Assembly: GCA_050124795.1 (NCBI GenBank)
Contig: JASFEO010000004.1
Coordinates: forward strand, 8,943 to 72,942
Reading direction: 5' to 3'
DNA: 64,000 bases
Source: Candidatus Pacearchaeota archaeon
GTDB taxonomy: Archaea; Nanobdellota; Nanobdellia; Pacearchaeales; GW2011-AR1
In this document: one piece after another, positions 1 to 64,000 of the stretch
Layout of the letters: each line of letters starts with the position of its first letter
How positions within the stretch are numbered: the first letter of the stretch is position 1
Made by a program: the position numbers and the translations under genes
Notes under the pieces: model-generated
Told to the model about the DNA's origin: nothing
What the model saw: only the letters and a program-made list of their open reading frames with translations
Database searches by the model: none

Positions 1-663
1 ACTTTTATTTTTGTAAAGTTTCTCAATATCAATAATCTTTTTTTCATTCTTAACTTTTAAAATCTCTCTTAAAAATTTTAAAAAACTTCCATAATAAATA
101 ATTAATAACTCAAGTGCATAACCTGAGAAACCATTTATGTAACTTTCAGCTCCATAACAATTTTTCGCATGACAAAACGCCTTTGCTAATTTTATTTCAT
201 TTAAAATTTTTTCATTTGCTTTTTTATTAACATAACGAACATGCGAATAGGACAAATCAGTAATATTTTCAGCCCCCTTAGAATTTTTTATTTTTAAAAC
301 AGGAATAATTTCAAAAAACAAATCATTATTTTTTTTAATTCTAAAATAATCACGTGAACCATGAACTCTCTTTACATTCTTAATTCCATTTAAAACTTTT
401 TTTGTTAAAACTGAAAAATTCTCTTTATGCTTTTTATTAAACCTTAAAAAAATATCAATATCATATTTGTTTTTTTTAATTATAGTTTTTTTAGCAAAAC
501 TCCCCCCAACAAAAACTTCAGCATCAATATTTAATTTCTTTAATCTCTTTTTAACAAACTCAAGAAATTCATCTAAAGAATTTTTTATTTCTTTTAACTC
601 ACTTGCCGAAGGATTTATTTTTTCCAAAACTTCATCTAAAATCAATTTTGTTTTTTTATTCAT
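1..663 (-). CDS. cca: CCA-adding tRNA nucleotidyltransferase (archaeal class I), 3' part cut by the window edge; absent from ORF track
   Basis: Manual translation from ATG at 663 gives MNKKTKLILDEVLEKIKPS..VFVGGSFAKKT..YDIDIF..HGSRDYF..CYGAESYINGFSGYALEL, open to base 1. Confidence 0.9.
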   Translation of the reverse strand, partial: MNKKTKLILDEVLEKINPSASELKEIKNSLDEFLEFVKKRLKKLNIDAEVFVGGSFAKKTIIKKNKYDIDIFLRFNKKHKENFSVLTKKVLNGIKNVKRVHGSRDYFRIKKNNDLFFEIIPVLKIKNSKGAENITDLSYSHVRYVNKKANEKILNEIKLAKAFCHAKNCYGAESYINGFSGYALELLIIYYGSFLKFLREILKVKNEKKIIDIEKLYKNKS

Positions 664-698
664 GAATAGTAAAACACAATAATGTTTATAAGATTATT

Positions 699-977
699 GT
701 GATGTGTAATTTAGTGGAAATAGAAGAGATGCTAAATAAAACAAAAGGGAATTATTTAATTGACCTAATTTTAATCATGCCTAAAGATAGTTCATATGAA
801 AAATTAAAAGATTTATTAGGAGAAAAATATAAATTTTGCATGTTTGATTATTTTGAAAAAACCTATCCAAATATTTTCATAAGAGGTCCCCGAAAAAACT
901 TAAAAGAACTTTCCATTGAAGCAAAAACAAAAGGATATAAAATAGAATTCATTAAAAATCAATCACCTTACAATTAA
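699..977 (+). CDS. hypothetical protein
   Basis: 92-aa ORF filling the gap between cca and oapC; no recognisable motif. Confidence 0.55.
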   Translation: MMCNLVEIEEMLNKTKGNYLIDLILIMPKDSSYEKLKDLLGEKYKFCMFDYFEKTYPNIFIRGPRKNLKELSIEAKTKGYKIEFIKNQSPYN

Positions 978-1385
978 TCACTCTTCAGGATTTATAATTT
1001 CTGTTGCATCCTTCATGTTTCTCTTCAAGGTTGAAGCCAAATCAATAATATATTTCCCCTCATCTAATTTGTAAATTAAAGGTCGCTTTTTATTAAACAA
1101 ATTCACAATATCAATTTCAAACTTACCAGAACCAACTGCCCGAACAGACTCTAAATCCAAAATAACCGGACTATCCTCATCAGTAATCCCTGCCATCTCC
1201 CTAACATCTTTTTCAATTTTCTTTTTCTCAGGTTCAGGAATAACAATTGGATTTTCCTTTATTTTCTCAAGCCGCTCTTCACGAACATAAAAAAAGAAAT
1301 GCCCCTTGCAATCATTGCACCCTTCCAAAAGCTCACGACTTCCAGTAGGAATAATTCTTGAACAACGAACGCATTGGTGTGGCAT
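978..1385 (-). CDS. oapC: Zn-ribbon protein, DUF2072 / OapC (ArvC) family
   Basis: MPHQCVRC..LEGCNDC N-terminus, LESVR..GKFEIDI..GKYIIDL; co-oriented with DUF2073 and the GTPase. Confidence 0.85.
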   Translation of the reverse strand: MPHQCVRCSRIIPTGSRELLEGCNDCKGHFFFYVREERLEKIKENPIVIPEPEKKKIEKDVREMAGITDEDSPVILDLESVRAVGSGKFEIDIVNLFNKKRPLIYKLDEGKYIIDLASTLKRNMKDATEIINPEE

Positions 1386-1386
1386 T

Positions 1387-1716
1387 TTATATTTTCAACC
1401 TCTTAACAACTTTTTTTAATAAAGGGATTTCACTTTTTATAATATCCCATAATAATTCAGAGCTAATTTTAAAATAAGCGTGACTAATCACATTTCTTAA
1501 CCCCTCCAAATAACTCCAGTTAACCTCTTTTATTGGTCTTTTAATTTTATCAGGGATTTTCTTGCAGGACTCTCCAATAATCTGAATTCTCATAGCAGTT
1601 GCATCAATTAAATTTTTATCCTTAACAAAAGAATTAAAATTTTTCTTTTTTGTTGTTTCTTCTATAAGTTTAATTGCCTTAAGAATATCCTTGACATAAA
1701 GATTATATTTTAACAT
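1387..1716 (-). CDS. HEPN (DUF86/HepT-like) RNase toxin
   Basis: IQIIGE and RNVISHAY (R-X4-H-X-Y) motifs; overlaps upstream MNT gene. Confidence 0.9.
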   Translation of the reverse strand: MLKYNLYVKDILKAIKLIEETTKKKNFNSFVKDKNLIDATAMRIQIIGESCKKIPDKIKRPIKEVNWSYLEGLRNVISHAYFKISSELLWDIIKSEIPLLKKVVKRLKI

Positions 1717-2002
1717 ATTCTGCCTCTCTCTTTACATACTTTAATTCAGGTTTTAAATCCTTTTCAATTACTAAATCCACATTTTTTCTAAAAGCCTTTT
1801 CCAAAAACTCTAACAACGCCATGTAATTTCTAAATCTTATCTCACTAAAATCAACCAAGAAATCAATATCACTTTTCCCTGTCTGCTTATTTTGTAAATA
1901 TGATCCAAAAAGCCCAATCTTTCGAACTCCATATTCACGGATTTTATTTTTATTCTCTTTAATTGTTTCAATTATTTTTTTTGAAGTTAATTTCCTCGCC
2001 AT
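1703..2002 (-). CDS. minimal nucleotidyltransferase antitoxin (MntA-like)
   Basis: LFGS-X10-DID motif, NVDLV; paired with HEPN. Confidence 0.9.
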   Translation of the reverse strand: MARKLTSKKIIETIKENKNKIREYGVRKIGLFGSYLQNKQTGKSDIDFLVDFSEIRFRNYMALLEFLEKAFRKNVDLVIEKDLKPELKYVKREAEYVKI

Positions 2003-2052
2003 AACTAAAATTAATCAAGACAAGTTTTTAATTGTTTTTATTTACTATAAAA

Positions 2053-2678
2053 TTAATCAAGAACAATTATTCGTCCATTTCTCATTCTGCTCTTATTGTT
2101 ATCTTTTAACTTTAATTCAGGAGCCGCATAACTCTGCATAAAGACATAACTATGCCCGCATGTTTCAGATCTATCAAAAAAATAAATTGGAATATCATTA
2201 CTAAATTCTCTTTTTATCTTAACAGGACTTTCAGCATAGTGTTTAGGAGAACGAAACCCTACAAAATAAGCAACTCCCCATGTTCACCGCAAGTTGTGCA
2301 ACTATTAAACCTCTTTTCAGTTTTAACCCCTCTTAAATCCATCTTAGAAACTTCTCTCACTAAACCTTTTTCAAAACTAACAGGAGTCTCACAAAATTTC
2401 CACGTTGAACAAACAGAAGAATTAAAATTATAATTAATACTCCCAACATTTAATGAAATAGAACTGGGGATAACATCTTCAACCAAACTTCCTGAATGAA
2501 AAGGACAATACTTAATTCCAAATTCTTTCAAAAAATTCTCTGCATTAGCATTTATTCTTTCTTCTCTTTCTTGTTGTGCCACAACAAAATCCCTAACAAA
2601 ATTTCCAAATTCGCTTGGATGACGACTAACATAATCCAATGCTTCTGCAAAATCATCATCACAACCACGAAATCCCAT
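2053..2678 (-). pseudogene. hypothetical Cys-containing protein, apparently frameshifted near 2278
   Basis: ORF 2678-2259 continues in the -1 frame after a G4 run (..CTTCGEHG / GVAYFVGFRSPKHY..ETCGH..IIVLD*, stop 2053). Confidence 0.5.
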
Positions 2679-2725
2679 AACTTAATTTAGAAAAAAGAGT
2701 TTTTAAGAATTTGTATAGTGTATTC

Positions 2726-3550
2726 CTAATGAATCGTAAACAACCCATTGCGGGATTCAAAAAAATATTTTCTTGCAAAATCAGATTCAAACATATCGAT
2801 ACGTGTTCCCCCATCTTCATCTTTTTCGTAAATCCTCACTCCAGTCTCAGCATCAACTGAAAAATCTTTTGACCCTAAACATGCTCCAATATCCCTTATT
2901 CGATTGCAAATATTACTAGAGTTATTCCCTCCTGCAAAACAAACAACCAATCTAGGATTCCTATCTTTAATCTCCGAGTAAAGTTTTGAAGAATAACTTA
3001 AATTAAAGTCATCTCCCTTGCCTCCTGAAGGATCCATTATTGTTCCCTGAATAAATTTAGAATAATTATTTAACTTTCTTGCAATCTCTTTTTCTCCTTC
3101 ACCCTCCAAAATTTTTTTAGGCAATTGCAAAACTATCTGCATCTCTGGGAACTGATTTAAAATTTTTTCAAGTTCACTCTTTTTTGGCCAGGCTAAATTT
3201 AATTGTAAAGCCCTGCAAAGATTATCCTTATAAATTCCATCTCTATTAAAAATAGAAATCACATCTTTTGCTAAACCTTGGTCATGTTTTACACCATAAT
3301 GAACCATGTTAAGCACAGCCTCATTTGAGTAACTCATAACTCTCGCAAGAGAACTAATAGGGGTGTATCTCTGGTGGGGAATTTTGCCTTTACTAGGAGG
3401 AATGCCTTCAAGAGTTTTCTTAATCACTAAAAAGCCAATCATTGGAACATGAGAACCCTGCATTGAAAAACCCGCACTCCTGGCGGCATTCATTGCCAAA
3501 ATATTATCACTAATATTCACAACCCCAGTAACACCAACATAATTTTTCAT
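2726..3550 (-). CDS. TrpF-like TIM-barrel protein of unknown function
   Basis: VGVTG, LQLN, DPSGGKG, FAGG, VDAETGVR motifs; no trp genes nearby. Confidence 0.6.
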   Translation of the reverse strand: MKNYVGVTGVVNISDNILAMNAARSAGFSMQGSHVPMIGFLVIKKTLEGIPPSKGKIPHQRYTPISSLARVMSYSNEAVLNMVHYGVKHDQGLAKDVISIFNRDGIYKDNLCRALQLNLAWPKKSELEKILNQFPEMQIVLQLPKKILEGEGEKEIARKLNNYSKFIQGTIMDPSGGKGDDFNLSYSSKLYSEIKDRNPRLVVCFAGGNNSSNICNRIRDIGACLGSKDFSVDAETGVRIYEKDEDGGTRIDMFESDFARKYFFESRNGLFTIH

Positions 3551-3602
3551 CCAATAAAAACCAAAAACTTCTTTTTAAAAATTTATATTCAAATTAACAA
3601 GT

Positions 3603-4016
3603 TTACTTATTCAACAACAACTCAATCTTCTTAGGATTTCTTTTTATTTCCTTAACAATTGTCGCAGGACCAATAATTGTTATTGACGTTAAATCCCCGC
3701 CGGACAAAGCACTCACAATTCCCTTTTTAAATTTTCCAAACAAACTAGAATTTCCATTTCCTGCAATCACAGCGAGTTCAATTCCCTTAAAATCCTTTAC
3801 ATGATTTATCATTGCCATGGTGTCTCCGATTAATCTTGTTTCCTCCATTGGTCTCAGTCTCCCCTGCAAAATCAAAATATTATTTCCAAAAACAATATCA
3901 AGAACTTTTCTGATTCTCTCATCTGAATTTAAATCCCTTATTTCTGAGAACGGCAAAAACTGCAATTGCAACCCCCTTAACTTCCCAACAGTCTTCCCCC
4001 TCTTTTTTTTCGCCAT
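3603..4016 (-). CDS. oapB: DUF2073 / OapB (ArvB) family protein
   Basis: ILILQGRL.P.EE..LI..TM, F.GIELA, ITIIGPA; follows the GTPase. Confidence 0.85.
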   Translation of the reverse strand: MAKKKRGKTVGKLRGLQLQFLPFSEIRDLNSDERIRKVLDIVFGNNILILQGRLRPMEETRLIGDTMAMINHVKDFKGIELAVIAGNGNSSLFGKFKKGIVSALSGGDLTSITIIGPATIVKEIKRNPKKIELLLNK

Positions 4017-4054
4017 TTTATTATTAATGTTTTTTAACTTTTAAAATTATTTAA

Positions 4055-4696
4055 TTATAGTTTTTTAGTTAATTTAAAAATTGATTCATAAAATTCTTCC
4101 AAGTTGTCGCCATACTTTGCACTGATTGAAACCAAGTCATATTCAGAAAATGCAGCCTCAATTCTTTTGACATCTGAAGATTTTAAATCAGTTTTATTCG
4201 CAACAATTAAAACAGGAATTTTCCTTGCAACTAAATTTCCAATAATAGTTATATTAACCTGGTTATACGGGTTCTCAGTTGAATCTAAAACAACAACAAC
4301 TATGTCCATGTCATCAAGCCACTTTATACTTTCAATAACTCCCTGCGTTGCTTCTTTGGCCCGCTTCTTAGCTTCCTTTTTCTTTACCTTAAATTTTAGA
4401 AATTCTTCATAATCAATTTTTGTGGCGATCCCGGGAGTATCAATCATCTTAAACACCAAAGTTTTTCCCTTGTATTTAATTTCAACCTTTTCCTTAAACT
4501 GAACATTCCTTGTCTCATGAGGAACTTTTGAAACACTTCCGATTTCCTCTCCTGTAAAATCCTTACAAATTCTGTTTGCTAAAGAAGTCTTTCCTGCATT
4601 AGGTGGACCATAAAACCCAAGCTTGACCTCTTTTTTATTTCTGAAAATTCCTGAAAAAACCCTCCCAAAAAAATTCTTAAAAATTTTTATTACCAT
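4055..4696 (-). CDS. oapA: Era-like small GTPase, OapA (ArvA) family
   Basis: G1 GPPNAGKT, G2 PHET, G3 DTPG, G4 NKTD, G5 ISA; PYNQVN. Confidence 0.9.
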   Translation of the reverse strand: MVIKIFKNFFGRVFSGIFRNKKEVKLGFYGPPNAGKTSLANRICKDFTGEEIGSVSKVPHETRNVQFKEKVEIKYKGKTLVFKMIDTPGIATKIDYEEFLKFKVKKKEAKKRAKEATQGVIESIKWLDDMDIVVVVLDSTENPYNQVNITIIGNLVARKIPVLIVANKTDLKSSDVKRIEAAFSEYDLVSISAKYGDNLEEFYESIFKLTKKL

Positions 4697-4746
4697 AATT
4701 CAATTTACCAATTAGACTTTATTAAGTTTATTGTGTTCTTTCACAA

Positions 4747-7419
4747 TCATCTCCTAAATCCCCTTCTTTGATTAAATCGATTAAACGGATTTTTATTTTG
4801 CTTTTTATCAAGAACTCCTTTTTTCTTTAACTTATCCAAAACCTTGCCAATCGGAAGTTCAAACATTCCTGTCCGCTTTCCGGCATGCTTTTTCATTGCA
4901 TAATTAACCTGCTCAGAATTCCAACCCGCCTTTCTTAACTTAGAATAAATATCCTTATCCTTAACACCTTTCTTCCGCGAGTTCTGAATATAAACAACAA
5001 GATTATACAAATTATTTCTATTCTTAAATAAATAAGTTTCATACCGATTCTTATACCAGCGCTGCAGAACAACATAAACAATCAATCCTATAAGAATCAA
5101 CAAAGACAAAATAGAGCCAAACAAAACCCATCTTGAAAAGGTTTCCTCTTCCTGAACAGAAGTAACCTTAGCCGAAAGTAATTCATCAATCTCCGGGGAA
5201 ATAAAAAAAGGAAGATTAGTAAAATCAACATCCTCTGTTGTTGAAAAAGAAACAGTCTCTTCTCCTTCCAGTAAAAAGTAAGTAAAACCAGACTCCTCGC
5301 TCTCAAGATAATCCCCATCAAAATAAAGATCATCTAAATTCTCTATTATAAAATAAGGCTCCCTTCCAAATTCCTCTTTTGGACTTACATCTATTTCAAA
5401 AAATCTCAAAATAGGTTCATCATGAGAAACATACCTCGCAGAAATTTCTTTAAAAGTTATCTTTGTACCAAGGTTCTCCTGGTTCCACGACAAAATTGCT
5501 TTAAGATATTCATCAGTTCTGTCAATATCATAAATTCCCCCGCCAACAGTTTCAAGAATATACAAATCTATATATTCCTCCCTCGGGAAATAGGCAATTG
5601 AATTCGCACTCTTAGTTGTAAGGACTAATTCAGGAATTTGCAGATCAAGAAGATCAGTCATAATCTGGTTATACTCTTCCTCAAAAAATGAATCCCCATA
5701 ATCCTTCTTAAGCCTTTTTAATTCATCCTCAAAAAATTCAAAATCAAAAAAAGAATTCAGGCGTTCCTGATAAAAACTATCAAAACCCTCTATCTGGAGT
5801 TTCACATTTTTCAAATCCCTTGTCTTCTTAATAAAAGTGGTGTTTATCAAATTTTCAGGGGACACAACTTCGATATCAAATTCCTTAAAAGAAGACCTCC
5901 CAAGAGAATCGACAACAGTCACCCCGAGTGTATAATCCCCCGAAGACGCATATGTATGGGTGACCTGATTGATTGGGGTTATCCCCGTCTCACCATCGCC
6001 AAAATCCCACTCAAAACTCGCAGAGTTATTATTTAAAATCGGGACTATAAAAAGTGTTGGAAAAGCAGAAGCAGTTTTAGAAGGATAAATATTTCCAATC
6101 AAAGGAACATCTTCTATTGAGATAGTTTTAGAAAAAATTTGCTCATCATTAAATTTCAAAGTAAAATCAAAAGAACCATACTCCCCAGGAAGGATAAACC
6201 CCCCGCCATCAAGATGAAGCTTCTGGAAATCCGCGCTCAATAAAGAAGGGGTCTCGCCCAAAGCATAAAAATTATTCTCCTCTATCCCAACAAGACCTGG
6301 CTTACTATGAATAAGTTTAAGATTATCAATTGTCAATTCCTGGTCTTTCCCTGAGATGATTCTTATAGGGATTATGCAACCATTTGAACAATTAAGCCCC
6401 CCATAACGATCAAAAAGATAATTATTCACAAGCCCGCTAAAACTATTCCCCCCGGGAAGAACATTTGACACATTCAACACTCCCACAGAAGCAAAAGCCC
6501 TTGTCTGAGCAAAAAGCTGATAAGAATTAGTCTCTCCCTTAACAGGAAATCCATTAAAACCACACAATTCTCCTGAAGAATATCCTCTTGTTCGGTATTC
6601 CCCGTCCCCCTCATCTGAATAAAGACACACATAATAATCAGAAGGAGTTGCCACCATATAATCTACATCACATGAAACTTCACTCCCATTCGCAGTTATA
6701 TTCTCTTTTGGTAAATCACATGACCTTTTAAAATCTCCATCAAGAGTATAAAGAGCCATTGTTAAATCCTTATTCCCCCCTTCTTCCTCGTAAACCCACG
6801 CTCCAAGCTTAAGCCCGGCAGAGCCAAATAAACTAATTCTCTGGCAATAAGGGAGGTTTGTTATTGCAGGGTTATAAAAATCTTCTGTTTCATTAAAACA
6901 ACCATAGCTTTTAAGAAAACCACATACATCCAAAAGCGCCTTATCATTCCCATAATCAATAACTCCGTCATCTAATATGTCAAGACTCACCTGATTATAA
7001 CAGGATGAAGAAGCATCACTCTCAATATTAAAACTAATTGAAGTTATTGATTGGATTTCTCCTGAAACTCTAAGCCCGATAATTTCAGAATCCCTTGAGC
7101 CAAAAGAAAAACTTTTAGAAGTTTCAGGATTAGAAACAAAATAATCAGGGACACAATTAGTAGTAGTGCATGTATAAATAAAGCCAGGGGTATTGTTTGC
7201 CAGTGTGCCCAAACTAACTAAATTGCCAAAAGAATCTTCAAAAGAAGAATTAGCAGGTTCATCATTAAAACTTAAATTTACCCATCCGGTAAAATCCGCG
7301 CCAGGACCATAAATAGAAGAAGTAGAATGCGAAGGCTCTCCAATATTAAAAGATGCACAAACAAAAGCAGATAGAAAAACTGCCAAGGATAAAACTACAA
7401 AACCTCTTTTTTTCATCAT
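4747..7419 (-). CDS. large membrane-anchored surface protein with PKD domain
   Basis: Signal peptide; WDFGDG..HTY.SSGDY PKD motif; C-terminal TM followed by LRKAGW cytoplasmic helix. Confidence 0.8.
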   Translation of the reverse strand: MMKKRGFVVLSLAVFLSAFVCASFNIGEPSHSTSSIYGPGADFTGWVNLSFNDEPANSSFEDSFGNLVSLGTLANNTPGFIYTCTTTNCVPDYFVSNPETSKSFSFGSRDSEIIGLRVSGEIQSITSISFNIESDASSSCYNQVSLDILDDGVIDYGNDKALLDVCGFLKSYGCFNETEDFYNPAITNLPYCQRISLFGSAGLKLGAWVYEEEGGNKDLTMALYTLDGDFKRSCDLPKENITANGSEVSCDVDYMVATPSDYYVCLYSDEGDGEYRTRGYSSGELCGFNGFPVKGETNSYQLFAQTRAFASVGVLNVSNVLPGGNSFSGLVNNYLFDRYGGLNCSNGCIIPIRIISGKDQELTIDNLKLIHSKPGLVGIEENNFYALGETPSLLSADFQKLHLDGGGFILPGEYGSFDFTLKFNDEQIFSKTISIEDVPLIGNIYPSKTASAFPTLFIVPILNNNSASFEWDFGDGETGITPINQVTHTYASSGDYTLGVTVVDSLGRSSFKEFDIEVVSPENLINTTFIKKTRDLKNVKLQIEGFDSFYQERLNSFFDFEFFEDELKRLKKDYGDSFFEEEYNQIMTDLLDLQIPELVLTTKSANSIAYFPREEYIDLYILETVGGGIYDIDRTDEYLKAILSWNQENLGTKITFKEISARYVSHDEPILRFFEIDVSPKEEFGREPYFIIENLDDLYFDGDYLESEESGFTYFLLEGEETVSFSTTEDVDFTNLPFFISPEIDELLSAKVTSVQEEETFSRWVLFGSILSLLILIGLIVYVVLQRWYKNRYETYLFKNRNNLYNLVVYIQNSRKKGVKDKDIYSKLRKAGWNSEQVNYAMKKHAGKRTGMFELPIGKVLDKLKKKGVLDKKQNKNPFNRFNQRRGFRR

Positions 7420-7461
7420 TAAAAAAATAAATAAAACAAGTTTATAAAATTATTTATCAAA

Positions 7462-9018
7462 TTACTTCGCCTTCTTTTTTGATTTTCTTTTCTTAGTTTT
7501 TTTAAAATTTTTATTCTTAAAAATTATATATCCCAAAATTAAAATAACCGCAACAATCACAAAATTCTTAAGGGTAAAAAAAGAAAGCTGAACCTTGGCA
7601 GGACATTGCAAAGTGCTGCTTCCGCCGAGACATTCTGTCAACAAAGAATTAATTCCGTTGAACAAAGGATCATAATGCCACAAATCATCAAATCCGGTTT
7701 CTATTAAAGAATCAAAGAAAACACAGCTTAGCGCATCTCCCCCGGCGGCCATGCATTCTGCCTGACTTCCCCATCCACTATTATCTGTTGGCCAATCAAT
7801 ATCTGCGACCCATGAATAAGTTAAAAATCCATCATTACAATCATCATTAGTATTTTCATTATAATTGCAGATACCAATTCCTAAAGAAGAAGTATCATAT
7901 TCATAACCCAAACTTTCATTAACAGATTCCCATCCTGCATTACACTCTCCTGTAGAATTCTCCCAAAAACAATTGCATACATAGCCATCCCCACAAGTGA
8001 TATCCTCATTAATCGCTCCAACACTATCTACCGCTACAAGACAAGTATCTTGGGTACATGTTGTTTCAGCGCCATAATCCCTGCAATAATTAATATTAAC
8101 ACAACTTCCTCCGCTAATAGTAAGTGCAAGGTCATTGCTCTGCCTTGAATCTACCTCAAAAAAGAATTCTCCTAAATCAGAAGTCTTAGATAAATCATCC
8201 TGTGTAATTGTCCAATAAACTATACTTGTTCCATTGCTGTCAACATCGCCAATTAAAGCATCACTTCCTGTCCTGATTTCATCATCATCACTAATAAAAG
8301 GAATATAAGGATCATCTTCAAATATCTCAAAAGAAACAGTTCCACTGGGAGGATCAACATTTTTTACAACAAGTGCTACCTGAGTAACTCCGGGCACAAC
8401 TTCCAGATAACTAACTGCATAACGGGGGTCATTTGGGCTCCCCCAATAGATTTCCCCTGAAACACACCTCCCATTAAGATTACAGACTTCTTCTGCTGCA
8501 CATCCCGGGGGGCAAGTTCCCCCGCAACCATCATCTCCGCATTCCTTACCAGTACAATTAGCAACACAACGCTGGCGACAGCAAACTTTTATAGGATATG
8601 TTGCAAAATCTGACAAGTGAGCATTTGTTGTAGAAGACAATGAAAGCATCGGGATATCATACCCCGCCGGGCATGAGCCAGAATTACTTGAACACTCTAG
8701 ATCCCCGAAATAAACATTAGTTGCATAATTAGTTAGACTTGGGATTTCTGCATGAGCATTCGTAGAAGAAGAAAGACCAAAAATTTTATTATTCCCGTCC
8801 TGTGTATGGTTGCCAGTAAAATTACAGCAAAGAAAATAATTATAATTTGCCCCGTCATATACTTCTGCATGAGCATTTGTTGTATCGGATAATTTAAGAA
8901 CAGTGTTTTCAGGAGCGCACGAAGTCTGAATATCACAATAATCTGCAGCAGAAACAACTAAGGAAAAAAATACAATTAAAAATAATCCTACAAAAAACAA
9001 ACCCCTTTTTCTATCCAT
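7462..9018 (-). CDS. Cys-rich secreted surface protein with C-terminal TM anchor
   Basis: Signal peptide, three LSxxTNAH repeats, CGDDGCGGTC motif, TM plus Lys-rich tail. Confidence 0.8.
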   Translation of the reverse strand: MDRKRGLFFVGLFLIVFFSLVVSAADYCDIQTSCAPENTVLKLSDTTNAHAEVYDGANYNYFLCCNFTGNHTQDGNNKIFGLSSSTNAHAEIPSLTNYATNVYFGDLECSSNSGSCPAGYDIPMLSLSSTTNAHLSDFATYPIKVCCRQRCVANCTGKECGDDGCGGTCPPGCAAEEVCNLNGRCVSGEIYWGSPNDPRYAVSYLEVVPGVTQVALVVKNVDPPSGTVSFEIFEDDPYIPFISDDDEIRTGSDALIGDVDSNGTSIVYWTITQDDLSKTSDLGEFFFEVDSRQSNDLALTISGGSCVNINYCRDYGAETTCTQDTCLVAVDSVGAINEDITCGDGYVCNCFWENSTGECNAGWESVNESLGYEYDTSSLGIGICNYNENTNDDCNDGFLTYSWVADIDWPTDNSGWGSQAECMAAGGDALSCVFFDSLIETGFDDLWHYDPLFNGINSLLTECLGGSSTLQCPAKVQLSFFTLKNFVIVAVILILGYIIFKNKNFKKTKKRKSKKKAK

Positions 9019-9060
9019 CTTAACTGTATTAATAAAATGAGTTTTATAAATCTTTTGAAA

Positions 9061-10485
9061 TTAACCCTTAACAACTGTTAATGGTTTCAATCTTGCAACC
9101 TTCTTGCTTATCCCAAGTTCATCAACAACCCTTACAACCTCGTCGATGTCCTTGTAAACTTCAGGAGCTTCCTCTGACAAACTCTTAACACTCCCTGCCA
9201 TAACTTCAATTCCTTTTTTATGAAGACTTTCCTCCACACTCTCACCTTTAATATTTTTAATTGCCTTGCTTCTCGATAAAACCCTCCCTGCACCATGAAC
9301 AGTTGAACCCCATGTTAATCCTTCTGCTTTTTTTGTTCCAACTAAAACATAAGAAGAAGTCCCCATGCTCCCGGGGATCAAAACCGGCTGCCCAACTTTT
9401 CTATACTTTTCCGGGACTTCAATTCTTCCAGGACCAAAACTTCTCGTCGCGCCCTTTCTATGAACGCAAATTTTTTTCTTTTCACCGTTAATTTCATATT
9501 CTTCAAACTTTGCAATATTATGGCACACTTCATAAACAACTTCAATCTTCAAATTCTTTTTATCAAAAAATAATTTTTCCAATTCCTCACGAATCCAGTG
9601 CGTAATTAATTGCTTATTTGCGAATGCAAAATTTGCTGCAGCATTGTGCGCTGCCAAATAATCCCGCCCCAATTTAGAATTTATTGGCGCATTAATTAAT
9701 TCCCTGTCAGGCAAATCGCGAAAGCCATATTCACTTTCCATTTTTTTAATATAATCGCTTGCAATCTGATGGCCCAATCCTCTAGAACCGCAATGAATCA
9801 TAATTGTCACATTTCCTTTTTTTAAATTAAAAACTTCTGCAACCCCCTCATCAAAAATTTCATCAACATATTGAATCTCAAGAAAATGATTCCCTGCCCC
9901 CAAAGTTCCAAGCTGCCCGACTCCCCGCCGAATTGCTCTCTCAGAAATCTTAGTTGCATCAGCCCCATTCAAACACCCTTCCTCTTCAATATTAAGATAA
10001 TCCTCCTTCTTTCCAAAACCTTTCTCAACAATATATTTGCTCCCTTCTTCAAGAACTCTAAAAAATTCTTTTTTTGTAATATTAAATCCGCTCCCCCTTC
10101 CGACCCCCGAAGGTATTTTTTTATAAAGTGCTTCAACAACTTCTTTTTGTTTTTTTAAAATATCTTCCTTTGTCAAATTTGTTCTAAGCAATCTAACTGA
10201 GCAATCAATATCATAACCAACACCCCCCGGAGAAATAACTCCTTTTTCCAAATCAAACGCAGCAACCCCGCCGATTGAAAACCCATATCCTTGGTGAGCA
10301 TCAGGAAGCGCGATTGAATAATTCAAAATCCCAGGCAAACACGCAACATTTTTCACCTGCTCAATTGTCTTATCTTGTTTTATTGCTTCAAAAATTTTCT
10401 CAGACGCAAAAATCCTCGCAGGAACATTCATCTTCCCTTCTTTTGGAATTTCATAAATATTCTCAGAAATTTTTTTTATCTCCAT
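9061..10485 (-). CDS. rtcB: RtcB RNA (tRNA-splicing) ligase
   Basis: PDAHQGYG, GYDIDC, GNHF, HCGSRG, HRKGAT, PGSMG, HGAGR motifs. Confidence 0.97.
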   Translation of the reverse strand: MEIKKISENIYEIPKEGKMNVPARIFASEKIFEAIKQDKTIEQVKNVACLPGILNYSIALPDAHQGYGFSIGGVAAFDLEKGVISPGGVGYDIDCSVRLLRTNLTKEDILKKQKEVVEALYKKIPSGVGRGSGFNITKKEFFRVLEEGSKYIVEKGFGKKEDYLNIEEEGCLNGADATKISERAIRRGVGQLGTLGAGNHFLEIQYVDEIFDEGVAEVFNLKKGNVTIMIHCGSRGLGHQIASDYIKKMESEYGFRDLPDRELINAPINSKLGRDYLAAHNAAANFAFANKQLITHWIREELEKLFFDKKNLKIEVVYEVCHNIAKFEEYEINGEKKKICVHRKGATRSFGPGRIEVPEKYRKVGQPVLIPGSMGTSSYVLVGTKKAEGLTWGSTVHGAGRVLSRSKAIKNIKGESVEESLHKKGIEVMAGSVKSLSEEAPEVYKDIDEVVRVVDELGISKKVARLKPLTVVKG

Positions 10486-10519
10486 TCAAAATAAAAATAA
10501 GAGAATTATTTAAAATTAT

Positions 10520-10930
10520 CTAAACATCCAAAACAACCTGCACGACCCACTTTTCATTTTCTTTTTTTACAAACATCTGGTTATATGTTATAGCCTTAAC
10601 ATTATTTGTAAAGTCATAATTCTTTGACTCATCACCAAAAACTTCGGCACTCAAATTTCCGTTTATAATTTTAATATTCCTTATTTCACTAATTAAAAAA
10701 TTCTCTGAATCAAGCAAATACAAAAACTCTTCCAAAAAATTATAAAGAAGACTTTCATCATCCTTTGCCTTAATCTTTATTTTCTTCCTTATCTTTTTCT
10801 GAATTTTTAACCCCCCGCAGATAGATTCTCGTAATGCAAAAAAAGAATTTCTAAATGCCCCCTCCTTTGTTTTTCCAAATGCCTGAAATTTTATATCTGC
10901 AGTATGTTCTAGGAATTTAAAATTTTTCAT
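10520..10930 (-). CDS. archease
   Basis: EHTAD and VKAITY motifs, C-terminal LDV; adjacent to rtcB. Confidence 0.95.
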   Translation of the reverse strand: MKNFKFLEHTADIKFQAFGKTKEGAFRNSFFALRESICGGLKIQKKIRKKIKIKAKDDESLLYNFLEEFLYLLDSENFLISEIRNIKIINGNLSAEVFGDESKNYDFTNNVKAITYNQMFVKKENEKWVVQVVLDV

Positions 10931-11406
10931 TTAACATAACAAAAAAGTTTTAATTGCCTTGGGCTAAAAACTGCATAATTCGCAACAATAGTTATCGCCT
11001 GTGTATAAATCTCTCCGTCCAAACTTCCTTCCAAAAGACATGGGTCCTCCAATTCACAAATCCTCGCCGTGCAATTAAGATATTCAGGAGTTTGTTCAAT
11101 TATTCTGTCTCTTACTCCCTGCAAAATCCTTTCCCCGTTATTATCAAACTCCTCCCAAGGAATAGGCAAGGAACTTTCATTAAGTAAAGGACTATAGCTT
11201 GATCTGTTTGAAACAAGAATATTATTTCTTAAAGTCTCATCAACCTGAACTCCCCTTAAAATAGAAAGCTGCGCATCATAGATTTCCGTCGATAGATCTC
11301 TTCCGATATAGCCTTTATTAATAACCATCAGCAAAACCCCCACAATTAACAATATCGAAACAAACGCTTCAACAATCTTCATCCAACCCCTTTTATTTTT
11401 TAACAT
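10927..11406 (-). CDS. pilin-like protein (class III signal peptide)
   Basis: KRG|WMKIVE followed by a hydrophobic helix. Confidence 0.65.
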   Translation of the reverse strand: MLKNKRGWMKIVEAFVSILLIVGVLLMVINKGYIGRDLSTEIYDAQLSILRGVQVDETLRNNILVSNRSSYSPLLNESSLPIPWEEFDNNGERILQGVRDRIIEQTPEYLNCTARICELEDPCLLEGSLDGEIYTQAITIVANYAVFSPRQLKLFCYVK

Positions 11407-11483
11407 AATAAATAAAACAAATTTGACTTAATAAATTTAATTATTAACCTATTTCTTAAATAAATCAGTCTCTGCAAAAAATC

Positions 11484-12200
11484 TTACCATACTTTTATTG
11501 TCAGGAATCCTGGGTTTATATCTGCCTCGCTATCAACAAAAAGAACAGGAATCTCTTCTGCGTAAACACTTGTCGAAACATTTTCATCAGGAGTCTCAAT
11601 TAAAATTGTTTTTTTATCTGTAAATGAAAATCCGAAATTAGACGAAACCTCCAGACTAAGATTCTCCTTAAGTGAAGAGTAATTAGACCAGTAATCAAGA
11701 ATCACATCATTAATCTTAGATAAGAAAATTTCATTATTAATATTAGCTGATTTGAAAATATAACTATCATTTGAAAGTAATTGGCAGCCGGGGAGATTCC
11801 CTTTTCCAACAGTCCCGAACTCCTCTGAATTATATATTCTAAAAAGAGTATCATTAAGACTATTTCTATCGATCAAAAGATCATCCTGGTGATCTCTTAC
11901 CTCAGTTATAATCCCACCGGATTCATTTTTTAAAATAAAATTCTCGCTCTTCAATTGCCCGACAAAATCTTTCAGGCGAACACAATTAGAACTCGTAGTA
12001 ACATTGATAACAAAGGTTATTCCCTCCATTTCTGACGAAAACGCTTCAATTAATTCTATTTCAATATTATCAAGAATCTTTTCTTTGTCTTCCTTTATCT
12101 GGATTGAAGGCTGCAATATCGAATATAAAAATACAATAAAAGTTATAAAAATAACAAATGACAAGATCACCCCGACATGAGAACCCTTTTTTGAATGCAT
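11484..12200 (-). CDS. pilin-like protein (class III signal peptide)
   Basis: KKG|SHVG followed by a hydrophobic helix; many N-X-S/T sequons. Confidence 0.65.
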   Translation of the reverse strand: MHSKKGSHVGVILSFVIFITFIVFLYSILQPSIQIKEDKEKILDNIEIELIEAFSSEMEGITFVINVTTSSNCVRLKDFVGQLKSENFILKNESGGIITEVRDHQDDLLIDRNSLNDTLFRIYNSEEFGTVGKGNLPGCQLLSNDSYIFKSANINNEIFLSKINDVILDYWSNYSSLKENLSLEVSSNFGFSFTDKKTILIETPDENVSTSVYAEEIPVLFVDSEADINPGFLTIKVW

Positions 12201-12239
12201 AGATTAAATAAGAAAATTAGATTTATTAATTTAACTTAT

Positions 12240-13079
12240 TTACGCACCAAGAAATAAATTAGCCACAGAGAAAATCAAAAAAGAAATAACCATTAATGCA
12301 AAAGAATGTTTAATCCCTGCCTTAATGTTCCCCTCAGAAAGTTTTCCTATGGCGAGCCCGGAAAAAAAACCCTGAATCAAAAGCAAATATAAAAAAGCAT
12401 CTGCTAATTCGGAACTTTCAATTGGAACAATAGTAGATGTCCCGGAAAAACCCGCTTCTAAGCCGGCTCCTGCAAGACCTGTAACCATCGGCAAAATCTT
12501 AAACTGCATTATAAGAATAATTAAAATAAAAACAAAGAAAATTATATAACCCTGAACAACAAGGGTGGAAATTGCTGCCTTTCTTTCTTTTTTTAATTTA
12601 TCTGTCATTGTCACTGCCCCTGCGACTGCCTGTAAAATCCTCCCGATATCCCCCCCCGCCTTTTCTGCCTGGCCGATTAAAGTTAATGCTCTTGAAATTG
12701 TTTTGTTATCAACATCCTTTGAAAAAGTCTGCAAAGCAGAATTTAATGGAATGCCCAAGGAAATTTGATTTGCGAGTTTTCTTACATTCTTGCTTAAAAC
12801 CCCGTAAGACTTCTTCTTCAAATTAATTATACTTTTACTTATCGGAGTTCCGCTTGAAACACTTTCAACTAAGTTTCTTGCAAATTCCAAAAACATTTCT
12901 TCTTTTTCATTAGCAATTCTTGTTTCATTAATACTGGTTACAACAAAAGGAATCGCCCCGATAAGCAGACCAAAGCCAATTAAAATAAAGAAAAAAGAAG
13001 TATCAATAAAAAATAGAGATCCAATCACGATTAAAAGAGAAACTGCGATTGAAATCCAGTGTATTTTTTTTAATTCCAT
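12240..13079 (-). CDS. type IV pilus platform protein (TadC/PilC, T2SSF)
   Basis: FLEFARNL..SG, LGIPL..AL, AEKAGG, GKLSEG..AG.KH; multiple TMs. Confidence 0.9.
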   Translation of the reverse strand: MELKKIHWISIAVSLLIVIGSLFFIDTSFFFILIGFGLLIGAIPFVVTSINETRIANEKEEMFLEFARNLVESVSSGTPISKSIINLKKKSYGVLSKNVRKLANQISLGIPLNSALQTFSKDVDNKTISRALTLIGQAEKAGGDIGRILQAVAGAVTMTDKLKKERKAAISTLVVQGYIIFFVFILIILIMQFKILPMVTGLAGAGLEAGFSGTSTIVPIESSELADAFLYLLLIQGFFSGLAIGKLSEGNIKAGIKHSFALMVISFLIFSVANLFLGA

Positions 13080-14402
13080 TTATGTGCTCGGCTGTTTTAA
13101 ATATAAAAATGTAAGGAAGAGAACATTAATCATTGAAACTCCAAGTATCATTATAAGAGTGATAACTGAAGTGCTTAATGCAATTCCAAGACCGCTTATT
13201 TTAATTAAAATAACAAGAAGCATTAAAATCATCGGCGCTGCAATAACTACACTTATATAAATATCCATAAAAGTTTCTGCAGACTTAGTATATTTTTCCC
13301 TCTCAAGGCGGTAATCAAAAAGAAGTGTCTCTGATCTCTTGTCAAAAAATTCTCTTAAATCCCCCCCTGAAGTAATTGTTGTCGCGAAGCCATTAAGAAG
13401 TTCTGCAAGTTTTTTGCTTGGAGTATTTAACGCAGTACTCTTCAAAGCATTAACAAGATCATACCCATAAATAGCGATTTCATTTATTAATTTTATAAAT
13501 TCCTTTTCAATTGCAACATATTCTTTTGTTGAAATTAAAACACTAAAAATTTTGCTTGGGTCAATCAAAGAACCTGAGATCGCGAACATATGAATTGCTG
13601 CGAATGGAAGTTCCTGATTAATCTGGTTCTCAAGTGCCTTTTTCTCCATTGAAGGATAAAAATATCCAAAAGCAAAAGTTACAAGAGGAATTGCAAAAGG
13701 AATCCAAAAAATTTTCAATAACCTGCTTATTGGATCAACTGCAGCTCTTGTAATGATCGGCCACTCTGCCCCGAAATTAAAGAATATAAAGAATAAAAGA
13801 ATAAAAAGTGAAACAAAAAAAGAAAGAAGAGTTGTAAAAAAAAGAGTTGAAATATAACTCGCAGGAATAAACTGCAGATTTGCTTTTATCAAATCTCTTT
13901 CAAGCCCCCTAAAAATTTCGCTCTTGGAAACCGAAGAAGAAAATTTAAAGAAAAATCTATTCGCAAATAAAACATATTTATTTGGTTTTTTTATCTTCTT
14001 TTTTGCCTTAACTGCTTTTTTCTTTTTTACTCTTTTCAAGGTCTCTTTCTCAAGACTTGATATTCCAATCTCTTTTTCAAAAGATTTTCCAAATAAAGAT
14101 TCAAAAACTCCTTTCTTTTTTATTTTTGGTATTTCTTTTTTATTTGGAAGGTTGTCTCTCATTTCAACTTCATTAGAAGTTTTTGGAATCAAGGGTTTTG
14201 CAATAGAAATATTTTCAACAAAAGGAATAATATTTTTATTTTCATCTTTTAATGACTTAGTTAAAGAATTAATATGAGACATAATTATTTTTCTCTCAGA
14301 ACCCCTTCTTCCGCTTAAAGAAGAAAAAGAAGACTCAAGTTCATTAAATATTTTTTTCTCATTCATGATTATCTCTTTTAACTTAACAAAATCAGGCTTC
14401 AT
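13080..14402 (-). CDS. second type IV pilus platform protein (TadC-like)
   Basis: L.KANL, ELPFA, YGYD...AL, TPS, SGGDL; C-terminal TMs. Confidence 0.9.
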   Translation of the reverse strand: MKPDFVKLKEIIMNEKKIFNELESSFSSLSGRRGSERKIIMSHINSLTKSLKDENKNIIPFVENISIAKPLIPKTSNEVEMRDNLPNKKEIPKIKKKGVFESLFGKSFEKEIGISSLEKETLKRVKKKKAVKAKKKIKKPNKYVLFANRFFFKFSSSVSKSEIFRGLERDLIKANLQFIPASYISTLFFTTLLSFFVSLFILLFFIFFNFGAEWPIITRAAVDPISRLLKIFWIPFAIPLVTFAFGYFYPSMEKKALENQINQELPFAAIHMFAISGSLIDPSKIFSVLISTKEYVAIEKEFIKLINEIAIYGYDLVNALKSTALNTPSKKLAELLNGFATTITSGGDLREFFDKRSETLLFDYRLEREKYTKSAETFMDIYISVVIAAPMILMLLVILIKISGLGIALSTSVITLIMILGVSMINVLFLTFLYLKQPST

Positions 14403-14575
14403 TTTAAAACTTCCTCGATCTTTTTCTGTGCTTCAAGAATAAATTCTTTTAACATTTGAACTCCGTCATAATTTTTATTTTGATATGCAGTCTCAAGTTT
14501 CACTTCTGCTTCCCCAAGACTTCTGATTAACTGTCCCAAAAAAATAATCTCTTCTTTTTTCAATCCCTCTTTCAT
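14399..14575 (-). CDS. 58-aa helical protein coupled to tadC (absent from ORF track)
   Basis: MKEGLKKEEIIFLGQLIRSL..KKIEEVLK*; stop overlaps the tadC start (ATGA); TATA box upstream. Confidence 0.65.
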   Translation of the reverse strand: MKEGLKKEEIIFLGQLIRSLGEAEVKLETAYQNKNYDGVQMLKEFILEAQKKIEEVLK

Positions 14576-14627
14576 CAACTAAAATAGTAAAGATAGATTA
14601 TAAATATTTTGTTTTAAAAAATAAAAA

Positions 14628-16049
14628 TTAAGCAACAGTTATGGAAGTGTTTCCAAGAGTTGTAGTTACGCTTCCTCCTTCAAGACCATAAACTCCTCCA
14701 AAGTTATAAGTCCCCGGAGTTGTTGGCGCCTGAACAGTATATGTAAATGGATCATTTCTTACATCATATGGAGACAAAGAAAAATTATCAATCCATACCC
14801 ATGCCAACCTTGTTGAATTGCCATATCCTCCATCATCATCAGTTATAGTCCATCCTACAGGGATATATTCTTCCAAAGCATAATATTCTTCTCCACTCTG
14901 AAGATATACATAAACATCAATATTCATTGTTCCACCAGGCGAAATAGTTGAACTTGAAAACTCTCTATACATCATTGAAATTGCTGGTGAAGTACATGTT
15001 TGGTTACAGCATCTTGTTGAATCAGATGCAACCAATATTGTTCCTCCGCAGGTCTCTGCTCCAACACAAATATCTCCTGAGCAAGGTTGAGATGAACCAT
15101 TGCTTACAGCCAAAGTTCCTCCTGAACTAATAATACTTTCACTTTCTCCTGCAACATATGCAATAAAATAATAATCCCTTGGATCTATCCCAACATCATC
15201 ATCACCAACATATGTCCATGATGCTATCCAGGATCCACTTGAAGAAGTTCCTGAAAAAGTTATATTAGCAGGATTTGTAGGAGAAGTTGGAACAAGGTCA
15301 TCAGAAACAAGAAAATCATATTCCCAAATCTGAAACCAAATATCCTTGCCATCACAATCAGTTCCCTGAAGATTCATTGAAACAGTTGCCCCATCAACAA
15401 CACTTAAAGTACTCCAGAAAGCATTTGTCAAATCACATGTCGCAGTATCAATTTCACAACTTCCAATAGAAGTATTACAATGATAACCTGAAGAACATGA
15501 ACCGCATCCACAAGTAGAACCATTCACACTATAATATCCACAAGTATAACTATTGTCAGAACAAAAAGAAGGACAATTAACAGAAGCCCCACCACCAGCT
15601 ACATTCAATCTATAAAAAGCAATAATCCCCCCTGTAATTGTTTTTCCTGAATCAGACTTATATATCGGAGCAATAGAAATTGTTTGAACATTATCAATAT
15701 CTAACTGAGCTAATGTAAAATTAAATCTCTTTTGCCCTAATTCTTGTAAACTAATATCATCAAATTCAAAAACTTCAGAATTTTGCCCATCATTAACAAT
15801 AAATTTCAATCCATATAAATCCCCTTTTCCTGCATTTCTTTTAACATCAATCTCAGCATAGTCAGTTGAATTATCAACATTCACATTTTTTATATCAAGA
15901 CTTGTTGTAAACTTATCAAGAAAAATTTGTTCCCCCCCTTCCTGAACAAGGTTTGCAATTACAACCCAGACAATTCCAATTGCAACTAAAACTAAAAGAA
16001 TTATTATCAAAGTTGTAACAATAGTACTCAACCCCTTTTTCTTAAGCAT
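14628..16049 (-). CDS. large pilin-like adhesin
   Basis: KKG|LSTIVTT class III signal, pilin domain, Cys-rich linkers, beta-rich C-terminal domains. Confidence 0.8.
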   Translation of the reverse strand: MLKKKGLSTIVTTLIIILLVLVAIGIVWVVIANLVQEGGEQIFLDKFTTSLDIKNVNVDNSTDYAEIDVKRNAGKGDLYGLKFIVNDGQNSEVFEFDDISLQELGQKRFNFTLAQLDIDNVQTISIAPIYKSDSGKTITGGIIAFYRLNVAGGGASVNCPSFCSDNSYTCGYYSVNGSTCGCGSCSSGYHCNTSIGSCEIDTATCDLTNAFWSTLSVVDGATVSMNLQGTDCDGKDIWFQIWEYDFLVSDDLVPTSPTNPANITFSGTSSSGSWIASWTYVGDDDVGIDPRDYYFIAYVAGESESIISSGGTLAVSNGSSQPCSGDICVGAETCGGTILVASDSTRCCNQTCTSPAISMMYREFSSSTISPGGTMNIDVYVYLQSGEEYYALEEYIPVGWTITDDDGGYGNSTRLAWVWIDNFSLSPYDVRNDPFTYTVQAPTTPGTYNFGGVYGLEGGSVTTTLGNTSITVA

Positions 16050-16140
16050 GCTACTTATAGAAAAAAAGAGTTTATAAATATTTTGCTAAACAAAATCCTC
16101 AATAATAATTTAATTAGTCCTGCCACGAAGAGAAATAAAG

Positions 16141-17709
16141 TTAAATCTGAACCTTAAACTTTTTCAGAACTTCATCCGGCTTTTTATAATATTCATCTAC
16201 TATTTTCTGAACCTCTTCAAACCTAAAGATTTTATTTCTATAAAGAGAATATATTAATTTCGTCCTCTTTCTAAATTCCTCTTCAAGCTCATTCATCTTC
16301 ATCCCGGTTCTCTTTGCGATCTTCTCAAATATCTTTGAATTTTTCTTAAAATAAAATTGATCATCAGCAGGATTCCACACAAAAGGGGTATTTGTTACTG
16401 CAACACCATCGGGGTTTACATTTACAATCTCGACAATCTGCTTTAGTTTTCTTGTCTCATGACGATTAACAGTAGCATGAGTCATAATGCCGACACAATC
16501 AAGAACATTAACAAGCGTCGGTGAAAGTTCAATCGGCGGGGTCTCCAACCTTTTAATCACAGTATCAACTGAATCTGCATGCATAGTGCTAACTGAAGAA
16601 TGACCTGATGCCATCCCCTGAAATAAAACAAATGCTTCTTTTCCCCTCACTTCACCGACGATAACATAATCTGGATTCTGTCTAAAAGAACTTCTAAGCA
16701 AAGTAAACAAATCAATCTCCTGGGTTTCATTAGAACCGGTCGCCCCTCTTGCAACACTTGGAAGCCAGTTTTCCCTCGGCAAATTCAATTCTCTTGTGTC
16801 CTCAATCGAAACAACCCTTGCTTCAGGAGGAATAAAAAACGCAACAGCATTCAATAAAGTTGTTTTTCCCGACGCTGTTCCCCCGGTTAACAAAATATTC
16901 ATCTTATATTGCACCAAAAGCCACAAATACGCAAGCATCTCTGCAGACAAAGTATTCATTGACAATAACTGCGTCGGTGTCCATGGGGTTTTTGTAAACT
17001 TCCTTATTGTAAAAGTAGGCCCCCTCGACGTAATATCCTTTGTATAAGTTGCATTTACACGACTCCCATCAGGAAGACTTCCATCGAGAATTGGTCTTGC
17101 ATAAGAAATATATTTTCCGCACCTTTGCGCTAACTTTTCAACAAAACTTGAAAGCCTTTCGATATCCTTAAAAACAAGATTTGTCCTCAAGTTTCTGTAA
17201 ACACGATGAACAATATAAACAGGAGTGTCCGCCCCATTGCACTCAATATCCTCGACAAAATAATCCCTTAATAACGGGTCAACCTCATTAAAACCAATAA
17301 AATCCCTGCACAAATAATAATATATCTTCTTATAAGTTTCATAATTAATATCTATCCCAAAATCAACTGCCAAAAACTTAAACCTCTTATCAATATACTC
17401 AAGAAGCTTCTCCTCCTTTTTCTCAACAATCTCCTCAGTATTAATCATATCCCTTAAAATAGATTTCATTTTTTCCTTATACTCAAACTCCTCCTTGCTT
17501 AACAAAGGCTCTTCAATCTCATAAACAACTTCATAAATCTTCGGGTCCCAATAAATATGAACATAAGCAAAAGGCGCAGCAAGACAATACCGAACATTAA
17601 TCTTTGTCCTGTCTTTTATTTTTTTCAATGGATAAACCTTTGGGGAAAAATCCAAATACGGTCTTGCATAATTTTGTATTACTTCTTTTATTGAACTTTT
17701 CTTTTTCAT
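16141..17709 (-). CDS. type IV pilus assembly ATPase (VirB11/TadA/PilB family)
   Basis: GGTASGKT Walker A, IEDTREL, RQNPDYVIVGEVRG, GH..STMH. Confidence 0.95.
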   Translation of the reverse strand: MKKKSSIKEVIQNYARPYLDFSPKVYPLKKIKDRTKINVRYCLAAPFAYVHIYWDPKIYEVVYEIEEPLLSKEEFEYKEKMKSILRDMINTEEIVEKKEEKLLEYIDKRFKFLAVDFGIDINYETYKKIYYYLCRDFIGFNEVDPLLRDYFVEDIECNGADTPVYIVHRVYRNLRTNLVFKDIERLSSFVEKLAQRCGKYISYARPILDGSLPDGSRVNATYTKDITSRGPTFTIRKFTKTPWTPTQLLSMNTLSAEMLAYLWLLVQYKMNILLTGGTASGKTTLLNAVAFFIPPEARVVSIEDTRELNLPRENWLPSVARGATGSNETQEIDLFTLLRSSFRQNPDYVIVGEVRGKEAFVLFQGMASGHSSVSTMHADSVDTVIKRLETPPIELSPTLVNVLDCVGIMTHATVNRHETRKLKQIVEIVNVNPDGVAVTNTPFVWNPADDQFYFKKNSKIFEKIAKRTGMKMNELEEEFRKRTKLIYSLYRNKIFRFEEVQKIVDEYYKKPDEVLKKFKVQI

Positions 17710-17710
17710 T

Positions 17711-18349
17711 TTAATCTATATCAATATTTATACTTAAAACCTCCTGAACATATTTGCAATAATTAGCAATACAATATTTTGAAAACCCAACTGAATATTG
17801 GGGATTTGTGCATGTTGAAGTATTTCCTGATGAACAATTGGAAGACAAATCAGTAAACTGATAATGCCCCCGATTAAGGATAGTTGCCTTATAAGAATTT
17901 GACGAAGAAGAAAGAATCTTTAATTTGTCTTCTGCAAAATAACTTAAATTGTATTCATCTGAATAATCTTTTGTTAAAGTTACATTATTTATTTTCCCGA
18001 TTTTCTCTGTATAAAAGGTAATCCCCGACGCATCATTGTCAATCAAAACCCAGGGTTCAGAATATTGATATTTGCTTTCCATTTCAAAAATAATCTTATC
18101 AGACTTTGCATCAATTATGAAATTTCCTTTTTTTACTCCAAGTTCAATTATTCTTTGGTTTCCCGGAGCCTGAGACAAATCCTTAAAAACAGAGTCAAGA
18201 GTTTTCATTAATCCAAGGGATTGATCAAGCACTGCCTGGTCCCGGCCTGCTTCAATTTTTGGTTTCACAACAGAAATTACTGTTCCAATCATAATCAATG
18301 CAATTAAAGTATAAATTACAGTTTCAACCCATACCTGACCTCTTTTCAT
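17711..18349 (-). CDS. pilin-like protein (RG|Q..xE type signal)
   Basis: MKRG|QVWVET followed by a hydrophobic helix. Confidence 0.75.
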   Translation of the reverse strand: MKRGQVWVETVIYTLIALIMIGTVISVVKPKIEAGRDQAVLDQSLGLMKTLDSVFKDLSQAPGNQRIIELGVKKGNFIIDAKSDKIIFEMESKYQYSEPWVLIDNDASGITFYTEKIGKINNVTLTKDYSDEYNLSYFAEDKLKILSSSSNSYKATILNRGHYQFTDLSSNCSSGNTSTCTNPQYSVGFSKYCIANYCKYVQEVLSINIDID

Positions 18350-18391
18350 TCATCTAATATGAATTCTTAATTAATAAACTTAACGCAAAAA

Positions 18392-18901
18392 TTAACTCGC
18401 TAAGATTGAACAATCAGGAATATCATAAACAGTGTCTGAAACCTTGCACGCTTTTCCATCTATAATAGGGGCCACCTCGATAAATCCTGGCTTGCCGGAA
18501 AATCCGGTTCCAATATAAGTTCTTCCTGAACTTTTATTTGGAATTACAACCTGTGCTCCTGAAGGGTAGGCAGACAAATCCGCAACAGTCGACAAAACAT
18601 TTGTTATTTCATAAGACTTGGAAGCCTTTGTTGAACTATCAAAAACAGAGACAATTAATTTTTCCAAATCAACATCCCCTACATTTATCGAGAACTGAAC
18701 ATCATACGACGAAGAATTATAACAAGTATATTTGCTGTTAATTGTCACAGCATCAAAAATCCCAAAGCATGACTCTGCCTCTTCAAGACGATCTTCAACT
18801 AAATTCTTTACCATAACCCATACAAAACTAACCAAAGTAACAACCAGCAAAACAAGTATCAATACAGTAACAACCCCTGACAAACCTCTTTTTCTTAACA
18901 T
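18392..18901 (-). CDS. type IV pilin
   Basis: KRG|LSGVV followed by a hydrophobic helix; VAPII..C C-terminus. Confidence 0.8.
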   Translation of the reverse strand: MLRKRGLSGVVTVLILVLLVVTLVSFVWVMVKNLVEDRLEEAESCFGIFDAVTINSKYTCYNSSSYDVQFSINVGDVDLEKLIVSVFDSSTKASKSYEITNVLSTVADLSAYPSGAQVVIPNKSSGRTYIGTGFSGKPGFIEVAPIIDGKACKVSDTVYDIPDCSILAS

Positions 18902-18952
18902 ACAAAATAAAAAATTTACAAGTTTATTAATTTATCTGCTAATTAAATAGAA

Positions 18953-19396
18953 TTAATAAATAACAAGTTCATAGCCATGCTGGTTTTCATCACAGACAAA
19001 AGTTCTCTCTCCTCTTTCAGAACTTCCCAACAACACAGGAATTAAAACTATATTTGTTGCGCTCCCAATATTAACTCCTCCTGAAAAACTTCCACCCTGA
19101 CTTAGGCCGCTAAACCCGGTTACATCAACAGTATCATAACTTCCTTCTCCAATAACTTTCATTTTCATTCCATAAATCGGAACATTCCCATTATTGACTA
19201 TTGATAATTCCCCTGCAGAATAACCCGCGTCAAAAGAAACATCATTGCAAACAAGTTCAATGTTCGTCCCTTCAAACTTTGTAATTGATTCCCGCGTCAT
19301 TCCTTGAAACCATAAAAATATAATCAACCCAATAACAACAACCATCGCAATTAATAAAACCGTCGCAATCACCGGCGAAACCCCTTTTCTTTTCAT
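18953..19396 (-). CDS. archaeal type IV pilin (candidate major pilin)
   Basis: RKG|VSPVIATVLLI canonical archaeal pilin N-terminus; IVNNGNV. Confidence 0.9.
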   Translation of the reverse strand: MKRKGVSPVIATVLLIAMVVVIGLIIFLWFQGMTRESITKFEGTNIELVCNDVSFDAGYSAGELSIVNNGNVPIYGMKMKVIGEGSYDTVDVTGFSGLSQGGSFSGGVNIGSATNIVLIPVLLGSSERGERTFVCDENQHGYELVIY

Positions 19397-19456
19397 AATA
19401 AAAATAAATAAATATGTTTTAAATATGTTTTGATAATTAATTGTTAAATTTTAACA

Positions 19457-19474
19457 GCCCGCGCAATCGCGGGC
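19457..19474. terminator. perfect GC hairpin downstream of gatA
   Basis: GCCCGCG-CAAT-CGCGGGC between the gatA stop and the pilin promoter. Confidence 0.5.
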
Positions 19475-19493
19475 ATCTTCTAATCTCCACTCC

Positions 19494-20825
19494 TCATTCA
19501 TTCAATCTTTCTATCGCATTAGCTATTTGTAACATTCGCTCGTCGCAGAATTTGTCGCATGCAATCTGCATTCCAACAGGCAAATTATTTATCTTTCCAA
19601 TAGGCAAACTAATTGCACAATTCCCAACAATATTCATTGGACAAGTAAGAGCATCATAAAAAAACATTTCTTCATCACCTATTTTCTCTCCAATCTTATG
19701 CGGCAGCCTCGGAACAGCAAAAGAAACAAGCGCATCAAATTCCTGGAAAACTTTTTCAAATTCTTTTTGCAAAAGTCGCCTGACTTTTAATGCCTGATTA
19801 TAATACCTCCCCTTATGTTCAGCTTTTGAAATTTCCCTCCCGCCTAAAATTCTTCGCAAAACTTCTGGCCCGCATGTGTCTTCAATTCTTTTCCCGAATC
19901 TCCTTCCATCAAACTTTCTCGTGCCTGAAAAAAACTCAGTATAAACAATTGGATAATAAGTTGCCAAAGCCAAATCAATATAAGGAATCTTCACCTTCTT
20001 TATTTTCCAGCCATACTTTTCACTTGCCAAATTTATTTTCTTATTGATTAATTCATCAATTCTTTCGTCACTAGCAGGAAAATCAATTAAACCAATAGTC
20101 AAGTTCTTAGGAATTTTTTCAATATTTTTTAAATTAATTTTTTTATTACCCTGACTAATTGAATCGTGCTTGTCTTTACCATAAATCACACTTAATAATA
20201 AGGCAGCATCTCTAACATTTTTTGCAATTGGCCCTATTTGATCAAAACTCATGCACATGTCTATAAGTCCGTAACGGGAAACACTTGAATAAGTTGGTTT
20301 TACTCCAACGACTCCGCAATGACTTGACGGCACTCTTATGCTCCCGCCAGTATCAGTTCCGAGGCTTAAATCACAAAAATTTGCAGCAACTGATGCGACA
20401 CTTCCTGAAGAAGAACCTCCTGCAACCAAACTTAAATCATGAGGATTTTTTGTTGGACCAAATGCACTTGTTTCACCTGACCAACCGCATGCAAACTCAT
20501 CACAATTCACCATTCCAATAATAAGCCCGTCTTCATCCTTAACTTTACGAATCGCAGTCGCATCATATGGAGATTTATAATCTTCTAAAGTTTTTGAACC
20601 ACAAGAAGCATGAAACCCTAAAACATTAATAACAGCCTTAACAGAAATAATTTTGCCGGCAAGTTTTCCAGCAACACCTTTTTTTATCTTTTCATCAATT
20701 TTTTTAGCTTCATCAATTAATACTTTTTCAGGACGAAGTTCGAGAAATGCATTTATCTTTTTACCTTGTTTGTCATTTTTCTTTATTCCTTCTAAATATT
20801 TTTTTAGTTTTTCAAGTGTTGTCAT
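19494..20825 (-). CDS. gatA: Asp/Glu-tRNA amidotransferase subunit A
   Basis: Amidase signature GGSSSGS, GTDTGGSIR.P, VSRYGL, EV.RRIL.G. Confidence 0.93.
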   Translation of the reverse strand: MTTLEKLKKYLEGIKKNDKQGKKINAFLELRPEKVLIDEAKKIDEKIKKGVAGKLAGKIISVKAVINVLGFHASCGSKTLEDYKSPYDATAIRKVKDEDGLIIGMVNCDEFACGWSGETSAFGPTKNPHDLSLVAGGSSSGSVASVAANFCDLSLGTDTGGSIRVPSSHCGVVGVKPTYSSVSRYGLIDMCMSFDQIGPIAKNVRDAALLLSVIYGKDKHDSISQGNKKINLKNIEKIPKNLTIGLIDFPASDERIDELINKKINLASEKYGWKIKKVKIPYIDLALATYYPIVYTEFFSGTRKFDGRRFGKRIEDTCGPEVLRRILGGREISKAEHKGRYYNQALKVRRLLQKEFEKVFQEFDALVSFAVPRLPHKIGEKIGDEEMFFYDALTCPMNIVGNCAISLPIGKINNLPVGMQIACDKFCDERMLQIANAIERLNE

Positions 20826-21493
20826 TTTAACTCAGCCTCGATAAAATCTTCTTTAGTTAATCTAAAGCATCTTGAACAGCAGGTTAATAATTCATTTGAT
20901 AAGGAAAAGCGACTTTTTCTGATTCTATCAAAATAAGTAAAAAGATAAACTTCAATTCCTCTTTTTTTAATGTCTTGAATAACAGGGCAAAAATCTGTGT
21001 CAGAAGAAATAAGAATTATTTTTTTTATTTTAGGGTAATCTTCTTTAATGTGGCTTAAATCAATTGTCATCAAAGTATCAACACCTTTTTGCTTATAGAT
21101 AGGTTTTCCATTTATTTCTAATTTTTGAACCCTCCCTTCTTTTATAGTAATTATTTTATGCTCACTTAATGACTTGACAAAATTTTCATATCCTTTTTTT
21201 CTTTTTCTTTCTTCAAGTGTTGGCGGTGTTCCCTGAAAAGGCGGAGCAACATAAATAAAAATATGCTTGCAAAACAAACTTAATTTTTTTGATAAATTCT
21301 TAGCAAGTTTTATATAACTAATTTTAATCTTTTGCCCGCTTCCAAAATGCATTGAAAGTTTATATAAAAATCCCTCGTCAATAAACACAAGAGTTTTATC
21401 CAAAAAAAAGTCATCTAGTGACCCCTTAGGATCACTAGGGAACATCTTAAAATTATTAGATTTTTCTTCTTTATAAATTTTTTGCTTAATCAT
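20822..21493 (-). CDS. NYN/LabA (PIN-like) domain RNase
   Basis: VFID, QKGVD, SSDTDF.P motifs. Confidence 0.85.
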   Translation of the reverse strand: MIKQKIYKEEKSNNFKMFPSDPKGSLDDFFLDKTLVFIDEGFLYKLSMHFGSGQKIKISYIKLAKNLSKKLSLFCKHIFIYVAPPFQGTPPTLEERKRKKGYENFVKSLSEHKIITIKEGRVQKLEINGKPIYKQKGVDTLMTIDLSHIKEDYPKIKKIILISSDTDFCPVIQDIKKRGIEVYLFTYFDRIRKSRFSLSNELLTCCSRCFRLTKEDFIEAELK

Positions 21494-21494
21494 T

Positions 21495-21956
21495 TTAATT
21501 TGGAATCTTTAACTTGGATTCAGAAACTTGTTTATTTTTCTTTAATCTTTTTTCTTTTTCTTCTTCACTAATCCACTTAGACTTTCTCTCAAGTTCATCA
21601 ACTAATTTTTCTCTTGTTTTTTTATTATCTTTTGTTCTCACTAGAATTATAACTTTATCTTTGCCAAAAAAAACATCAACCTCAAATTTTTCATTCTGAA
21701 AAAACCAGATCACATCAACTAAATCAAAAACCTCTTTAATAAAAACCTTCTCAGTCTCCCCTTCATTATCATCATCCTCATAAGTTCTCACAATAAACTT
21801 GTCATTTATTTTTCCTTTATCAAAACCTAAACTTCCCATAAAACTCAAAAAACTTTTTTTGAAATCTTTTGTCTTGTCAAAACTATATCTGTGCCTAAAC
21901 CCATTATTATCTGTTCCATTTAAAACTAAATTTTTCGGAACTTTGATTTCTACCAT
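21495..21956 (-). CDS. hypothetical protein
   Basis: 153-aa ORF overlapping the gatC stop, inside a tightly packed operon. Confidence 0.7.
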   Translation of the reverse strand: MVEIKVPKNLVLNGTDNNGFRHRYSFDKTKDFKKSFLSFMGSLGFDKGKINDKFIVRTYEDDDNEGETEKVFIKEVFDLVDVIWFFQNEKFEVDVFFGKDKVIILVRTKDNKKTREKLVDELERKSKWISEEEKEKRLKKNKQVSESKLKIPN

Positions 21957-22204
21957 TTCTTCCTCTCTGCGATTATAAAATCACTTGTTTTTTTTGGAGC
22001 ATTAAGAAACATTACTTCTCTTGAAAAACTCTCATCACACTTCTCTCCTTCTTTTCTTTCACAATCTTCTCTCTCAATTAAAGAATCAGAAATTTCTCTA
22101 TCAACTTTTTCTAGCTTTTCTGAAAAATCATCTAAAATTTCTTTAGACTTTTTTCTGATTTCTTCTCTTTCTTCGTCTGTTACCTTATGATGCAAAAAAT
22201 CCAT
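21950..22204 (-). CDS. gatC: amidotransferase subunit C (GatC-like)
   Basis: EILDDFS..L, RE..LNAP...DFI motif; same operon as gatA. Confidence 0.7.
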   Translation of the reverse strand: MDFLHHKVTDEEREEIRKKSKEILDDFSEKLEKVDREISDSLIEREDCERKEGEKCDESFSREVMFLNAPKKTSDFIIAERKKW

Positions 22205-22279
22205 AAATAAACTTAGAATTAATAGTTTAAAAGAATTGCTTAAATAAAAAACAAAATAAAAAATTAAAGAGAGATTTAC

Positions 22280-22369
22280 TTACTCGTCGTCTTCGTCATC
22301 CCAATCATCTTCTTCAGATTCCTCTTCTTCCATTTCTTCGTCTTCTTCATATTCTTCGTCATATGACAT
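22280..22369 (-). CDS. 29-aa extremely acidic peptide (absent from ORF track)
   Basis: MSYDEEYEEDEEMEEEESEEDDWDDEDDE*; GGAGG Shine-Dalgarno upstream. Confidence 0.6.
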   Translation of the reverse strand: MSYDEEYEEDEEMEEEESEEDDWDDEDDE

Positions 22370-22515
22370 TTTGGAATTTCCTCCAATTTAAAATTAATGC
22401 TATTAATCCAGGCTATTTTTAAACATTTCTATACACTAAAAAATAGAAATAAATCTTAAGATTTGTTGTTGGCAAGTTCAGTTATATTTTTAAGATTACA
22501 AAACCTAAGTCATCT

Positions 22516-22959
22516 ATGGAAGAGATTAAAATTAGAAAAGCCAAAGTTTCAGATGTTGATACACTTTTAAAAATTGGGAATAAAATTGAAGAGTTTGAAG
22601 TTGATGAAGAACAAAATTCATTTTGGACAAAGGAACAATTAACTAACTGGGTTAAATCAAAAAATGATGTGATATTAATTGCAGAGTCTGATAAAGAAAT
22701 TGTTGGGTTTGTAACTTTTGCACTTCATATTCCAACAGGAAAAGTGACTTGGGAAAATGCCTGGATAAATCCAAATTTACGTGGGAAAAATATCGTAGGG
22801 AAATTATATAAGAAGGCAGAGAAAGAATTAAAAGATAAAGGAGCTAAATATATTTGCGGCATGACAAAACCTACTAGTAAAGCCTCAATTAAAATGCAGG
22901 AAAAATTAGGATTTGAACAAGGTCTTAAATTTATTTGGATGTGGAAATTTTTAAAATGA
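22516..22959 (+). CDS. GNAT N-acetyltransferase
   Basis: IRKA..D, IVGF, NPNLRGKNIVGKL (motif A-like), KLGF. Confidence 0.9.
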   Translation: MEEIKIRKAKVSDVDTLLKIGNKIEEFEVDEEQNSFWTKEQLTNWVKSKNDVILIAESDKEIVGFVTFALHIPTGKVTWENAWINPNLRGKNIVGKLYKKAEKELKDKGAKYICGMTKPTSKASIKMQEKLGFEQGLKFIWMWKFLK

Positions 22960-23696
22960 AAAACAAATTAAAAAACAAATTTTTTGATATAAATAAATTT
23001 CCTTCAAAAGAAGGAATGTTAGTTTTTGGAATTTCAATGAGCAAAATTTCAAATATACAGAGCGCAACAAAATGTTTTGATTATATCAAGGAACTTACAA
23101 ATAAAGTCTCATATCCTTATGTAGGTTTAACATTTTTATATTCAGATAATCTTTATTTATATCAAAAAGGAGAACCCTCCAAACTAAACAAAAGGTTTCA
23201 GAATTTAATGATTTCTCACAAAAATGAATTTCAAAAAATTTTAAATAAAAATCTTTGGTACATCAGAGACTCTTTTGGATTTATCACATGGAACCAGGCA
23301 CTCCTCGAGACAAAAGATTTTATAGGTTACTTCTCAAAACTAAAAGAAATCTATAAAAAAGATAAGACTTTTCAAAAGTATCTAAGAGAGGATATTAAAG
23401 AATCAAAGAAAAAAATTAATGAAGAAAATATTATGTTTATCCTAGAAGAAATTTTAGTTTGTTATCTTGCTTCAAAAGGAATATTAAAATTCCCAAATAA
23501 ATTTCTTAATGGAAAAGAAAAGTGGGTTATCTGGTGCTATCCTGGCAAGCCATTAAAATCTGAGATATATCTATATCAAAAGAATTTTTTTAAATTGCAA
23601 AATAAAGAAAACGATTATGAAAATTGTTATTATGATTTGGAAGAAAATAAATTATATAATTACGATAATGTAGATTTAAAGACTTTGAAATTATAA
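22956..23696 (+). CDS. tRNA-dependent cyclodipeptide synthase (CDPS)-like protein, XYP-type
   Basis: Colinear motifs VFGIS, FLYSD, FITW, Y..D..F, FILEE, CYPG; ATGA overlap with GNAT places the start at 22956. Confidence 0.7.
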   Translation: MKNKLKNKFFDINKFPSKEGMLVFGISMSKISNIQSATKCFDYIKELTNKVSYPYVGLTFLYSDNLYLYQKGEPSKLNKRFQNLMISHKNEFQKILNKNLWYIRDSFGFITWNQALLETKDFIGYFSKLKEIYKKDKTFQKYLREDIKESKKKINEENIMFILEEILVCYLASKGILKFPNKFLNGKEKWVIWCYPGKPLKSEIYLYQKNFFKLQNKENDYENCYYDLEENKLYNYDNVDLKTLKL

Positions 23697-23790
23697 AATC
23701 ACTCTATATTTTTATCCTTAATAATTTCGCCTGTGCAAAAATCTCATTATAATTATTCAGCACAAAACTAAAAATTCCTAAAGGGGATTT

Positions 23791-25092
23791 TTATGGTGTC
23801 AACCTATCCCTATCCCTCGGAAATAAACATGCTTCTCGAATATTTGGCAAATTCAAAATCAACATTGTCAGTCTCTCTAAACCCATTCCCCAGCCAGCAT
23901 GAGGGGGGGCGCCAAATTTAAAACTATCAATATAACTTTTGAAATCTTTTGGATTTAATTTATTAGCCTTTAATCTTTTTTCTAATAAATCAGGCAAATG
24001 AACTCTCATGCCCCCGGAAGTTATTTCCATTCCCTTGTAAATTGCATCAAAACCAGTTGACAAATTTTCACCTTTTGGCATAATATAAAATGGCTTCCCT
24101 GCAATTGGCCAGTCATGCACAAGAACAATAGTATCAGGAAAAAGTTCTCCTAATTTCTTTTCACCTTCACCTGTCAAATCATGCGAATCAATACTCACTT
24201 TTTCTTTTTTCAAAATTTTATTAGTCTCTTCAAAAGTCAAATACTTAACCTTAGGAACCTTTAACTTAACTTCTAAAATTTCCAATTCCTTTTTATTTTT
24301 TTCAATAACTCTCTTTATAATAAATTGAACACACCTATGTAAAACATCCATCACAACAAACTCATCTGCAAAAGCCTGTTCATAATCAAGTTGCCTTGCT
24401 TCATTCAAATGTCTGACTGTGTTGTGTTTCTCAGCACGCCAAACAGTAAAAATAGCAAAAACTTTTTCCATTGAACATGCTAAAATTTGCTTATACAATT
24501 GGCAGCTTTGCGAAAGATATGCTTTCTTTTCAAAATACTTTGCACTAAATAATTCTGTTCCTCCTTCAGAACTTGAAGAAATTATCGACGGGAAAAAACA
24601 CTCTGTTGCATTTTCTTTTTCCATGAATTCACGATATGCTCCTGCAATAGTTGACTGAACTTTGAAAATGCTTTGAGTTCTCATTCTATGCAAATCAAGT
24701 CCGCGATAATCCAATCTCTTTGGTAGTTCGGTTTTTGAAAATTCTGAAACATCAATTGGCAAATCCTCTGCAGAATTAATCAAAACAATTTCACTTGGAA
24801 CAATTTCTTTTCCTCCTGGCGCCTGCTTTGAATCCTTAACACTTCCCTTAACATAAACAACACTCTCTCGCGACACTGAATCCATTAAATTGAAAATCTC
24901 ATCACTTGTCTCTCCTTTCACACCAACAATCTGGATAATTCCTGTTAAATCCCGCAGCAGCATAAAACGAATTTTCCCTAATCCCCGAGTATTACTAACC
25001 CAGCCGGCAAGTTCAACTTCTTTTTTATCTTCCTTGAAAACTTCATTAATATGAATTCTATTTTTTGTTAATTCCTGCAAATTAATTTCCAT
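23791..25092 (-). CDS. aspS: aspartyl-tRNA synthetase, archaeal type, probably non-discriminating
   Basis: OB-fold AGWV..R, QAPGG loop (Pro typical of ND type), RAEK, GMGLER, FPRD. Confidence 0.95.
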   Translation of the reverse strand: MEINLQELTKNRIHINEVFKEDKKEVELAGWVSNTRGLGKIRFMLLRDLTGIIQIVGVKGETSDEIFNLMDSVSRESVVYVKGSVKDSKQAPGGKEIVPSEIVLINSAEDLPIDVSEFSKTELPKRLDYRGLDLHRMRTQSIFKVQSTIAGAYREFMEKENATECFFPSIISSSSEGGTELFSAKYFEKKAYLSQSCQLYKQILACSMEKVFAIFTVWRAEKHNTVRHLNEARQLDYEQAFADEFVVMDVLHRCVQFIIKRVIEKNKKELEILEVKLKVPKVKYLTFEETNKILKKEKVSIDSHDLTGEGEKKLGELFPDTIVLVHDWPIAGKPFYIMPKGENLSTGFDAIYKGMEITSGGMRVHLPDLLEKRLKANKLNPKDFKSYIDSFKFGAPPHAGWGMGLERLTMLILNLPNIREACLFPRDRDRLTP

Positions 25093-25122
25093 AAAAGAAA
25101 CAGAAAAAAGGGATTTAATAAA

Positions 25123-25515
25123 TTATCTCTTCTTGTGAGTTCTCTTCACATGTTTCTCAATAACTTTCTTAACAGTATCCTCAAACTCTTCTTTTGCAGT
25201 TTGTTCTTGTTTTACATCCCGCTTTATTTCACTTACCTTTTGAGTTACATGTTTTTTAAAAAGCGCACTTGAGATATTTGAAAATAAATAAAGAGCAGTT
25301 GCAACTCCGAAAAATGCAAAAAACATTGTGAAAATTTTTCCAACATCAGTCGATGGTGACAAATCTCCATAACCTATTGTAGTAACAGTCACAACAACAA
25401 AATAAAGTGAATCAATAAAACTCCAGCCCTCGACATTTTGATAAATCAGTGCCCCAATTAAAATACCAAAAATGAATATTCCTAAAATAATAATTACATT
25501 ACCTCTTATTTCCAT
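25123..25515 (-). CDS. 2-TM potassium channel (KcsA-like)
   Basis: TVTTIGYGD selectivity filter. Confidence 0.92.
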   Translation of the reverse strand: MEIRGNVIIILGIFIFGILIGALIYQNVEGWSFIDSLYFVVVTVTTIGYGDLSPSTDVGKIFTMFFAFFGVATALYLFSNISSALFKKHVTQKVSEIKRDVKQEQTAKEEFEDTVKKVIEKHVKRTHKKR

Positions 25516-25625
25516 AAAACAAGAAAGAAAAATAGGTTTTTAAAATTTAGTTTTTATTGAGTATCCCCCTGAAATATATTTTGCACTAGCATTAAGTTTT
25601 TATAAACTGCAATTAACTAAAAAAT

Positions 25626-25994
25626 ATGTCCCTTGAAGAATTTGCAGTTACTCTTGAAGAATTTGATAAAGCTATCAACATATTCATAAAAGAAAAATGC
25701 GAAAAACATTGCGACCATCTTGTTCATAAAAATTGCGGCGGAGACATAAGAGTAGGATTTCTTAATTTATTTTATTTAAATGAAAATGGAACATTAGATC
25801 CAGGAGAAGATGGATTTGGAATCGGTCCAAGAAGAGTTCCATATTGTGAAAGATGCTTCCCTCCTGATGGCTTCAAACACACATATGCATATAGATTTCC
25901 AATTTTAAGGGAAAGAAAAAATAATTATAATTGTGAATTCACATGGGGCAACAAAGAGATTACTCAAGGAAATAAAAAAATACTTTTGGAATAA
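25626..25994 (+). CDS. hypothetical Zn-binding protein
   Basis: HKNCGG..PYCERC Cys/His pairs. Confidence 0.6.
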   Translation: MSLEEFAVTLEEFDKAINIFIKEKCEKHCDHLVHKNCGGDIRVGFLNLFYLNENGTLDPGEDGFGIGPRRVPYCERCFPPDGFKHTYAYRFPILRERKNNYNCEFTWGNKEITQGNKKILLE

Positions 25995-26016
25995 GAATAA
26001 AATAGATAACTAAAAT

Positions 26017-26805
26017 TTAGTTTTTATTTACATCAACCAAAACATAATCTCCTTCATAACCAACATTATAAACTTTTGATTTTCCGATTTTTGCCTTACC
26101 TTTCCCTTCGTGAAGATGCCCGCAAAAAACATAACGAGGTTCATTCTTTTTTATATAATTTAAAATCACTTTACTTCCTGCATGTTTTCCAATCCAAGGT
26201 TTTGGAGCTCCATATTTCCCACTGACTTTATCCAAATAACCATAAGGGGGTTGATGACAAACTAAAATATCAACTTTTCCAAAACCATTCAAAATTCTTT
26301 TTGCTTTCTCAGTTTGTCTTTTTGCATTTTCAAAACGTTTTTTATCTTTAATTCCAAATTCTTTTAACCAACACGTATCAATAAAATATTCCAAAAACCC
26401 AACCCTCAATCCATTAATATTTCTTAAAACATTTCTAACAAGATAAAAATTTTTTGTGTTCTCGATTTCACTCCTTAACCTAGGAAGTTTTATTCCAAGC
26501 CTCTCTTCATCTTTTTTTATTTCGTAATCAGTTGCAGTTCCGGCATTTCCGAGAATAGAATAAGTAGGAATATTTTTTGGTAATTTTTCTAAAACATCCT
26601 TTGTAGAATAATAGACTTCATCCCAAATTTTCCTTTGAATTTTCGGGTCTTTTTTAATTATATCTCTTTCTTCGCTACTTTTGCTAAGATATAAACTTCT
26701 AGCTAAATCAGCCTTGGGTAAATCTCCTGTGCACAAATTTAAATCTGCCTTAGGAATCTTCTTAGGCAAAACTCCGTGCGGGTCTCCAATAACTAATACT
26801 TTCAT
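26017..26805 (-). CDS. calcineurin-like metallophosphoesterase
   Basis: GDPHG, TGD, LGN, HQPP, GHLHE. Confidence 0.9.
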   Translation of the reverse strand: MKVLVIGDPHGVLPKKIPKADLNLCTGDLPKADLARSLYLSKSSEERDIIKKDPKIQRKIWDEVYYSTKDVLEKLPKNIPTYSILGNAGTATDYEIKKDEERLGIKLPRLRSEIENTKNFYLVRNVLRNINGLRVGFLEYFIDTCWLKEFGIKDKKRFENAKRQTEKAKRILNGFGKVDILVCHQPPYGYLDKVSGKYGAPKPWIGKHAGSKVILNYIKKNEPRYVFCGHLHEGKGKAKIGKSKVYNVGYEGDYVLVDVNKN

Positions 26806-26848
26806 AAGATAATTGGGAAATCCTAGTTTAAAAGATTTACCAATAAAT

Positions 26849-28291
26849 TCACTTAGTAAATTTTTTAATTATCCTCATAGCCCCTCCCCCGTCGACTTTT
26901 CCCTTAAACTCTTTCATCACAAGACCCATATAAGCATTAGGGTTTAATCCGGGTTTTTCTTTTATCATTTTATGAATCTTTTCTTCAATAGAACCCAAAT
27001 CATGCTTTTCAATTTTTATTGCATCTTTAAAATTTTTCCCACTAACAATTTTCATTAAAACTTCTTTTGCATCCTCCTCATTAATTTTTTTCTTTTTTAT
27101 TGCACTTAAAATATCCCCTGCAAAATCCATTGCAACTTCATTCACTTCATTAAAATCCTTGTTAAGTTTCTTTGAAATTTCTTTTGGAAAAAGTAAAATA
27201 AGTTTTGCAATAAAATTAATATCTGAATAAATCCCTAACAAACTTTTAAATTCATCTAGTTTATTCTGCTTTAATAAAAGTTTTATCATCTCTTCACTAA
27301 GACCTTTTTTCTTTAATTCATTAATTTCTTCACTTCGTAATTTAGGCAAATTCTTTTTTACTTCATCAATAAAACTTTTCTTGATTTTCAAAAGTGGCAA
27401 ATCAGTTTCAGGATACATTCTATCAGCTCCGGGCATTGGCCGCAAAAATTCAGTTGTTCCGTCAGGATTTGGCTTTCTTACAGTTGATTCAATTTTCTCT
27501 TCTTTCTCAATTAGTTTTAACTGTCTTTCAATTTCATTGTTCATTGTAGAAATAATTAAATCAGGATTCTGAACCCCTTTAAGTTCAGTTCTCACACCCC
27601 CTTTTATTGATAAATTAACATCCTGCCTGATTGTCCCAAGTCCCCGACGAACCTTGCAACTTCTCAAGACATCCCCAATATGCAGAGCCACTTCACGAGC
27701 TTGTTCAGGATTTTTAATATCAGGCGCAGTTGCAATTTCGATCATAGGAATTCCTAATCTGTCAAGACGATAAATAACTTGCTTTTCACTTTTTGAAATT
27801 GGTCTTGCAGCATCTTCTTCTAAAAAAATTCCATCAATTCCAACTCTGCCAAATTCAGTTTCAACATATCCGTCTTTAGCAATTAAAACAGTTCTCTGAA
27901 AGCCAGTTGTGTTTGAGCCGTCAATAACCGTCTTTCTCATAATCTGAGTAATTGGCATAATTTTGCAATTAAGTAATAAAGAAATTTCCAAAACAATCTT
28001 CAAGCTTTCAGAATTTATTTCATGCGGCGGCTCTTCATCTAACTCAACCAAACAAGTCGTGTCATAACCCTGATAAACAAATTCTTTATTTTTTGAAGCC
28101 TGATATTCTGCAGCCAAATCCACATTCCCGCTCTCACCTGCAATTGCATGAAGTTTCCTTTTCACAATAAAATCAGGATCATCCTGTCTTAATAACGAAG
28201 GACACCTGCAAAAAAGTTTCGAAGTATCCAACTGCTGATGAATTTCAAGTCCTGACTTTAAACCTAATTTTTCATAATCAAAATTTTCCAT
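26849..28291 (-). CDS. gatE: Glu-tRNA(Gln) amidotransferase subunit E
   Basis: GLEIHQQL..KLFC, RKTVIDGSNTTGFQRT, RPMPGADRMYPETD. Confidence 0.96.
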   Translation of the reverse strand: MENFDYEKLGLKSGLEIHQQLDTSKLFCRCPSLLRQDDPDFIVKRKLHAIAGESGNVDLAAEYQASKNKEFVYQGYDTTCLVELDEEPPHEINSESLKIVLEISLLLNCKIMPITQIMRKTVIDGSNTTGFQRTVLIAKDGYVETEFGRVGIDGIFLEEDAARPISKSEKQVIYRLDRLGIPMIEIATAPDIKNPEQAREVALHIGDVLRSCKVRRGLGTIRQDVNLSIKGGVRTELKGVQNPDLIISTMNNEIERQLKLIEKEEKIESTVRKPNPDGTTEFLRPMPGADRMYPETDLPLLKIKKSFIDEVKKNLPKLRSEEINELKKKGLSEEMIKLLLKQNKLDEFKSLLGIYSDINFIAKLILLFPKEISKKLNKDFNEVNEVAMDFAGDILSAIKKKKINEEDAKEVLMKIVSGKNFKDAIKIEKHDLGSIEEKIHKMIKEKPGLNPNAYMGLVMKEFKGKVDGGGAMRIIKKFTK

Positions 28292-28339
28292 AAATAAAAT
28301 AAATGAAAAGAGTATATAAAATTTCGGATGATCACTTAA

Positions 28340-28951
28340 TTAACAAAGAATTTTATTGTTATCCCCATTACATAGAATTTCTAAATTTTCTCTTTCACAA
28401 TAATCACTAATTAATTTTTCTCCAACATTATTAGGAATAGAATGATTTAAAACAAGAACATATTTCTTATTTCCCTGAAGAAAGTTTCCAATAAATCTTG
28501 ATATAACTTCTCCTTCCATTCCATTTGGCGCACCTTTATCCCTTAATTTTCCTGAGGAGAATTCAAGAATATATTTTTTCCCAGATTTATCTAAAGTTAA
28601 ATATTCAAAATTAACTATCTTACTTGAATCACCTGTTCTCCAATAATCTCCCCAAATTTTTGGTTTCATTCCAAGAGCAACACCCATGTAATGTTCAGAT
28701 CTTAAACCAGCAGACTGAGTTTTCATAAGATAAGAAGTTGCTCTCCTCCACAAATCCATTTTTTTTGGAGATAGAGTTTTTAGAAATTTAGAAAAATCAT
28801 GAATTGCTTTAGTAGCATTTTGTCTATAGATATTTTTTAATGTGCAAAGTTCTCCTTCAGAAATTTCCAAATCCCTCATAAATTTTTCAGGGAAAATCAA
28901 ACCTTCGGCTTTCAAAACATTTTCTAAACAAGGACTATCTTTTCCAATCAT
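28340..28951 (-). CDS. hypothetical protein
   Basis: 203-aa ORF with its own TATA box. Confidence 0.6.
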   Translation of the reverse strand: MIGKDSPCLENVLKAEGLIFPEKFMRDLEISEGELCTLKNIYRQNATKAIHDFSKFLKTLSPKKMDLWRRATSYLMKTQSAGLRSEHYMGVALGMKPKIWGDYWRTGDSSKIVNFEYLTLDKSGKKYILEFSSGKLRDKGAPNGMEGEVISRFIGNFLQGNKKYVLVLNHSIPNNVGEKLISDYCERENLEILCNGDNNKILC

Positions 28952-29072
28952 AAAAATCCAAATAAACCCCCACTTTTAAATCTTTCTATTTGTATTTCCT
29001 AATTAGTTACAACAAAAACAAATAATCAAATAACAAAAGTTAAATTTATATAATAAAAACAAATCAACATAA

Positions 29073-29534
29073 ATGACAGAATTAGAATCAGTTAAAATCC
29101 TAAAAGGAAAAAATATTCCTTATAGATTAATTAAATTATCAGACAAGGGCATCTCATTTGAAGATGTTATCAGAAATGCAGAAGACAAAATCAATCCTGA
29201 TGAAATCTGCAAGACAATTGTGGTTAAAGATAAAAAGGAAAATAAATACGCTTTCTTACTTAAAGGAAATCAAAAAATAGATTTTTCAAAAGTAAAGGAA
29301 GTTATTGGCAAAAAAGCAAGCATTGTAAGTTTTGAAGATTTAAAAAAATCAATAGGAAAAGAACCCGGCGCCATCTGTCCTTTTCTTTTAGACATGCCGA
29401 TTTATATTGACAAAAAAGTTTTTGAAACTGAAAAAATAAATTTTGGTTCAGGAGACCACTTATATGGATTGGAAATTTTCTCAAAAGATTTGAATAAAAT
29501 AATTCAATTCCAAAAAGTAGAGGTTTCAAAATAA
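29073..29534 (+). CDS. YbaK/EbsC aminoacyl-tRNA deacylase
   Basis: ICKTIVV, PGAICPF, FGSG motifs. Confidence 0.9.
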   Translation: MTELESVKILKGKNIPYRLIKLSDKGISFEDVIRNAEDKINPDEICKTIVVKDKKENKYAFLLKGNQKIDFSKVKEVIGKKASIVSFEDLKKSIGKEPGAICPFLLDMPIYIDKKVFETEKINFGSGDHLYGLEIFSKDLNKIIQFQKVEVSK

Positions 29535-29591
29535 AATCCCAAAAACCAGAACTTTAGAAATATTTATAATCCTCTAATCACATTAAGTTTC

Positions 29592-30011
29592 ATGCAAAAG
29601 AAAAAAGTTGAAAAAAATAAAGAAAATAAAAAAGGAGTTGCAAGGATTATCCCGACATTTTCAACACCAAAAACAATCGGGGAAAAAACCTCAGACTGGC
29701 TCACAAAATGGGCAGGAAGCTGGGCATTCATAATAATATTCTTTTTATTCCTTGGCTTATGGATGGCAACAAGCGGCACAATAATTTTAAAATACATCAA
29801 AGGAAATTTAACAGACCCTTACCCATTTATCTTGCTTAATCTTGCTCTCTCATGTCTCGCAGCAATTCAGGCGCCAATAATTCTAATGAGCCAAAATCGG
29901 TCAAATCAAAGAGACAGACAAAGAGCAGAATATGACTATGCAGTAAACAGAAAATCTGAAAGAGAAATCCAGGAAATAAAAAAACTTCTTATGAATATGA
30001 AAAGAAAATAA
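29592..30011 (+). CDS. DUF1003 membrane protein
   Basis: GSWAFI, DPYPFILLNL.LS.LAAIQAPIILMSQNR. Confidence 0.93.
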   Translation: MQKKKVEKNKENKKGVARIIPTFSTPKTIGEKTSDWLTKWAGSWAFIIIFFLFLGLWMATSGTIILKYIKGNLTDPYPFILLNLALSCLAAIQAPIILMSQNRSNQRDRQRAEYDYAVNRKSEREIQEIKKLLMNMKRK

Positions 30012-30071
30012 TCCTTCTATAAAAATATTCAAAGAACATAAACTTTTAAAACAAAGACTAATATAAAATCA

Positions 30072-30998
30072 ATGGTTAATCTAATTAAAAAAATAATATT
30101 TACAAAATATCTAAATCTAAAAGGAATTCTTGACTTTCCAAAAACAGTTCTAATTGAAACAACAAATATCTGCCCATTAAATTGTATTACTTGCCCAAGA
30201 ATATTTATGAAAAGAAAAATCGGAATAATGAATTTTGACTTATTTAAAAAAATTATTAACGAATTAAAAACAAAAAAAATAAACCACATTACATTTCATT
30301 TATTCGGCGAACCTTTGGCAAAACCAGATCTCTTATTCAGGATGTTAGATTACACTCATAAAAAAATGCCAAAAACAACCCTTAGTTTTAGTGAAAATTG
30401 TGTCTTACTAAATAAGGAAAATTCAAAAAAAATTCTAGAATCTCCCCTAAATGAAATAACTCTCTCTCTTGATGGGGCAACAAAAAAAACATACGAAAAA
30501 ATAAGAGTAAACTCAAACTTTGAAAAAATAACAAAAAATGTTGAAGAATTTCTAAAACTAAAAAAACAATCAAATTCAAAATTAAAAGCAACTCTTCAAA
30601 TAATCAAAATGAATGAAACTGCAAAAGAAATTGATTTATTCAGGAAAAAATGGAAACCTTTGCTCGGGAAAAATGATAAAATCCTTGCCAAAGAATTCAC
30701 AACATTCGGAGGAATTGTCAAAGACAGAAGCATAAAATCATTAAAAAGAAAAATAAAAAGATATATTAGAAATTCCCTTCCTTGCCTAGCTTTATGGTCT
30801 GGAATAAATATTCAATGGAATGGAGATGTTGTCATTTGTTGTATGGATTGTGAAGGGCAAACAAAAATAGGGAACTGTAAAAAAAATACCTTAAAAGAAA
30901 TAATAAATGGAAAAAAAATGCAAAATCTTAGAAAAATGAATTTAAATCTTGAATTAAAAAAACTCCCCTTATGTAAAGGATGTTATAATTCTTTTTAA
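30072..30998 (+). CDS. radical SAM / SPASM protein
   Basis: CPLNCITC, GEP, SLDG, PC..W..G.V..CC.D, C-terminal CxxC. Confidence 0.92.
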   Translation: MVNLIKKIIFTKYLNLKGILDFPKTVLIETTNICPLNCITCPRIFMKRKIGIMNFDLFKKIINELKTKKINHITFHLFGEPLAKPDLLFRMLDYTHKKMPKTTLSFSENCVLLNKENSKKILESPLNEITLSLDGATKKTYEKIRVNSNFEKITKNVEEFLKLKKQSNSKLKATLQIIKMNETAKEIDLFRKKWKPLLGKNDKILAKEFTTFGGIVKDRSIKSLKRKIKRYIRNSLPCLALWSGINIQWNGDVVICCMDCEGQTKIGNCKKNTLKEIINGKKMQNLRKMNLNLELKKLPLCKGCYNSF

Positions 30999-30999
30999 A

Positions 31000-32118
31000 A
31001 TGAAAAAAAGGTTGCTTGAAATTTGCGGGATTTCTTCAGGCGCAGACGGAACCTGGACAAGAGTGCTTGAAGAAGCTAAAAGACTCTCAGAAGATTACGA
31101 AATATTAATTGTTTCTTCAAATTTAGAAAAAGGAAAACCAATTAAAAAAACTCAGGAAAAAATTGACAATATAAAAATAAAAAGATTTCCTGTAAAATTT
31201 AAAATAGGATATGCACTATGGTTCGATTTTGAAAAAGAAGCGATGAAATTTAAGCCGGATGTAATAATTGCCCATGGATTTAGAAAACCTTATTTAGAAT
31301 CAGCAATAAAAATAAAGAAAAAAATGAATGCAAAACTTTTTCTTGCCACACATGCGCCTTTTGTAGAAAAAAAATTAAGAAGCTGGAAACTAAATACAAT
31401 TATTTATTTCTATGACAAATTCCATGCCAAAAAAATTCTAAACTCTTTTGATAAAATATTTTCAATATCAAAGTGGGAAATTCCTTTCTTAATAAAAAAA
31501 GGTGCAAACAAAGATAAGATAAAATTCACTCCAAATGGAGTCTCAAAAGAAATGTTTCTCAAAGAAAAAAAAGCTAAAACAAAAAATGGGAAAATCCTTT
31601 TTTTTGGAAGAATTGACCCAATAAAAGATATAGAAACTTTAATTAAAGCACTTTCAAAAGTAAAAGAAAAATACACTCTTGATATCACAGGACCGGGAGA
31701 AGAAAGGTATATTACAAAACTAAAAGAAATAGCATCAAAGCTTAATGTCAAGGTAGAGTTTAATCCTCCAGTATATAAATTAGAAGATAAAATTAAAAAA
31801 ATAGATTCTGCAGAGATCTTTGTATTGCCAAGCAAAAGTGAAGGAGCAGGAATTGCCTTAATTGAAGCAATGGCAAGAGGAAAATTATGTATCGCAAGTA
31901 AAGCCAATGGTCCTTCAGAATTAATTGAGGACAAAAAAACAGGTTTTTTATTTGATATCGGAAATGAAAAAGAACTTGCAGAAAAAATATCTTTTTGTCT
32001 AAAAAATAAAAACTCAGATAAAATAAAAAGTATGCAAAAAAGGGTAAAAGAGTATGCAAAAAAATATTCTTGGGATAAAATTATTGACAGGTTGAAAAAA
32101 GAAATCAATTTATCTTGA
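31000..32118 (+). CDS. GT4 family glycosyltransferase
   Basis: PNG, FGRI...K, LPS..EG.GI..IEAM. Confidence 0.92.
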   Translation: MKKRLLEICGISSGADGTWTRVLEEAKRLSEDYEILIVSSNLEKGKPIKKTQEKIDNIKIKRFPVKFKIGYALWFDFEKEAMKFKPDVIIAHGFRKPYLESAIKIKKKMNAKLFLATHAPFVEKKLRSWKLNTIIYFYDKFHAKKILNSFDKIFSISKWEIPFLIKKGANKDKIKFTPNGVSKEMFLKEKKAKTKNGKILFFGRIDPIKDIETLIKALSKVKEKYTLDITGPGEERYITKLKEIASKLNVKVEFNPPVYKLEDKIKKIDSAEIFVLPSKSEGAGIALIEAMARGKLCIASKANGPSELIEDKKTGFLFDIGNEKELAEKISFCLKNKNSDKIKSMQKRVKEYAKKYSWDKIIDRLKKEINLS

Positions 32119-32503
32119 TGACATTTCCTTCTAAATCAAGCTCAATAAAATGTTTAACATTTCCATTTTTGTATTCTTCACATTGGTTTTCTTCTAAATC
32201 ATCTTCTTGTATTCGAGGAACATGCACAATATCAATTGCATAGTTTTCAACTGTTCCTAAACATTGACTTGAAAAGTTCATTCCTTCTTCAGCTTTTTCA
32301 TAATAAAGTTTCATCGCGCCCAAAATCAATTCTTGTTGCTCAACTGCCTCTTCAGTTATCTTTGCAGGACTTCCATGTTCAACATAAAGCCCATTTTCAT
32401 CTTTTATCCAAGTGTCCTCTGGCCCTCCAAAAATAAACCTAACAGCAAGCAAAACTAAAAGTAAAAAAATTACTCCAATTATAACATATGATATTTTTTT
32501 CAT
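32105..32503 (-). CDS. membrane-anchored hypothetical protein
   Basis: N-terminal TM, EDTWI...G..V.HG.P; follows gatD. Confidence 0.7.
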   Translation of the reverse strand: MKKISYVIIGVIFLLLVLLAVRFIFGGPEDTWIKDENGLYVEHGSPAKITEEAVEQQELILGAMKLYYEKAEEGMNFSSQCLGTVENYAIDIVHVPRIQEDDLEENQCEEYKNGNVKHFIELDLEGNVIKIN

Positions 32504-32506
32504 TTT

Positions 32507-33787
32507 CTATTCCTCTAACCTATCATTTAATTCCCCTGCAACATTCTCAAGCATTTTCTCTTTAACTTTCTCCTTATCCTTTGCCCAATCTTTATGTCCA
32601 AGAACCCAGCCCAATTTCACAAATGCAGTCTCCCCCAACATGTCTTCTAAATAAATAACTCCTGTCGCCATTAATTCACGACCCGCAGAATATACATAAG
32701 GATCTAATCTTCCAAAAATAGTCTGGGCAGCTGCGCAAACAACAATTCCCTTATCCTGGACTTCCTTTAATTTCTTAACCCACGAATTTCTCGAGCCTGA
32801 TGTTGCAATCTGCCCGATCCCTGCAAACTCAATAACAATCCCCTTATATTTTTTATCAAGATAATAATCAAGAATTTCCGGGTCCTGACCAGGATAAAAT
32901 TTTACCAAAGCAACTTTCTCTTCAAATTTATTATCAACCTTAACCTTTCCTTTTTTCCTTGTCTTATAATGCGACATAACTTCAATTCCACTCGGCATAA
33001 CTTTTGCAAAAGGTTTTGAATTCACAACTCGAAACGCATCCCTACGGGAAGAATGCATTTTTCTCACCTTTGTCCCGGGCATTGCATAACAGAATTCATC
33101 ATTACTATCTGCATGACCAACTAACATAACTTCAGCTATATCTGAAACAGCAGCAACTGCAGAACAAAGTAAATTCAAATTCGCATCAGAACTTGCCCGG
33201 TCAATACTTCTCTGTGAATAAGTTAAAACAACCGGCTTATTCAAATCTCTTAAAAAAAACGAAAGTGCCGACGCTGTGTAATGCAAAAAATCAGTTCCAT
33301 GAGTAATAATCAATCCCTGCACATTTGTTTCATTAAGAAGTTTCTCAGCTAACTTTGCAATCTTTTGCCAATCCTTAAAATCCATATTTTCTGAAAACTT
33401 CATAAATGGGATTTCAACTTTTATTACATTTACTTTTTCAAACAATTCAGGGTAAAACCTAAACAAACTTTCAGGACTATCCAACGGATGAACCCCTCCG
33501 GTCTTTGGATCATAACGCGACGCAATTGTCCCGCCGGTGATAATCATCGCAACATTCGGCTTTTTAGAATCTTTTTTAATTTCTAATTTTTCTTTTTTAT
33601 CTTCAACCTTGCCGATAAATTTAATTTCCAAAATATCTTTTTTACGTAATCCAATATTATAACCAGAATCAAGTTTCAAAAGAATAATCCCTTTCTCGTC
33701 CTCAGGCGCCTCTAACAAGATTCCCTCATACTCTGTCTTTGGCATAACAACTTTCACCTTGTCGCCGGGAGCAGCTTTTTGTTTCAT
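32507..33787 (-). CDS. gatD: Glu-tRNA(Gln) amidotransferase subunit D
   Basis: KLDSGYNIG, TGGTIASR, HGTD, QRS.DR.SSD, RKMHSSRRDAF. Confidence 0.96.
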   Translation of the reverse strand: MKQKAAPGDKVKVVMPKTEYEGILLEAPEDEKGIILLKLDSGYNIGLRKKDILEIKFIGKVEDKKEKLEIKKDSKKPNVAMIITGGTIASRYDPKTGGVHPLDSPESLFRFYPELFEKVNVIKVEIPFMKFSENMDFKDWQKIAKLAEKLLNETNVQGLIITHGTDFLHYTASALSFFLRDLNKPVVLTYSQRSIDRASSDANLNLLCSAVAAVSDIAEVMLVGHADSNDEFCYAMPGTKVRKMHSSRRDAFRVVNSKPFAKVMPSGIEVMSHYKTRKKGKVKVDNKFEEKVALVKFYPGQDPEILDYYLDKKYKGIVIEFAGIGQIATSGSRNSWVKKLKEVQDKGIVVCAAAQTIFGRLDPYVYSAGRELMATGVIYLEDMLGETAFVKLGWVLGHKDWAKDKEKVKEKMLENVAGELNDRLEE

Positions 33788-33918
33788 AAATAAAGAAGAA
33801 TTTGTTGGTATAAAAATTTAATGAATTTATCTAATTAATTCAATACAAAAATAAATTAATTTCTCAATAGTAGTTACAAAATAGAAAACTTTAAAAACCA
33901 AAATTTATCTTTATTTTT

Positions 33919-34323
33919 ATGAAAAATAATAGATTAACTTATAGAGAAAGAAGAGAATTTCTAAAATATGGTCTCGTAGCAATAGCTTCTATCGGGGCAG
34001 CTGTTTCAGGAATTAGTTCCGCAGGAATAAAAGATTGGGCAAAAAAAGAAAATGAAAAATTAAATAAAGAATCTTATAAGAAATTAATCAAAATAGTTTG
34101 CGGTGAGAAAAATATAGATGTTATTCCTTCAAGAGGTTGGCAGTTTTATGCACAAGAAAAACTCAATGAAAATCCTTGGCTAAATAATTATACTAATCCA
34201 AGAGAACTTGGAGAGTTTTATAAAACATTTAATGGAGGAGTGGAACCTTCAATAAAAAACAGAATAATAAAAGAACCTCTTTTCAAAAATCCAAAAACAG
34301 GAATTTGTGAAAAAAGAGAATAA
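33919..34323 (+). CDS. exported hypothetical protein with twin-Arg-like leader
   Basis: RREFLK followed by a hydrophobic stretch. Confidence 0.6.
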   Translation: MKNNRLTYRERREFLKYGLVAIASIGAAVSGISSAGIKDWAKKENEKLNKESYKKLIKIVCGEKNIDVIPSRGWQFYAQEKLNENPWLNNYTNPRELGEFYKTFNGGVEPSIKNRIIKEPLFKNPKTGICEKRE

Positions 34324-34368
34324 TAATTCTAAAGACAAATATTTAAACTCTAAATTTCTAATTTTCCT

Positions 34369-34440
34369 AGGCCGGTCGTTCAATGGATAGGATACCAGGT
34401 TTCGGCCCTGTTGATGGGGGTTCGACTCCCTCCCGGCCTG
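34369..34440 (+). tRNA. tRNA-Arg(TCG), no encoded CCA
   Basis: Acceptor AGGCCGG/CCGGCCT plus G73, anticodon loop TT-TCG-GC, T-arm GGGGG-TTCGACT-CCCTC; TTTAAA at 34342. Confidence 0.88.
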
Positions 34441-34545
34441 TAAAAATGGGTGAGAACCCCGGGTTCGATGAGCGATTTCGTGGTAGAATCATAATCCCAG
34501 TTGATTCGTGCGAGGTCGCGAACTTCCCTCCCGGCCTGTAAAAAT
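34427..34545 (+). repeat. 21-bp direct repeat of the tRNA-Arg 3' end; second copy preceded by an intron-like hairpin
   Basis: TCCCTCCCGGCCTGTAAAAAT at 34427-34447 and 34525-34545. Confidence 0.9.
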
Positions 34546-34548
34546 AAG

Positions 34549-35235
34549 ATGGTGAATTATCAATATACATATTTAATTGGAGTTGGAATTTATTTTGTAA
34601 TATGGCTTCTACTTTTTATCAAAAGAAAAGATACCAGAAAAGAAATGCTAATAATTTCATTATTATTTGGTTTAATAGGGCCACTCGTAGAAACAATTCA
34701 TATTAAAGATTGGTGGAAACCTTTAACAATCACAAACACCCCAATAGGCATTGAAGATTTTTTATTCGGATTTTTTATCGGTGGGGCAGCTTCGGTGATA
34801 TACCTTCACCTATTTAATAAAAAAATAAGAAAAAAAGATTCTAAAATTAATTTAAAGTTTAATTACTCAATACCTTTTTTATTGGCGACAACTCTTTTCT
34901 TTGGAAGTTTTTTCATTTTCAAATTAAATACATTTATCTCTTCTCTAATAGCATTAATCATCCCGATATTATTAATTTATTATTTTAGAAAAGATTTAAT
35001 AAAAAATTCTATAATTTCCGGGATTTTAATATGGATTGTTATGATTGTTGGGTACACAATTTTGGATTTGATAACTCCTGGATTCTTTGAAAAATTTTGG
35101 TATTTTGAAAATATCGGCAAAATAATGTTTTTAAAAATTCCATTAGAAGAACATATCTGGTTTTTCCTGGCCGGAGCATTCATTGGTCCGCTTTATGAAT
35201 ATTGGCAAGAAGCAAAATTAGTTAATGCAAAATAA
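34549..35235 (+). CDS. lycopene-cyclase-domain membrane protein
   Basis: Duplicated PIGIEDFLF / IPLEEHIWF motifs, multiple TMs; likely ATG at 34549. Confidence 0.7.
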   Translation: MVNYQYTYLIGVGIYFVIWLLLFIKRKDTRKEMLIISLLFGLIGPLVETIHIKDWWKPLTITNTPIGIEDFLFGFFIGGAASVIYLHLFNKKIRKKDSKINLKFNYSIPFLLATTLFFGSFFIFKLNTFISSLIALIIPILLIYYFRKDLIKNSIISGILIWIVMIVGYTILDLITPGFFEKFWYFENIGKIMFLKIPLEEHIWFFLAGAFIGPLYEYWQEAKLVNAK

Positions 35236-35283
35236 AACAAAACTACAACTTCTAACCTAAAACTAAAAACAGCGAAGCTATTT

Positions 35284-36777
35284 TTACCTGTTATAATTCG
35301 GAGCAGCCTTTGTAATCAAAACATCATGCGGATGAGACTCACTAAGCCCTGCTCCTGTGATTCTGTCAAAGTCACCTTTTTCCTTTAATTCTTCAATTGA
35401 TTTTGCTCCAACATAACCCATTCCGCGTCGAAGACCTCCGACATACTGAAAAATAACATCTTTTAATTTTCCTTTGTAAGGAGTCAGACCTTCAATACCC
35501 TCTGGGATTAATTTATCTTTGCCGGATTCCTTTTGATTGTATCTTTCTCTTGACCCGGAATTTTCTTCCATTGCGCCCATTGAACCCATGCCGCGATAAC
35601 TTTTCCATTGCCTGCCGTCCTTAAAAATAACTTTCCCGGGTGACTCATCTGTTCCTGACAATAAACTTCCCATCATTACTGAACTTGCGCCTGCTCCAAT
35701 TGCAACTGAAATGTCTCCTGAATTTTTTATTCCTCCATCAGCGCAAACAGGAATATTAAATTCTTGAACTTGTTTTGCACAATCATAAACTGCTGAAACC
35801 TGCGGCCGACCAATTCCTGCAATAATTCTCGTCGTGCAAATTGAACCAGGTCCCTGCCCAACTTTTATCCCGTCTGCTCCGGCTTCAGCCAATCTCCTTG
35901 CAGATTTACCAACAGAAACATTTCCAACAACAACATCCAAATCAGGAAAAAGTTTTTTTATTTTTTTCAATGTTTCATAAACAGGCAATGAATCTCCATG
36001 AGCGGTATCAATAACAACAACGTCAATATTTTTCCTAAACAATTCTTTTGTTCTCTCTATTGCTTCCTCGCCTGTCCCGATTGCAGCGCCAACTCTTAAC
36101 TGATTATTGGAATCAACATTATAGTTTTTAGCGCTACCTGTTTTTATCCTCTTTAAATCACTAAAAACATAAAGCCCCACAATCTTTTTGTCCTCAACCA
36201 AAGGCAAAACCTTTTTTTTATTTTTTATCATAATCTTGTATGCCTCATCAAGAGAAGTATCTTTTGGGGCAATAAGAAGTTCATTTGACATCAGGTCTTT
36301 AGCAAAAAGTTTTTTATCCTCGCAAAATTCAAAATCATTTCCAGTTAAAATCCCAACAAGTTCCTCATCACTATTTACAATTGGAAAACTGGTGAATCCA
36401 AAACCTTTCTCACGAATATTCCTCAGAATAAATTCAATTGAATCATCCTCATGAAAACAAATTGGTTTTTCAACTAATCCATTCAAATGAAACTTGACTT
36501 TTGCAACCTGGGCAGCCTGTTCTTCAATTGACAAATTCTTATGAATAATCCCAAGGCCTCCGAGTTTTGCAAGTTCAATTGCCATTTTCCCCTCAGTCAC
36601 AGTATCCATTGCAGCTGAAACAATTGGAATTTTCAAACTAACATTTTTTGAAAACCTTGAATCAAGAGAAACCAAATCAGGCATGACTGCAGAATAACCA
36701 GACTTTAACCGAACGTCGTCATAAGTAAGCGCAACACCATTTTTACTGGCTTCTTCAAGAACTTTTTTTCCTTCCAT
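35284..36777 (-). CDS. guaB: IMP dehydrogenase with CBS domains
   Basis: [38 protein letters not shown]. Confidence 0.97.
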
Positions 36778-36879
36778 AATTAATAACTAAAAAATCCTTT
36801 TTTAATCCTTTTGGTCAAATAAAACTTTATCCACAACTCTTAAAAATAATATTTCCCTTTTCTTATAAAAGGTGATATC

Positions 36880-37752
36880 ATGGCATTAAAAAGACACCAC
36901 AAAATCATGATTGGAAGTTTCTCGACTTTATTAATTATAGTTTTAATTTCAAACACAGTTTTTATTTATTTTTTATACGCACAATTGCAAATTTCAAATA
37001 ACAATCTTGAAAAAGAAATCAAAGGAATTGAAGCAGACACACAAAGCAAAATAAATGAACTCACAACAAACTTAATTGAAACAAAAGAATCTTTAAGTAA
37101 AATTGACACCTCACTAAGCGACCTCGACGAATCTTTAAACTTGCAAATAAATAAATTAAAAGCCTCAAGTGATGACTTTTCAGGAATAGTTGAAGACGCT
37201 GTGCATTCAGTTGTCACAATCAGAACCGATGTGGGACAGGGAACAGGATTTATAATTTCAGACAATGGATATGTTGTAACAAATGCCCATGTGTTGTCAG
37301 GAGGGAGCAGAGTTTCTGCAATAACTTATAATCAGAAAACAATAAATGCAGATTTCATTGGATATGACTCTGACTTTGATATTGCACTATTAAAAATCTC
37401 AGGCTCTTACTCCCCCTTAGAAATTGGAGACTCTGATGATGTTTCTGTCGGACAAAAAGTAATTGCAATAGGAAATCCATTGGGCTTGCAATTCTCAGTT
37501 TCAGAAGGAATAGTCTCAGCAATTCACAGACCCGGAATAAATTCAATTGAAGCCTATATACAAACCGACGCTGCCCTAAACCCCGGAAACTCAGGAGGAC
37601 CATTAATCAACAAGAACGGAGAAGTAATTGGAATAAATAATTTCAAAGTCGGCGACGGAGAAAGTTTAGGTTTTGCACTTGAATCAAATTACATAATCAG
37701 TGCAGTTAACACAATTGCAGGGGAAGAGTTGAATCAGACTTTGATACAATAA
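36880..37752 (+). CDS. membrane-anchored HtrA/trypsin-like serine protease lacking PDZ
   Basis: TNAHV, DIALL, GNPLG, QTDAALNPGNSGGPL; N-terminal TM and coiled coil. Confidence 0.92.
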   Translation: MALKRHHKIMIGSFSTLLIIVLISNTVFIYFLYAQLQISNNNLEKEIKGIEADTQSKINELTTNLIETKESLSKIDTSLSDLDESLNLQINKLKASSDDFSGIVEDAVHSVVTIRTDVGQGTGFIISDNGYVVTNAHVLSGGSRVSAITYNQKTINADFIGYDSDFDIALLKISGSYSPLEIGDSDDVSVGQKVIAIGNPLGLQFSVSEGIVSAIHRPGINSIEAYIQTDAALNPGNSGGPLINKNGEVIGINNFKVGDGESLGFALESNYIISAVNTIAGEELNQTLIQ

Positions 37753-37782
37753 TTTTAAATACATCTCTCAATTCTTTTCTTT

Positions 37783-39234
37783 ATGAATAAAAAAAATGAA
37801 AAAGCAATAACTGTGAAAAAAAATGAAAACTTTTCAGAGTGGTTTACAGAGGTAATTCAGAAATGTGAACTTGCTGATATTCGTTATAATGTAAAAGGAT
37901 TTTTAGTTTTCCAGCCCTGGTCAGTTTTAGCAATGGAAAAAATGTATGACTATCTTGAAAAAGCATTGCAAAAAAAAGGACACAAGCCTTATTGGTTTCC
38001 AACAGTTATCCCCGAAGGAAATTTCAAAAAAGAATCTTCGCATGTTAAAGGATTTACTCCTGAAGTTTTCTGGATAACAAAAGGCGGAACAAAAAAATTA
38101 GAAGAACCCCTTGCATTAAGACCAACAAGTGAAACTGCATTTTACCAAATGTTTAATTTATGGATTCGTTCTTACAAAGACTTGCCATTTAAAACTTATC
38201 AGAGAGGTAGTGTCTTTAGGCATGAAACAAAAGCAACAAGACCATTTTTAAGAACCAGGGAAATAAAATGGATTGAAACTCATTGTGTTCACGCAACTGA
38301 AGAAAACGCATTTAATCAGGCAAAAGAAGACATGAACACAACTTATGAAGTTCTGCATGATATGTTTGGAATTCCAGTAATAGTTTTTGAGCGGCCTGAG
38401 TGGGACAAATTTCCAGGAGCACACAGAACTTTTGCAGCAGATGCACTAAACCCCGACGGTAAAGTAATCCAGCAGCCTTCAACTCATATGATTTCACAAA
38501 ACTTTGCAGAAGCATTTGATATAAAATATAAAGACAAAGACGGCGAAGAAAAATTAGCATGGCTGACTTGCTATGGTCCTGCAGTCTCCAGAATTTTCGC
38601 AAGCGTAATAATAACTCATGGAGATAACAAAGGATTAAAATTCCCATGGGGAATTGCGCCAGTGCAGGTTGCAATTGTTCCAATAAAAAATGACAAAAAA
38701 ATAATTTCAAAAGCAAAAAGTTTAAAGAAAAAAATAGAAAAATTTGCAAGTGTTGAAATTGATTATTCAGAAAAAAGCCCTGGTGAAAAATTTAATTTTT
38801 GGGAAATGAAAGGAGTTCCAATACGTTTAGACATCGGTCCAAAGGACTTAGAAAAAAACCAAATAACAGTTTTCCGTCGTGACTTAGACAAAAAAGAAAC
38901 AATAAAAGAAAAAGACTTAATAAAAGAAATTAAAAAAATTGCAAAAGAAACAACTCAGAATTTAATTGAATCTGCAGACAAGGTTTTTGAAGGGAGAATA
39001 AAAAATACAAAAAATTTAGAAGAAATAAAAAAAGCAATTAAACAAGGTGCAATTGCTCGCTGTGAATTCTGTTCAGTAAATAAAAACGGAATTCCATGCG
39101 CAGAAATAATTGAAAAACAAGTTGGAGCAGAAGTCAGAGGAACCAGGTTAGACGAAAAAGAAAAAGCAAGTGGTAAATGCGCAATATGTGGTGAAGAAGC
39201 AAAAGAAATTGTTTACATTGCTAAGAGTTATTAA
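37783..39234 (+). CDS. proS: prolyl-tRNA synthetase (archaeal/eukaryal type)
   Basis: LRPTSET, FRHETK.TRPFLR, HGD..GL, C-terminal AKSY. Confidence 0.97.
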   Translation: MNKKNEKAITVKKNENFSEWFTEVIQKCELADIRYNVKGFLVFQPWSVLAMEKMYDYLEKALQKKGHKPYWFPTVIPEGNFKKESSHVKGFTPEVFWITKGGTKKLEEPLALRPTSETAFYQMFNLWIRSYKDLPFKTYQRGSVFRHETKATRPFLRTREIKWIETHCVHATEENAFNQAKEDMNTTYEVLHDMFGIPVIVFERPEWDKFPGAHRTFAADALNPDGKVIQQPSTHMISQNFAEAFDIKYKDKDGEEKLAWLTCYGPAVSRIFASVIITHGDNKGLKFPWGIAPVQVAIVPIKNDKKIISKAKSLKKKIEKFASVEIDYSEKSPGEKFNFWEMKGVPIRLDIGPKDLEKNQITVFRRDLDKKETIKEKDLIKEIKKIAKETTQNLIESADKVFEGRIKNTKNLEEIKKAIKQGAIARCEFCSVNKNGIPCAEIIEKQVGAEVRGTRLDEKEKASGKCAICGEEAKEIVYIAKSY

Positions 39235-39908
39235 ACAGCTTCGCTATATTTTTGTTTATCTAACTAAAACATTTTTCTCTTTGAAGGTTTGTAGTCAATA
39301 AACCGATTCAAAAACATGTAAAAAGTCTCATACAATTTCTTAGGATCTCCAATTTTTCCAAAACAAGATTTTAATTTCGCATTATTTATTTCCCTTGATA
39401 ATCCTCGAAGATTTTTACTGGATGAAGATAATTTAATCTTAAAATCATCACCTAACTCTTTCATAATTTCATTAACAAAAAACACTTTTTAAAAACTTAT
39501 AGAATAAACTATAAAATAGAGCATACTAATTAGTAGAGAAATTTCTCTTTACGAAAACTATTCTTCATCCCTTATCATTGAATGCAGCTCATCTTCAAGT
39601 CGAAGAGTGAATTCCATTAAGCTGCTTAATTCTTCTTCTACCATTTTATTTTCCATTTCTTTTTTGCTCATTTTTTTGATAATTCATGAGTATCCCCCCC
39701 GAATAAACTTTTAGAAGTCTTGTTTAATTCAGGTTTGGATTTAACTCTGAATTAAACTCGTGTTGGTTTAATTGAAGCATAGACTAAACCAAAGCAATTT
39801 TTCCATTCCCCTAGTTTCAGTCTTTTTTCCATATCCTAAAAAATTATTTTCCCTTTTTATATCTTTTGTTTTTGATTTGTAACTTTTTACTGACGACAAA
39901 ATTAATTT

Positions 39909-40637
39909 TTAATCCTTTACAAAAGAAACTTGCATGCGGAGTTCATCTTCCTCATCTTCCCATTCCTCCGTCTCATCGTTTGAAAATCCCGGAGATAAGT
40001 TTTCAACTAAACCTTCCATGTAATCTTTCGGAAGAGAATTCCCTTCTCTTGAAGCCATAATATACTCAACCAAATATTTGGAAATAGTCATTCTATCTTC
40101 ATTAGAAAACCCAATTGAAACGTTGCCATTGCCCTCCTGAAAAGGAAATCCATCATAATTATAAACTAATTCCTTTACCAAATTCATTAAACCCTTTCTT
40201 GAACTAATTAAACTATCTTCGCATCTCCCATAACCCATAATAGCATCCAAAACCTCTGCAGAAGCATTTGCAGGAGTGCCGGTCTTCTCACTATAATTAA
40301 CAGTTAATAAACATAAAATAGGTTTTATATCACTCATTGAAGGAATCACTTTTTGCTCTTCACAATTAGAACTAACTAATTCTTCAAGCAAATGAGGATT
40401 TTTACTTAAACTTTTATAAAAAACTAAAGCCTTTTCTCTGGGCAACCCTTCAACTATATTATTCCATTTACTAGAACCTTTCTTTAAAGAAACTTTTGCA
40501 AGACCATAAACCCTGTCAACATCAGGGGAGCAAAAACAAAAAAGCCTTTCATCTTTTCCTAAACTATCAAGCTGAGCATTTGCTAAGATATACTTTCCGT
40601 CAATAACTTTCCCTGCATAGTTTGTCTCTTTATCCAT
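39909..40637 (-). CDS. hypothetical protein with acidic tail
   Basis: 242-aa ORF, no recognisable motif. Confidence 0.6.
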   Translation of the reverse strand: MDKETNYAGKVIDGKYILANAQLDSLGKDERLFCFCSPDVDRVYGLAKVSLKKGSSKWNNIVEGLPREKALVFYKSLSKNPHLLEELVSSNCEEQKVIPSMSDIKPILCLLTVNYSEKTGTPANASAEVLDAIMGYGRCEDSLISSRKGLMNLVKELVYNYDGFPFQEGNGNVSIGFSNEDRMTISKYLVEYIMASREGNSLPKDYMEGLVENLSPGFSNDETEEWEDEEDELRMQVSFVKD

Positions 40638-40852
40638 GATTTTATTAACAATAAAATCCAGAAATATTCCTATAGTCTCTAAAAAGAAAAACTCAAAATC
40701 AATTCAGGACCAAAGAAGTAGTCTGAATTAAATTGAAGTATATTTAATCGCAAAGACCAGTCTAGGAATAATACAATTCCCTGGCAACATATGTCTCGCA
40801 TTCATGTTACTACTATGCAAAGGAAGTTTAAATATATTTCGGTATTAAAATT

Positions 40853-41890
40853 TTAGGATTCTTTTCTGAATAATTCCTTAAACTTCTCCCAATCACCAAT
40901 ATTCACTCTCGCGCCAACAGCCTCTTCATGCCCCCCGCCGGTTGCATTATCTAATTTTTTAACTACACTTAAAATTTTCTCCTTAACATTTTTCCCGCGA
41001 ATAGAAACATTCACCTTCGCCCCCCCCATATACCCGACAACAATTGTCTTACTGGGGAACTTTTGCTTGAGCGCATTTGCAACTTCACTTGAAATACTCA
41101 TGTCCCCCCCATACTCAAAAAATAAAATCTTATCATTCGCCCTTGCAGCATCAACCCCTTTCTCAATTAACTTAACAAACTTCTTGTTTATTTCATTAAA
41201 CCTTCTGTGCATAAAATAATTTTTAGAATTCTCCTCGAGAACATCATAAGGACTTTTCACTTTCATTAAAAATTTCAACATACCAACAACATTGCTTGTC
41301 TTATCTTTCAGACCTGCCCCAAAAATCTTCGCCACTTTTCCAATTTCAGAAGTATAATAAATATCAAGTGCATTATCTGAATCAATTGTCAAATCAGGAT
41401 TAGTTTTTTTAAACTCTTCATAAAAAGGAGGAACAAATGCATCAGCAATGCACCCTGCAACTGCAATCCACAAGTCTTCTTTTTTTCCTGAAACCTGATA
41501 GCAAAATAACGAAGTCGCCTCATAATCTTTCTTCCCCAGCGACGGATTAAAATAAAAAACATTTTCCCTTTTCTTTGGCTTTCCCATATCATGATGATCA
41601 ATCCAAACAATCGGAATATTAACCTGCCGTGCCTCCCTGAAAAACTCATCTGCCACATCAGGCTTATCCAAAATAAAAATATAATCTGCATTTAATTCAT
41701 TTGCCCGCCGAAAATATTCCTTTGTCAAACCCGGAAAAGATTTTATTGCGACACCTTTCCCCCTCTCGATAAACCTCTGCAAAAGCAAAAAACTGCACAA
41801 CCCATCCTGATCATTATCAAAAAAGAAAACAGGATTTTGCGCCCTCTCCAAATGCTCGCGAATTTCCTTAACTTGTTTTTGCGTTAACAT
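40853..41890 (-). CDS. DHH/DHHA1 phosphoesterase
   Basis: DNDQDG, ILD, IDHH, SIR, GGGH..A.G. Confidence 0.92.
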   Translation of the reverse strand: MLTQKQVKEIREHLERAQNPVFFFDNDQDGLCSFLLLQRFIERGKGVAIKSFPGLTKEYFRRANELNADYIFILDKPDVADEFFREARQVNIPIVWIDHHDMGKPKKRENVFYFNPSLGKKDYEATSLFCYQVSGKKEDLWIAVAGCIADAFVPPFYEEFKKTNPDLTIDSDNALDIYYTSEIGKVAKIFGAGLKDKTSNVVGMLKFLMKVKSPYDVLEENSKNYFMHRRFNEINKKFVKLIEKGVDAARANDKILFFEYGGDMSISSEVANALKQKFPSKTIVVGYMGGAKVNVSIRGKNVKEKILSVVKKLDNATGGGHEEAVGARVNIGDWEKFKELFRKES

Positions 41891-41914
41891 AAAAAAGAAA
41901 ACAGGATTAGATAT

Positions 41915-42393
41915 TTAAGGGTTTGTATGAAACTTATTCCACTCTTTATAAAAATCTGATAAACCAGAAACAAATTCATTCAATGCTTCAAAAGCTTTAT
42001 ATTCAGGAGTAGAAGCATCATAAGATTTATTAAAGGATAATTTAGAAGAATCAGAATCATCACTTGGACCTTTTTCTCCAGTATTAACCCATGTATCATT
42101 TGTTTAACAAATAATTCCTGATGATATTCTTTACTGACTCCAATCCTAACAAAGGTCTCTCCTTCAATCACTTCCTCAAGTACCATCTTTCCAGCCCCAT
42201 CAAGACTATGGCATTTTGCAGAATATTCAAAACTACTATAATGATTATGCTTTGCTAAATCAATCCTTAATCCTCCAAAACGCGCCTTGAGAATTGGAAT
42301 TTTATTAACAACCCCTAATGTTTCTTCCGGGGGAAAAGGCACATATTCACTAAGTTCATTTAATGTCATGCCAGATAAAAAATAATCCCCCAT
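41915..42393 (-). pseudogene. hypothetical protein, apparently frameshifted near 42105
   Basis: -1 frame continues TNDTWVNTGEKGPSDD..EWNKFHTNP* to 41915. Confidence 0.45.
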
Positions 42394-42446
42394 ATAAATA
42401 TTATTATACTCAAAAACAAAATTAAAATTTCCTCACAGGAAATTTT

Positions 42447-43535
42447 TTATAAATTCTTCCCAACTAAAATCTTTTCTTTAATTGAATCTAGATTCTGCTT
42501 GAAAAATTTAACCAAACTCTCATCATTAAAAACCTCCATTAAAGCTTCCTTATCCAAAGAAAAGATTTTATCCAAAGTTTTATATTTATTCAAAAGTAAA
42601 GCAATCTTGTCTTCCTCAAGACCTGTCTTTGACAAAAGCCTTTTTCCATTCGGAGTAATTGGCTTGTCCTGCGCCTCATTAAAAAAATCCTTCATTATAT
42701 TTGAAGTTTCAAGAAGTAAATCAAAATTCATTTCCTTTAACCCATTATCAACTTTTTTAACATCAGGAAAATAATCACTTAAAATCATTTCCCTCTCATG
42801 TGTCAAATGCCTTGTCAATTCCTGCAGCCGCATTGAAACAATAATTCCCTCCTTACCAAGTTCAACTAAATATCTTTTTACACTCTCAGCAATTCGTCTG
42901 ATTGTTTCCATCTCCCTCATAATTTTCGCAATATCACTTGTTGTAACCAAGTTATTCATTTCCAAAAGGTTCAACGGATACAATAAATCATTAAAAATAT
43001 CTTTTTGCTTTTCCAAAATCTGCAAAGTCTCAGCAGCGCGGCGCAAAATTTCAGAAGTCTCCTCTAAAACATATTTTGAATTACCATAATAAACAGTCAC
43101 CTTGTTTTTCCTCTCAGAAACAGCAACGACAATTGCATTAAACTGTTTTGCAGTTCTCTCAGCCGCCTTGTGTCTTGTCCCGGTTTCCTTTGTTGAAATT
43201 GAAATGCTCGGACTCAAAAGAGTATTTGCATAAATAATTTTTTTCAAATTCTCAGACAAAACTGTTGCCCCGTCCATTTTGCACAATTCAACAAGCCTCT
43301 GCGGACTAAACTTGCAATTAACCCTAAAACCTCCCTCGACAATTGAAGAAACTTTTTCATTTCCAACAACAATCAAAGCACCCATTCTCGCGCGCATCAA
43401 ATCATCAAGTGCAATTCTAACACTTGTTCCCGGAGCAAAAAGTTTCAAAACTTCAACAAGTTCAATTTCCCTGACCTGCTCTTCATCAGACTTAACATCT
43501 TTACCAAGACTTTCAGTTAATATTTTATTCTTCAT
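42447..43535 (-). CDS. disA: DisA-type diadenylate cyclase / DNA integrity scanning protein
   Basis: APGT..R, GALIV, EL.KMDGA, ETGTRHKAAER.A, VSER, linker YLVELG.EG, HhH-like C-terminus. Confidence 0.9.
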   Translation of the reverse strand: MKNKILTESLGKDVKSDEEQVREIELVEVLKLFAPGTSVRIALDDLMRARMGALIVVGNEKVSSIVEGGFRVNCKFSPQRLVELCKMDGATVLSENLKKIIYANTLLSPSISISTKETGTRHKAAERTAKQFNAIVVAVSERKNKVTVYYGNSKYVLEETSEILRRAAETLQILEKQKDIFNDLLYPLNLLEMNNLVTTSDIAKIMREMETIRRIAESVKRYLVELGKEGIIVSMRLQELTRHLTHEREMILSDYFPDVKKVDNGLKEMNFDLLLETSNIMKDFFNEAQDKPITPNGKRLLSKTGLEEDKIALLLNKYKTLDKIFSLDKEALMEVFNDESLVKFFKQNLDSIKEKILVGKNL

Positions 43536-43709
43536 AAAAAAACAAAACTCATCAACTATATAAATTTTTAGTAGTAAAAAAAGAAAAATTACAAAATTAA
43601 AATATTAAATTATCTAATGCGGCCATTAAATTTTTATAAAATGCAAATTTTCTTTCATATACTCCACAACAAAAATCTTTTTAAATAAAAATCAACCTAT
43701 ATTTTCACA

Positions 43710-43910
43710 ATGAATAAATGGATTGAATTATTGCTTGGATTGATTCTGGTCAACGGAGTAATCCTCCTTGTATGGTATTCTGCTGAATGGGGAAGTTTCT
43801 GGAACTTTCGTCACGCTGCATGGGAATTCCTAAAAGGCGGAGCAGTCTGGTTTGTCTTAATGATCGGACTACTTTTCATAATGCTCGGAATCAGCGACCT
43901 AAAAGAATAA
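43710..43910 (+). CDS. small 2-TM membrane protein
   Basis: Two hydrophobic helices, TATA box upstream. Confidence 0.7.
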   Translation: MNKWIELLLGLILVNGVILLVWYSAEWGSFWNFRHAAWEFLKGGAVWFVLMIGLLFIMLGISDLKE

Positions 43911-43946
43911 ACATATTTAATTTTTATATTAGTTTATTTTAGATTT

Positions 43947-44698
43947 CTATTTAGAAATTTTCCAAAGACTTTCAAAAAAAGAAACAAATTGTTTTGCGAT
44001 TGTTTTTGAAGTAATTACAATAATGCTTGGATTTTCCCAGTTTATTATATAAGTTTTGTTATCAATAATAATTATCGGAGCAAGGTCAAACCCTTTCAAA
44101 AATCTAAAATTAAAATTCTTAAAATAACTTTTCTTCATTTTTTTCAACATTGCAACTGACTCATTTGAAACATCCGCAACAATTACTCTTGACTTTGCTT
44201 GTTTTTTATTTACAATAACTGAAAACTGCTCCCACATTAAATTAATCTGCTCACTTCTAAAACCACTAACACCAAAATGCAAATGCTCTGAATTTTTCTT
44301 CATTGAATTCGCAGCATCAAAAAGCACATTCCTAATCCCACTAAAACCCATAAAAATTTCAGCAGAATAATCTTCTTTTTTTCGCCTAATTTTTTTAACT
44401 CAGGGATTATCTTTCCAACCTCTTTTTCTTTTTCCTGAATTTCCTTTTTCTTTTTTGCAATATATTCTTTTAACTTTTCAGGATTCAAGGCAGAAAAGTG
44501 TTTTACATTATTTTTCAAAATATACCCCGCAAGACCCTTGTCAATCAACTTATCAAGAACCTCATAAATTTTCCCGCTTGAAATCTTTGCATTGCTAACG
44601 ATTTTTCCAGTAGCTGACTGCCCGATTTTCAAAAGAGTAGTATAAACTAGTATTTCAGAATTTGTTAAACCTATTCCTTCAAGTTCTTTATATTTCAT
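43947..44698 (-). pseudogene. TrmB-family transcriptional regulator split by a frameshift at a 7-A run
   Basis: GLT..E..VY..LL..G....GKIY.VL..L..KGL wHTH; one extra A at 44376-44382 joins the two ORFs (GEKKEDYSAEIFMG). Confidence 0.8.
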
Positions 44699-44735
44699 AA
44701 AAAAATAGAATTTAATTGATTATTTAAGTTTTGTT

Positions 44736-44762
44736 ATTACTTCCTACTTAGAGGGAGGTAAT
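44736..44762. promoter_or_regulatory. imperfect inverted repeat, candidate TrmB operator
   Basis: ATTACTTCC-N9-GGAGGTAAT between the divergent trmB and symporter TATA boxes. Confidence 0.45.
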
Positions 44763-44794
44763 GTTTAAGAGAATAATTTATGATAATAAAATAA

Positions 44795-46147
44795 ATGACA
44801 GAAACAATATTTGCACAAACAGGAATCATAGATGTTTTATTGCTTTTAGCTTACTTTGCAGTTATGCTCGCAATAGGATTCTTTAATTCAAAAAAGAAAA
44901 CTAATGATTCTTATTTAATAGCAGACAGAAAAGCGGGAGCTCCCACTATCGGAGCAAGCCTCAGTGCAGGATTTGTCGGGGGAGGAACTCTTTTAGTTAC
45001 AGCGACTTTAACATTTTTCTATGGTTTTGGCGCAATGTGGTTGTATATCGGACTTGCTGCGGGATTTCTTATTTTTCCTTTCTTTTTTAGAAAGATAAAA
45101 AAGGAAAATTATTACACACTATCAGATTATGTCTATGATAAACTTGGAGGAAAAAATCAAATTCTTGTAACACTTATGATTTTTGTAGTATACTTTGCAT
45201 ACATTTTAAGCCAGATAATCGCCTTGGGAAAAGCTGTTGAATTTGTATTGCAAATTCCATATATTCTCTCCATTGGGATCGTTTCTATAATAATTCTCAT
45301 ATATCTTATTTTAGGGGGGTTCAAGTCAGTGCTTAAAACTGATTTATTCCAGTATGGATTGCTACTTGTTCTTTTCACCGTATTAGTATTTGCTTTTTTC
45401 AATGGAGGAACTATATCTGCAAATGAACTTAATTTATTTAATTTAGATATTGTAAATATTATCGCTCTGACATTATTTGGTTTCATTTCTGTTTTTGTTT
45501 TAGGGGAAGTATGGCAGAGAGGCTTTGCTGCAAAAGACGAAAAAACAATGATGAAGGGATTTTTCATAGCAGCATTAATTATGATTGTGCTTGGAGCTTC
45601 ATTGGTGATTGTTGGTTTTAATGCAAAAAATTCAAGTGTGGATGTATCCCAAATGGCTCAGGATGCTTTTTTCTATGGTTTCGAGGGAATCCTTCCTTTT
45701 GGATTAAGCAGTATTGTTGTAATATTAATTCTGGTATCTGTGATGTCAACATTAGACACTTCTATATTTCTCACATCAATGAATATTTCAAATGATATTT
45801 TATACAAGTTCGGCATTATCAGAAAAGATCAGCTTCAGCTGGTGTGCAAGATTTCTATGATAATGATTACTATAATTGGAATTTTGCTATCCTTGTTTAT
45901 CGAAGATATGGGTTCTGTTGTTTATAATATCGTTGCCATGATGCTGATATTTTTCCCTGCTGTTATTCTTTCAAGATTTATAAATATCCCTCGCGCCATT
46001 GTTTTTAGAAATATCATTCTTGGACTTTTGGTATTCATCATTATGTATATAATGGGAATGTTTAATTATGTTACTGCGCTTATTCCTTCGCTGGTGGCGC
46101 TTGTTCATATTTCAATAGAATTGGGAATAAGAAAGATTTTTGTTTGA
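44795..46147 (+). CDS. sodium:solute symporter family transporter
   Basis: YLIADR, YTLSDY, GG.KSV..TD..Q, WQR.FAAK, MSTLDT; about 13 TMs. Confidence 0.9.
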   Translation: MTETIFAQTGIIDVLLLLAYFAVMLAIGFFNSKKKTNDSYLIADRKAGAPTIGASLSAGFVGGGTLLVTATLTFFYGFGAMWLYIGLAAGFLIFPFFFRKIKKENYYTLSDYVYDKLGGKNQILVTLMIFVVYFAYILSQIIALGKAVEFVLQIPYILSIGIVSIIILIYLILGGFKSVLKTDLFQYGLLLVLFTVLVFAFFNGGTISANELNLFNLDIVNIIALTLFGFISVFVLGEVWQRGFAAKDEKTMMKGFFIAALIMIVLGASLVIVGFNAKNSSVDVSQMAQDAFFYGFEGILPFGLSSIVVILILVSVMSTLDTSIFLTSMNISNDILYKFGIIRKDQLQLVCKISMIMITIIGILLSLFIEDMGSVVYNIVAMMLIFFPAVILSRFINIPRAIVFRNIILGLLVFIIMYIMGMFNYVTALIPSLVALVHISIELGIRKIFV

Positions 46148-46258
46148 TTTGATATTCTACTTTATCCCTAAGGAATAATCTGAATAATTATTATTACTCC
46201 AAACTAACTCAACTTTTAATAAAAATAAAAAAGATAAAAAAACAAAAAAATAAATTAT

Positions 46259-46444
46259 TTATTTAACTGCATTATACAAAGCATAAATACCGCAAAGACC
46301 AACAACAAGGTAAACTACCATTGCAACAGTCTCTCCTGCCCAACTGCCAATTAAAGCATCAACAGCATTCCAGCCAAGTGCATCAAGCCCCCAGTTGATA
46401 GCTCCGATTGCAGCTAAAATCAAAGCAGTTTTTTCATACCACAT
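46259..46444 (-). CDS. DUF378 membrane protein
   Basis: IGAINWGL, VY.VVGL; GGAGG SD upstream. Confidence 0.88.
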   Translation of the reverse strand: MWYEKTALILAAIGAINWGLDALGWNAVDALIGSWAGETVAMVVYLVVGLCGIYALYNAVK

Positions 46445-46564
46445 TTTACACCTCCTTTTCTCGAATTTTATTACTTAAAATAAGTAAACCCACTATATAA
46501 AATTAACTTTTTATAAAAAATTAAAATTATTAATAATATTGTTTACAATAAAAATTAAAAATTT

Positions 46565-47155
46565 CTAAATTAAACTTCCTTCAATAATCGCAGCAATAAC
46601 TAAAAGCGGGATGACAATAAAAACAAAAACCCTCAAAGAATTCCAAAAATATTTTCTAAATGCTTCACTCTTGTTTGTTTGTAAAACAAAACTTGCTAAT
46701 TTAAAACCAAGTGAAAGTGAAATAAAAACAGCAGGCAATTCAAAAATTCCATGAGGAAGAAGTCTCAACAAAATTCCTAAACCTCCTTCTCTAACTGCAA
46801 TTGAAGAAACAAACCCCAAAATATATCCATTGCCAATTGTATAAATCAAAGGAAAAATTCCAAACAATACCCCAAGGACAACACCAAAAAAACTAACCTG
46901 CAAATTATTTAAAAAAATAAATTTAATTAATTCAAAAGAATTCATGCCTTCAGTCTCAAGCAAAAGTTGTTTTATATAATCTTTGATTACATCCTGAACT
47001 TCAATTGGAGCAGGAACAAAATATCCAATAAAAACAAAAACAAAAAAAAGCAAAATTGTGAAATAAAAAAACTTCCCTGACTCTTTTAAAAAATTCCATG
47101 ACAATTCATATTGCTCTTTCAAACTAAATTTTTTCTTTCCTCTTTTCTTTTTCAT
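46565..47155 (-). CDS. SpoIIM/DUF95 membrane protein
   Basis: IFLNN, NG..LG, PHGIFELPA, AA.IE. Confidence 0.9.
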   Translation of the reverse strand: MKKKRGKKKFSLKEQYELSWNFLKESGKFFYFTILLFFVFVFIGYFVPAPIEVQDVIKDYIKQLLLETEGMNSFELIKFIFLNNLQVSFFGVVLGVLFGIFPLIYTIGNGYILGFVSSIAVREGGLGILLRLLPHGIFELPAVFISLSLGFKLASFVLQTNKSEAFRKYFWNSLRVFVFIVIPLLVIAAIIEGSLI

Positions 47156-47236
47156 ATTTTCATTAACTTTTCTGGATATATAAATTTATTGAGGAAAAAA
47201 TAAAAACATTTTTATATTATTTTTAATTATAATTAA

Positions 47237-47578
47237 ATGGGTTATAAATTATATACTGTTGAAGAATTGCTTGAAGGGAATTTTGCAAATGAATTAGTTA
47301 AAGTTAAAGGAATTGCGCGGGGAATTGTCTCAAAAAAAGAAAAAATTTGCTGTTATCTCGAGGATAATAAAAATTTTCTTCCAGTCTATGGAAGAACAGG
47401 AATTGAAATTCAAAATGCCATATTCAAACCAATATTAAGTTTATTAAAAACTTCTTCAGAATCCGGATTGAAAATATTAATAAAAGGAATATATACCTCA
47501 ATGGGTTACGAAGGTCATCCAGGAACCTTAATTATTCACCAGGTAAAATTAAAAAATGTAAGCGCGCGAACTGATTAA
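47237..47578 (+). CDS. hypothetical protein (possible OB fold)
   Basis: V.V.G..L.D..I.I.G strand pattern. Confidence 0.55.
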   Translation: MGYKLYTVEELLEGNFANELVKVKGIARGIVSKKEKICCYLEDNKNFLPVYGRTGIEIQNAIFKPILSLLKTSSESGLKILIKGIYTSMGYEGHPGTLIIHQVKLKNVSARTD

Positions 47579-47608
47579 AAGTTTCATTTTAATTTAGAAA
47601 ATTTTTTA

Positions 47609-48280
47609 CTAACTAAACCTCTTTGAAATCATCTTAACTTTATTTGGAAACTTTCCTTGTAAATAAATTCCATAAACTAATCCTGCAACTAGTCCTCCAA
47701 GATGCGCAGTATTGCCAATTCCAACATTTGCAGTTACAGAAATCAACCATAAAATAAACAACAACCCTGGAATTGCATATTTTGCTTTTATTGGAATTGG
47801 AATAAACATTACATAAAGCGGCAAGTTAGGAGTAAGCATAACCATTAAACCTGCAACTCCAAACAATGCACCACTTGCTCCGACTGCAAAAGTATTAAAA
47901 TCATTTTGAAAAATCAAACTCGACAAAACAAAAAAGATTCCTGCAAATAATCCTGAAAAAATATAAAACCATAAATATCTTTTTCTTCCCAAAATTTTTT
48001 CAATTAATGAACCAATAAAAAACAATGAAAACATATTTGCAAAAATATGAAAAAAACCCCCATGCATAAACATGCTTGTTAAAAAAGTCCAAAGATATTT
48101 TCCACCTAAAATATTCGACGGTTTCAAAGCAATAAAATCAAGATAATTCACATCAATAAAAAGCAAAATCGTAAACAAAACAAAACATGCAATATTAATT
48201 AAAATTAGATTTATTGTTACACTAAAACCAGAAAAAAAATTTCCCTTTCTCTTTGGATAAATTTGATAAACACCTTTCAT
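47609..48280 (-). CDS. rhomboid intramembrane serine protease
   Basis: TSMFMHG..HI..NM, GASG, AHLGG. Confidence 0.95.
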   Translation of the reverse strand: MKGVYQIYPKRKGNFFSGFSVTINLILINIACFVLFTILLFIDVNYLDFIALKPSNILGGKYLWTFLTSMFMHGGFFHIFANMFSLFFIGSLIEKILGRKRYLWFYIFSGLFAGIFFVLSSLIFQNDFNTFAVGASGALFGVAGLMVMLTPNLPLYVMFIPIPIKAKYAIPGLLFILWLISVTANVGIGNTAHLGGLVAGLVYGIYLQGKFPNKVKMISKRFS

Positions 48281-48290
48281 TTAATTTTAA

Positions 48291-49121
48291 TTATTTTTTC
48301 TTAACAACTTTTTTCTTTGCTGATTTTTTCTTAGGAGTTTTCTTTTTTGCAACTTTTCTCTTAACCACTTTCTTTTTAGCGACCTTCTTTTTTGCAACTT
48401 TTTTCTTTGCTGATTTTTTCTTAGGAGTTTTCTTTTTTACGGTTTTCTTTTTTACAACTTTTTTCTTGGAAGTTTTTTTCTCAATTTTTTTCTTTGCAGC
48501 CCTCTTTAAAGCAGCTGCCTTTCTTTTCTCTGCCTTCTTTTTTTCTTTTTCCTTTTTTTCTTTTGCAATCTCTTTTTCTTTTTGCTTTTCAATTAAACTC
48601 TTTTCTTTTTCTAGCTCTTCATTAAGTTCTGAAAGTTTTTTTTCTAACTTTCCCACATTCCTGTTAAGCTCATTTAAAACCCTTGAATTATCCTTAACAG
48701 AAAAAAGCTCTCCGCATTCAGGGCAGGCAAATTCATAAAGCAAAGCATTCTCCTCGTTAAACTCAATGCTGCATCTCCCACAAATATAAAACATTTTCCC
48801 GGACCTGTTTTTTATTTGCTGATTTAATTGACTTATTCTTTTTATTAAAGCTGTCTGCAAAAATTCAAGCGCCTTTAAATTTTCAACTTTCCAAAAATAA
48901 GTATACCAGCCTTTTCGCTTGTCTTTTTTCCTTGTATGAGAAACAAGCCCGTGCTCAATCAGCCGGTACAAAATATTTCTAACCTGGTTAACAGTTATGC
49001 CCATTTTTTTAGCAATCAAAAATTCATTCATATATTTCTTTCCGTCGAGAAATTCGATTATCTCGCCCGCCGGCTTTCCGACAATAATCACAAAAGACTC
49101 TTTGATAAATTTATCCTGCAT
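48291..49121 (-). CDS. tfe: transcription factor E (TFEalpha) with histone-H1-like Lys-rich tail
   Basis: VRNILY.L...GLV..R.KD...GW.TY.W wHTH, C..C/CPECG Zn ribbon, KKKVA/KKKTP repeats. Confidence 0.9.
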   Translation of the reverse strand: MQDKFIKESFVIIVGKPAGEIIEFLDGKKYMNEFLIAKKMGITVNQVRNILYRLIEHGLVSHTRKKDKRKGWYTYFWKVENLKALEFLQTALIKRISQLNQQIKNRSGKMFYICGRCSIEFNEENALLYEFACPECGELFSVKDNSRVLNELNRNVGKLEKKLSELNEELEKEKSLIEKQKEKEIAKEKKEKEKKKAEKRKAAALKRAAKKKIEKKTSKKKVVKKKTVKKKTPKKKSAKKKVAKKKVAKKKVVKRKVAKKKTPKKKSAKKKVVKKK

Positions 49122-49267
49122 CTTAAATATAATCTATTTTTTAGTTTTAAAAAACTTTTCTTTAAAATATCTTTCAGTTTGTTAATCATAAAACAATAAA
49201 ACGTCGAAGGATTTTTAAACTATATTGTTTAATTATATATATTAAAAAATATATATTAAAAAGTAAA

Positions 49268-49822
49268 ATGGGGTGGTTTGACAAAAAAGAGGAGCAGGCA
49301 AAAATGCAGCCGGCCATGTCATTGCCTGAATTGCCAGAACTTCCTGAACTTCCTGAACTCCCGGACGCAGACGAAAAAGAACCAATCCCCCAACTGCCAA
49401 GTTTCCCAAATAATTCTTTAGGTGACAAATTTTCTCAAGATACAATTAAAGATGCTGTAACTGGGAAGAAAGAAGGTGATGAGGAAAAGGCAGATGATTC
49501 TGAAGATACGCCGATGATGCCTGCTCCTCCAATAAAACACATGACAGATGAACCCGCTTCTTATAACGAACCAACACAATATAAAATAAAATCTCATCTT
49601 GAAGAAGCAGAACCTATTTTTGTTAGAATTGACAAGTTTGAAGAAAGCCTTGAAATATTTCAAAAAACAAAAGAAAAAATTTCAGACATTGACGATATGC
49701 TAAGAGAAATAAAAAAAATTAAAGAAGACGAAGAAGTTCAGTTAAATTCATGGGAAAAAGAAATTCAAAAAGTCAAAGCGCAAATTGAAAAAATAGACAA
49801 TGAACTTTTTTCTAAATTATAA
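49268..49822 (+). CDS. hypothetical protein: LPE repeats, acidic linker, C-terminal coiled coil
   Basis: (LPE)4LPD; EPIFVRIDKF followed by heptads. Confidence 0.8.
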   Translation: MGWFDKKEEQAKMQPAMSLPELPELPELPELPDADEKEPIPQLPSFPNNSLGDKFSQDTIKDAVTGKKEGDEEKADDSEDTPMMPAPPIKHMTDEPASYNEPTQYKIKSHLEEAEPIFVRIDKFEESLEIFQKTKEKISDIDDMLREIKKIKEDEEVQLNSWEKEIQKVKAQIEKIDNELFSKL

Positions 49823-50187
49823 TGGTAGACCAAAAACTTATTCATGTAAAGTTTGAATATGAAGAAGCACGAACACAAAAAATGCAGCTTCTTAATCTGC
49901 AAAAAGATTTGCTCAATATAGCCCAGACAATAAAAAATTATAATTCTCATCGCATAAATGAATTAAATGCAAAAGCAAAACTCCATTTAAAATCAAGATC
50001 AGTTTTAAACGACTTAAGAAAAATCCACAAACTTCTGCCAAAAGAAGGAATCCCGGAAATTCTCAAGGGCAAAATAAAAGAAATTCACAATGTAAAAGAA
50101 AAAAAGAAAGACAATAAAAAATATTCAACTGACATTCATTCGCAATTAAGTGAAATACAAAATAAGTTAAATGAACTCGCCAAATAA
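49822..50187 (+). CDS. hypothetical coiled-coil protein
   Basis: Start overlaps the upstream stop; IHVK..L.EIQ.KL..L. Confidence 0.75.
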   Translation: MVDQKLIHVKFEYEEARTQKMQLLNLQKDLLNIAQTIKNYNSHRINELNAKAKLHLKSRSVLNDLRKIHKLLPKEGIPEILKGKIKEIHNVKEKKKDNKKYSTDIHSQLSEIQNKLNELAK

Positions 50188-50222
50188 TAAAACTTAAAAG
50201 TCCTGTTTCTTAAAAATTAAAT

Positions 50223-51995
50223 ATGATAACACGAAAAGAATTAATAAAAAAATACATTGAATTTTTTAAATCTAAAAACCATAAAGAAATTCCAAATGCA
50301 AGTTTAATTCCGGAAAACGACCCAACTGTTTTATTTACAACTGCAGGAATGCATCCATTAGTTCCATACTTATTAGGTCAGCCTCATCCTTTAGGAAAAA
50401 GATTAATGAATGTTCAAAGATGTATAAGAACAATCGATATTGAAGAAGTCGGCGACTCAACACATCACACTTTTTTTGAAATGATTGGAAACTGGTCTTT
50501 AGGAGACTATTGGAAAAAAGAGGCAATTCAATGGAGTTTTGAATTTGCAACAAAAATCTTAAACCTTCCTATTGGAAATTTGGCAGTCACAGTTTTTGGT
50601 GGGGACAATAGAGAACCCCAAGTTCCAAAAGATGAAGAATCTGCAAAAATCTTGGAAGAATTAGGCATTCCAAAAAAAAGAATTGCTTATCTCCCAGGAG
50701 GGATTCATGAAAGTGAAGACAATTGGTGGGGGCCAGCTGGAAAAACAGGACCATGCGGACCTTCAACAGAAATGTTTTACTGGAAAGACAACTCTCGTCC
50801 TGCTCCAGAGAAATTTGGTCCTGAAGATGAAACCTGGGTTGAAATTTGGAATGATGTTTTAATGCAGTATAATAAAGATGAAAAAGGAAACTATAATTTA
50901 GCAAAACAAAAAAACATTGATAATGGAAGAGGTTTAGAGAGAGTTTTAGCAATCATAAACGGGCTTGAAGATAATTACTTAACAGAAGTATGGACTCCAA
51001 TAATTGAAAAGATTGAAGAATTATCAAATAAAAAATATTCTGAAAATCCAAAAGAAATGCGAATAATTGCAGACCACATAAAAGCATCTTGTTTTATAAT
51101 TGCCGACGGAATTGTTCCTGCAAATTCAGATCAAGGTTATGTTTTAAGAAGATTAATTCGTCGTGCAGTTAGAAATGGAAAAACTCTTGGAATTGAAAAA
51201 TTCACAAAAAAAATTGCAGAACCTGTTTTTGAAATTTACAATGATTATCCTGAACTTGAAAAAAACAAAGAAAAAATTTTAAATGAATTAGAAAAAGAAG
51301 AAGAGAAATTTTTAACGACACTAGAAAAAGGTTTAAATAAATTCAATAAATTTACTAAAGACAAAAAAGAACTTTCAGGAAAAGAAATATTTTTACTTTA
51401 TCAAAGTTATGGCTTTCCAATTGAACTAACTGAAGAAATTGCAAAAGAAAAAAACATTAAAATTAATAAAAAAGATTTTGAAAAAGAATTAAAAAAACAT
51501 CAGGAACTCTCGCGAACAGCATCAGCAGGCAAATTTAAATCAGGCTTGGCAGACAATAGTGAGGCAACAACAAAATTGCACACAGCAGCGCATTTATTAT
51601 TAAAAGCATTGCAAATAATTTTAAAAGATAACAACATTTTGCAGCGAGGTTCAAACATAACTCCTGAAAGACTAAGACTGGATTTTAATTTTGAAAGAAA
51701 ATTAACAGAAGAAGAAGTAAAAAAAGTTGAAGATTTAGTAAATGAAAAGATAAATGAAAAGATAAAAGTTGTTCGCGAGGAAATGACACCAAGTGAAGCA
51801 AAAGAAAAAGGTGCCCAGGGAATGTTTGACAGAAAATATCCTGACATAGTTTCAGTTTATACAATAGGAAATTTTTCAAAAGAAATTTGCACTGGGCCCC
51901 ATGTAAAAAATACTTCTGAATTAGGAAAGTTTAAAATTAAAAAACAACAATCATCAAGCGCAGGTGTTCGACGTATAAAAGCTGTTTTGGGATAG
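50223..51995 (+). CDS. alaS: alanyl-tRNA synthetase, short form
   Basis: DPTVLFTTAGM, HHTFFEM.GN, GPCGP, IADH, HTAAH, CTGPH, GVRRI.A; ends after the editing domain. Confidence 0.96.
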   Translation: MITRKELIKKYIEFFKSKNHKEIPNASLIPENDPTVLFTTAGMHPLVPYLLGQPHPLGKRLMNVQRCIRTIDIEEVGDSTHHTFFEMIGNWSLGDYWKKEAIQWSFEFATKILNLPIGNLAVTVFGGDNREPQVPKDEESAKILEELGIPKKRIAYLPGGIHESEDNWWGPAGKTGPCGPSTEMFYWKDNSRPAPEKFGPEDETWVEIWNDVLMQYNKDEKGNYNLAKQKNIDNGRGLERVLAIINGLEDNYLTEVWTPIIEKIEELSNKKYSENPKEMRIIADHIKASCFIIADGIVPANSDQGYVLRRLIRRAVRNGKTLGIEKFTKKIAEPVFEIYNDYPELEKNKEKILNELEKEEEKFLTTLEKGLNKFNKFTKDKKELSGKEIFLLYQSYGFPIELTEEIAKEKNIKINKKDFEKELKKHQELSRTASAGKFKSGLADNSEATTKLHTAAHLLLKALQIILKDNNILQRGSNITPERLRLDFNFERKLTEEEVKKVEDLVNEKINEKIKVVREEMTPSEAKEKGAQGMFDRKYPDIVSVYTIGNFSKEICTGPHVKNTSELGKFKIKKQQSSSAGVRRIKAVLG

Positions 51996-52268
51996 TATCT
52001 AAATCTTTTTATACATAATTCAAAAAATAATCTTATGGGTGATTTAAATAATAATGAATTTAAAATTAACTTGCTAAAATTGGAAGAAGCTTGTTTTGAG
52101 TATTTAATTTAAACCCCAAATCCCCCGCAACCCCAATCCCTCTATAGATTTCTTCTTTTTTCATAAAAACAAAAATCCGCACTTGCTTAAAAGAATTATT
52201 GCTCTTTAATATATTCTTTTAAAATTCCAAATCATTTTATAAAAATAATATTGCAGAGCAATAATATA

Positions 52269-52340
52269 TGGTCCCACGCAGAATCGAACTGCGGTCTTAT
52301 CCACGTCAAGGATATGTCTTGGCCATTGGACTACAGGACC
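52269..52340 (-). tRNA. tRNA-Val(GAC)
   Basis: GGTCCTG/TGGGACC plus A73, TATCC-TTGACGT-GGATA anticodon arm, CGCAG-TTCGATT-CTGCG T-arm. Confidence 0.9.
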
Positions 52341-52423
52341 TTCAACAGTGCTATCTAATCCTACTTATGACAACTTTTGAATGTGCTGTACAGGCAGGAC
52401 CTTACAAAAAAGACAATTATTCA

Positions 52424-52717
52424 TTATAAAAAACTTTTCTTGCTAATTCTCCTCCCAACTTTCCCCCCCTTAATCTGCCCCCAATTCTTCTCAACAAATT
52501 TAAAATTTAATTTTTTAGAATTTATTTTTCCCAAGGAACACAAATCATTAAACAAATTCTCAGGCAAAAGCCTCCGCTCAACAAAATAATTTTTCATTGT
52601 TGAATAACTGACTCCAATTCTTTTTGAAAGTTCTCGTAGCGACGGAGAATTAACTTCTTTCATAAGTTTCTCTAAAAATTTCTTTTGCATATTTTTTCTA
52701 AACTTTATTCTTTTCAT
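52424..52717 (-). CDS. small basic HTH protein directly upstream of tRNA-Val
   Basis: SLRELSKRIGVSYSTMKNY HTH; WGQIKGG. Confidence 0.7.
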   Translation of the reverse strand: MKRIKFRKNMQKKFLEKLMKEVNSPSLRELSKRIGVSYSTMKNYFVERRLLPENLFNDLCSLGKINSKKLNFKFVEKNWGQIKGGKVGRRISKKSFL

Positions 52718-52779
52718 TTTTTATTAATTATCTCTTTAAGTATATAAACATTTAAAAACAAAACAAAATTTTAAACCTA

Positions 52780-52944
52780 ATGAGTTGCTTTGAAGATTGT
52801 TACCCTGAAATATGGGAAGAAAGATGCAGAAAGGAAAAACCTTGGAATTATAATAATGGAGGACATCAACCTGACGCTGATGAACAGGCAATCATAGAAC
52901 ATTTAGAAGATTCTTTAAGAAATCCTCAAAATTATAAAGACTAA
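52780..52944 (+). CDS. 54-aa hypothetical protein (absent from ORF track)
   Basis: MSCFEDCYPEIWEERC..NPQNYKD*; TATA-like sequence upstream. Confidence 0.45.
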   Translation: MSCFEDCYPEIWEERCRKEKPWNYNNGGHQPDADEQAIIEHLEDSLRNPQNYKD

Positions 52945-53021
52945 CAAAAGAATTTTAATATTTTTACTGCGGCACCACAACTATAAAAACTTTTATAAAC
53001 CAATATTTTTTTACTTTGGCA

Positions 53022-53339
53022 ATGAAGTTGCCAAAATTAACTAACAGATATTGTCCATATTGCAAAAAAAAGACAGACCAGAAAATCAAAATAGTTGGAA
53101 CAGGAGGTAAAAGAGGAACCCTGACTCGTGGTGGAAAGTCCAGAGCAAGATTAAGAGGTTTAGGACGAGGAATTGGGAACCTAGGAAAATGGGGCTCAAA
53201 ACCCGCAGTTACAAAATTCAAAAGAAAAACAAAAACAACTAAAAAGACAAACATCATGTATACATGCCAAGTCTGCAAAAAATCTAAATACAGACAAGGC
53301 AGAAGAAATAAACGAACAGGAAAAGTATTACAGGAATAA
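53022..53339 (+). CDS. rpl44e: 50S ribosomal protein L44e (eL42)
   Basis: MKLPK...YCPYCKK.T..K.TKK....TC..C. Confidence 0.92.
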   Translation: MKLPKLTNRYCPYCKKKTDQKIKIVGTGGKRGTLTRGGKSRARLRGLGRGIGNLGKWGSKPAVTKFKRKTKTTKKTNIMYTCQVCKKSKYRQGRRNKRTGKVLQE

Positions 53340-53341
53340 AA

Positions 53342-53593
53342 ATGAAAATAAAATTATATAAAAAATATATTGGACAATACAGGAAATCAAAATTAAAAGT
53401 AAATCTTGAATATACCCAAGACAAAATCAGAGATTCTCAGAAGAGCATAGAAGGATTAAGATTAATATTAGAAGACCCTTTATGTTTTTCTATACCTTTT
53501 GTAGATGATACTATTTTATCATTAAAAAAACATAGACTTAAAAGATTAAAAATTAAAGAAGGAAGATTATCTCAAAGATTAGGAGTAATTTAA
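53342..53593 (+). CDS. basic hypothetical protein
   Basis: 83-aa ORF packed between rpl44e and rps3ae. Confidence 0.55.
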   Translation: MKIKLYKKYIGQYRKSKLKVNLEYTQDKIRDSQKSIEGLRLILEDPLCFSIPFVDDTILSLKKHRLKRLKIKEGRLSQRLGVI

Positions 53594-53594
53594 A

Positions 53595-54308
53595 ATGGCA
53601 ATAGCAAAAAGAAAAAAGAAATTTTTTGAAGTTGACATGCCTATAATTCGAAAAGAAACTCAGCTTCAGGCATTTGAACCCAAAGAATTAGTTGACAGAA
53701 TTATTCGTTATGACTTAACAAGAATGAACAGAGGAAAAGGAATGCTCTTGCAATTAAAGGTAAAATCAAAAGACGACAAATTAACAACAATACCAACTGC
53801 GCTCCAACTAATGCCTTATTACTTAAAGCGTATGGTAAGAAAAGGAACAAATTATGTTGAGGATTCTTTTTCTGCTGATGCAAAAGATTCTGTAATCAGA
53901 ATAAAACCATTTTTAATTACAAGAAGAAAAGTCTCGCGCGCAGTTAGAAAAGCATTAAGAAATAAAGCAAGAGAAGAACTTACAAAATATTTAAAATCAA
54001 AATCAAGTGAAAAAATATTTGAAGAAGTTTTAAAAAACCATGTTCAAAAAACACTTAGCTTGAAACTAAAAAAGATTTATCCATTAAGTTTGTGTGAAAT
54101 CAGAATTCTAAAAGTAGAAAAGTTTATTAAAGATAAAGTTGAAAATAAAAATATGGATGAAGAAAAAATAGAAAATGCAGCTGAGGAAATAACAAAAGAT
54201 GTTGAAGTTGAAAATGTCAAAGAACCTTCAGTAAAAGAAGAAGTTAAAAAAGAAATAGAAAAAGAAGTTGAAGAAGTAATTGAAGACGTTGCTGAAGACA
54301 AAGAATAA
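53595..54308 (+). CDS. rps3ae: 30S ribosomal protein S3Ae (eS1) with acidic tail
   Basis: YLKRMVRKG...VEDSF, KKIYPL..CEIR. Confidence 0.9.
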   Translation: MAIAKRKKKFFEVDMPIIRKETQLQAFEPKELVDRIIRYDLTRMNRGKGMLLQLKVKSKDDKLTTIPTALQLMPYYLKRMVRKGTNYVEDSFSADAKDSVIRIKPFLITRRKVSRAVRKALRNKAREELTKYLKSKSSEKIFEEVLKNHVQKTLSLKLKKIYPLSLCEIRILKVEKFIKDKVENKNMDEEKIENAAEEITKDVEVENVKEPSVKEEVKKEIEKEVEEVIEDVAEDKE

Positions 54309-54323
54309 ATAATCATTCTAAAA

Positions 54324-54893
54324 ATGACGACAACTTATATATTGCATGGAGGAAATACTGGCGTCCCTTGTGCAAGAAATTTTGAACTCTATAAAGAATT
54401 AGCTAGACAAACTCCTGACAAAGGAAAAATTCTTTTCATGTTTTTTGCAATAGACAAAGAAAAATGGGAACCTTCATTAGAACATAATAAAAATTCTTTT
54501 CAAAAAACTAAAACAACAAAAAAGTTTAACCTTGAAATTGCAAACCCAAAAACAGAAAAATTAATAGAACAAATTAATTCAACAGATACAATTTACATTT
54601 GCGGAGGAAACGACGATTGGTTAAAAAAACCTCTTGAGAAAATAAATAATCTTGAAAAATTATTAAAAGGAAAAACAATAATGGGGTGTTCAGCAGGAGC
54701 AAACATTCTCTCAAAATATTTCTATCGAAATAGTAAACAAAGAGTTGAAAATGGATTGGGGATTATCCCAATAAAAGTTTTCTGCCATTATAACAAAAAC
54801 AAAAAAGAAAAATTAAAAGAATTAAAAAGTTATGGAAAAAATTTTCCAATATACACAATTCCTGAAGAAGATTTTATTATACTTGAAAGATAA
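54324..54893 (+). CDS. peptidase E (S51) family
   Basis: IYICGGN, GCSAGA, GLG, HY. Confidence 0.85.
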   Translation: MTTTYILHGGNTGVPCARNFELYKELARQTPDKGKILFMFFAIDKEKWEPSLEHNKNSFQKTKTTKKFNLEIANPKTEKLIEQINSTDTIYICGGNDDWLKKPLEKINNLEKLLKGKTIMGCSAGANILSKYFYRNSKQRVENGLGIIPIKVFCHYNKNKKEKLKELKSYGKNFPIYTIPEEDFIILER

Positions 54894-54983
54894 ATTTTAG
54901 AAAAATTTTAACTGTAATTTTAAAATTGTAATAAGAATATAAATATTAATTATTAATGAAAATTACACAATATATGCTCTAAA

Positions 54984-55643
54984 ATGATTAATAAATTATC
55001 AAAAGAATTAATTAAAAGAAAGGTCTATCACAAAATACAAGACAAGACAATCTTAACAAGAAAAACAAAAGTTTCAATACCTAAGATAAATAAAGATATA
55101 GCATATCTAATAGGGGTTATTGCAGGAGATGGTTCATTAGTTGCCACACCAAGGAAAAGAGGGGGCTATCACTATATCTTAAGAATTTATGCAGAAAAAG
55201 AAGAATATCTAAAACTATTAAACAAGATATTTGAAAAACATTTTTTATTAAAAGGCGGGATAAAAAAGGATAAAAGAAAAAGAAGTGCGTATTATCTCTT
55301 AATTCAAAATGCATCAATATTCTTTTATTTTGTAAATAATGGAAGTGAAATCGGCAAAAAACAAAGATTCAAAATCCCAAAGGCTATTCAAGAAAATAGA
55401 AGGTATTTCTTAGAATATCTCGCAGGTTTGGTCGATACAGACGGGCATATCGCAAGAAAAAGAGTCCATTTAAAACAAAAAAGTGAGGTCTTGTTGCGGG
55501 AAATAAACAAACTTGCAAATAAAGAAGGATTAAACTGCAACCTTCCAAAAGTAAATTATACAAATGAAGAACCATATTACTATATTCGGTTTGACAATAA
55601 AATACCCTTAAGATTTAAAACAAACAAATTTTTAAAGGGTTGA
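54984..55643 (+). CDS. free-standing double-motif LAGLIDADG endonuclease-like protein
   Basis: AYLIGVIAGDGS and EYLAGLVDTDGH, both acidic catalytic positions intact. Confidence 0.85.
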   Translation: MINKLSKELIKRKVYHKIQDKTILTRKTKVSIPKINKDIAYLIGVIAGDGSLVATPRKRGGYHYILRIYAEKEEYLKLLNKIFEKHFLLKGGIKKDKRKRSAYYLLIQNASIFFYFVNNGSEIGKKQRFKIPKAIQENRRYFLEYLAGLVDTDGHIARKRVHLKQKSEVLLREINKLANKEGLNCNLPKVNYTNEEPYYYIRFDNKIPLRFKTNKFLKG

Positions 55644-55656
55644 TTATTACTGATTT

Positions 55657-55942
55657 AAGCCTGTGTTGGTACGCCTGCATAGCTCAGTGGTAGAGCAAAG
55701 TGTTTTGAGTTTTCAAGAGACTCTGACTCGCTCAGCTGCCTTGTAAGCAGTAGGCCGGGGGTTCGAATCCCTCTGCAGGCTTGTACACATTCTTTCCAAG
55801 AATGTGTTAATTCTGAGGGATTCAAAGTCATGTAAACACAAGAGCAATTGATTCTCGGGGGCCGAACAACCTTGTGATAAAAGTATCGCCGGCACAGAAA
55901 CTTTGTGCAAAGTTGGGAGATAAAGGAATCCCCCACAGGCTT
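55657..55942 (+). ncRNA. candidate structured RNA enclosing tRNA-Thr
   Basis: AAGCCTGTG/CACAGGCTT terminal inverted repeat, several internal hairpins, TATA upstream, T-run downstream. Confidence 0.5.
55673..55781 (+). tRNA. tRNA-Thr(TGT) with a 37-nt intron at position 27/28 (55699-55735)
   Basis: GCCTGCA/TGCAGGC plus U73; BHB: GGTA/TGCC, central GAGC/GCTC, bulges AAA and AGC; splicing yields a 72-nt tRNA with ACTGC-CTTGTAA-GCAGT. Confidence 0.88.
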
Positions 55943-55994
55943 TTATATTCTAAACAAAATAAATCTTTATAACTAAGAACTTTCTAAAAATAAA

Positions 55995-56245
55995 ATGGCT
56001 TGGCAAGACATTTCAATAACAATAATTATTATTGCATTTAGTTATGCATTAACCCCTCAAATTTACCTTGGCCTTAAAGAAAAAAAGGTCTAATAAATCT
56101 TCAGACTTCAATTATAACTGCTCTTGGCATGTATTCTCTTGCAGTTATTTATACAACAATAAATCTTTTTGTCTCATCAATTCTGGCATTAACAACAGGA
56201 ATTCTCTGGACAATTTTATTTTTGCAGAAGATGATTTATAGATAA
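55995..56245 (+). pseudogene. PQ-loop/SemiSWEET-like 3-TM protein frameshifted at a 7-A run
   Basis: MAWQD..ALTPQIY..KEKK; one extra A at 56080-56086 continues GLINLQTS..LQKMIYR*. Confidence 0.65.
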
Positions 56246-56247
56246 AA

Positions 56248-56502
56248 TTAAAAATCAATATTTCCGATTTCAAGTTCATGATAAATAGATGAAACTTTCC
56301 TCCAAGCCTCTGGGATGATTTTATCTCTCCCGAACTCATACTCCCCCCAAGATGCCCTAGACAAAGCCATGCATGCATCTTCAAAATATCTTAAACTATC
56401 AAGACTCTTCAAAGAAAAAACTTTTTCAACAGAATTCTTTAATACTAAATTTCTATCCCGAAACTCTGATTCCTGATAAGCATCACTAAAACCATCTGAC
56501 AT
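56248..56502 (-). CDS. hypothetical protein
   Basis: 84-aa ORF with TATA box upstream. Confidence 0.5.
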   Translation of the reverse strand: MSDGFSDAYQESEFRDRNLVLKNSVEKVFSLKSLDSLRYFEDACMALSRASWGEYEFGRDKIIPEAWRKVSSIYHELEIGNIDF

Positions 56503-56575
56503 AAAAATAAAAAAATTAAACTCTATTTAAAGATTTATATAATACAAAATAATAATTAATTTTCACAGAAATTTT

Positions 56576-56899
56576 TTACTTCAACTTAACAGCAGTCCCA
56601 AAAGCCAACATTTCACTTGCACCCTGCATTACCATTGAAGTTGAAAATCTCATTCCAATAATTGCATCTGCTTTTAACTTGATTGCCTCATTAACCATTC
56701 TGTTAAATGCTTCATCCCTTGCATTGGAAGTCATTTCAGTATAAGTCTTGATTTCTCCGCCAACTAAATTTTTTAATCCTGCGCCAATATCTCTGCCAAT
56801 ATTTCTCGCCCGAACAGTGCTTCCACGAACAACTCCCAAAACCTCTGCAATTTTTTTATTTGGGATTTCCTCAGTTGTTGCAACAATTAATTTTTTCAT
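56576..56899 (-). CDS. YbjQ/UPF0145 family protein
   Basis: GVVRG, D.GAGLKN.VGGE...YT, AR, GTAV. Confidence 0.95.
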   Translation of the reverse strand: MKKLIVATTEEIPNKKIAEVLGVVRGSTVRARNIGRDIGAGLKNLVGGEIKTYTEMTSNARDEAFNRMVNEAIKLKADAIIGMRFSTSMVMQGASEMLAFGTAVKLK

Positions 56900-57090
56900 T
56901 CATCCTTCCTCCTTTCAATTTTATCCTCATTCTTATTCACTAAAATAAAAATTCCAATTATAAATAAAGGTATTCCGTAAATTAAAGTCACAAAAGAACC
57001 CTCTGCTGAAAAAAATAAAGGCAAAGAACTCAAAAGCAATCCCACGATTATCAAGGCCATCCCAGTTATTGTCCTGCTCATGAAATTCAT
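56896..57090 (-). CDS. small 2-TM membrane protein
   Basis: Two hydrophobic helices; overlaps the ybjQ-like start. Confidence 0.75.
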   Translation of the reverse strand: MNFMSRTITGMALIIVGLLLSSLPLFFSAEGSFVTLIYGIPLFIIGIFILVNKNEDKIERRKDE

Positions 57091-57191
57091 AAAAAATAAA
57101 GAAAACCAAATTATTTAAATTTTCACATTCTAATAATTATTAATTTTTTAGTAATAACAACTTTTATAAGTAAAAAAATTATGGAATTTTT

Positions 57192-57869
57192 ATGGAACAA
57201 TACAAACCCTTGCAAGACAGTTCACTTGAAAAAAAATTAGATTATTCTTATAACAGAGTGTTTAAATCTCTTGAAAAATCAAGAATATCAATCCCCCGCT
57301 CTCAAATTTGCATAACAAACCAACAAGACCTGCAAAAAATGAACTTCGCAGAAAAAGAAAATTTAGAAGAAAATCTTTTTGAAACAAGTTATATAAGAGG
57401 CGTGTATTCTACAATAAATGATGTAATTTTTTTAGATAGGCTTTTTTCAGAAAATGAAAACGAAAGAGCAGTTGATTATGTCTTAAGCCACGAATACTTG
57501 CACAAATTGCTGGCAGAATATAACTATGCCCTAAAGGAAAATATTCAAAAAAGAAAAAGAGACCCCCAACTTAAATGGCCAGAAGGATCTTATGATCCTG
57601 TGCAAGAGATATTAAACAGACTTAATAAAAATTGCAAAAATAAAATGACCGAAGACGAAAAAAGAAAATTTCAGTTTGAGTCTTATATAGAGGAATCATT
57701 TGTTATAGCAGGAGGATTATATCTTGTGAACAATGTAAGTGATTATACATGGACAAAATTATCAAGAATGCGTATTGGGAACACTCTTGAAAAAGACAAA
57801 GAATTTATAAAAAAGCTGGAAGAAACACTAAAAGCATCATTTTTTGATTCAATGTTTGACATGGCCTAA
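57192..57869 (+). CDS. zincin-like HEXXH protein
   Basis: RGVY, LSHEYLH, downstream IEE. Confidence 0.6.
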   Translation: MEQYKPLQDSSLEKKLDYSYNRVFKSLEKSRISIPRSQICITNQQDLQKMNFAEKENLEENLFETSYIRGVYSTINDVIFLDRLFSENENERAVDYVLSHEYLHKLLAEYNYALKENIQKRKRDPQLKWPEGSYDPVQEILNRLNKNCKNKMTEDEKRKFQFESYIEESFVIAGGLYLVNNVSDYTWTKLSRMRIGNTLEKDKEFIKKLEETLKASFFDSMFDMA

Positions 57870-58024
57870 AGAAAACAACAGTTATGTACCCAATAATCCG
57901 TAGAACTCTTAAACACATATTTAATAAAAGATATAGAAAATCTTTGTCTTATAATATTATTCTTTAATAATAATTGTCATGCACAAAAAATTTATAACTC
58001 CACAATCTCTTATTTTATATTGAG

Positions 58025-58975
58025 GTGAAAATGCAAAAAATACTTCCAAAAAACAAACTAAATGGCTTTCTTCTTGATCTAATTAAAAAATATAAAGTTA
58101 TTGCCCCTGTTAAAGAAGAAGACAATCATGCAAAATTTAAACAAATTAAAAACCCCAAAGAAATTTATCTTGAAAAAATTGCAGATGTGCCTGCAAAGGA
58201 ATTTTTTATTCCTGAAAACGAAACACTAATTGAATTTAAAAATAATAAAGCAACAGAAACAAAAGGAGAAATAAAAAAAACAATAATTTTTGGTTTAAGA
58301 AAATGCGACTTAAATGCAATAGAAGTCCTCGACAAAGTCATGTTTGATTTGCCGTATATAAACAAAAGAAAAAACACAATTCTCATAGGACTATTTTGCG
58401 AAAACCCCGATGACTACTGCTTTTGCAATTCAATGGAACTAACAGATTATTACGACTTATTTTTATATCTATTAAAAAACAATTATTATATTTCAGTAGG
58501 TTCAAAAAAAGGAGAAGCCCTTGTAAAAAATTTATCTAATGCAAAAAAAGAAATTAAAATCCCAAATCCAAAAAATACCAGAAAACTAAAAACAAAAGAC
58601 ATTTCAAAATATTATAAAAATAAAATCTGGGAAACTGATTCTGAAAAATGCTTAAGCTGCGCAGCCTGCACGTCTTGGTGTCCGACATGCAATTGCTTTA
58701 ACCTAAAAGACAAAACAAATATTAATTTTAAAAACAGCAAGAGAATAAGGCAGGGAAGTTCATGCCAGTTAAAATCTTTTTCCCGCGTCGCCGGCGACAA
58801 AGTCTTTAGAAACTCGCGGCTTTCAAGATTCAAGCATTTTGTATATCATAAAATTGATTACTTCAAAAAAAAGCACAACAGATACATGTGTGTTGGATGC
58901 GGGAGATGTTTAAGAATATGCCCAACTAAAATTGACTGGATTGAAACAATAAATAAATTAGGAGGGGGGAAATGA
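58025..58975 (+). CDS. hydB: group 3b hydrogenase beta subunit (AsrA-like Fe-S)
   Basis: GLRKCD, CFC, CLSCAAC...CPTC.CF, CVGCGRC...CP. Confidence 0.9.
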   Translation: MKMQKILPKNKLNGFLLDLIKKYKVIAPVKEEDNHAKFKQIKNPKEIYLEKIADVPAKEFFIPENETLIEFKNNKATETKGEIKKTIIFGLRKCDLNAIEVLDKVMFDLPYINKRKNTILIGLFCENPDDYCFCNSMELTDYYDLFLYLLKNNYYISVGSKKGEALVKNLSNAKKEIKIPNPKNTRKLKTKDISKYYKNKIWETDSEKCLSCAACTSWCPTCNCFNLKDKTNINFKNSKRIRQGSSCQLKSFSRVAGDKVFRNSRLSRFKHFVYHKIDYFKKKHNRYMCVGCGRCLRICPTKIDWIETINKLGGGK

Positions 58976-59790
58976 CCTACCAAATATTTCCGCATAAAAT
59001 AATAAGTATAAAAAATTATACAGAAAATGTAAAACTCTTTAGAATAAAAACAAAACTAAATCCAGAGCCAGGACAATTTTTTGAACTTTCCATTCCAGGA
59101 ATTGGCGAGTGCCCTCTTGCCTCGTGTTCTCATAATTCAAAATATATTGACGCCCTCGTGAGAAATGCTGGCAATGTAACTTCTTCAATTTTTAAATTAA
59201 AAAAGGGAAATTTAGTTTGGCTCAGAGGACCATATGGAAAAGGTTTTCCAATTAAAGAATTAGAGGGGAAAAATATTATCCTTATTGCAGGCGGAACAGG
59301 AATCGCACCAGTAACATCATTAATTAATTACATTGAACAGAACAGAAAAAAATTCAAAGACATTAAAATTTATTTTGGATTTAGAAATGAAAAATATGTT
59401 TTATTAAATGAAAGAATAAAAAACTGGGGGGGGAAATTTTCTTTAACAATCTGCCTTGACAAAACAAAAAATAAAAATTATTTTTCCGGCTTCATAAACA
59501 GCGCAATAAAAAAACAAAAAATAAATTCTGAAAATTCTGTAGCAGTCATGTGCGGACCAGAAGCAATGATGAAAACAGCAACAGAAGAATTAAACAAAAA
59601 AGGAATAACAAATAACAAAATTTACTGGAGCATGGAGCGAAGAATGGAATGCGCAATTGGTTCATGCGGAAGATGTTTAATCCAGGATGTTTACACTTGC
59701 AGGGACGGACCTGTTTTTAGATATGACTATATTAAGCCAAGGCTTGAGGCTGAGGAGGAGAGTAATAAGGAGGGAAAAAATGAATTATAG
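58972..59790 (+). CDS. hydG: group 3b hydrogenase gamma subunit (FAD/NAD(P), 2Fe-2S)
   Basis: PGQF, RGPYG.GF, AGGTGIAP, CGP, ERRMECAIGSCGRC, C.DGPVF. Confidence 0.92.
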   Translation: MTYQIFPHKIISIKNYTENVKLFRIKTKLNPEPGQFFELSIPGIGECPLASCSHNSKYIDALVRNAGNVTSSIFKLKKGNLVWLRGPYGKGFPIKELEGKNIILIAGGTGIAPVTSLINYIEQNRKKFKDIKIYFGFRNEKYVLLNERIKNWGGKFSLTICLDKTKNKNYFSGFINSAIKKQKINSENSVAVMCGPEAMMKTATEELNKKGITNNKIYWSMERRMECAIGSCGRCLIQDVYTCRDGPVFRYDYIKPRLEAEEESNKEGKNEL

Positions 59791-60313
59791 AATTGTATAC
59801 CTCTTAAAAGGTGAATCAAAAAAATATGCAGAGAAGTTAATTAAAGATGTTGCTAAAAAGTTTAAGGTTAATTTTGTTTATTCAGAAAAGCTACCTGCGC
59901 ATATAACTTTAAAATATAGATTTGAAACTAATGATATTAAAAAAGTCAAATCTATAATTCAGGAAATTTGCAAAAAGACCAGACCTTCAAATTTTGAAAT
60001 TGGAGGAATTGGAAATTTCAAAAAACACGCGTTAATATTAAAAGTTAAACCTTCAAAAGAATTGATTAAATTTGAAAAAAAACTGGTAAAAAATCTTAAA
60101 CATCTTAAAGGAGATTTAAGTAAATTTGATAAAACACTCCATAAAAATTTCCATGTAGGAATAGCACACCACGATATAAGTGAAAAATTCTATGAGATAA
60201 AAAATTACCTAAAAAAATTCAATAAAAAATTTAAAGTTAAATTCGATAGATTTTATCTTATTAGAAAACCAAAAAACAAATGGATTATCCAAAAGGAGTT
60301 TAAATTAAAATGA
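59780..60313 (+). CDS. 2H phosphoesterase (2'-5' RNA ligase/LigT family)
   Basis: AHITLK and FHVGIA motifs; likely start ATG at 59780. Confidence 0.8.
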   Translation: MNYRIVYLLKGESKKYAEKLIKDVAKKFKVNFVYSEKLPAHITLKYRFETNDIKKVKSIIQEICKKTRPSNFEIGGIGNFKKHALILKVKPSKELIKFEKKLVKNLKHLKGDLSKFDKTLHKNFHVGIAHHDISEKFYEIKNYLKKFNKKFKVKFDRFYLIRKPKNKWIIQKEFKLK

Positions 60314-61089
60314 ATAATCAAAAATTAAAAATCGGAGTCTTTGGAATTAGTGGTTGTGCAGGATGTTTACTAACAATTCTTTTTGAACCTGTTTTCAAAG
60401 AAATTGTAAAATTAGTTGACATAAAATCCTTTCCATTAATTAAAGAAGATTCCTACGCTGGAAATTTTGATTATTGTTTTATTGAAGGAACAGTTTGCTT
60501 TGATAAAGATGTAAAACTAATAAAAGAATTAAGAAAAAAATCAAAATATATTGTAGCTCTTGGAGCATGCTCACATGTCGGCGGAGTTCCAAGCATAAAA
60601 AACTTTTTAGATAAAGAAAAGGCAATGAAATTTGTCTATCCAAAATATAATCATTTGAAGTCCACAGACCCGGTTCCAATAAATAAACACATTAAAGTGG
60701 ATTACTATATTCCGCAATGCCCTCCCGATAAAAAAGAAATTCTAGAATTTTTCAAATCAATTGCACTTGGAAAAAATCCTCAAACTGCAAGAAAAATTGA
60801 CCCTGTTTGTTTTGAATGCAGAAAAAAAGGAAATGAATGTTTATTAGAAAAAGGAGAATTATGTTTAGGTCCAATAACTCTTGGAGGATGCAATGCATTA
60901 TGCCCGACAAATAATGTAAGCTGCTATGGCTGCCGCGGCCCAACTGAAGACTTAAACTTAAAAGCATTCTTAAAATTATTAATAGATATGGGATTTAGTA
61001 AAAAAGATTTTCATGAAAAGGTGCGAAGTTTTGCAGGATTGCAATTTTTTGAAAAAGAAAAAGAGGTTTCAAAATGGCTCGAGAAATAA
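60310..61089 (+). CDS. hydD: [NiFe]-hydrogenase small subunit (group 3b delta)
   Basis: CAGC, EG, GACS..GG, CPP, VC.EC, CLGP.T..GC.A.CP, C.GC.G. Confidence 0.93.
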   Translation: MNNQKLKIGVFGISGCAGCLLTILFEPVFKEIVKLVDIKSFPLIKEDSYAGNFDYCFIEGTVCFDKDVKLIKELRKKSKYIVALGACSHVGGVPSIKNFLDKEKAMKFVYPKYNHLKSTDPVPINKHIKVDYYIPQCPPDKKEILEFFKSIALGKNPQTARKIDPVCFECRKKGNECLLEKGELCLGPITLGGCNALCPTNNVSCYGCRGPTEDLNLKAFLKLLIDMGFSKKDFHEKVRSFAGLQFFEKEKEVSKWLEK

Positions 61090-62354
61090 ACCTAAACCAC
61101 ATTTGCAAAATAGAAGGTCATGCCAGTCTTAGTTTGGAAATTGAAAAAAACAAAATAAAAAAATGCAAATTAAAAACAGAGGAAGGAGCAAGATTTTTTG
61201 AAGCCTTAGTTTTAAATAAAAATGTAGAAGATATTCAGGAGATTGTTTCCCGTATCTGCGGAATTTGTTCATGCTCGCATTCTGTTTGTTCAATTCAGGC
61301 ATTAGAAGAAGCACTTCAAATCCAGCCTTCACAACAACAAAAAACAATTCGCGAAATTTTACTCTTAGCAGAAAGAATAAGAAGCCATGCCACACATTTA
61401 TATTTTTTATCTCTGCCTGATTTTTTTAATGCCTCATCCGCCTTATCTCTACCAGATATACACAAAAATAAAATCAATGATGCACTAAAAATTGTCTCAA
61501 TTGGAAATAAAATTGTTGAAGAATTTGGCGGCAGAGAAATGCATCCATTTTTAAAAATAAAAGAAGAATCTCCTGACAAAAAAAATTTCAATAACTTAAT
61601 TACAGAATTAAAAAACTCAAAACCAATAATTCAAAAAACAATTAAATTATTTTCAGAATTAAATTATCCAGACTTAAAAAGAGAAACAGATTACTTATCA
61701 ATAAAAGAAAAAAATCATTACCCATCAATTTCAGGAAAAGTTTTCTCAAACAATAAAACATTTATTGACGATAACTATAAAAATCACTTAAAAGAAAACA
61801 TAAAAGAATATGCAACCAGCAAATTTGTTCTAAAAAATGGCAAACCTTATATGCTTGGTGCAATGGCGCGAATCAATAATTGTTCTGAAGATTTAGATGA
61901 TGAGACAAAGAAAATTTTATTTAAAATATTAAAAAAAATGAAACTAGAACTTCCACTAAAAAATCCTTACCATAATTTAATTTGCCAGGCAATTGAAATC
62001 CTTGAAGCAGTAAATAAGATAATAAACTTATTAGAAAATATTCCTAATGACAAAGAAAATCAGGAAATAATTATTAAAGCAGGCAATGGAGTTTCATCAG
62101 TAGAAGCGCCAAGAGGAACATTGTTTCACGAATATAAAATTAACAAAGAAGGAAAAATTTCTTACTGCAATATCATAACTCCGACTTGCCAAAACCTAAA
62201 CATGATTGAAGAAGATATAACAACACTTGTTAATAAACTGCTCAAAGAAAATTCTTCAAAAGAAGAAATAGTAAACAAAGTTGAAAAACTAATCAGAGCA
62301 TATGACCCATGCTTTAGTTGCTCAAGTCATTTTTTAAAAGTTAATTGGTTGTAA
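61074..62354 (+). CDS. hydA: [NiFe]-hydrogenase large subunit (group 3b alpha)
   Basis: IEGH, L1 RICGIC, EAPRG, L2 DPCFSCSSH plus a cleavable C-terminal extension. Confidence 0.95.
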   Translation: MAREINLNHICKIEGHASLSLEIEKNKIKKCKLKTEEGARFFEALVLNKNVEDIQEIVSRICGICSCSHSVCSIQALEEALQIQPSQQQKTIREILLLAERIRSHATHLYFLSLPDFFNASSALSLPDIHKNKINDALKIVSIGNKIVEEFGGREMHPFLKIKEESPDKKNFNNLITELKNSKPIIQKTIKLFSELNYPDLKRETDYLSIKEKNHYPSISGKVFSNNKTFIDDNYKNHLKENIKEYATSKFVLKNGKPYMLGAMARINNCSEDLDDETKKILFKILKKMKLELPLKNPYHNLICQAIEILEAVNKIINLLENIPNDKENQEIIIKAGNGVSSVEAPRGTLFHEYKINKEGKISYCNIITPTCQNLNMIEEDITTLVNKLLKENSSKEEIVNKVEKLIRAYDPCFSCSSHFLKVNWL

Positions 62355-62376
62355 AAAAACGCTTCGCGGTTTTTGA

Positions 62377-62730
62377 TTAAAGCAATTTCAAAATACTTCT
62401 CTTAATCTCCTCAACATTTCCTTTTTGAGGAATTCCAATAATCTTAAAATTTTTCCCAACTAATTTTAAAACAAAACCAGCATCAAAATCATGCGCAGAC
62501 AAAATAGAATCATTTCTTAATTCATCAACAGAAATTTTTTTCACTTCATTTAAATTTTCAACAACATCAATTAAAATAATTTCATCAACACCAGATTCAT
62601 TTAACAAACTCATTAATTCAAAACTGTCCCTAACATTTATAACTTCAAAATCATTTTTCAAAATTTCTCCAATTTTTTTTGCCAAAGAATCTTCTTCTAA
62701 AAATTCATTTCCTAAAAAAACTAGTCTCAT
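62377..62730 (-). CDS. minimal hydrogenase maturation protease-like protein
   Basis: LGN....D, ILID, SAH motifs; convergent with hydA. Confidence 0.75.
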   Translation of the reverse strand: MRLVFLGNEFLEEDSLAKKIGEILKNDFEVINVRDSFELMSLLNESGVDEIILIDVVENLNEVKKISVDELRNDSILSAHDFDAGFVLKLVGKNFKIIGIPQKGNVEEIKRSILKLL

Positions 62731-62780
62731 AAAATAATTAATTAAGAAAAATATAAAAACTTTCCCTACGCAATTTAATT

Positions 62781-63698
62781 ATGAAAAAAAGAGGAATCTC
62801 AAAAAAAGAAATCTTCGGAACACTCCTTGTTTTAATGACTGCGATTATTTCCGGTTTCTCAATAATTGCAAATAAATTTTTTGTTGCATCCATTGACCCC
62901 TTGCTCTTTACTGCATTAAGATCTTTTTTTATTGGGATAATTTTCTTTGGAATTTCATTATATTTTTATAAAAAAAATAATTTTAAAAAATTAAACAAAA
63001 CCCCCTGGAAAAATTTATTACTAATTGGAATAATCGGTGGAGGTTTTGCATTTTGGTTATTTTTCTCAGGACTTAAATTAACCTTAGGCTCTCGCGCAGC
63101 ATTTTTGCATAAAACCCTTCCAATTTATGCCTGCATCTTAGGTTTTATTTTCTTAAAAGAAAAAATAACAAAAAAACAACTAATTGCAATTTCAATTATG
63201 TTATCAGGATTACTTGCAATGCAATTAACAAAACTTTCTCTTGACATAAGAATCGGCGACTTTTTAGTTTTAGGTGCAACAATTCTCTGGGCAGTTGAAA
63301 ATGTAATCTCAAAAAAAGTCATGAACAAAAATGAAAGCAACTGGATTGTAACTTTCTCAAGAATGTTTTTTGGCTCATTAATTTTATTTGCAATAATTTT
63401 CTTAACTCAAAAAACAAATTTAATTTTTAGTTTAACAAAACCCCAATTAATCTATATTTTATTTTCAGGAATTTTCCTTTTCCTTTATGTCCTGACATGG
63501 TATTGGGGACTCAAATATATTAATTTGTCAAAAGCCTCAACAATTTTACTTTTAGCGCCAGTAGTCTCATTAATCTTTGGAGTTTTATGGCTTAAAGAAT
63601 CAGTTTCAATCTTGCAATTAATTGGTTCAATCTTAATTTTATTCGGTGCCTATATAATAGTTACAATCAAAAGTGAAAAAAGAATTAAGGAAATTTAA
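62781..63698 (+). CDS. EamA/DMT family transporter
   Basis: 10 TMs in two repeats, each ending FLKE/LKE. Confidence 0.9.
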   Translation: MKKRGISKKEIFGTLLVLMTAIISGFSIIANKFFVASIDPLLFTALRSFFIGIIFFGISLYFYKKNNFKKLNKTPWKNLLLIGIIGGGFAFWLFFSGLKLTLGSRAAFLHKTLPIYACILGFIFLKEKITKKQLIAISIMLSGLLAMQLTKLSLDIRIGDFLVLGATILWAVENVISKKVMNKNESNWIVTFSRMFFGSLILFAIIFLTQKTNLIFSLTKPQLIYILFSGIFLFLYVLTWYWGLKYINLSKASTILLLAPVVSLIFGVLWLKESVSILQLIGSILILFGAYIIVTIKSEKRIKEI

Positions 63699-63774
63699 TT
63701 CTTTAAAAAATTTTCGTCGTCGCTTATGCGACAAAAAACAACTTTGCTCAACTATTTGCAAAAGCGAGCCAAGC

Positions 63775-64000
63775 TTACTCGCGCCTGACGGCGCGTACCC
63801 CGAGACCGGAATTACGGCCAGACGGATACCTGTTGCAGCTCAGGTTAGCCCTGCCGGAACTCACACCGAACCTCGCGACTGAATTATTATCACTTCTAGG
63901 AGACCAATAGTATAAATTTCCTGATTTAACCTCTTTAGAGATATGTCCTTGAGGAGTATGGTTTTTTATGATGTAATCAACAAAATTAATTTGAGTATCT
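63775..64000 (-). CDS. 3' end of a DGR target-like (CLec-fold) gene; 5' part lies beyond the window; absent from ORF track
   Basis: Open frame ..GNLYYWSPRSDNNSVARFGVSSGRANLSCNRYPSGRNSGLGVRAVRRE*; abrupt GC rise over the last ~35 codons; terminal GVR; hairpins. Confidence 0.75.
   Translation of the reverse strand, partial: DTQINFVDYIIKNHTPQGHISKEVKSGNLYYWSPRSDNNSVARFGVSSGRANLSCNRYPSGRNSGLGVRAVRRE

Follow-up and report, generated by a model that had tools for sequence, protein, structure and literature searches.

Direct repeats, attL and attR, are left at the 3′ ends of tRNA genes by integrative plasmids and viruses, and tRNA-like shells are known from tmRNA and from viral tRNA-like structures. 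Sequence-related, 'transposed' tRNA introns are reportedly present in the Thermoproteales, a finding said to go back to work by Fujishima et al. in 2010. Archaeal tRNA genes contain bulge-helix-bulge introns at both canonical and non-canonical positions, and the idea that such introns are transposed is put forward in the available portions of two reviews (PMC4090602, PMC4033280). How these introns arrive and move is still regarded as open in a 2026 preprint, which found no general route of arrival in Asgard archaea (bioRxiv 10.64898/2026.10.13.758758). In Caldiarchaeum subterraneum, the integration of a mobile element disrupts tRNA genes, and the tRNA-Thr(GGU) locus is heterogeneous, according to the accessible part of the report by Sugahara et al. 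(2012, PMC3293823).

Here, we analyzed a tRNA-Thr locus in a stretch of 64,000 nt from a Candidatus Pacearchaeota archaeon (contig JASFEO010000004.1; hereafter, the window). With a probability of roughly 0.7, we consider that the locus is best explained as one transcription unit consisting of a functional tRNA-Thr gene, a cassette in the trailer of this tRNA and relic outer strands. The cassette itself is most likely a selfish, intron-like insertion module. It resembles the archaeal tRNA introns in that the same core is found in different tRNA genes, one copy being a canonical anticodon-loop intron; the inner tRNA-Thr moreover carries an intron at position 26/27, and both EndA and RtcB are encoded here. 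Unlike those introns, most copies here are not part of the mature tRNA but occupy a second, partial copy of its 3′ end, and RNase P RNA, reverse-transcriptase genes and the surroundings of protein genes also harbor the module. As at the tRNA-Thr locus of Caldiarchaeum, insofar as the accessible part of that report describes it, a leftover 5′ fragment of one allele stands beside an intron-bearing allele, and intron gain appears to be tied to insertion. In the same part of the report, the pieces are separated by a 1.8-kb element that encodes a recombinase (PMC3293823), whereas here everything is contained within 290 nt, no recombinase is present and a live gene is bracketed by the relic. Our literature search, which covered articles with supplements outside its scope, found no description of the cassette family.

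All coordinates below refer to the window, and all features of the locus lie on its + strand. The sequence features listed in a first-pass annotation of this DNA were all present, namely a 9-bp outer inverted repeat, a set of hairpins, a TATA-like box, a T-run and a rise in GC content. The outer arms, AAGCCTGTG (55657–55665) and CACAGGCTT (55934–55942), were complementary at 9/9 positions. A 9-nt complement between the upstream 40 nt and the 31-nt tail appeared in 56 of 20000 shuffles, and a perfect inverted repeat of at least 9 nt appeared anywhere in the 401-nt region in 37% of 2000 shuffles. Because chance inverted repeats are this common in the region, the placement of the repeat is unusual, rather than the repeat as such. 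The hairpins ACACATTCTT/AAGAATGTGT and TGAGGGATTC/GAATCCCCCA were paired at 10/10 and 9/10 positions, respectively, and both GTGATA/TATCGC and GCACAGA/TTTGTGC were found in the sequence. The TTTAAA box was located at 55631–55636, within TTTTTAAA (55629–55636), and the T-run at 55941–55944. In 100-nt windows, the GC fraction was 0.43–0.50 across 55650–55949, compared with 0.22–0.34 in the flanks, the GC content of the genome being ~28%. The computed fold of the 289-nt stretch had a free energy of –100 kcal/mol (z = –3.38), and the outer helix was part of the minimum-energy fold. Consistent with the annotation, we found no match to SRP RNA, RNase P RNA or a group I intron in the window (Rfam, gathering threshold) or at the locus (E up to 10); these searches returned only tRNA, apart from weak plastid and lncRNA rows that we ascribe to chance.

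The tRNA-Thr proposed for the locus was present, with its extent corrected and an intron inside it. The tRNA-Thr(UGU) gene occupies 55673–55781 (109 nt) and matches RF00005 at model positions 1–71 with 48.6 bits, compared with a gathering score of 29. According to this match and a manual parse, exon 1 (tRNA positions 1–26) lies at 55673–55698 and exon 2 at 55736–55781, with the anticodon TGT at 55742–44 and the discriminator T at 55781. They are separated at position 26/27 by a bulge-helix-bulge intron of 37 nt (55699–55735), whose hBHBh′ motif was read by hand: the central helix is formed by GAGC (55693–96) and GCTC (55730–33), the bulges are AAA (55697–99) and AGC (55734–36), and the outer helix joins 55689–92 to 55737–40. 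Cuts after the second base of each bulge, that is, after 55698 and 55735, remove 55699–55735 and leave a standard 72-nt tRNA. From the D-stem to the anticodon arm, the spliced stretch (...GAGCAACTGCCTTGTAAGCAGT) is identical to the intron-less gene of one relative (G003), and it differs from the gene of another (G014) by one base in the anticodon loop. A functional tRNA-Thr would need RNase P, a splicing endonuclease and RtcB for removal of the intron, trimming of its 3′ end and the addition of CCA. The splicing endonuclease EndA is encoded in the genome (contig 11, 19984–20238; PF01974, 103 bits), RtcB is encoded at 9061–10485 of the window (560.8 bits), and the RNase P RNA of this genome is found on contig 17. 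Two ARAGORN calls at this locus were rejected as mis-parses, one as Thr at 55708–55782, where Rfam gives the intron-bearing 55673–55781, and the other as 'Ser(tga)' with a 17-nt intron.

The strands outside this gene look like the two ends of a tRNA, with a 7-bp acceptor-like helix (GCCTGTG/CACAGGC) and a discriminator T, and pairing extends to 9/9 with the flanks. The first-pass annotation regarded the two pair differences between this helix and the inner acceptor stem as compensatory swaps, a sign of selection on the outer helix. We found the same pairing in an ordinary tRNA-Thr(UGU) gene of the relative G033, whose acceptor stem is GCCTGTG...CACAGGCTTTT; the match was 8/8 for the outer 5′ piece and 12/12 for the outer 3′ piece, and CCACAGGCTTTT was identical to the G033 tRNA-Thr together with its terminator. 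When tRNA-Thr(UGU) genes from 12 relatives were compared, most shared the acceptor stem of the inner gene, GCCTGCA/TGCAGGC. Because the G033 gene carries them, the swaps are those of a natural allele, and no such helix was found at the 14 other cassettes screened in this genome; selection on the helix therefore lost its support. Since GCCTGTG/CACAGGC is natural in a related genus and since a promoter-like and a terminator-like element flank the outer pieces, the supposed shell appears to be the relic of an older allele. On the basis of complementarity and of the match to this one relative, the outer strands are probably what is left of an older, G033-type tRNA-Thr allele, namely 14 nt from its 5′ end and ~17 nt from its 3′ end. 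The relic 5′ end (AA plus GCCTGTGTTGGTAC; 55657–55672) contains the 5′ arm of the outer helix and is the probable 14-nt leader, and the relic 3′ end (GAATCCCCCACAGGCTT; 55926–55942) contains the 3′ arm.

Alternatively, the outer strands could be parts of a second RNA that is still live, be it a tRNA with several introns or a chargeable tRNA-like shell around tRNA-Thr. The perfect 9-bp helix, the discriminator-like T and the T-run would all suit such an RNA, as would a promoter spacing appropriate to an outer start and the presence of the outer helix in the minimum-energy fold. However, only one tRNA was found in 55500–56100 by Rfam at E up to 10, and second D and anticodon arms are missing. 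The would-be T arm is broken by the 67-nt core and extra bases, the candidate outer T stem GGGGG/CCCCC being split by 68 nt with the core included. An upstream complement of at least 7 nt to the cassette 3′ end was found at 0/14 other cassette loci screened in this genome, the outer 5′ strand was also absent at the G014 cassette, and inspection by eye of 12 Thr loci of relatives revealed no outer helix. Together with the natural allele that accounts for the pair swaps, these results make a live outer RNA very improbable. We found nothing in favor of a chargeable ncRNA, and the multi-intron second tRNA is likewise unsupported. What stands of the nested arrangement proposed earlier is the bracketing of the tRNA by tRNA-like termini and the structured 160 nt, and what lacks support is the live shell, as the outer helix appears to derive from a relic gene. 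As in tmRNA and viral tRNA-like structures, 5′ and 3′ ends that lie far apart pair in an acceptor-like helix, and a T-arm-like 3′ part is present; unlike in those RNAs, the outer helix is not conserved in the family, the outer T arm is not intact, Rfam gives no match to the shell and the helix is apparently relic-derived.

The flanking elements also fit the relic. The TATA-like box lies within the 3′ end of the upstream LAGLIDADG ORF, at –30 to –23 relative to the outer start at 55659; relative to the start of the inner tRNA, it would lie at –44 to –37. In front of other tRNA genes of the genome, the final A of such a box is found some 24 to 26 nt before +1. The T-run, by its position the probable terminator of the whole unit, sits here behind the distal tRNA-end copy, with TGTACAC behind the inner tRNA; in 7/10 cassette-free Thr genes of relatives, a T-run is located directly 3′ of the tRNA (by eye). 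From the positions of promoter and terminator we infer a plausible primary transcript of ~285 nt. The promoter and terminator of the older allele would still frame the unit, and the inner gene, an allele of the G014 type, would have replaced the middle of the older gene together with the cassette. For comparison, at the Thr locus of another relative (G019), which has the same downstream gene, an exact 14-nt repeat of the tRNA 5′ end is followed by a 62-nt insert and then by the tRNA.

The 160 nt behind tRNA-Thr proved to be one member of a repeated cassette family. From 5′ to 3′, the order is tRNA, hairpin, ATTCT, complement of the T-loop/T-stem, TAAACTCAAGAA, direct T-stem/T-loop copy, (C)GAG, core, GGAG plus ~3 nt and a direct copy of the host 3′ end. 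At tRNA-Thr, the trailer hairpin, HP0 (55785–55807), has 10 bp with 10/10 complementarity and a 3-nt loop; in most trailers that we read, a hairpin of differing sequence occupies this place. The next element (55810–55826) is the ATTCT motif followed by an inverted copy of the T-loop and the T-stem 3′ strand (GAGGGATTCAAA), which is complementary to 55762–55773 at 11/12 positions. Inverted copies specific to the respective tRNA also occur in other cassettes. The conserved motif, which reads TAAACTCAAGAA in the family and TAAACACAAGAG at this locus (55833–55844), was recognized by eye in trailers and in the G014 cassette. By repeat comparison, the T-stem 5′ strand (CGGGGG) was found copied in direct orientation at 55856–55861, immediately before the core. 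Reading of the trailers likewise placed the direct T-arm copy just 5′ of the core, and at 14 of the 15 loci compared, the trailer contained a direct copy of at least 6 nt of the 5′ part of the host T-arm or of the T-loop. The re-copies are tRNA-specific, as illustrated by the unusual T loops TTCAATT (Val, Asp) and TTCGACT (Ala). Exact re-copies of the tRNA 3′ end were found at eight loci (16, 14, 13, 12, 11, 10, 9 and 9 nt), the longest being those of Arg-CCU (16 nt), Arg-UCG (14 nt) and Ser (13 nt), and in young copies of this genome, repeats read by eye across the tRNA end measured 21, 17 and 15 nt. At Lys, Pro, Cys, Asp and Thr, the distal tRNA-end copies have decayed.

We also considered other structural readings of the cassette. 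An anticodon-arm reading of TAAACTCAAGAA was dropped because the flanking stem is missing, and when the distal copies were read by hand as T-loop introns, a proper T arm was obtained for the short Arg(UCG) form only, and Val and Glu gave none. Most of the long cassettes read are compatible with a three-way junction in which TTCT/GGAG, whose bases barely vary, is the closing helix; the related helix 4–6/74–76 is only 64% paired.

With attL/attR, too, an intact tRNA is followed by a direct repeat of its own 3′ end. Unlike in that system, the insert here is only 80–170 nt long and lacks an integrase, and fourteen different tRNAs are affected. In addition, the repeat length varies (6–16 nt exact here, 34 nt in G014), and there are further copies, some inverted and one of the T arm. 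At tRNA-Thr, we found no integrase associated with the tRNA 3′-end repeat; the insert consists of 160 nt of non-coding DNA, and the only neighbouring enzyme gene is the upstream LAGLIDADG gene.

Three paralogues of the trailer were detected in the genome by blastn. An nhmmer profile built from four copies gave 15 matches at E <= 2e-4 and two weaker ones at tRNA trailers, and a covariance model, R1, gave 18 copies. The majority (14/18) follow a tRNA gene at a distance of 21–170 nt and in the same orientation. The copy at tRNA-Thr lies 77 nt after the tRNA 3′ end, and another trailer copy in the window belongs to tRNA-Arg(UCG) (34464–34527). One of the 18 is the anticodon-loop intron of tRNA-Gln(CUG), two split reverse-transcriptase genes and one has no tRNA nearby; truncated copies were found behind two more tRNAs. 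ARAGORN called 36 tRNAs in the genome, and its 'tRNA-Gln with 841-nt intron' is a false call inside rtcB. Bulge-helix-bulge motifs could be drawn by hand for the tRNA-Gln(CUG) copy (helix CTCT/GGAG, bulges GGT and ATA, predicted cuts GG|T and AT|A) and for the short Arg(UCG) copy (helix TTCG/CGAA), and no clean motif could be drawn by hand around the core at tRNA-Thr. The latter copy does not interrupt a mature RNA, and 1/18 copies lies inside a tRNA. Among 63 placed matches (18 in this genome and 45 in relatives), none was inside a T loop. In the case of the reverse-transcriptase genes, Pfam RVT_1 is divided into positions 8–97 and 112–204 by an insert of 86 nt with a 6-nt repeat, and the reading frame is restored once the insert is taken out. 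Both reverse-transcriptase genes are themselves interrupted by the module, an observation that counts against our main reading. No transposase, integrase or other mobilising enzyme was found linked to the module.

The core module at tRNA-Thr was matched by R1 at 55858–55924 (70.3 bits, E 2.3e-19). It consists of helix P1 (55867–74/55908–15), an internal loop (TGATA/GTG), helix P2 (55880–84/55900–04) and a loop (55885–99), and is followed by GGAG on the 3′ side (55916–19). We counted covariation on an alignment of 15 core copies. P1 (8 bp) was 97.5% paired, with changes on both sides in 5/8 pairs, and P2 (5 bp) was 94.6% paired, with covariation in all 5 pairs. The observed covariation score was reached by 0/500 shuffles, and strand-slid control versions were 30–49% paired. 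In the family, P1 and P2 are joined by an invariant asymmetric internal loop, UGGUA/GUG, and the apical loop is variable (13–30 nt). One P1 pair is a U-G wobble in 12/15 copies; because this wobble is kept, the structure is presumably read on the sense strand. The hairpins GTGATA/TATCGC and GCACAGA/TTTGTGC compete with P2, and their changes are one-sided only (4 copies). Readings of the core as a C/D-box, H/ACA or K-turn element were discarded by eye, the box sequences and tandem G-A pairs being missing.

A functional RNA made together with the tRNA would also account for the strong covariation and the invariant internal loop. Such an RNA could be a cis-acting element for maturation or quality control, with its antisense segment pairing to the T arm, or the precursor of a stable, perhaps circular, small RNA in which the UGGUA/GUG loop binds a protein. 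In line with this, covariation and the conserved U-G pair are found on the sense strand, each cassette contains a segment complementary to the T arm of its own tRNA, no terminator separates tRNA and cassette at this locus, and one RNase P RNA has the same module in its P8-like hairpin. Moreover, since 14/18 copies are tRNA trailers and all 14 of these are in the sense orientation, the module could have a role in tRNA expression. However, ~19 of the ~35 tRNA genes of this genome have no cassette, the core is absent in 43/60 sister genera, and the orthologous Thr genes are mostly without it. The splitting of reverse-transcriptase genes, the positions in or after protein genes in relatives and the decay of distal tRNA-end copies are also difficult to reconcile with a functional RNA, which we regard as quite unlikely.

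The distribution in relatives bears further on the nature of the module. R1 matches were present in 17 of 60 sampled sister genera of the same family (f1), with 1–19 copies each. A phylum-wide search found R1 in 0/140 other genomes at E <= 1e-4; because strict filters were applied and 36 candidates were scored per genome, weak relatives may be missed by this search. When the locus was compared with 60 relatives by blastn, only the tRNA exons matched, except in G014, which was also the only one of 12 Thr(UGU) loci of relatives with a clear cassette. The G014 cassette has a different core and is flanked by a 34-nt exact repeat composed of the last 17 nt of the tRNA and 17 nt downstream. Among 44 relative loci examined, four were tRNA trailers, two were tRNA introns (Gln-CUG and Leu-AAG), one was in RNase P RNA, one was antisense at a tRNA 5′ end and the rest were elsewhere. 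The RNase P RNA copy (genome G008) lies within a P8-like hairpin, and the RNase P RNA of the genome studied here lacks the module. One copy in the relatives stands behind a protein gene whose end is duplicated over ~35 nt, and another inserts 69 nt in frame into a methyltransferase-like ORF. In 4/45 relative matches, the flanks contained repeats of 13–22 nt, and none of that length occurred in either control; for 38/45 matches, no flanking repeat was longer than those given by the controls.

These contexts raise the possibility of a purely DNA-level palindromic repeat with no role in RNA splicing. According to the available parts of the respective reports, bacterial REP/MITE elements (PMC3184786) and the GC clusters of yeast mitochondria (PMC4478555) are, like the module, short GC-rich hairpins multiplied in an AT-rich genome and sometimes located within genes. 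The present hairpin is likewise GC-rich in a ~28% GC genome, multi-copy and dispersed, with 37/44 loci in relatives away from tRNAs, and both the in-frame ORF insertion and the copies behind protein genes with a duplicated gene end would suit such an element. Template switching at a hairpin would also cause local direct and inverted duplications, and the inverted-plus-direct target copies resemble template-switch products. However, the pairing, which tolerates U-G pairs, and the invariant loop are both strand-asymmetric. Nearly all copies examined are in the sense orientation of their host gene, the one exception being L047, and the tRNA-Gln(CUG) copy, with its bulge-helix-bulge motif read by hand, must be spliced for function. 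Strand-specific structure, the bias toward the sense orientation and toward stable-RNA genes, and the duplication of host gene ends are thus differences from both known types as portrayed in those parts of the reports, and we consider a purely DNA-level repeat unlikely.

The patchy distribution of the module, its diverse hosts and the footprints of duplication together argue for a selfish insertion element, and the sense-strand structure and the one copy that needs splicing suggest that this module lives at the RNA level. The core sits in a second, partial copy of the host gene 3′ end, with an inverted copy of that end before it. It would be harmless either by being spliced out, as in tRNA-Gln(CUG), or because it occupies a dispensable duplicate with the intact tRNA upstream. 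The trailer would then be removed during processing, its RNA being a mere by-product. The module is probably mobile, and template switching, reverse transcription and endonuclease-induced repair are our guesses as to how it moves.

The gene directly upstream encodes a free-standing two-domain LAGLIDADG endonuclease (54984–55643; Pfam LAGLIDADG_3, E 9.9e-13), and a paralogue of it, on contig 11, abuts a second cassette-bearing tRNA. The proposal that the locus is the RNA component of a LAGLIDADG element found no support, as the cassette occurs behind 13 other tRNA genes, only one of which has an adjacent LAGLIDADG gene. Any link between these genes and the cassette is hypothetical.

A more far-reaching reading, which we offer tentatively as possible rather than probable, is that the cassette family captures archaeal intron movement in the act. 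The spliced tRNA intron, the insertions in RNase P RNA and mRNA, and the trailer, which is the commonest form here, would be forms of one module. Recombination between the duplicated segments would turn trailer cassettes into T-loop introns, and back. The nested tRNA-Thr would be a product of the same process, by which a whole foreign allele was inserted into the resident gene, perhaps with the help of the LAGLIDADG genes that abut two cassette-bearing tRNAs.

For annotation, these results indicate that relic tRNA ends can mimic nested or tRNA-like RNAs, at a locus where ARAGORN also mis-parsed the tRNA-Thr. For the biology of this family, one sequence family links a spliced intron, insertions in other stable RNAs and ORFs, and cassettes with host-end duplication footprints. 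The young copies with long exact repeats are concrete, datable events that can be studied, and the tRNA-Thr gene inside a relic and joined to a cassette may show how tRNA genes get interrupted.

At the tRNA-Thr(UGU) gene of the window, the last 13 nucleotides of the intron (positions 55723-55735, CTGACTCGCTCAG) were compared with the 5' region of the tRNA itself (positions 55675-55687, CTGCATAGCTCAG) and found to be a 77% copy of it. In the splicing motif of this tRNA, the same intron 3' end provides the partner strand of the D-stem 3' strand. In the relative G019 (L022, about positions 1426-1580), the first 14 nt of the orthologous tRNA-Thr(UGU) are repeated exactly upstream of the gene, with a 62-nt insert between this repeat and the tRNA, and the promoter spacing at this locus fits the upstream 14-nt copy.

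A short version of the cassette found behind tRNA-Thr lies 3' of tRNA-Arg(UCG) in the window (positions 34368-34555 for tRNA and cassette together, with the cassette core at 34464-34527). By eye, we identified a 21-nt direct repeat at this locus, consisting of the tRNA end and 7 nt downstream, and a clean bulge-helix-bulge motif could be drawn by hand from the distal copy. Splicing at this motif would leave the T loop TTCGATT (position 59/60).

The genome has three paralogous LAGLIDADG endonuclease genes, two of which (window 54984-55643, and L086 3-677, corresponding to contig 11: 9702-10376) adjoin cassette-bearing tRNA genes on their 5' side, both in the same orientation as their tRNA; one of these ORFs overlaps the tRNA TATA box, and the other extends into the tRNA itself. 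The window also encodes an RtcB ligase (positions 9061-10485, minus strand). The "tRNA-Gln with an 841-nt intron" that ARAGORN called when introns were allowed falls within this gene and was rejected as false.

The module, the core hairpin of the cassette, also occurs as a 63-nt insertion in a P8-like hairpin of the archaeal RNase P RNA of the relative G008 (L040 1231-1652, 103.7 bits). The RNase P RNA of the window's own genome (contig 17: 10284-10539) lacks this insertion. In the relative G062, a 69-nt module (L053 1501-1569) lies in frame within an ORF, which, judging from a motif, we take to resemble methylated-DNA-protein-cysteine methyltransferase.

In the window's genome, the module interrupts each of two reverse-transcriptase gene copies (L085 566-1722 on contig 2, and near contig 2: 38166), which share 91.7% identity over 908 nt. 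Here its loop carries a (CT)n run, and the reading frame is regained once 86 nt are removed. This reverse-transcriptase gene may be part of a diversity-generating retroelement.
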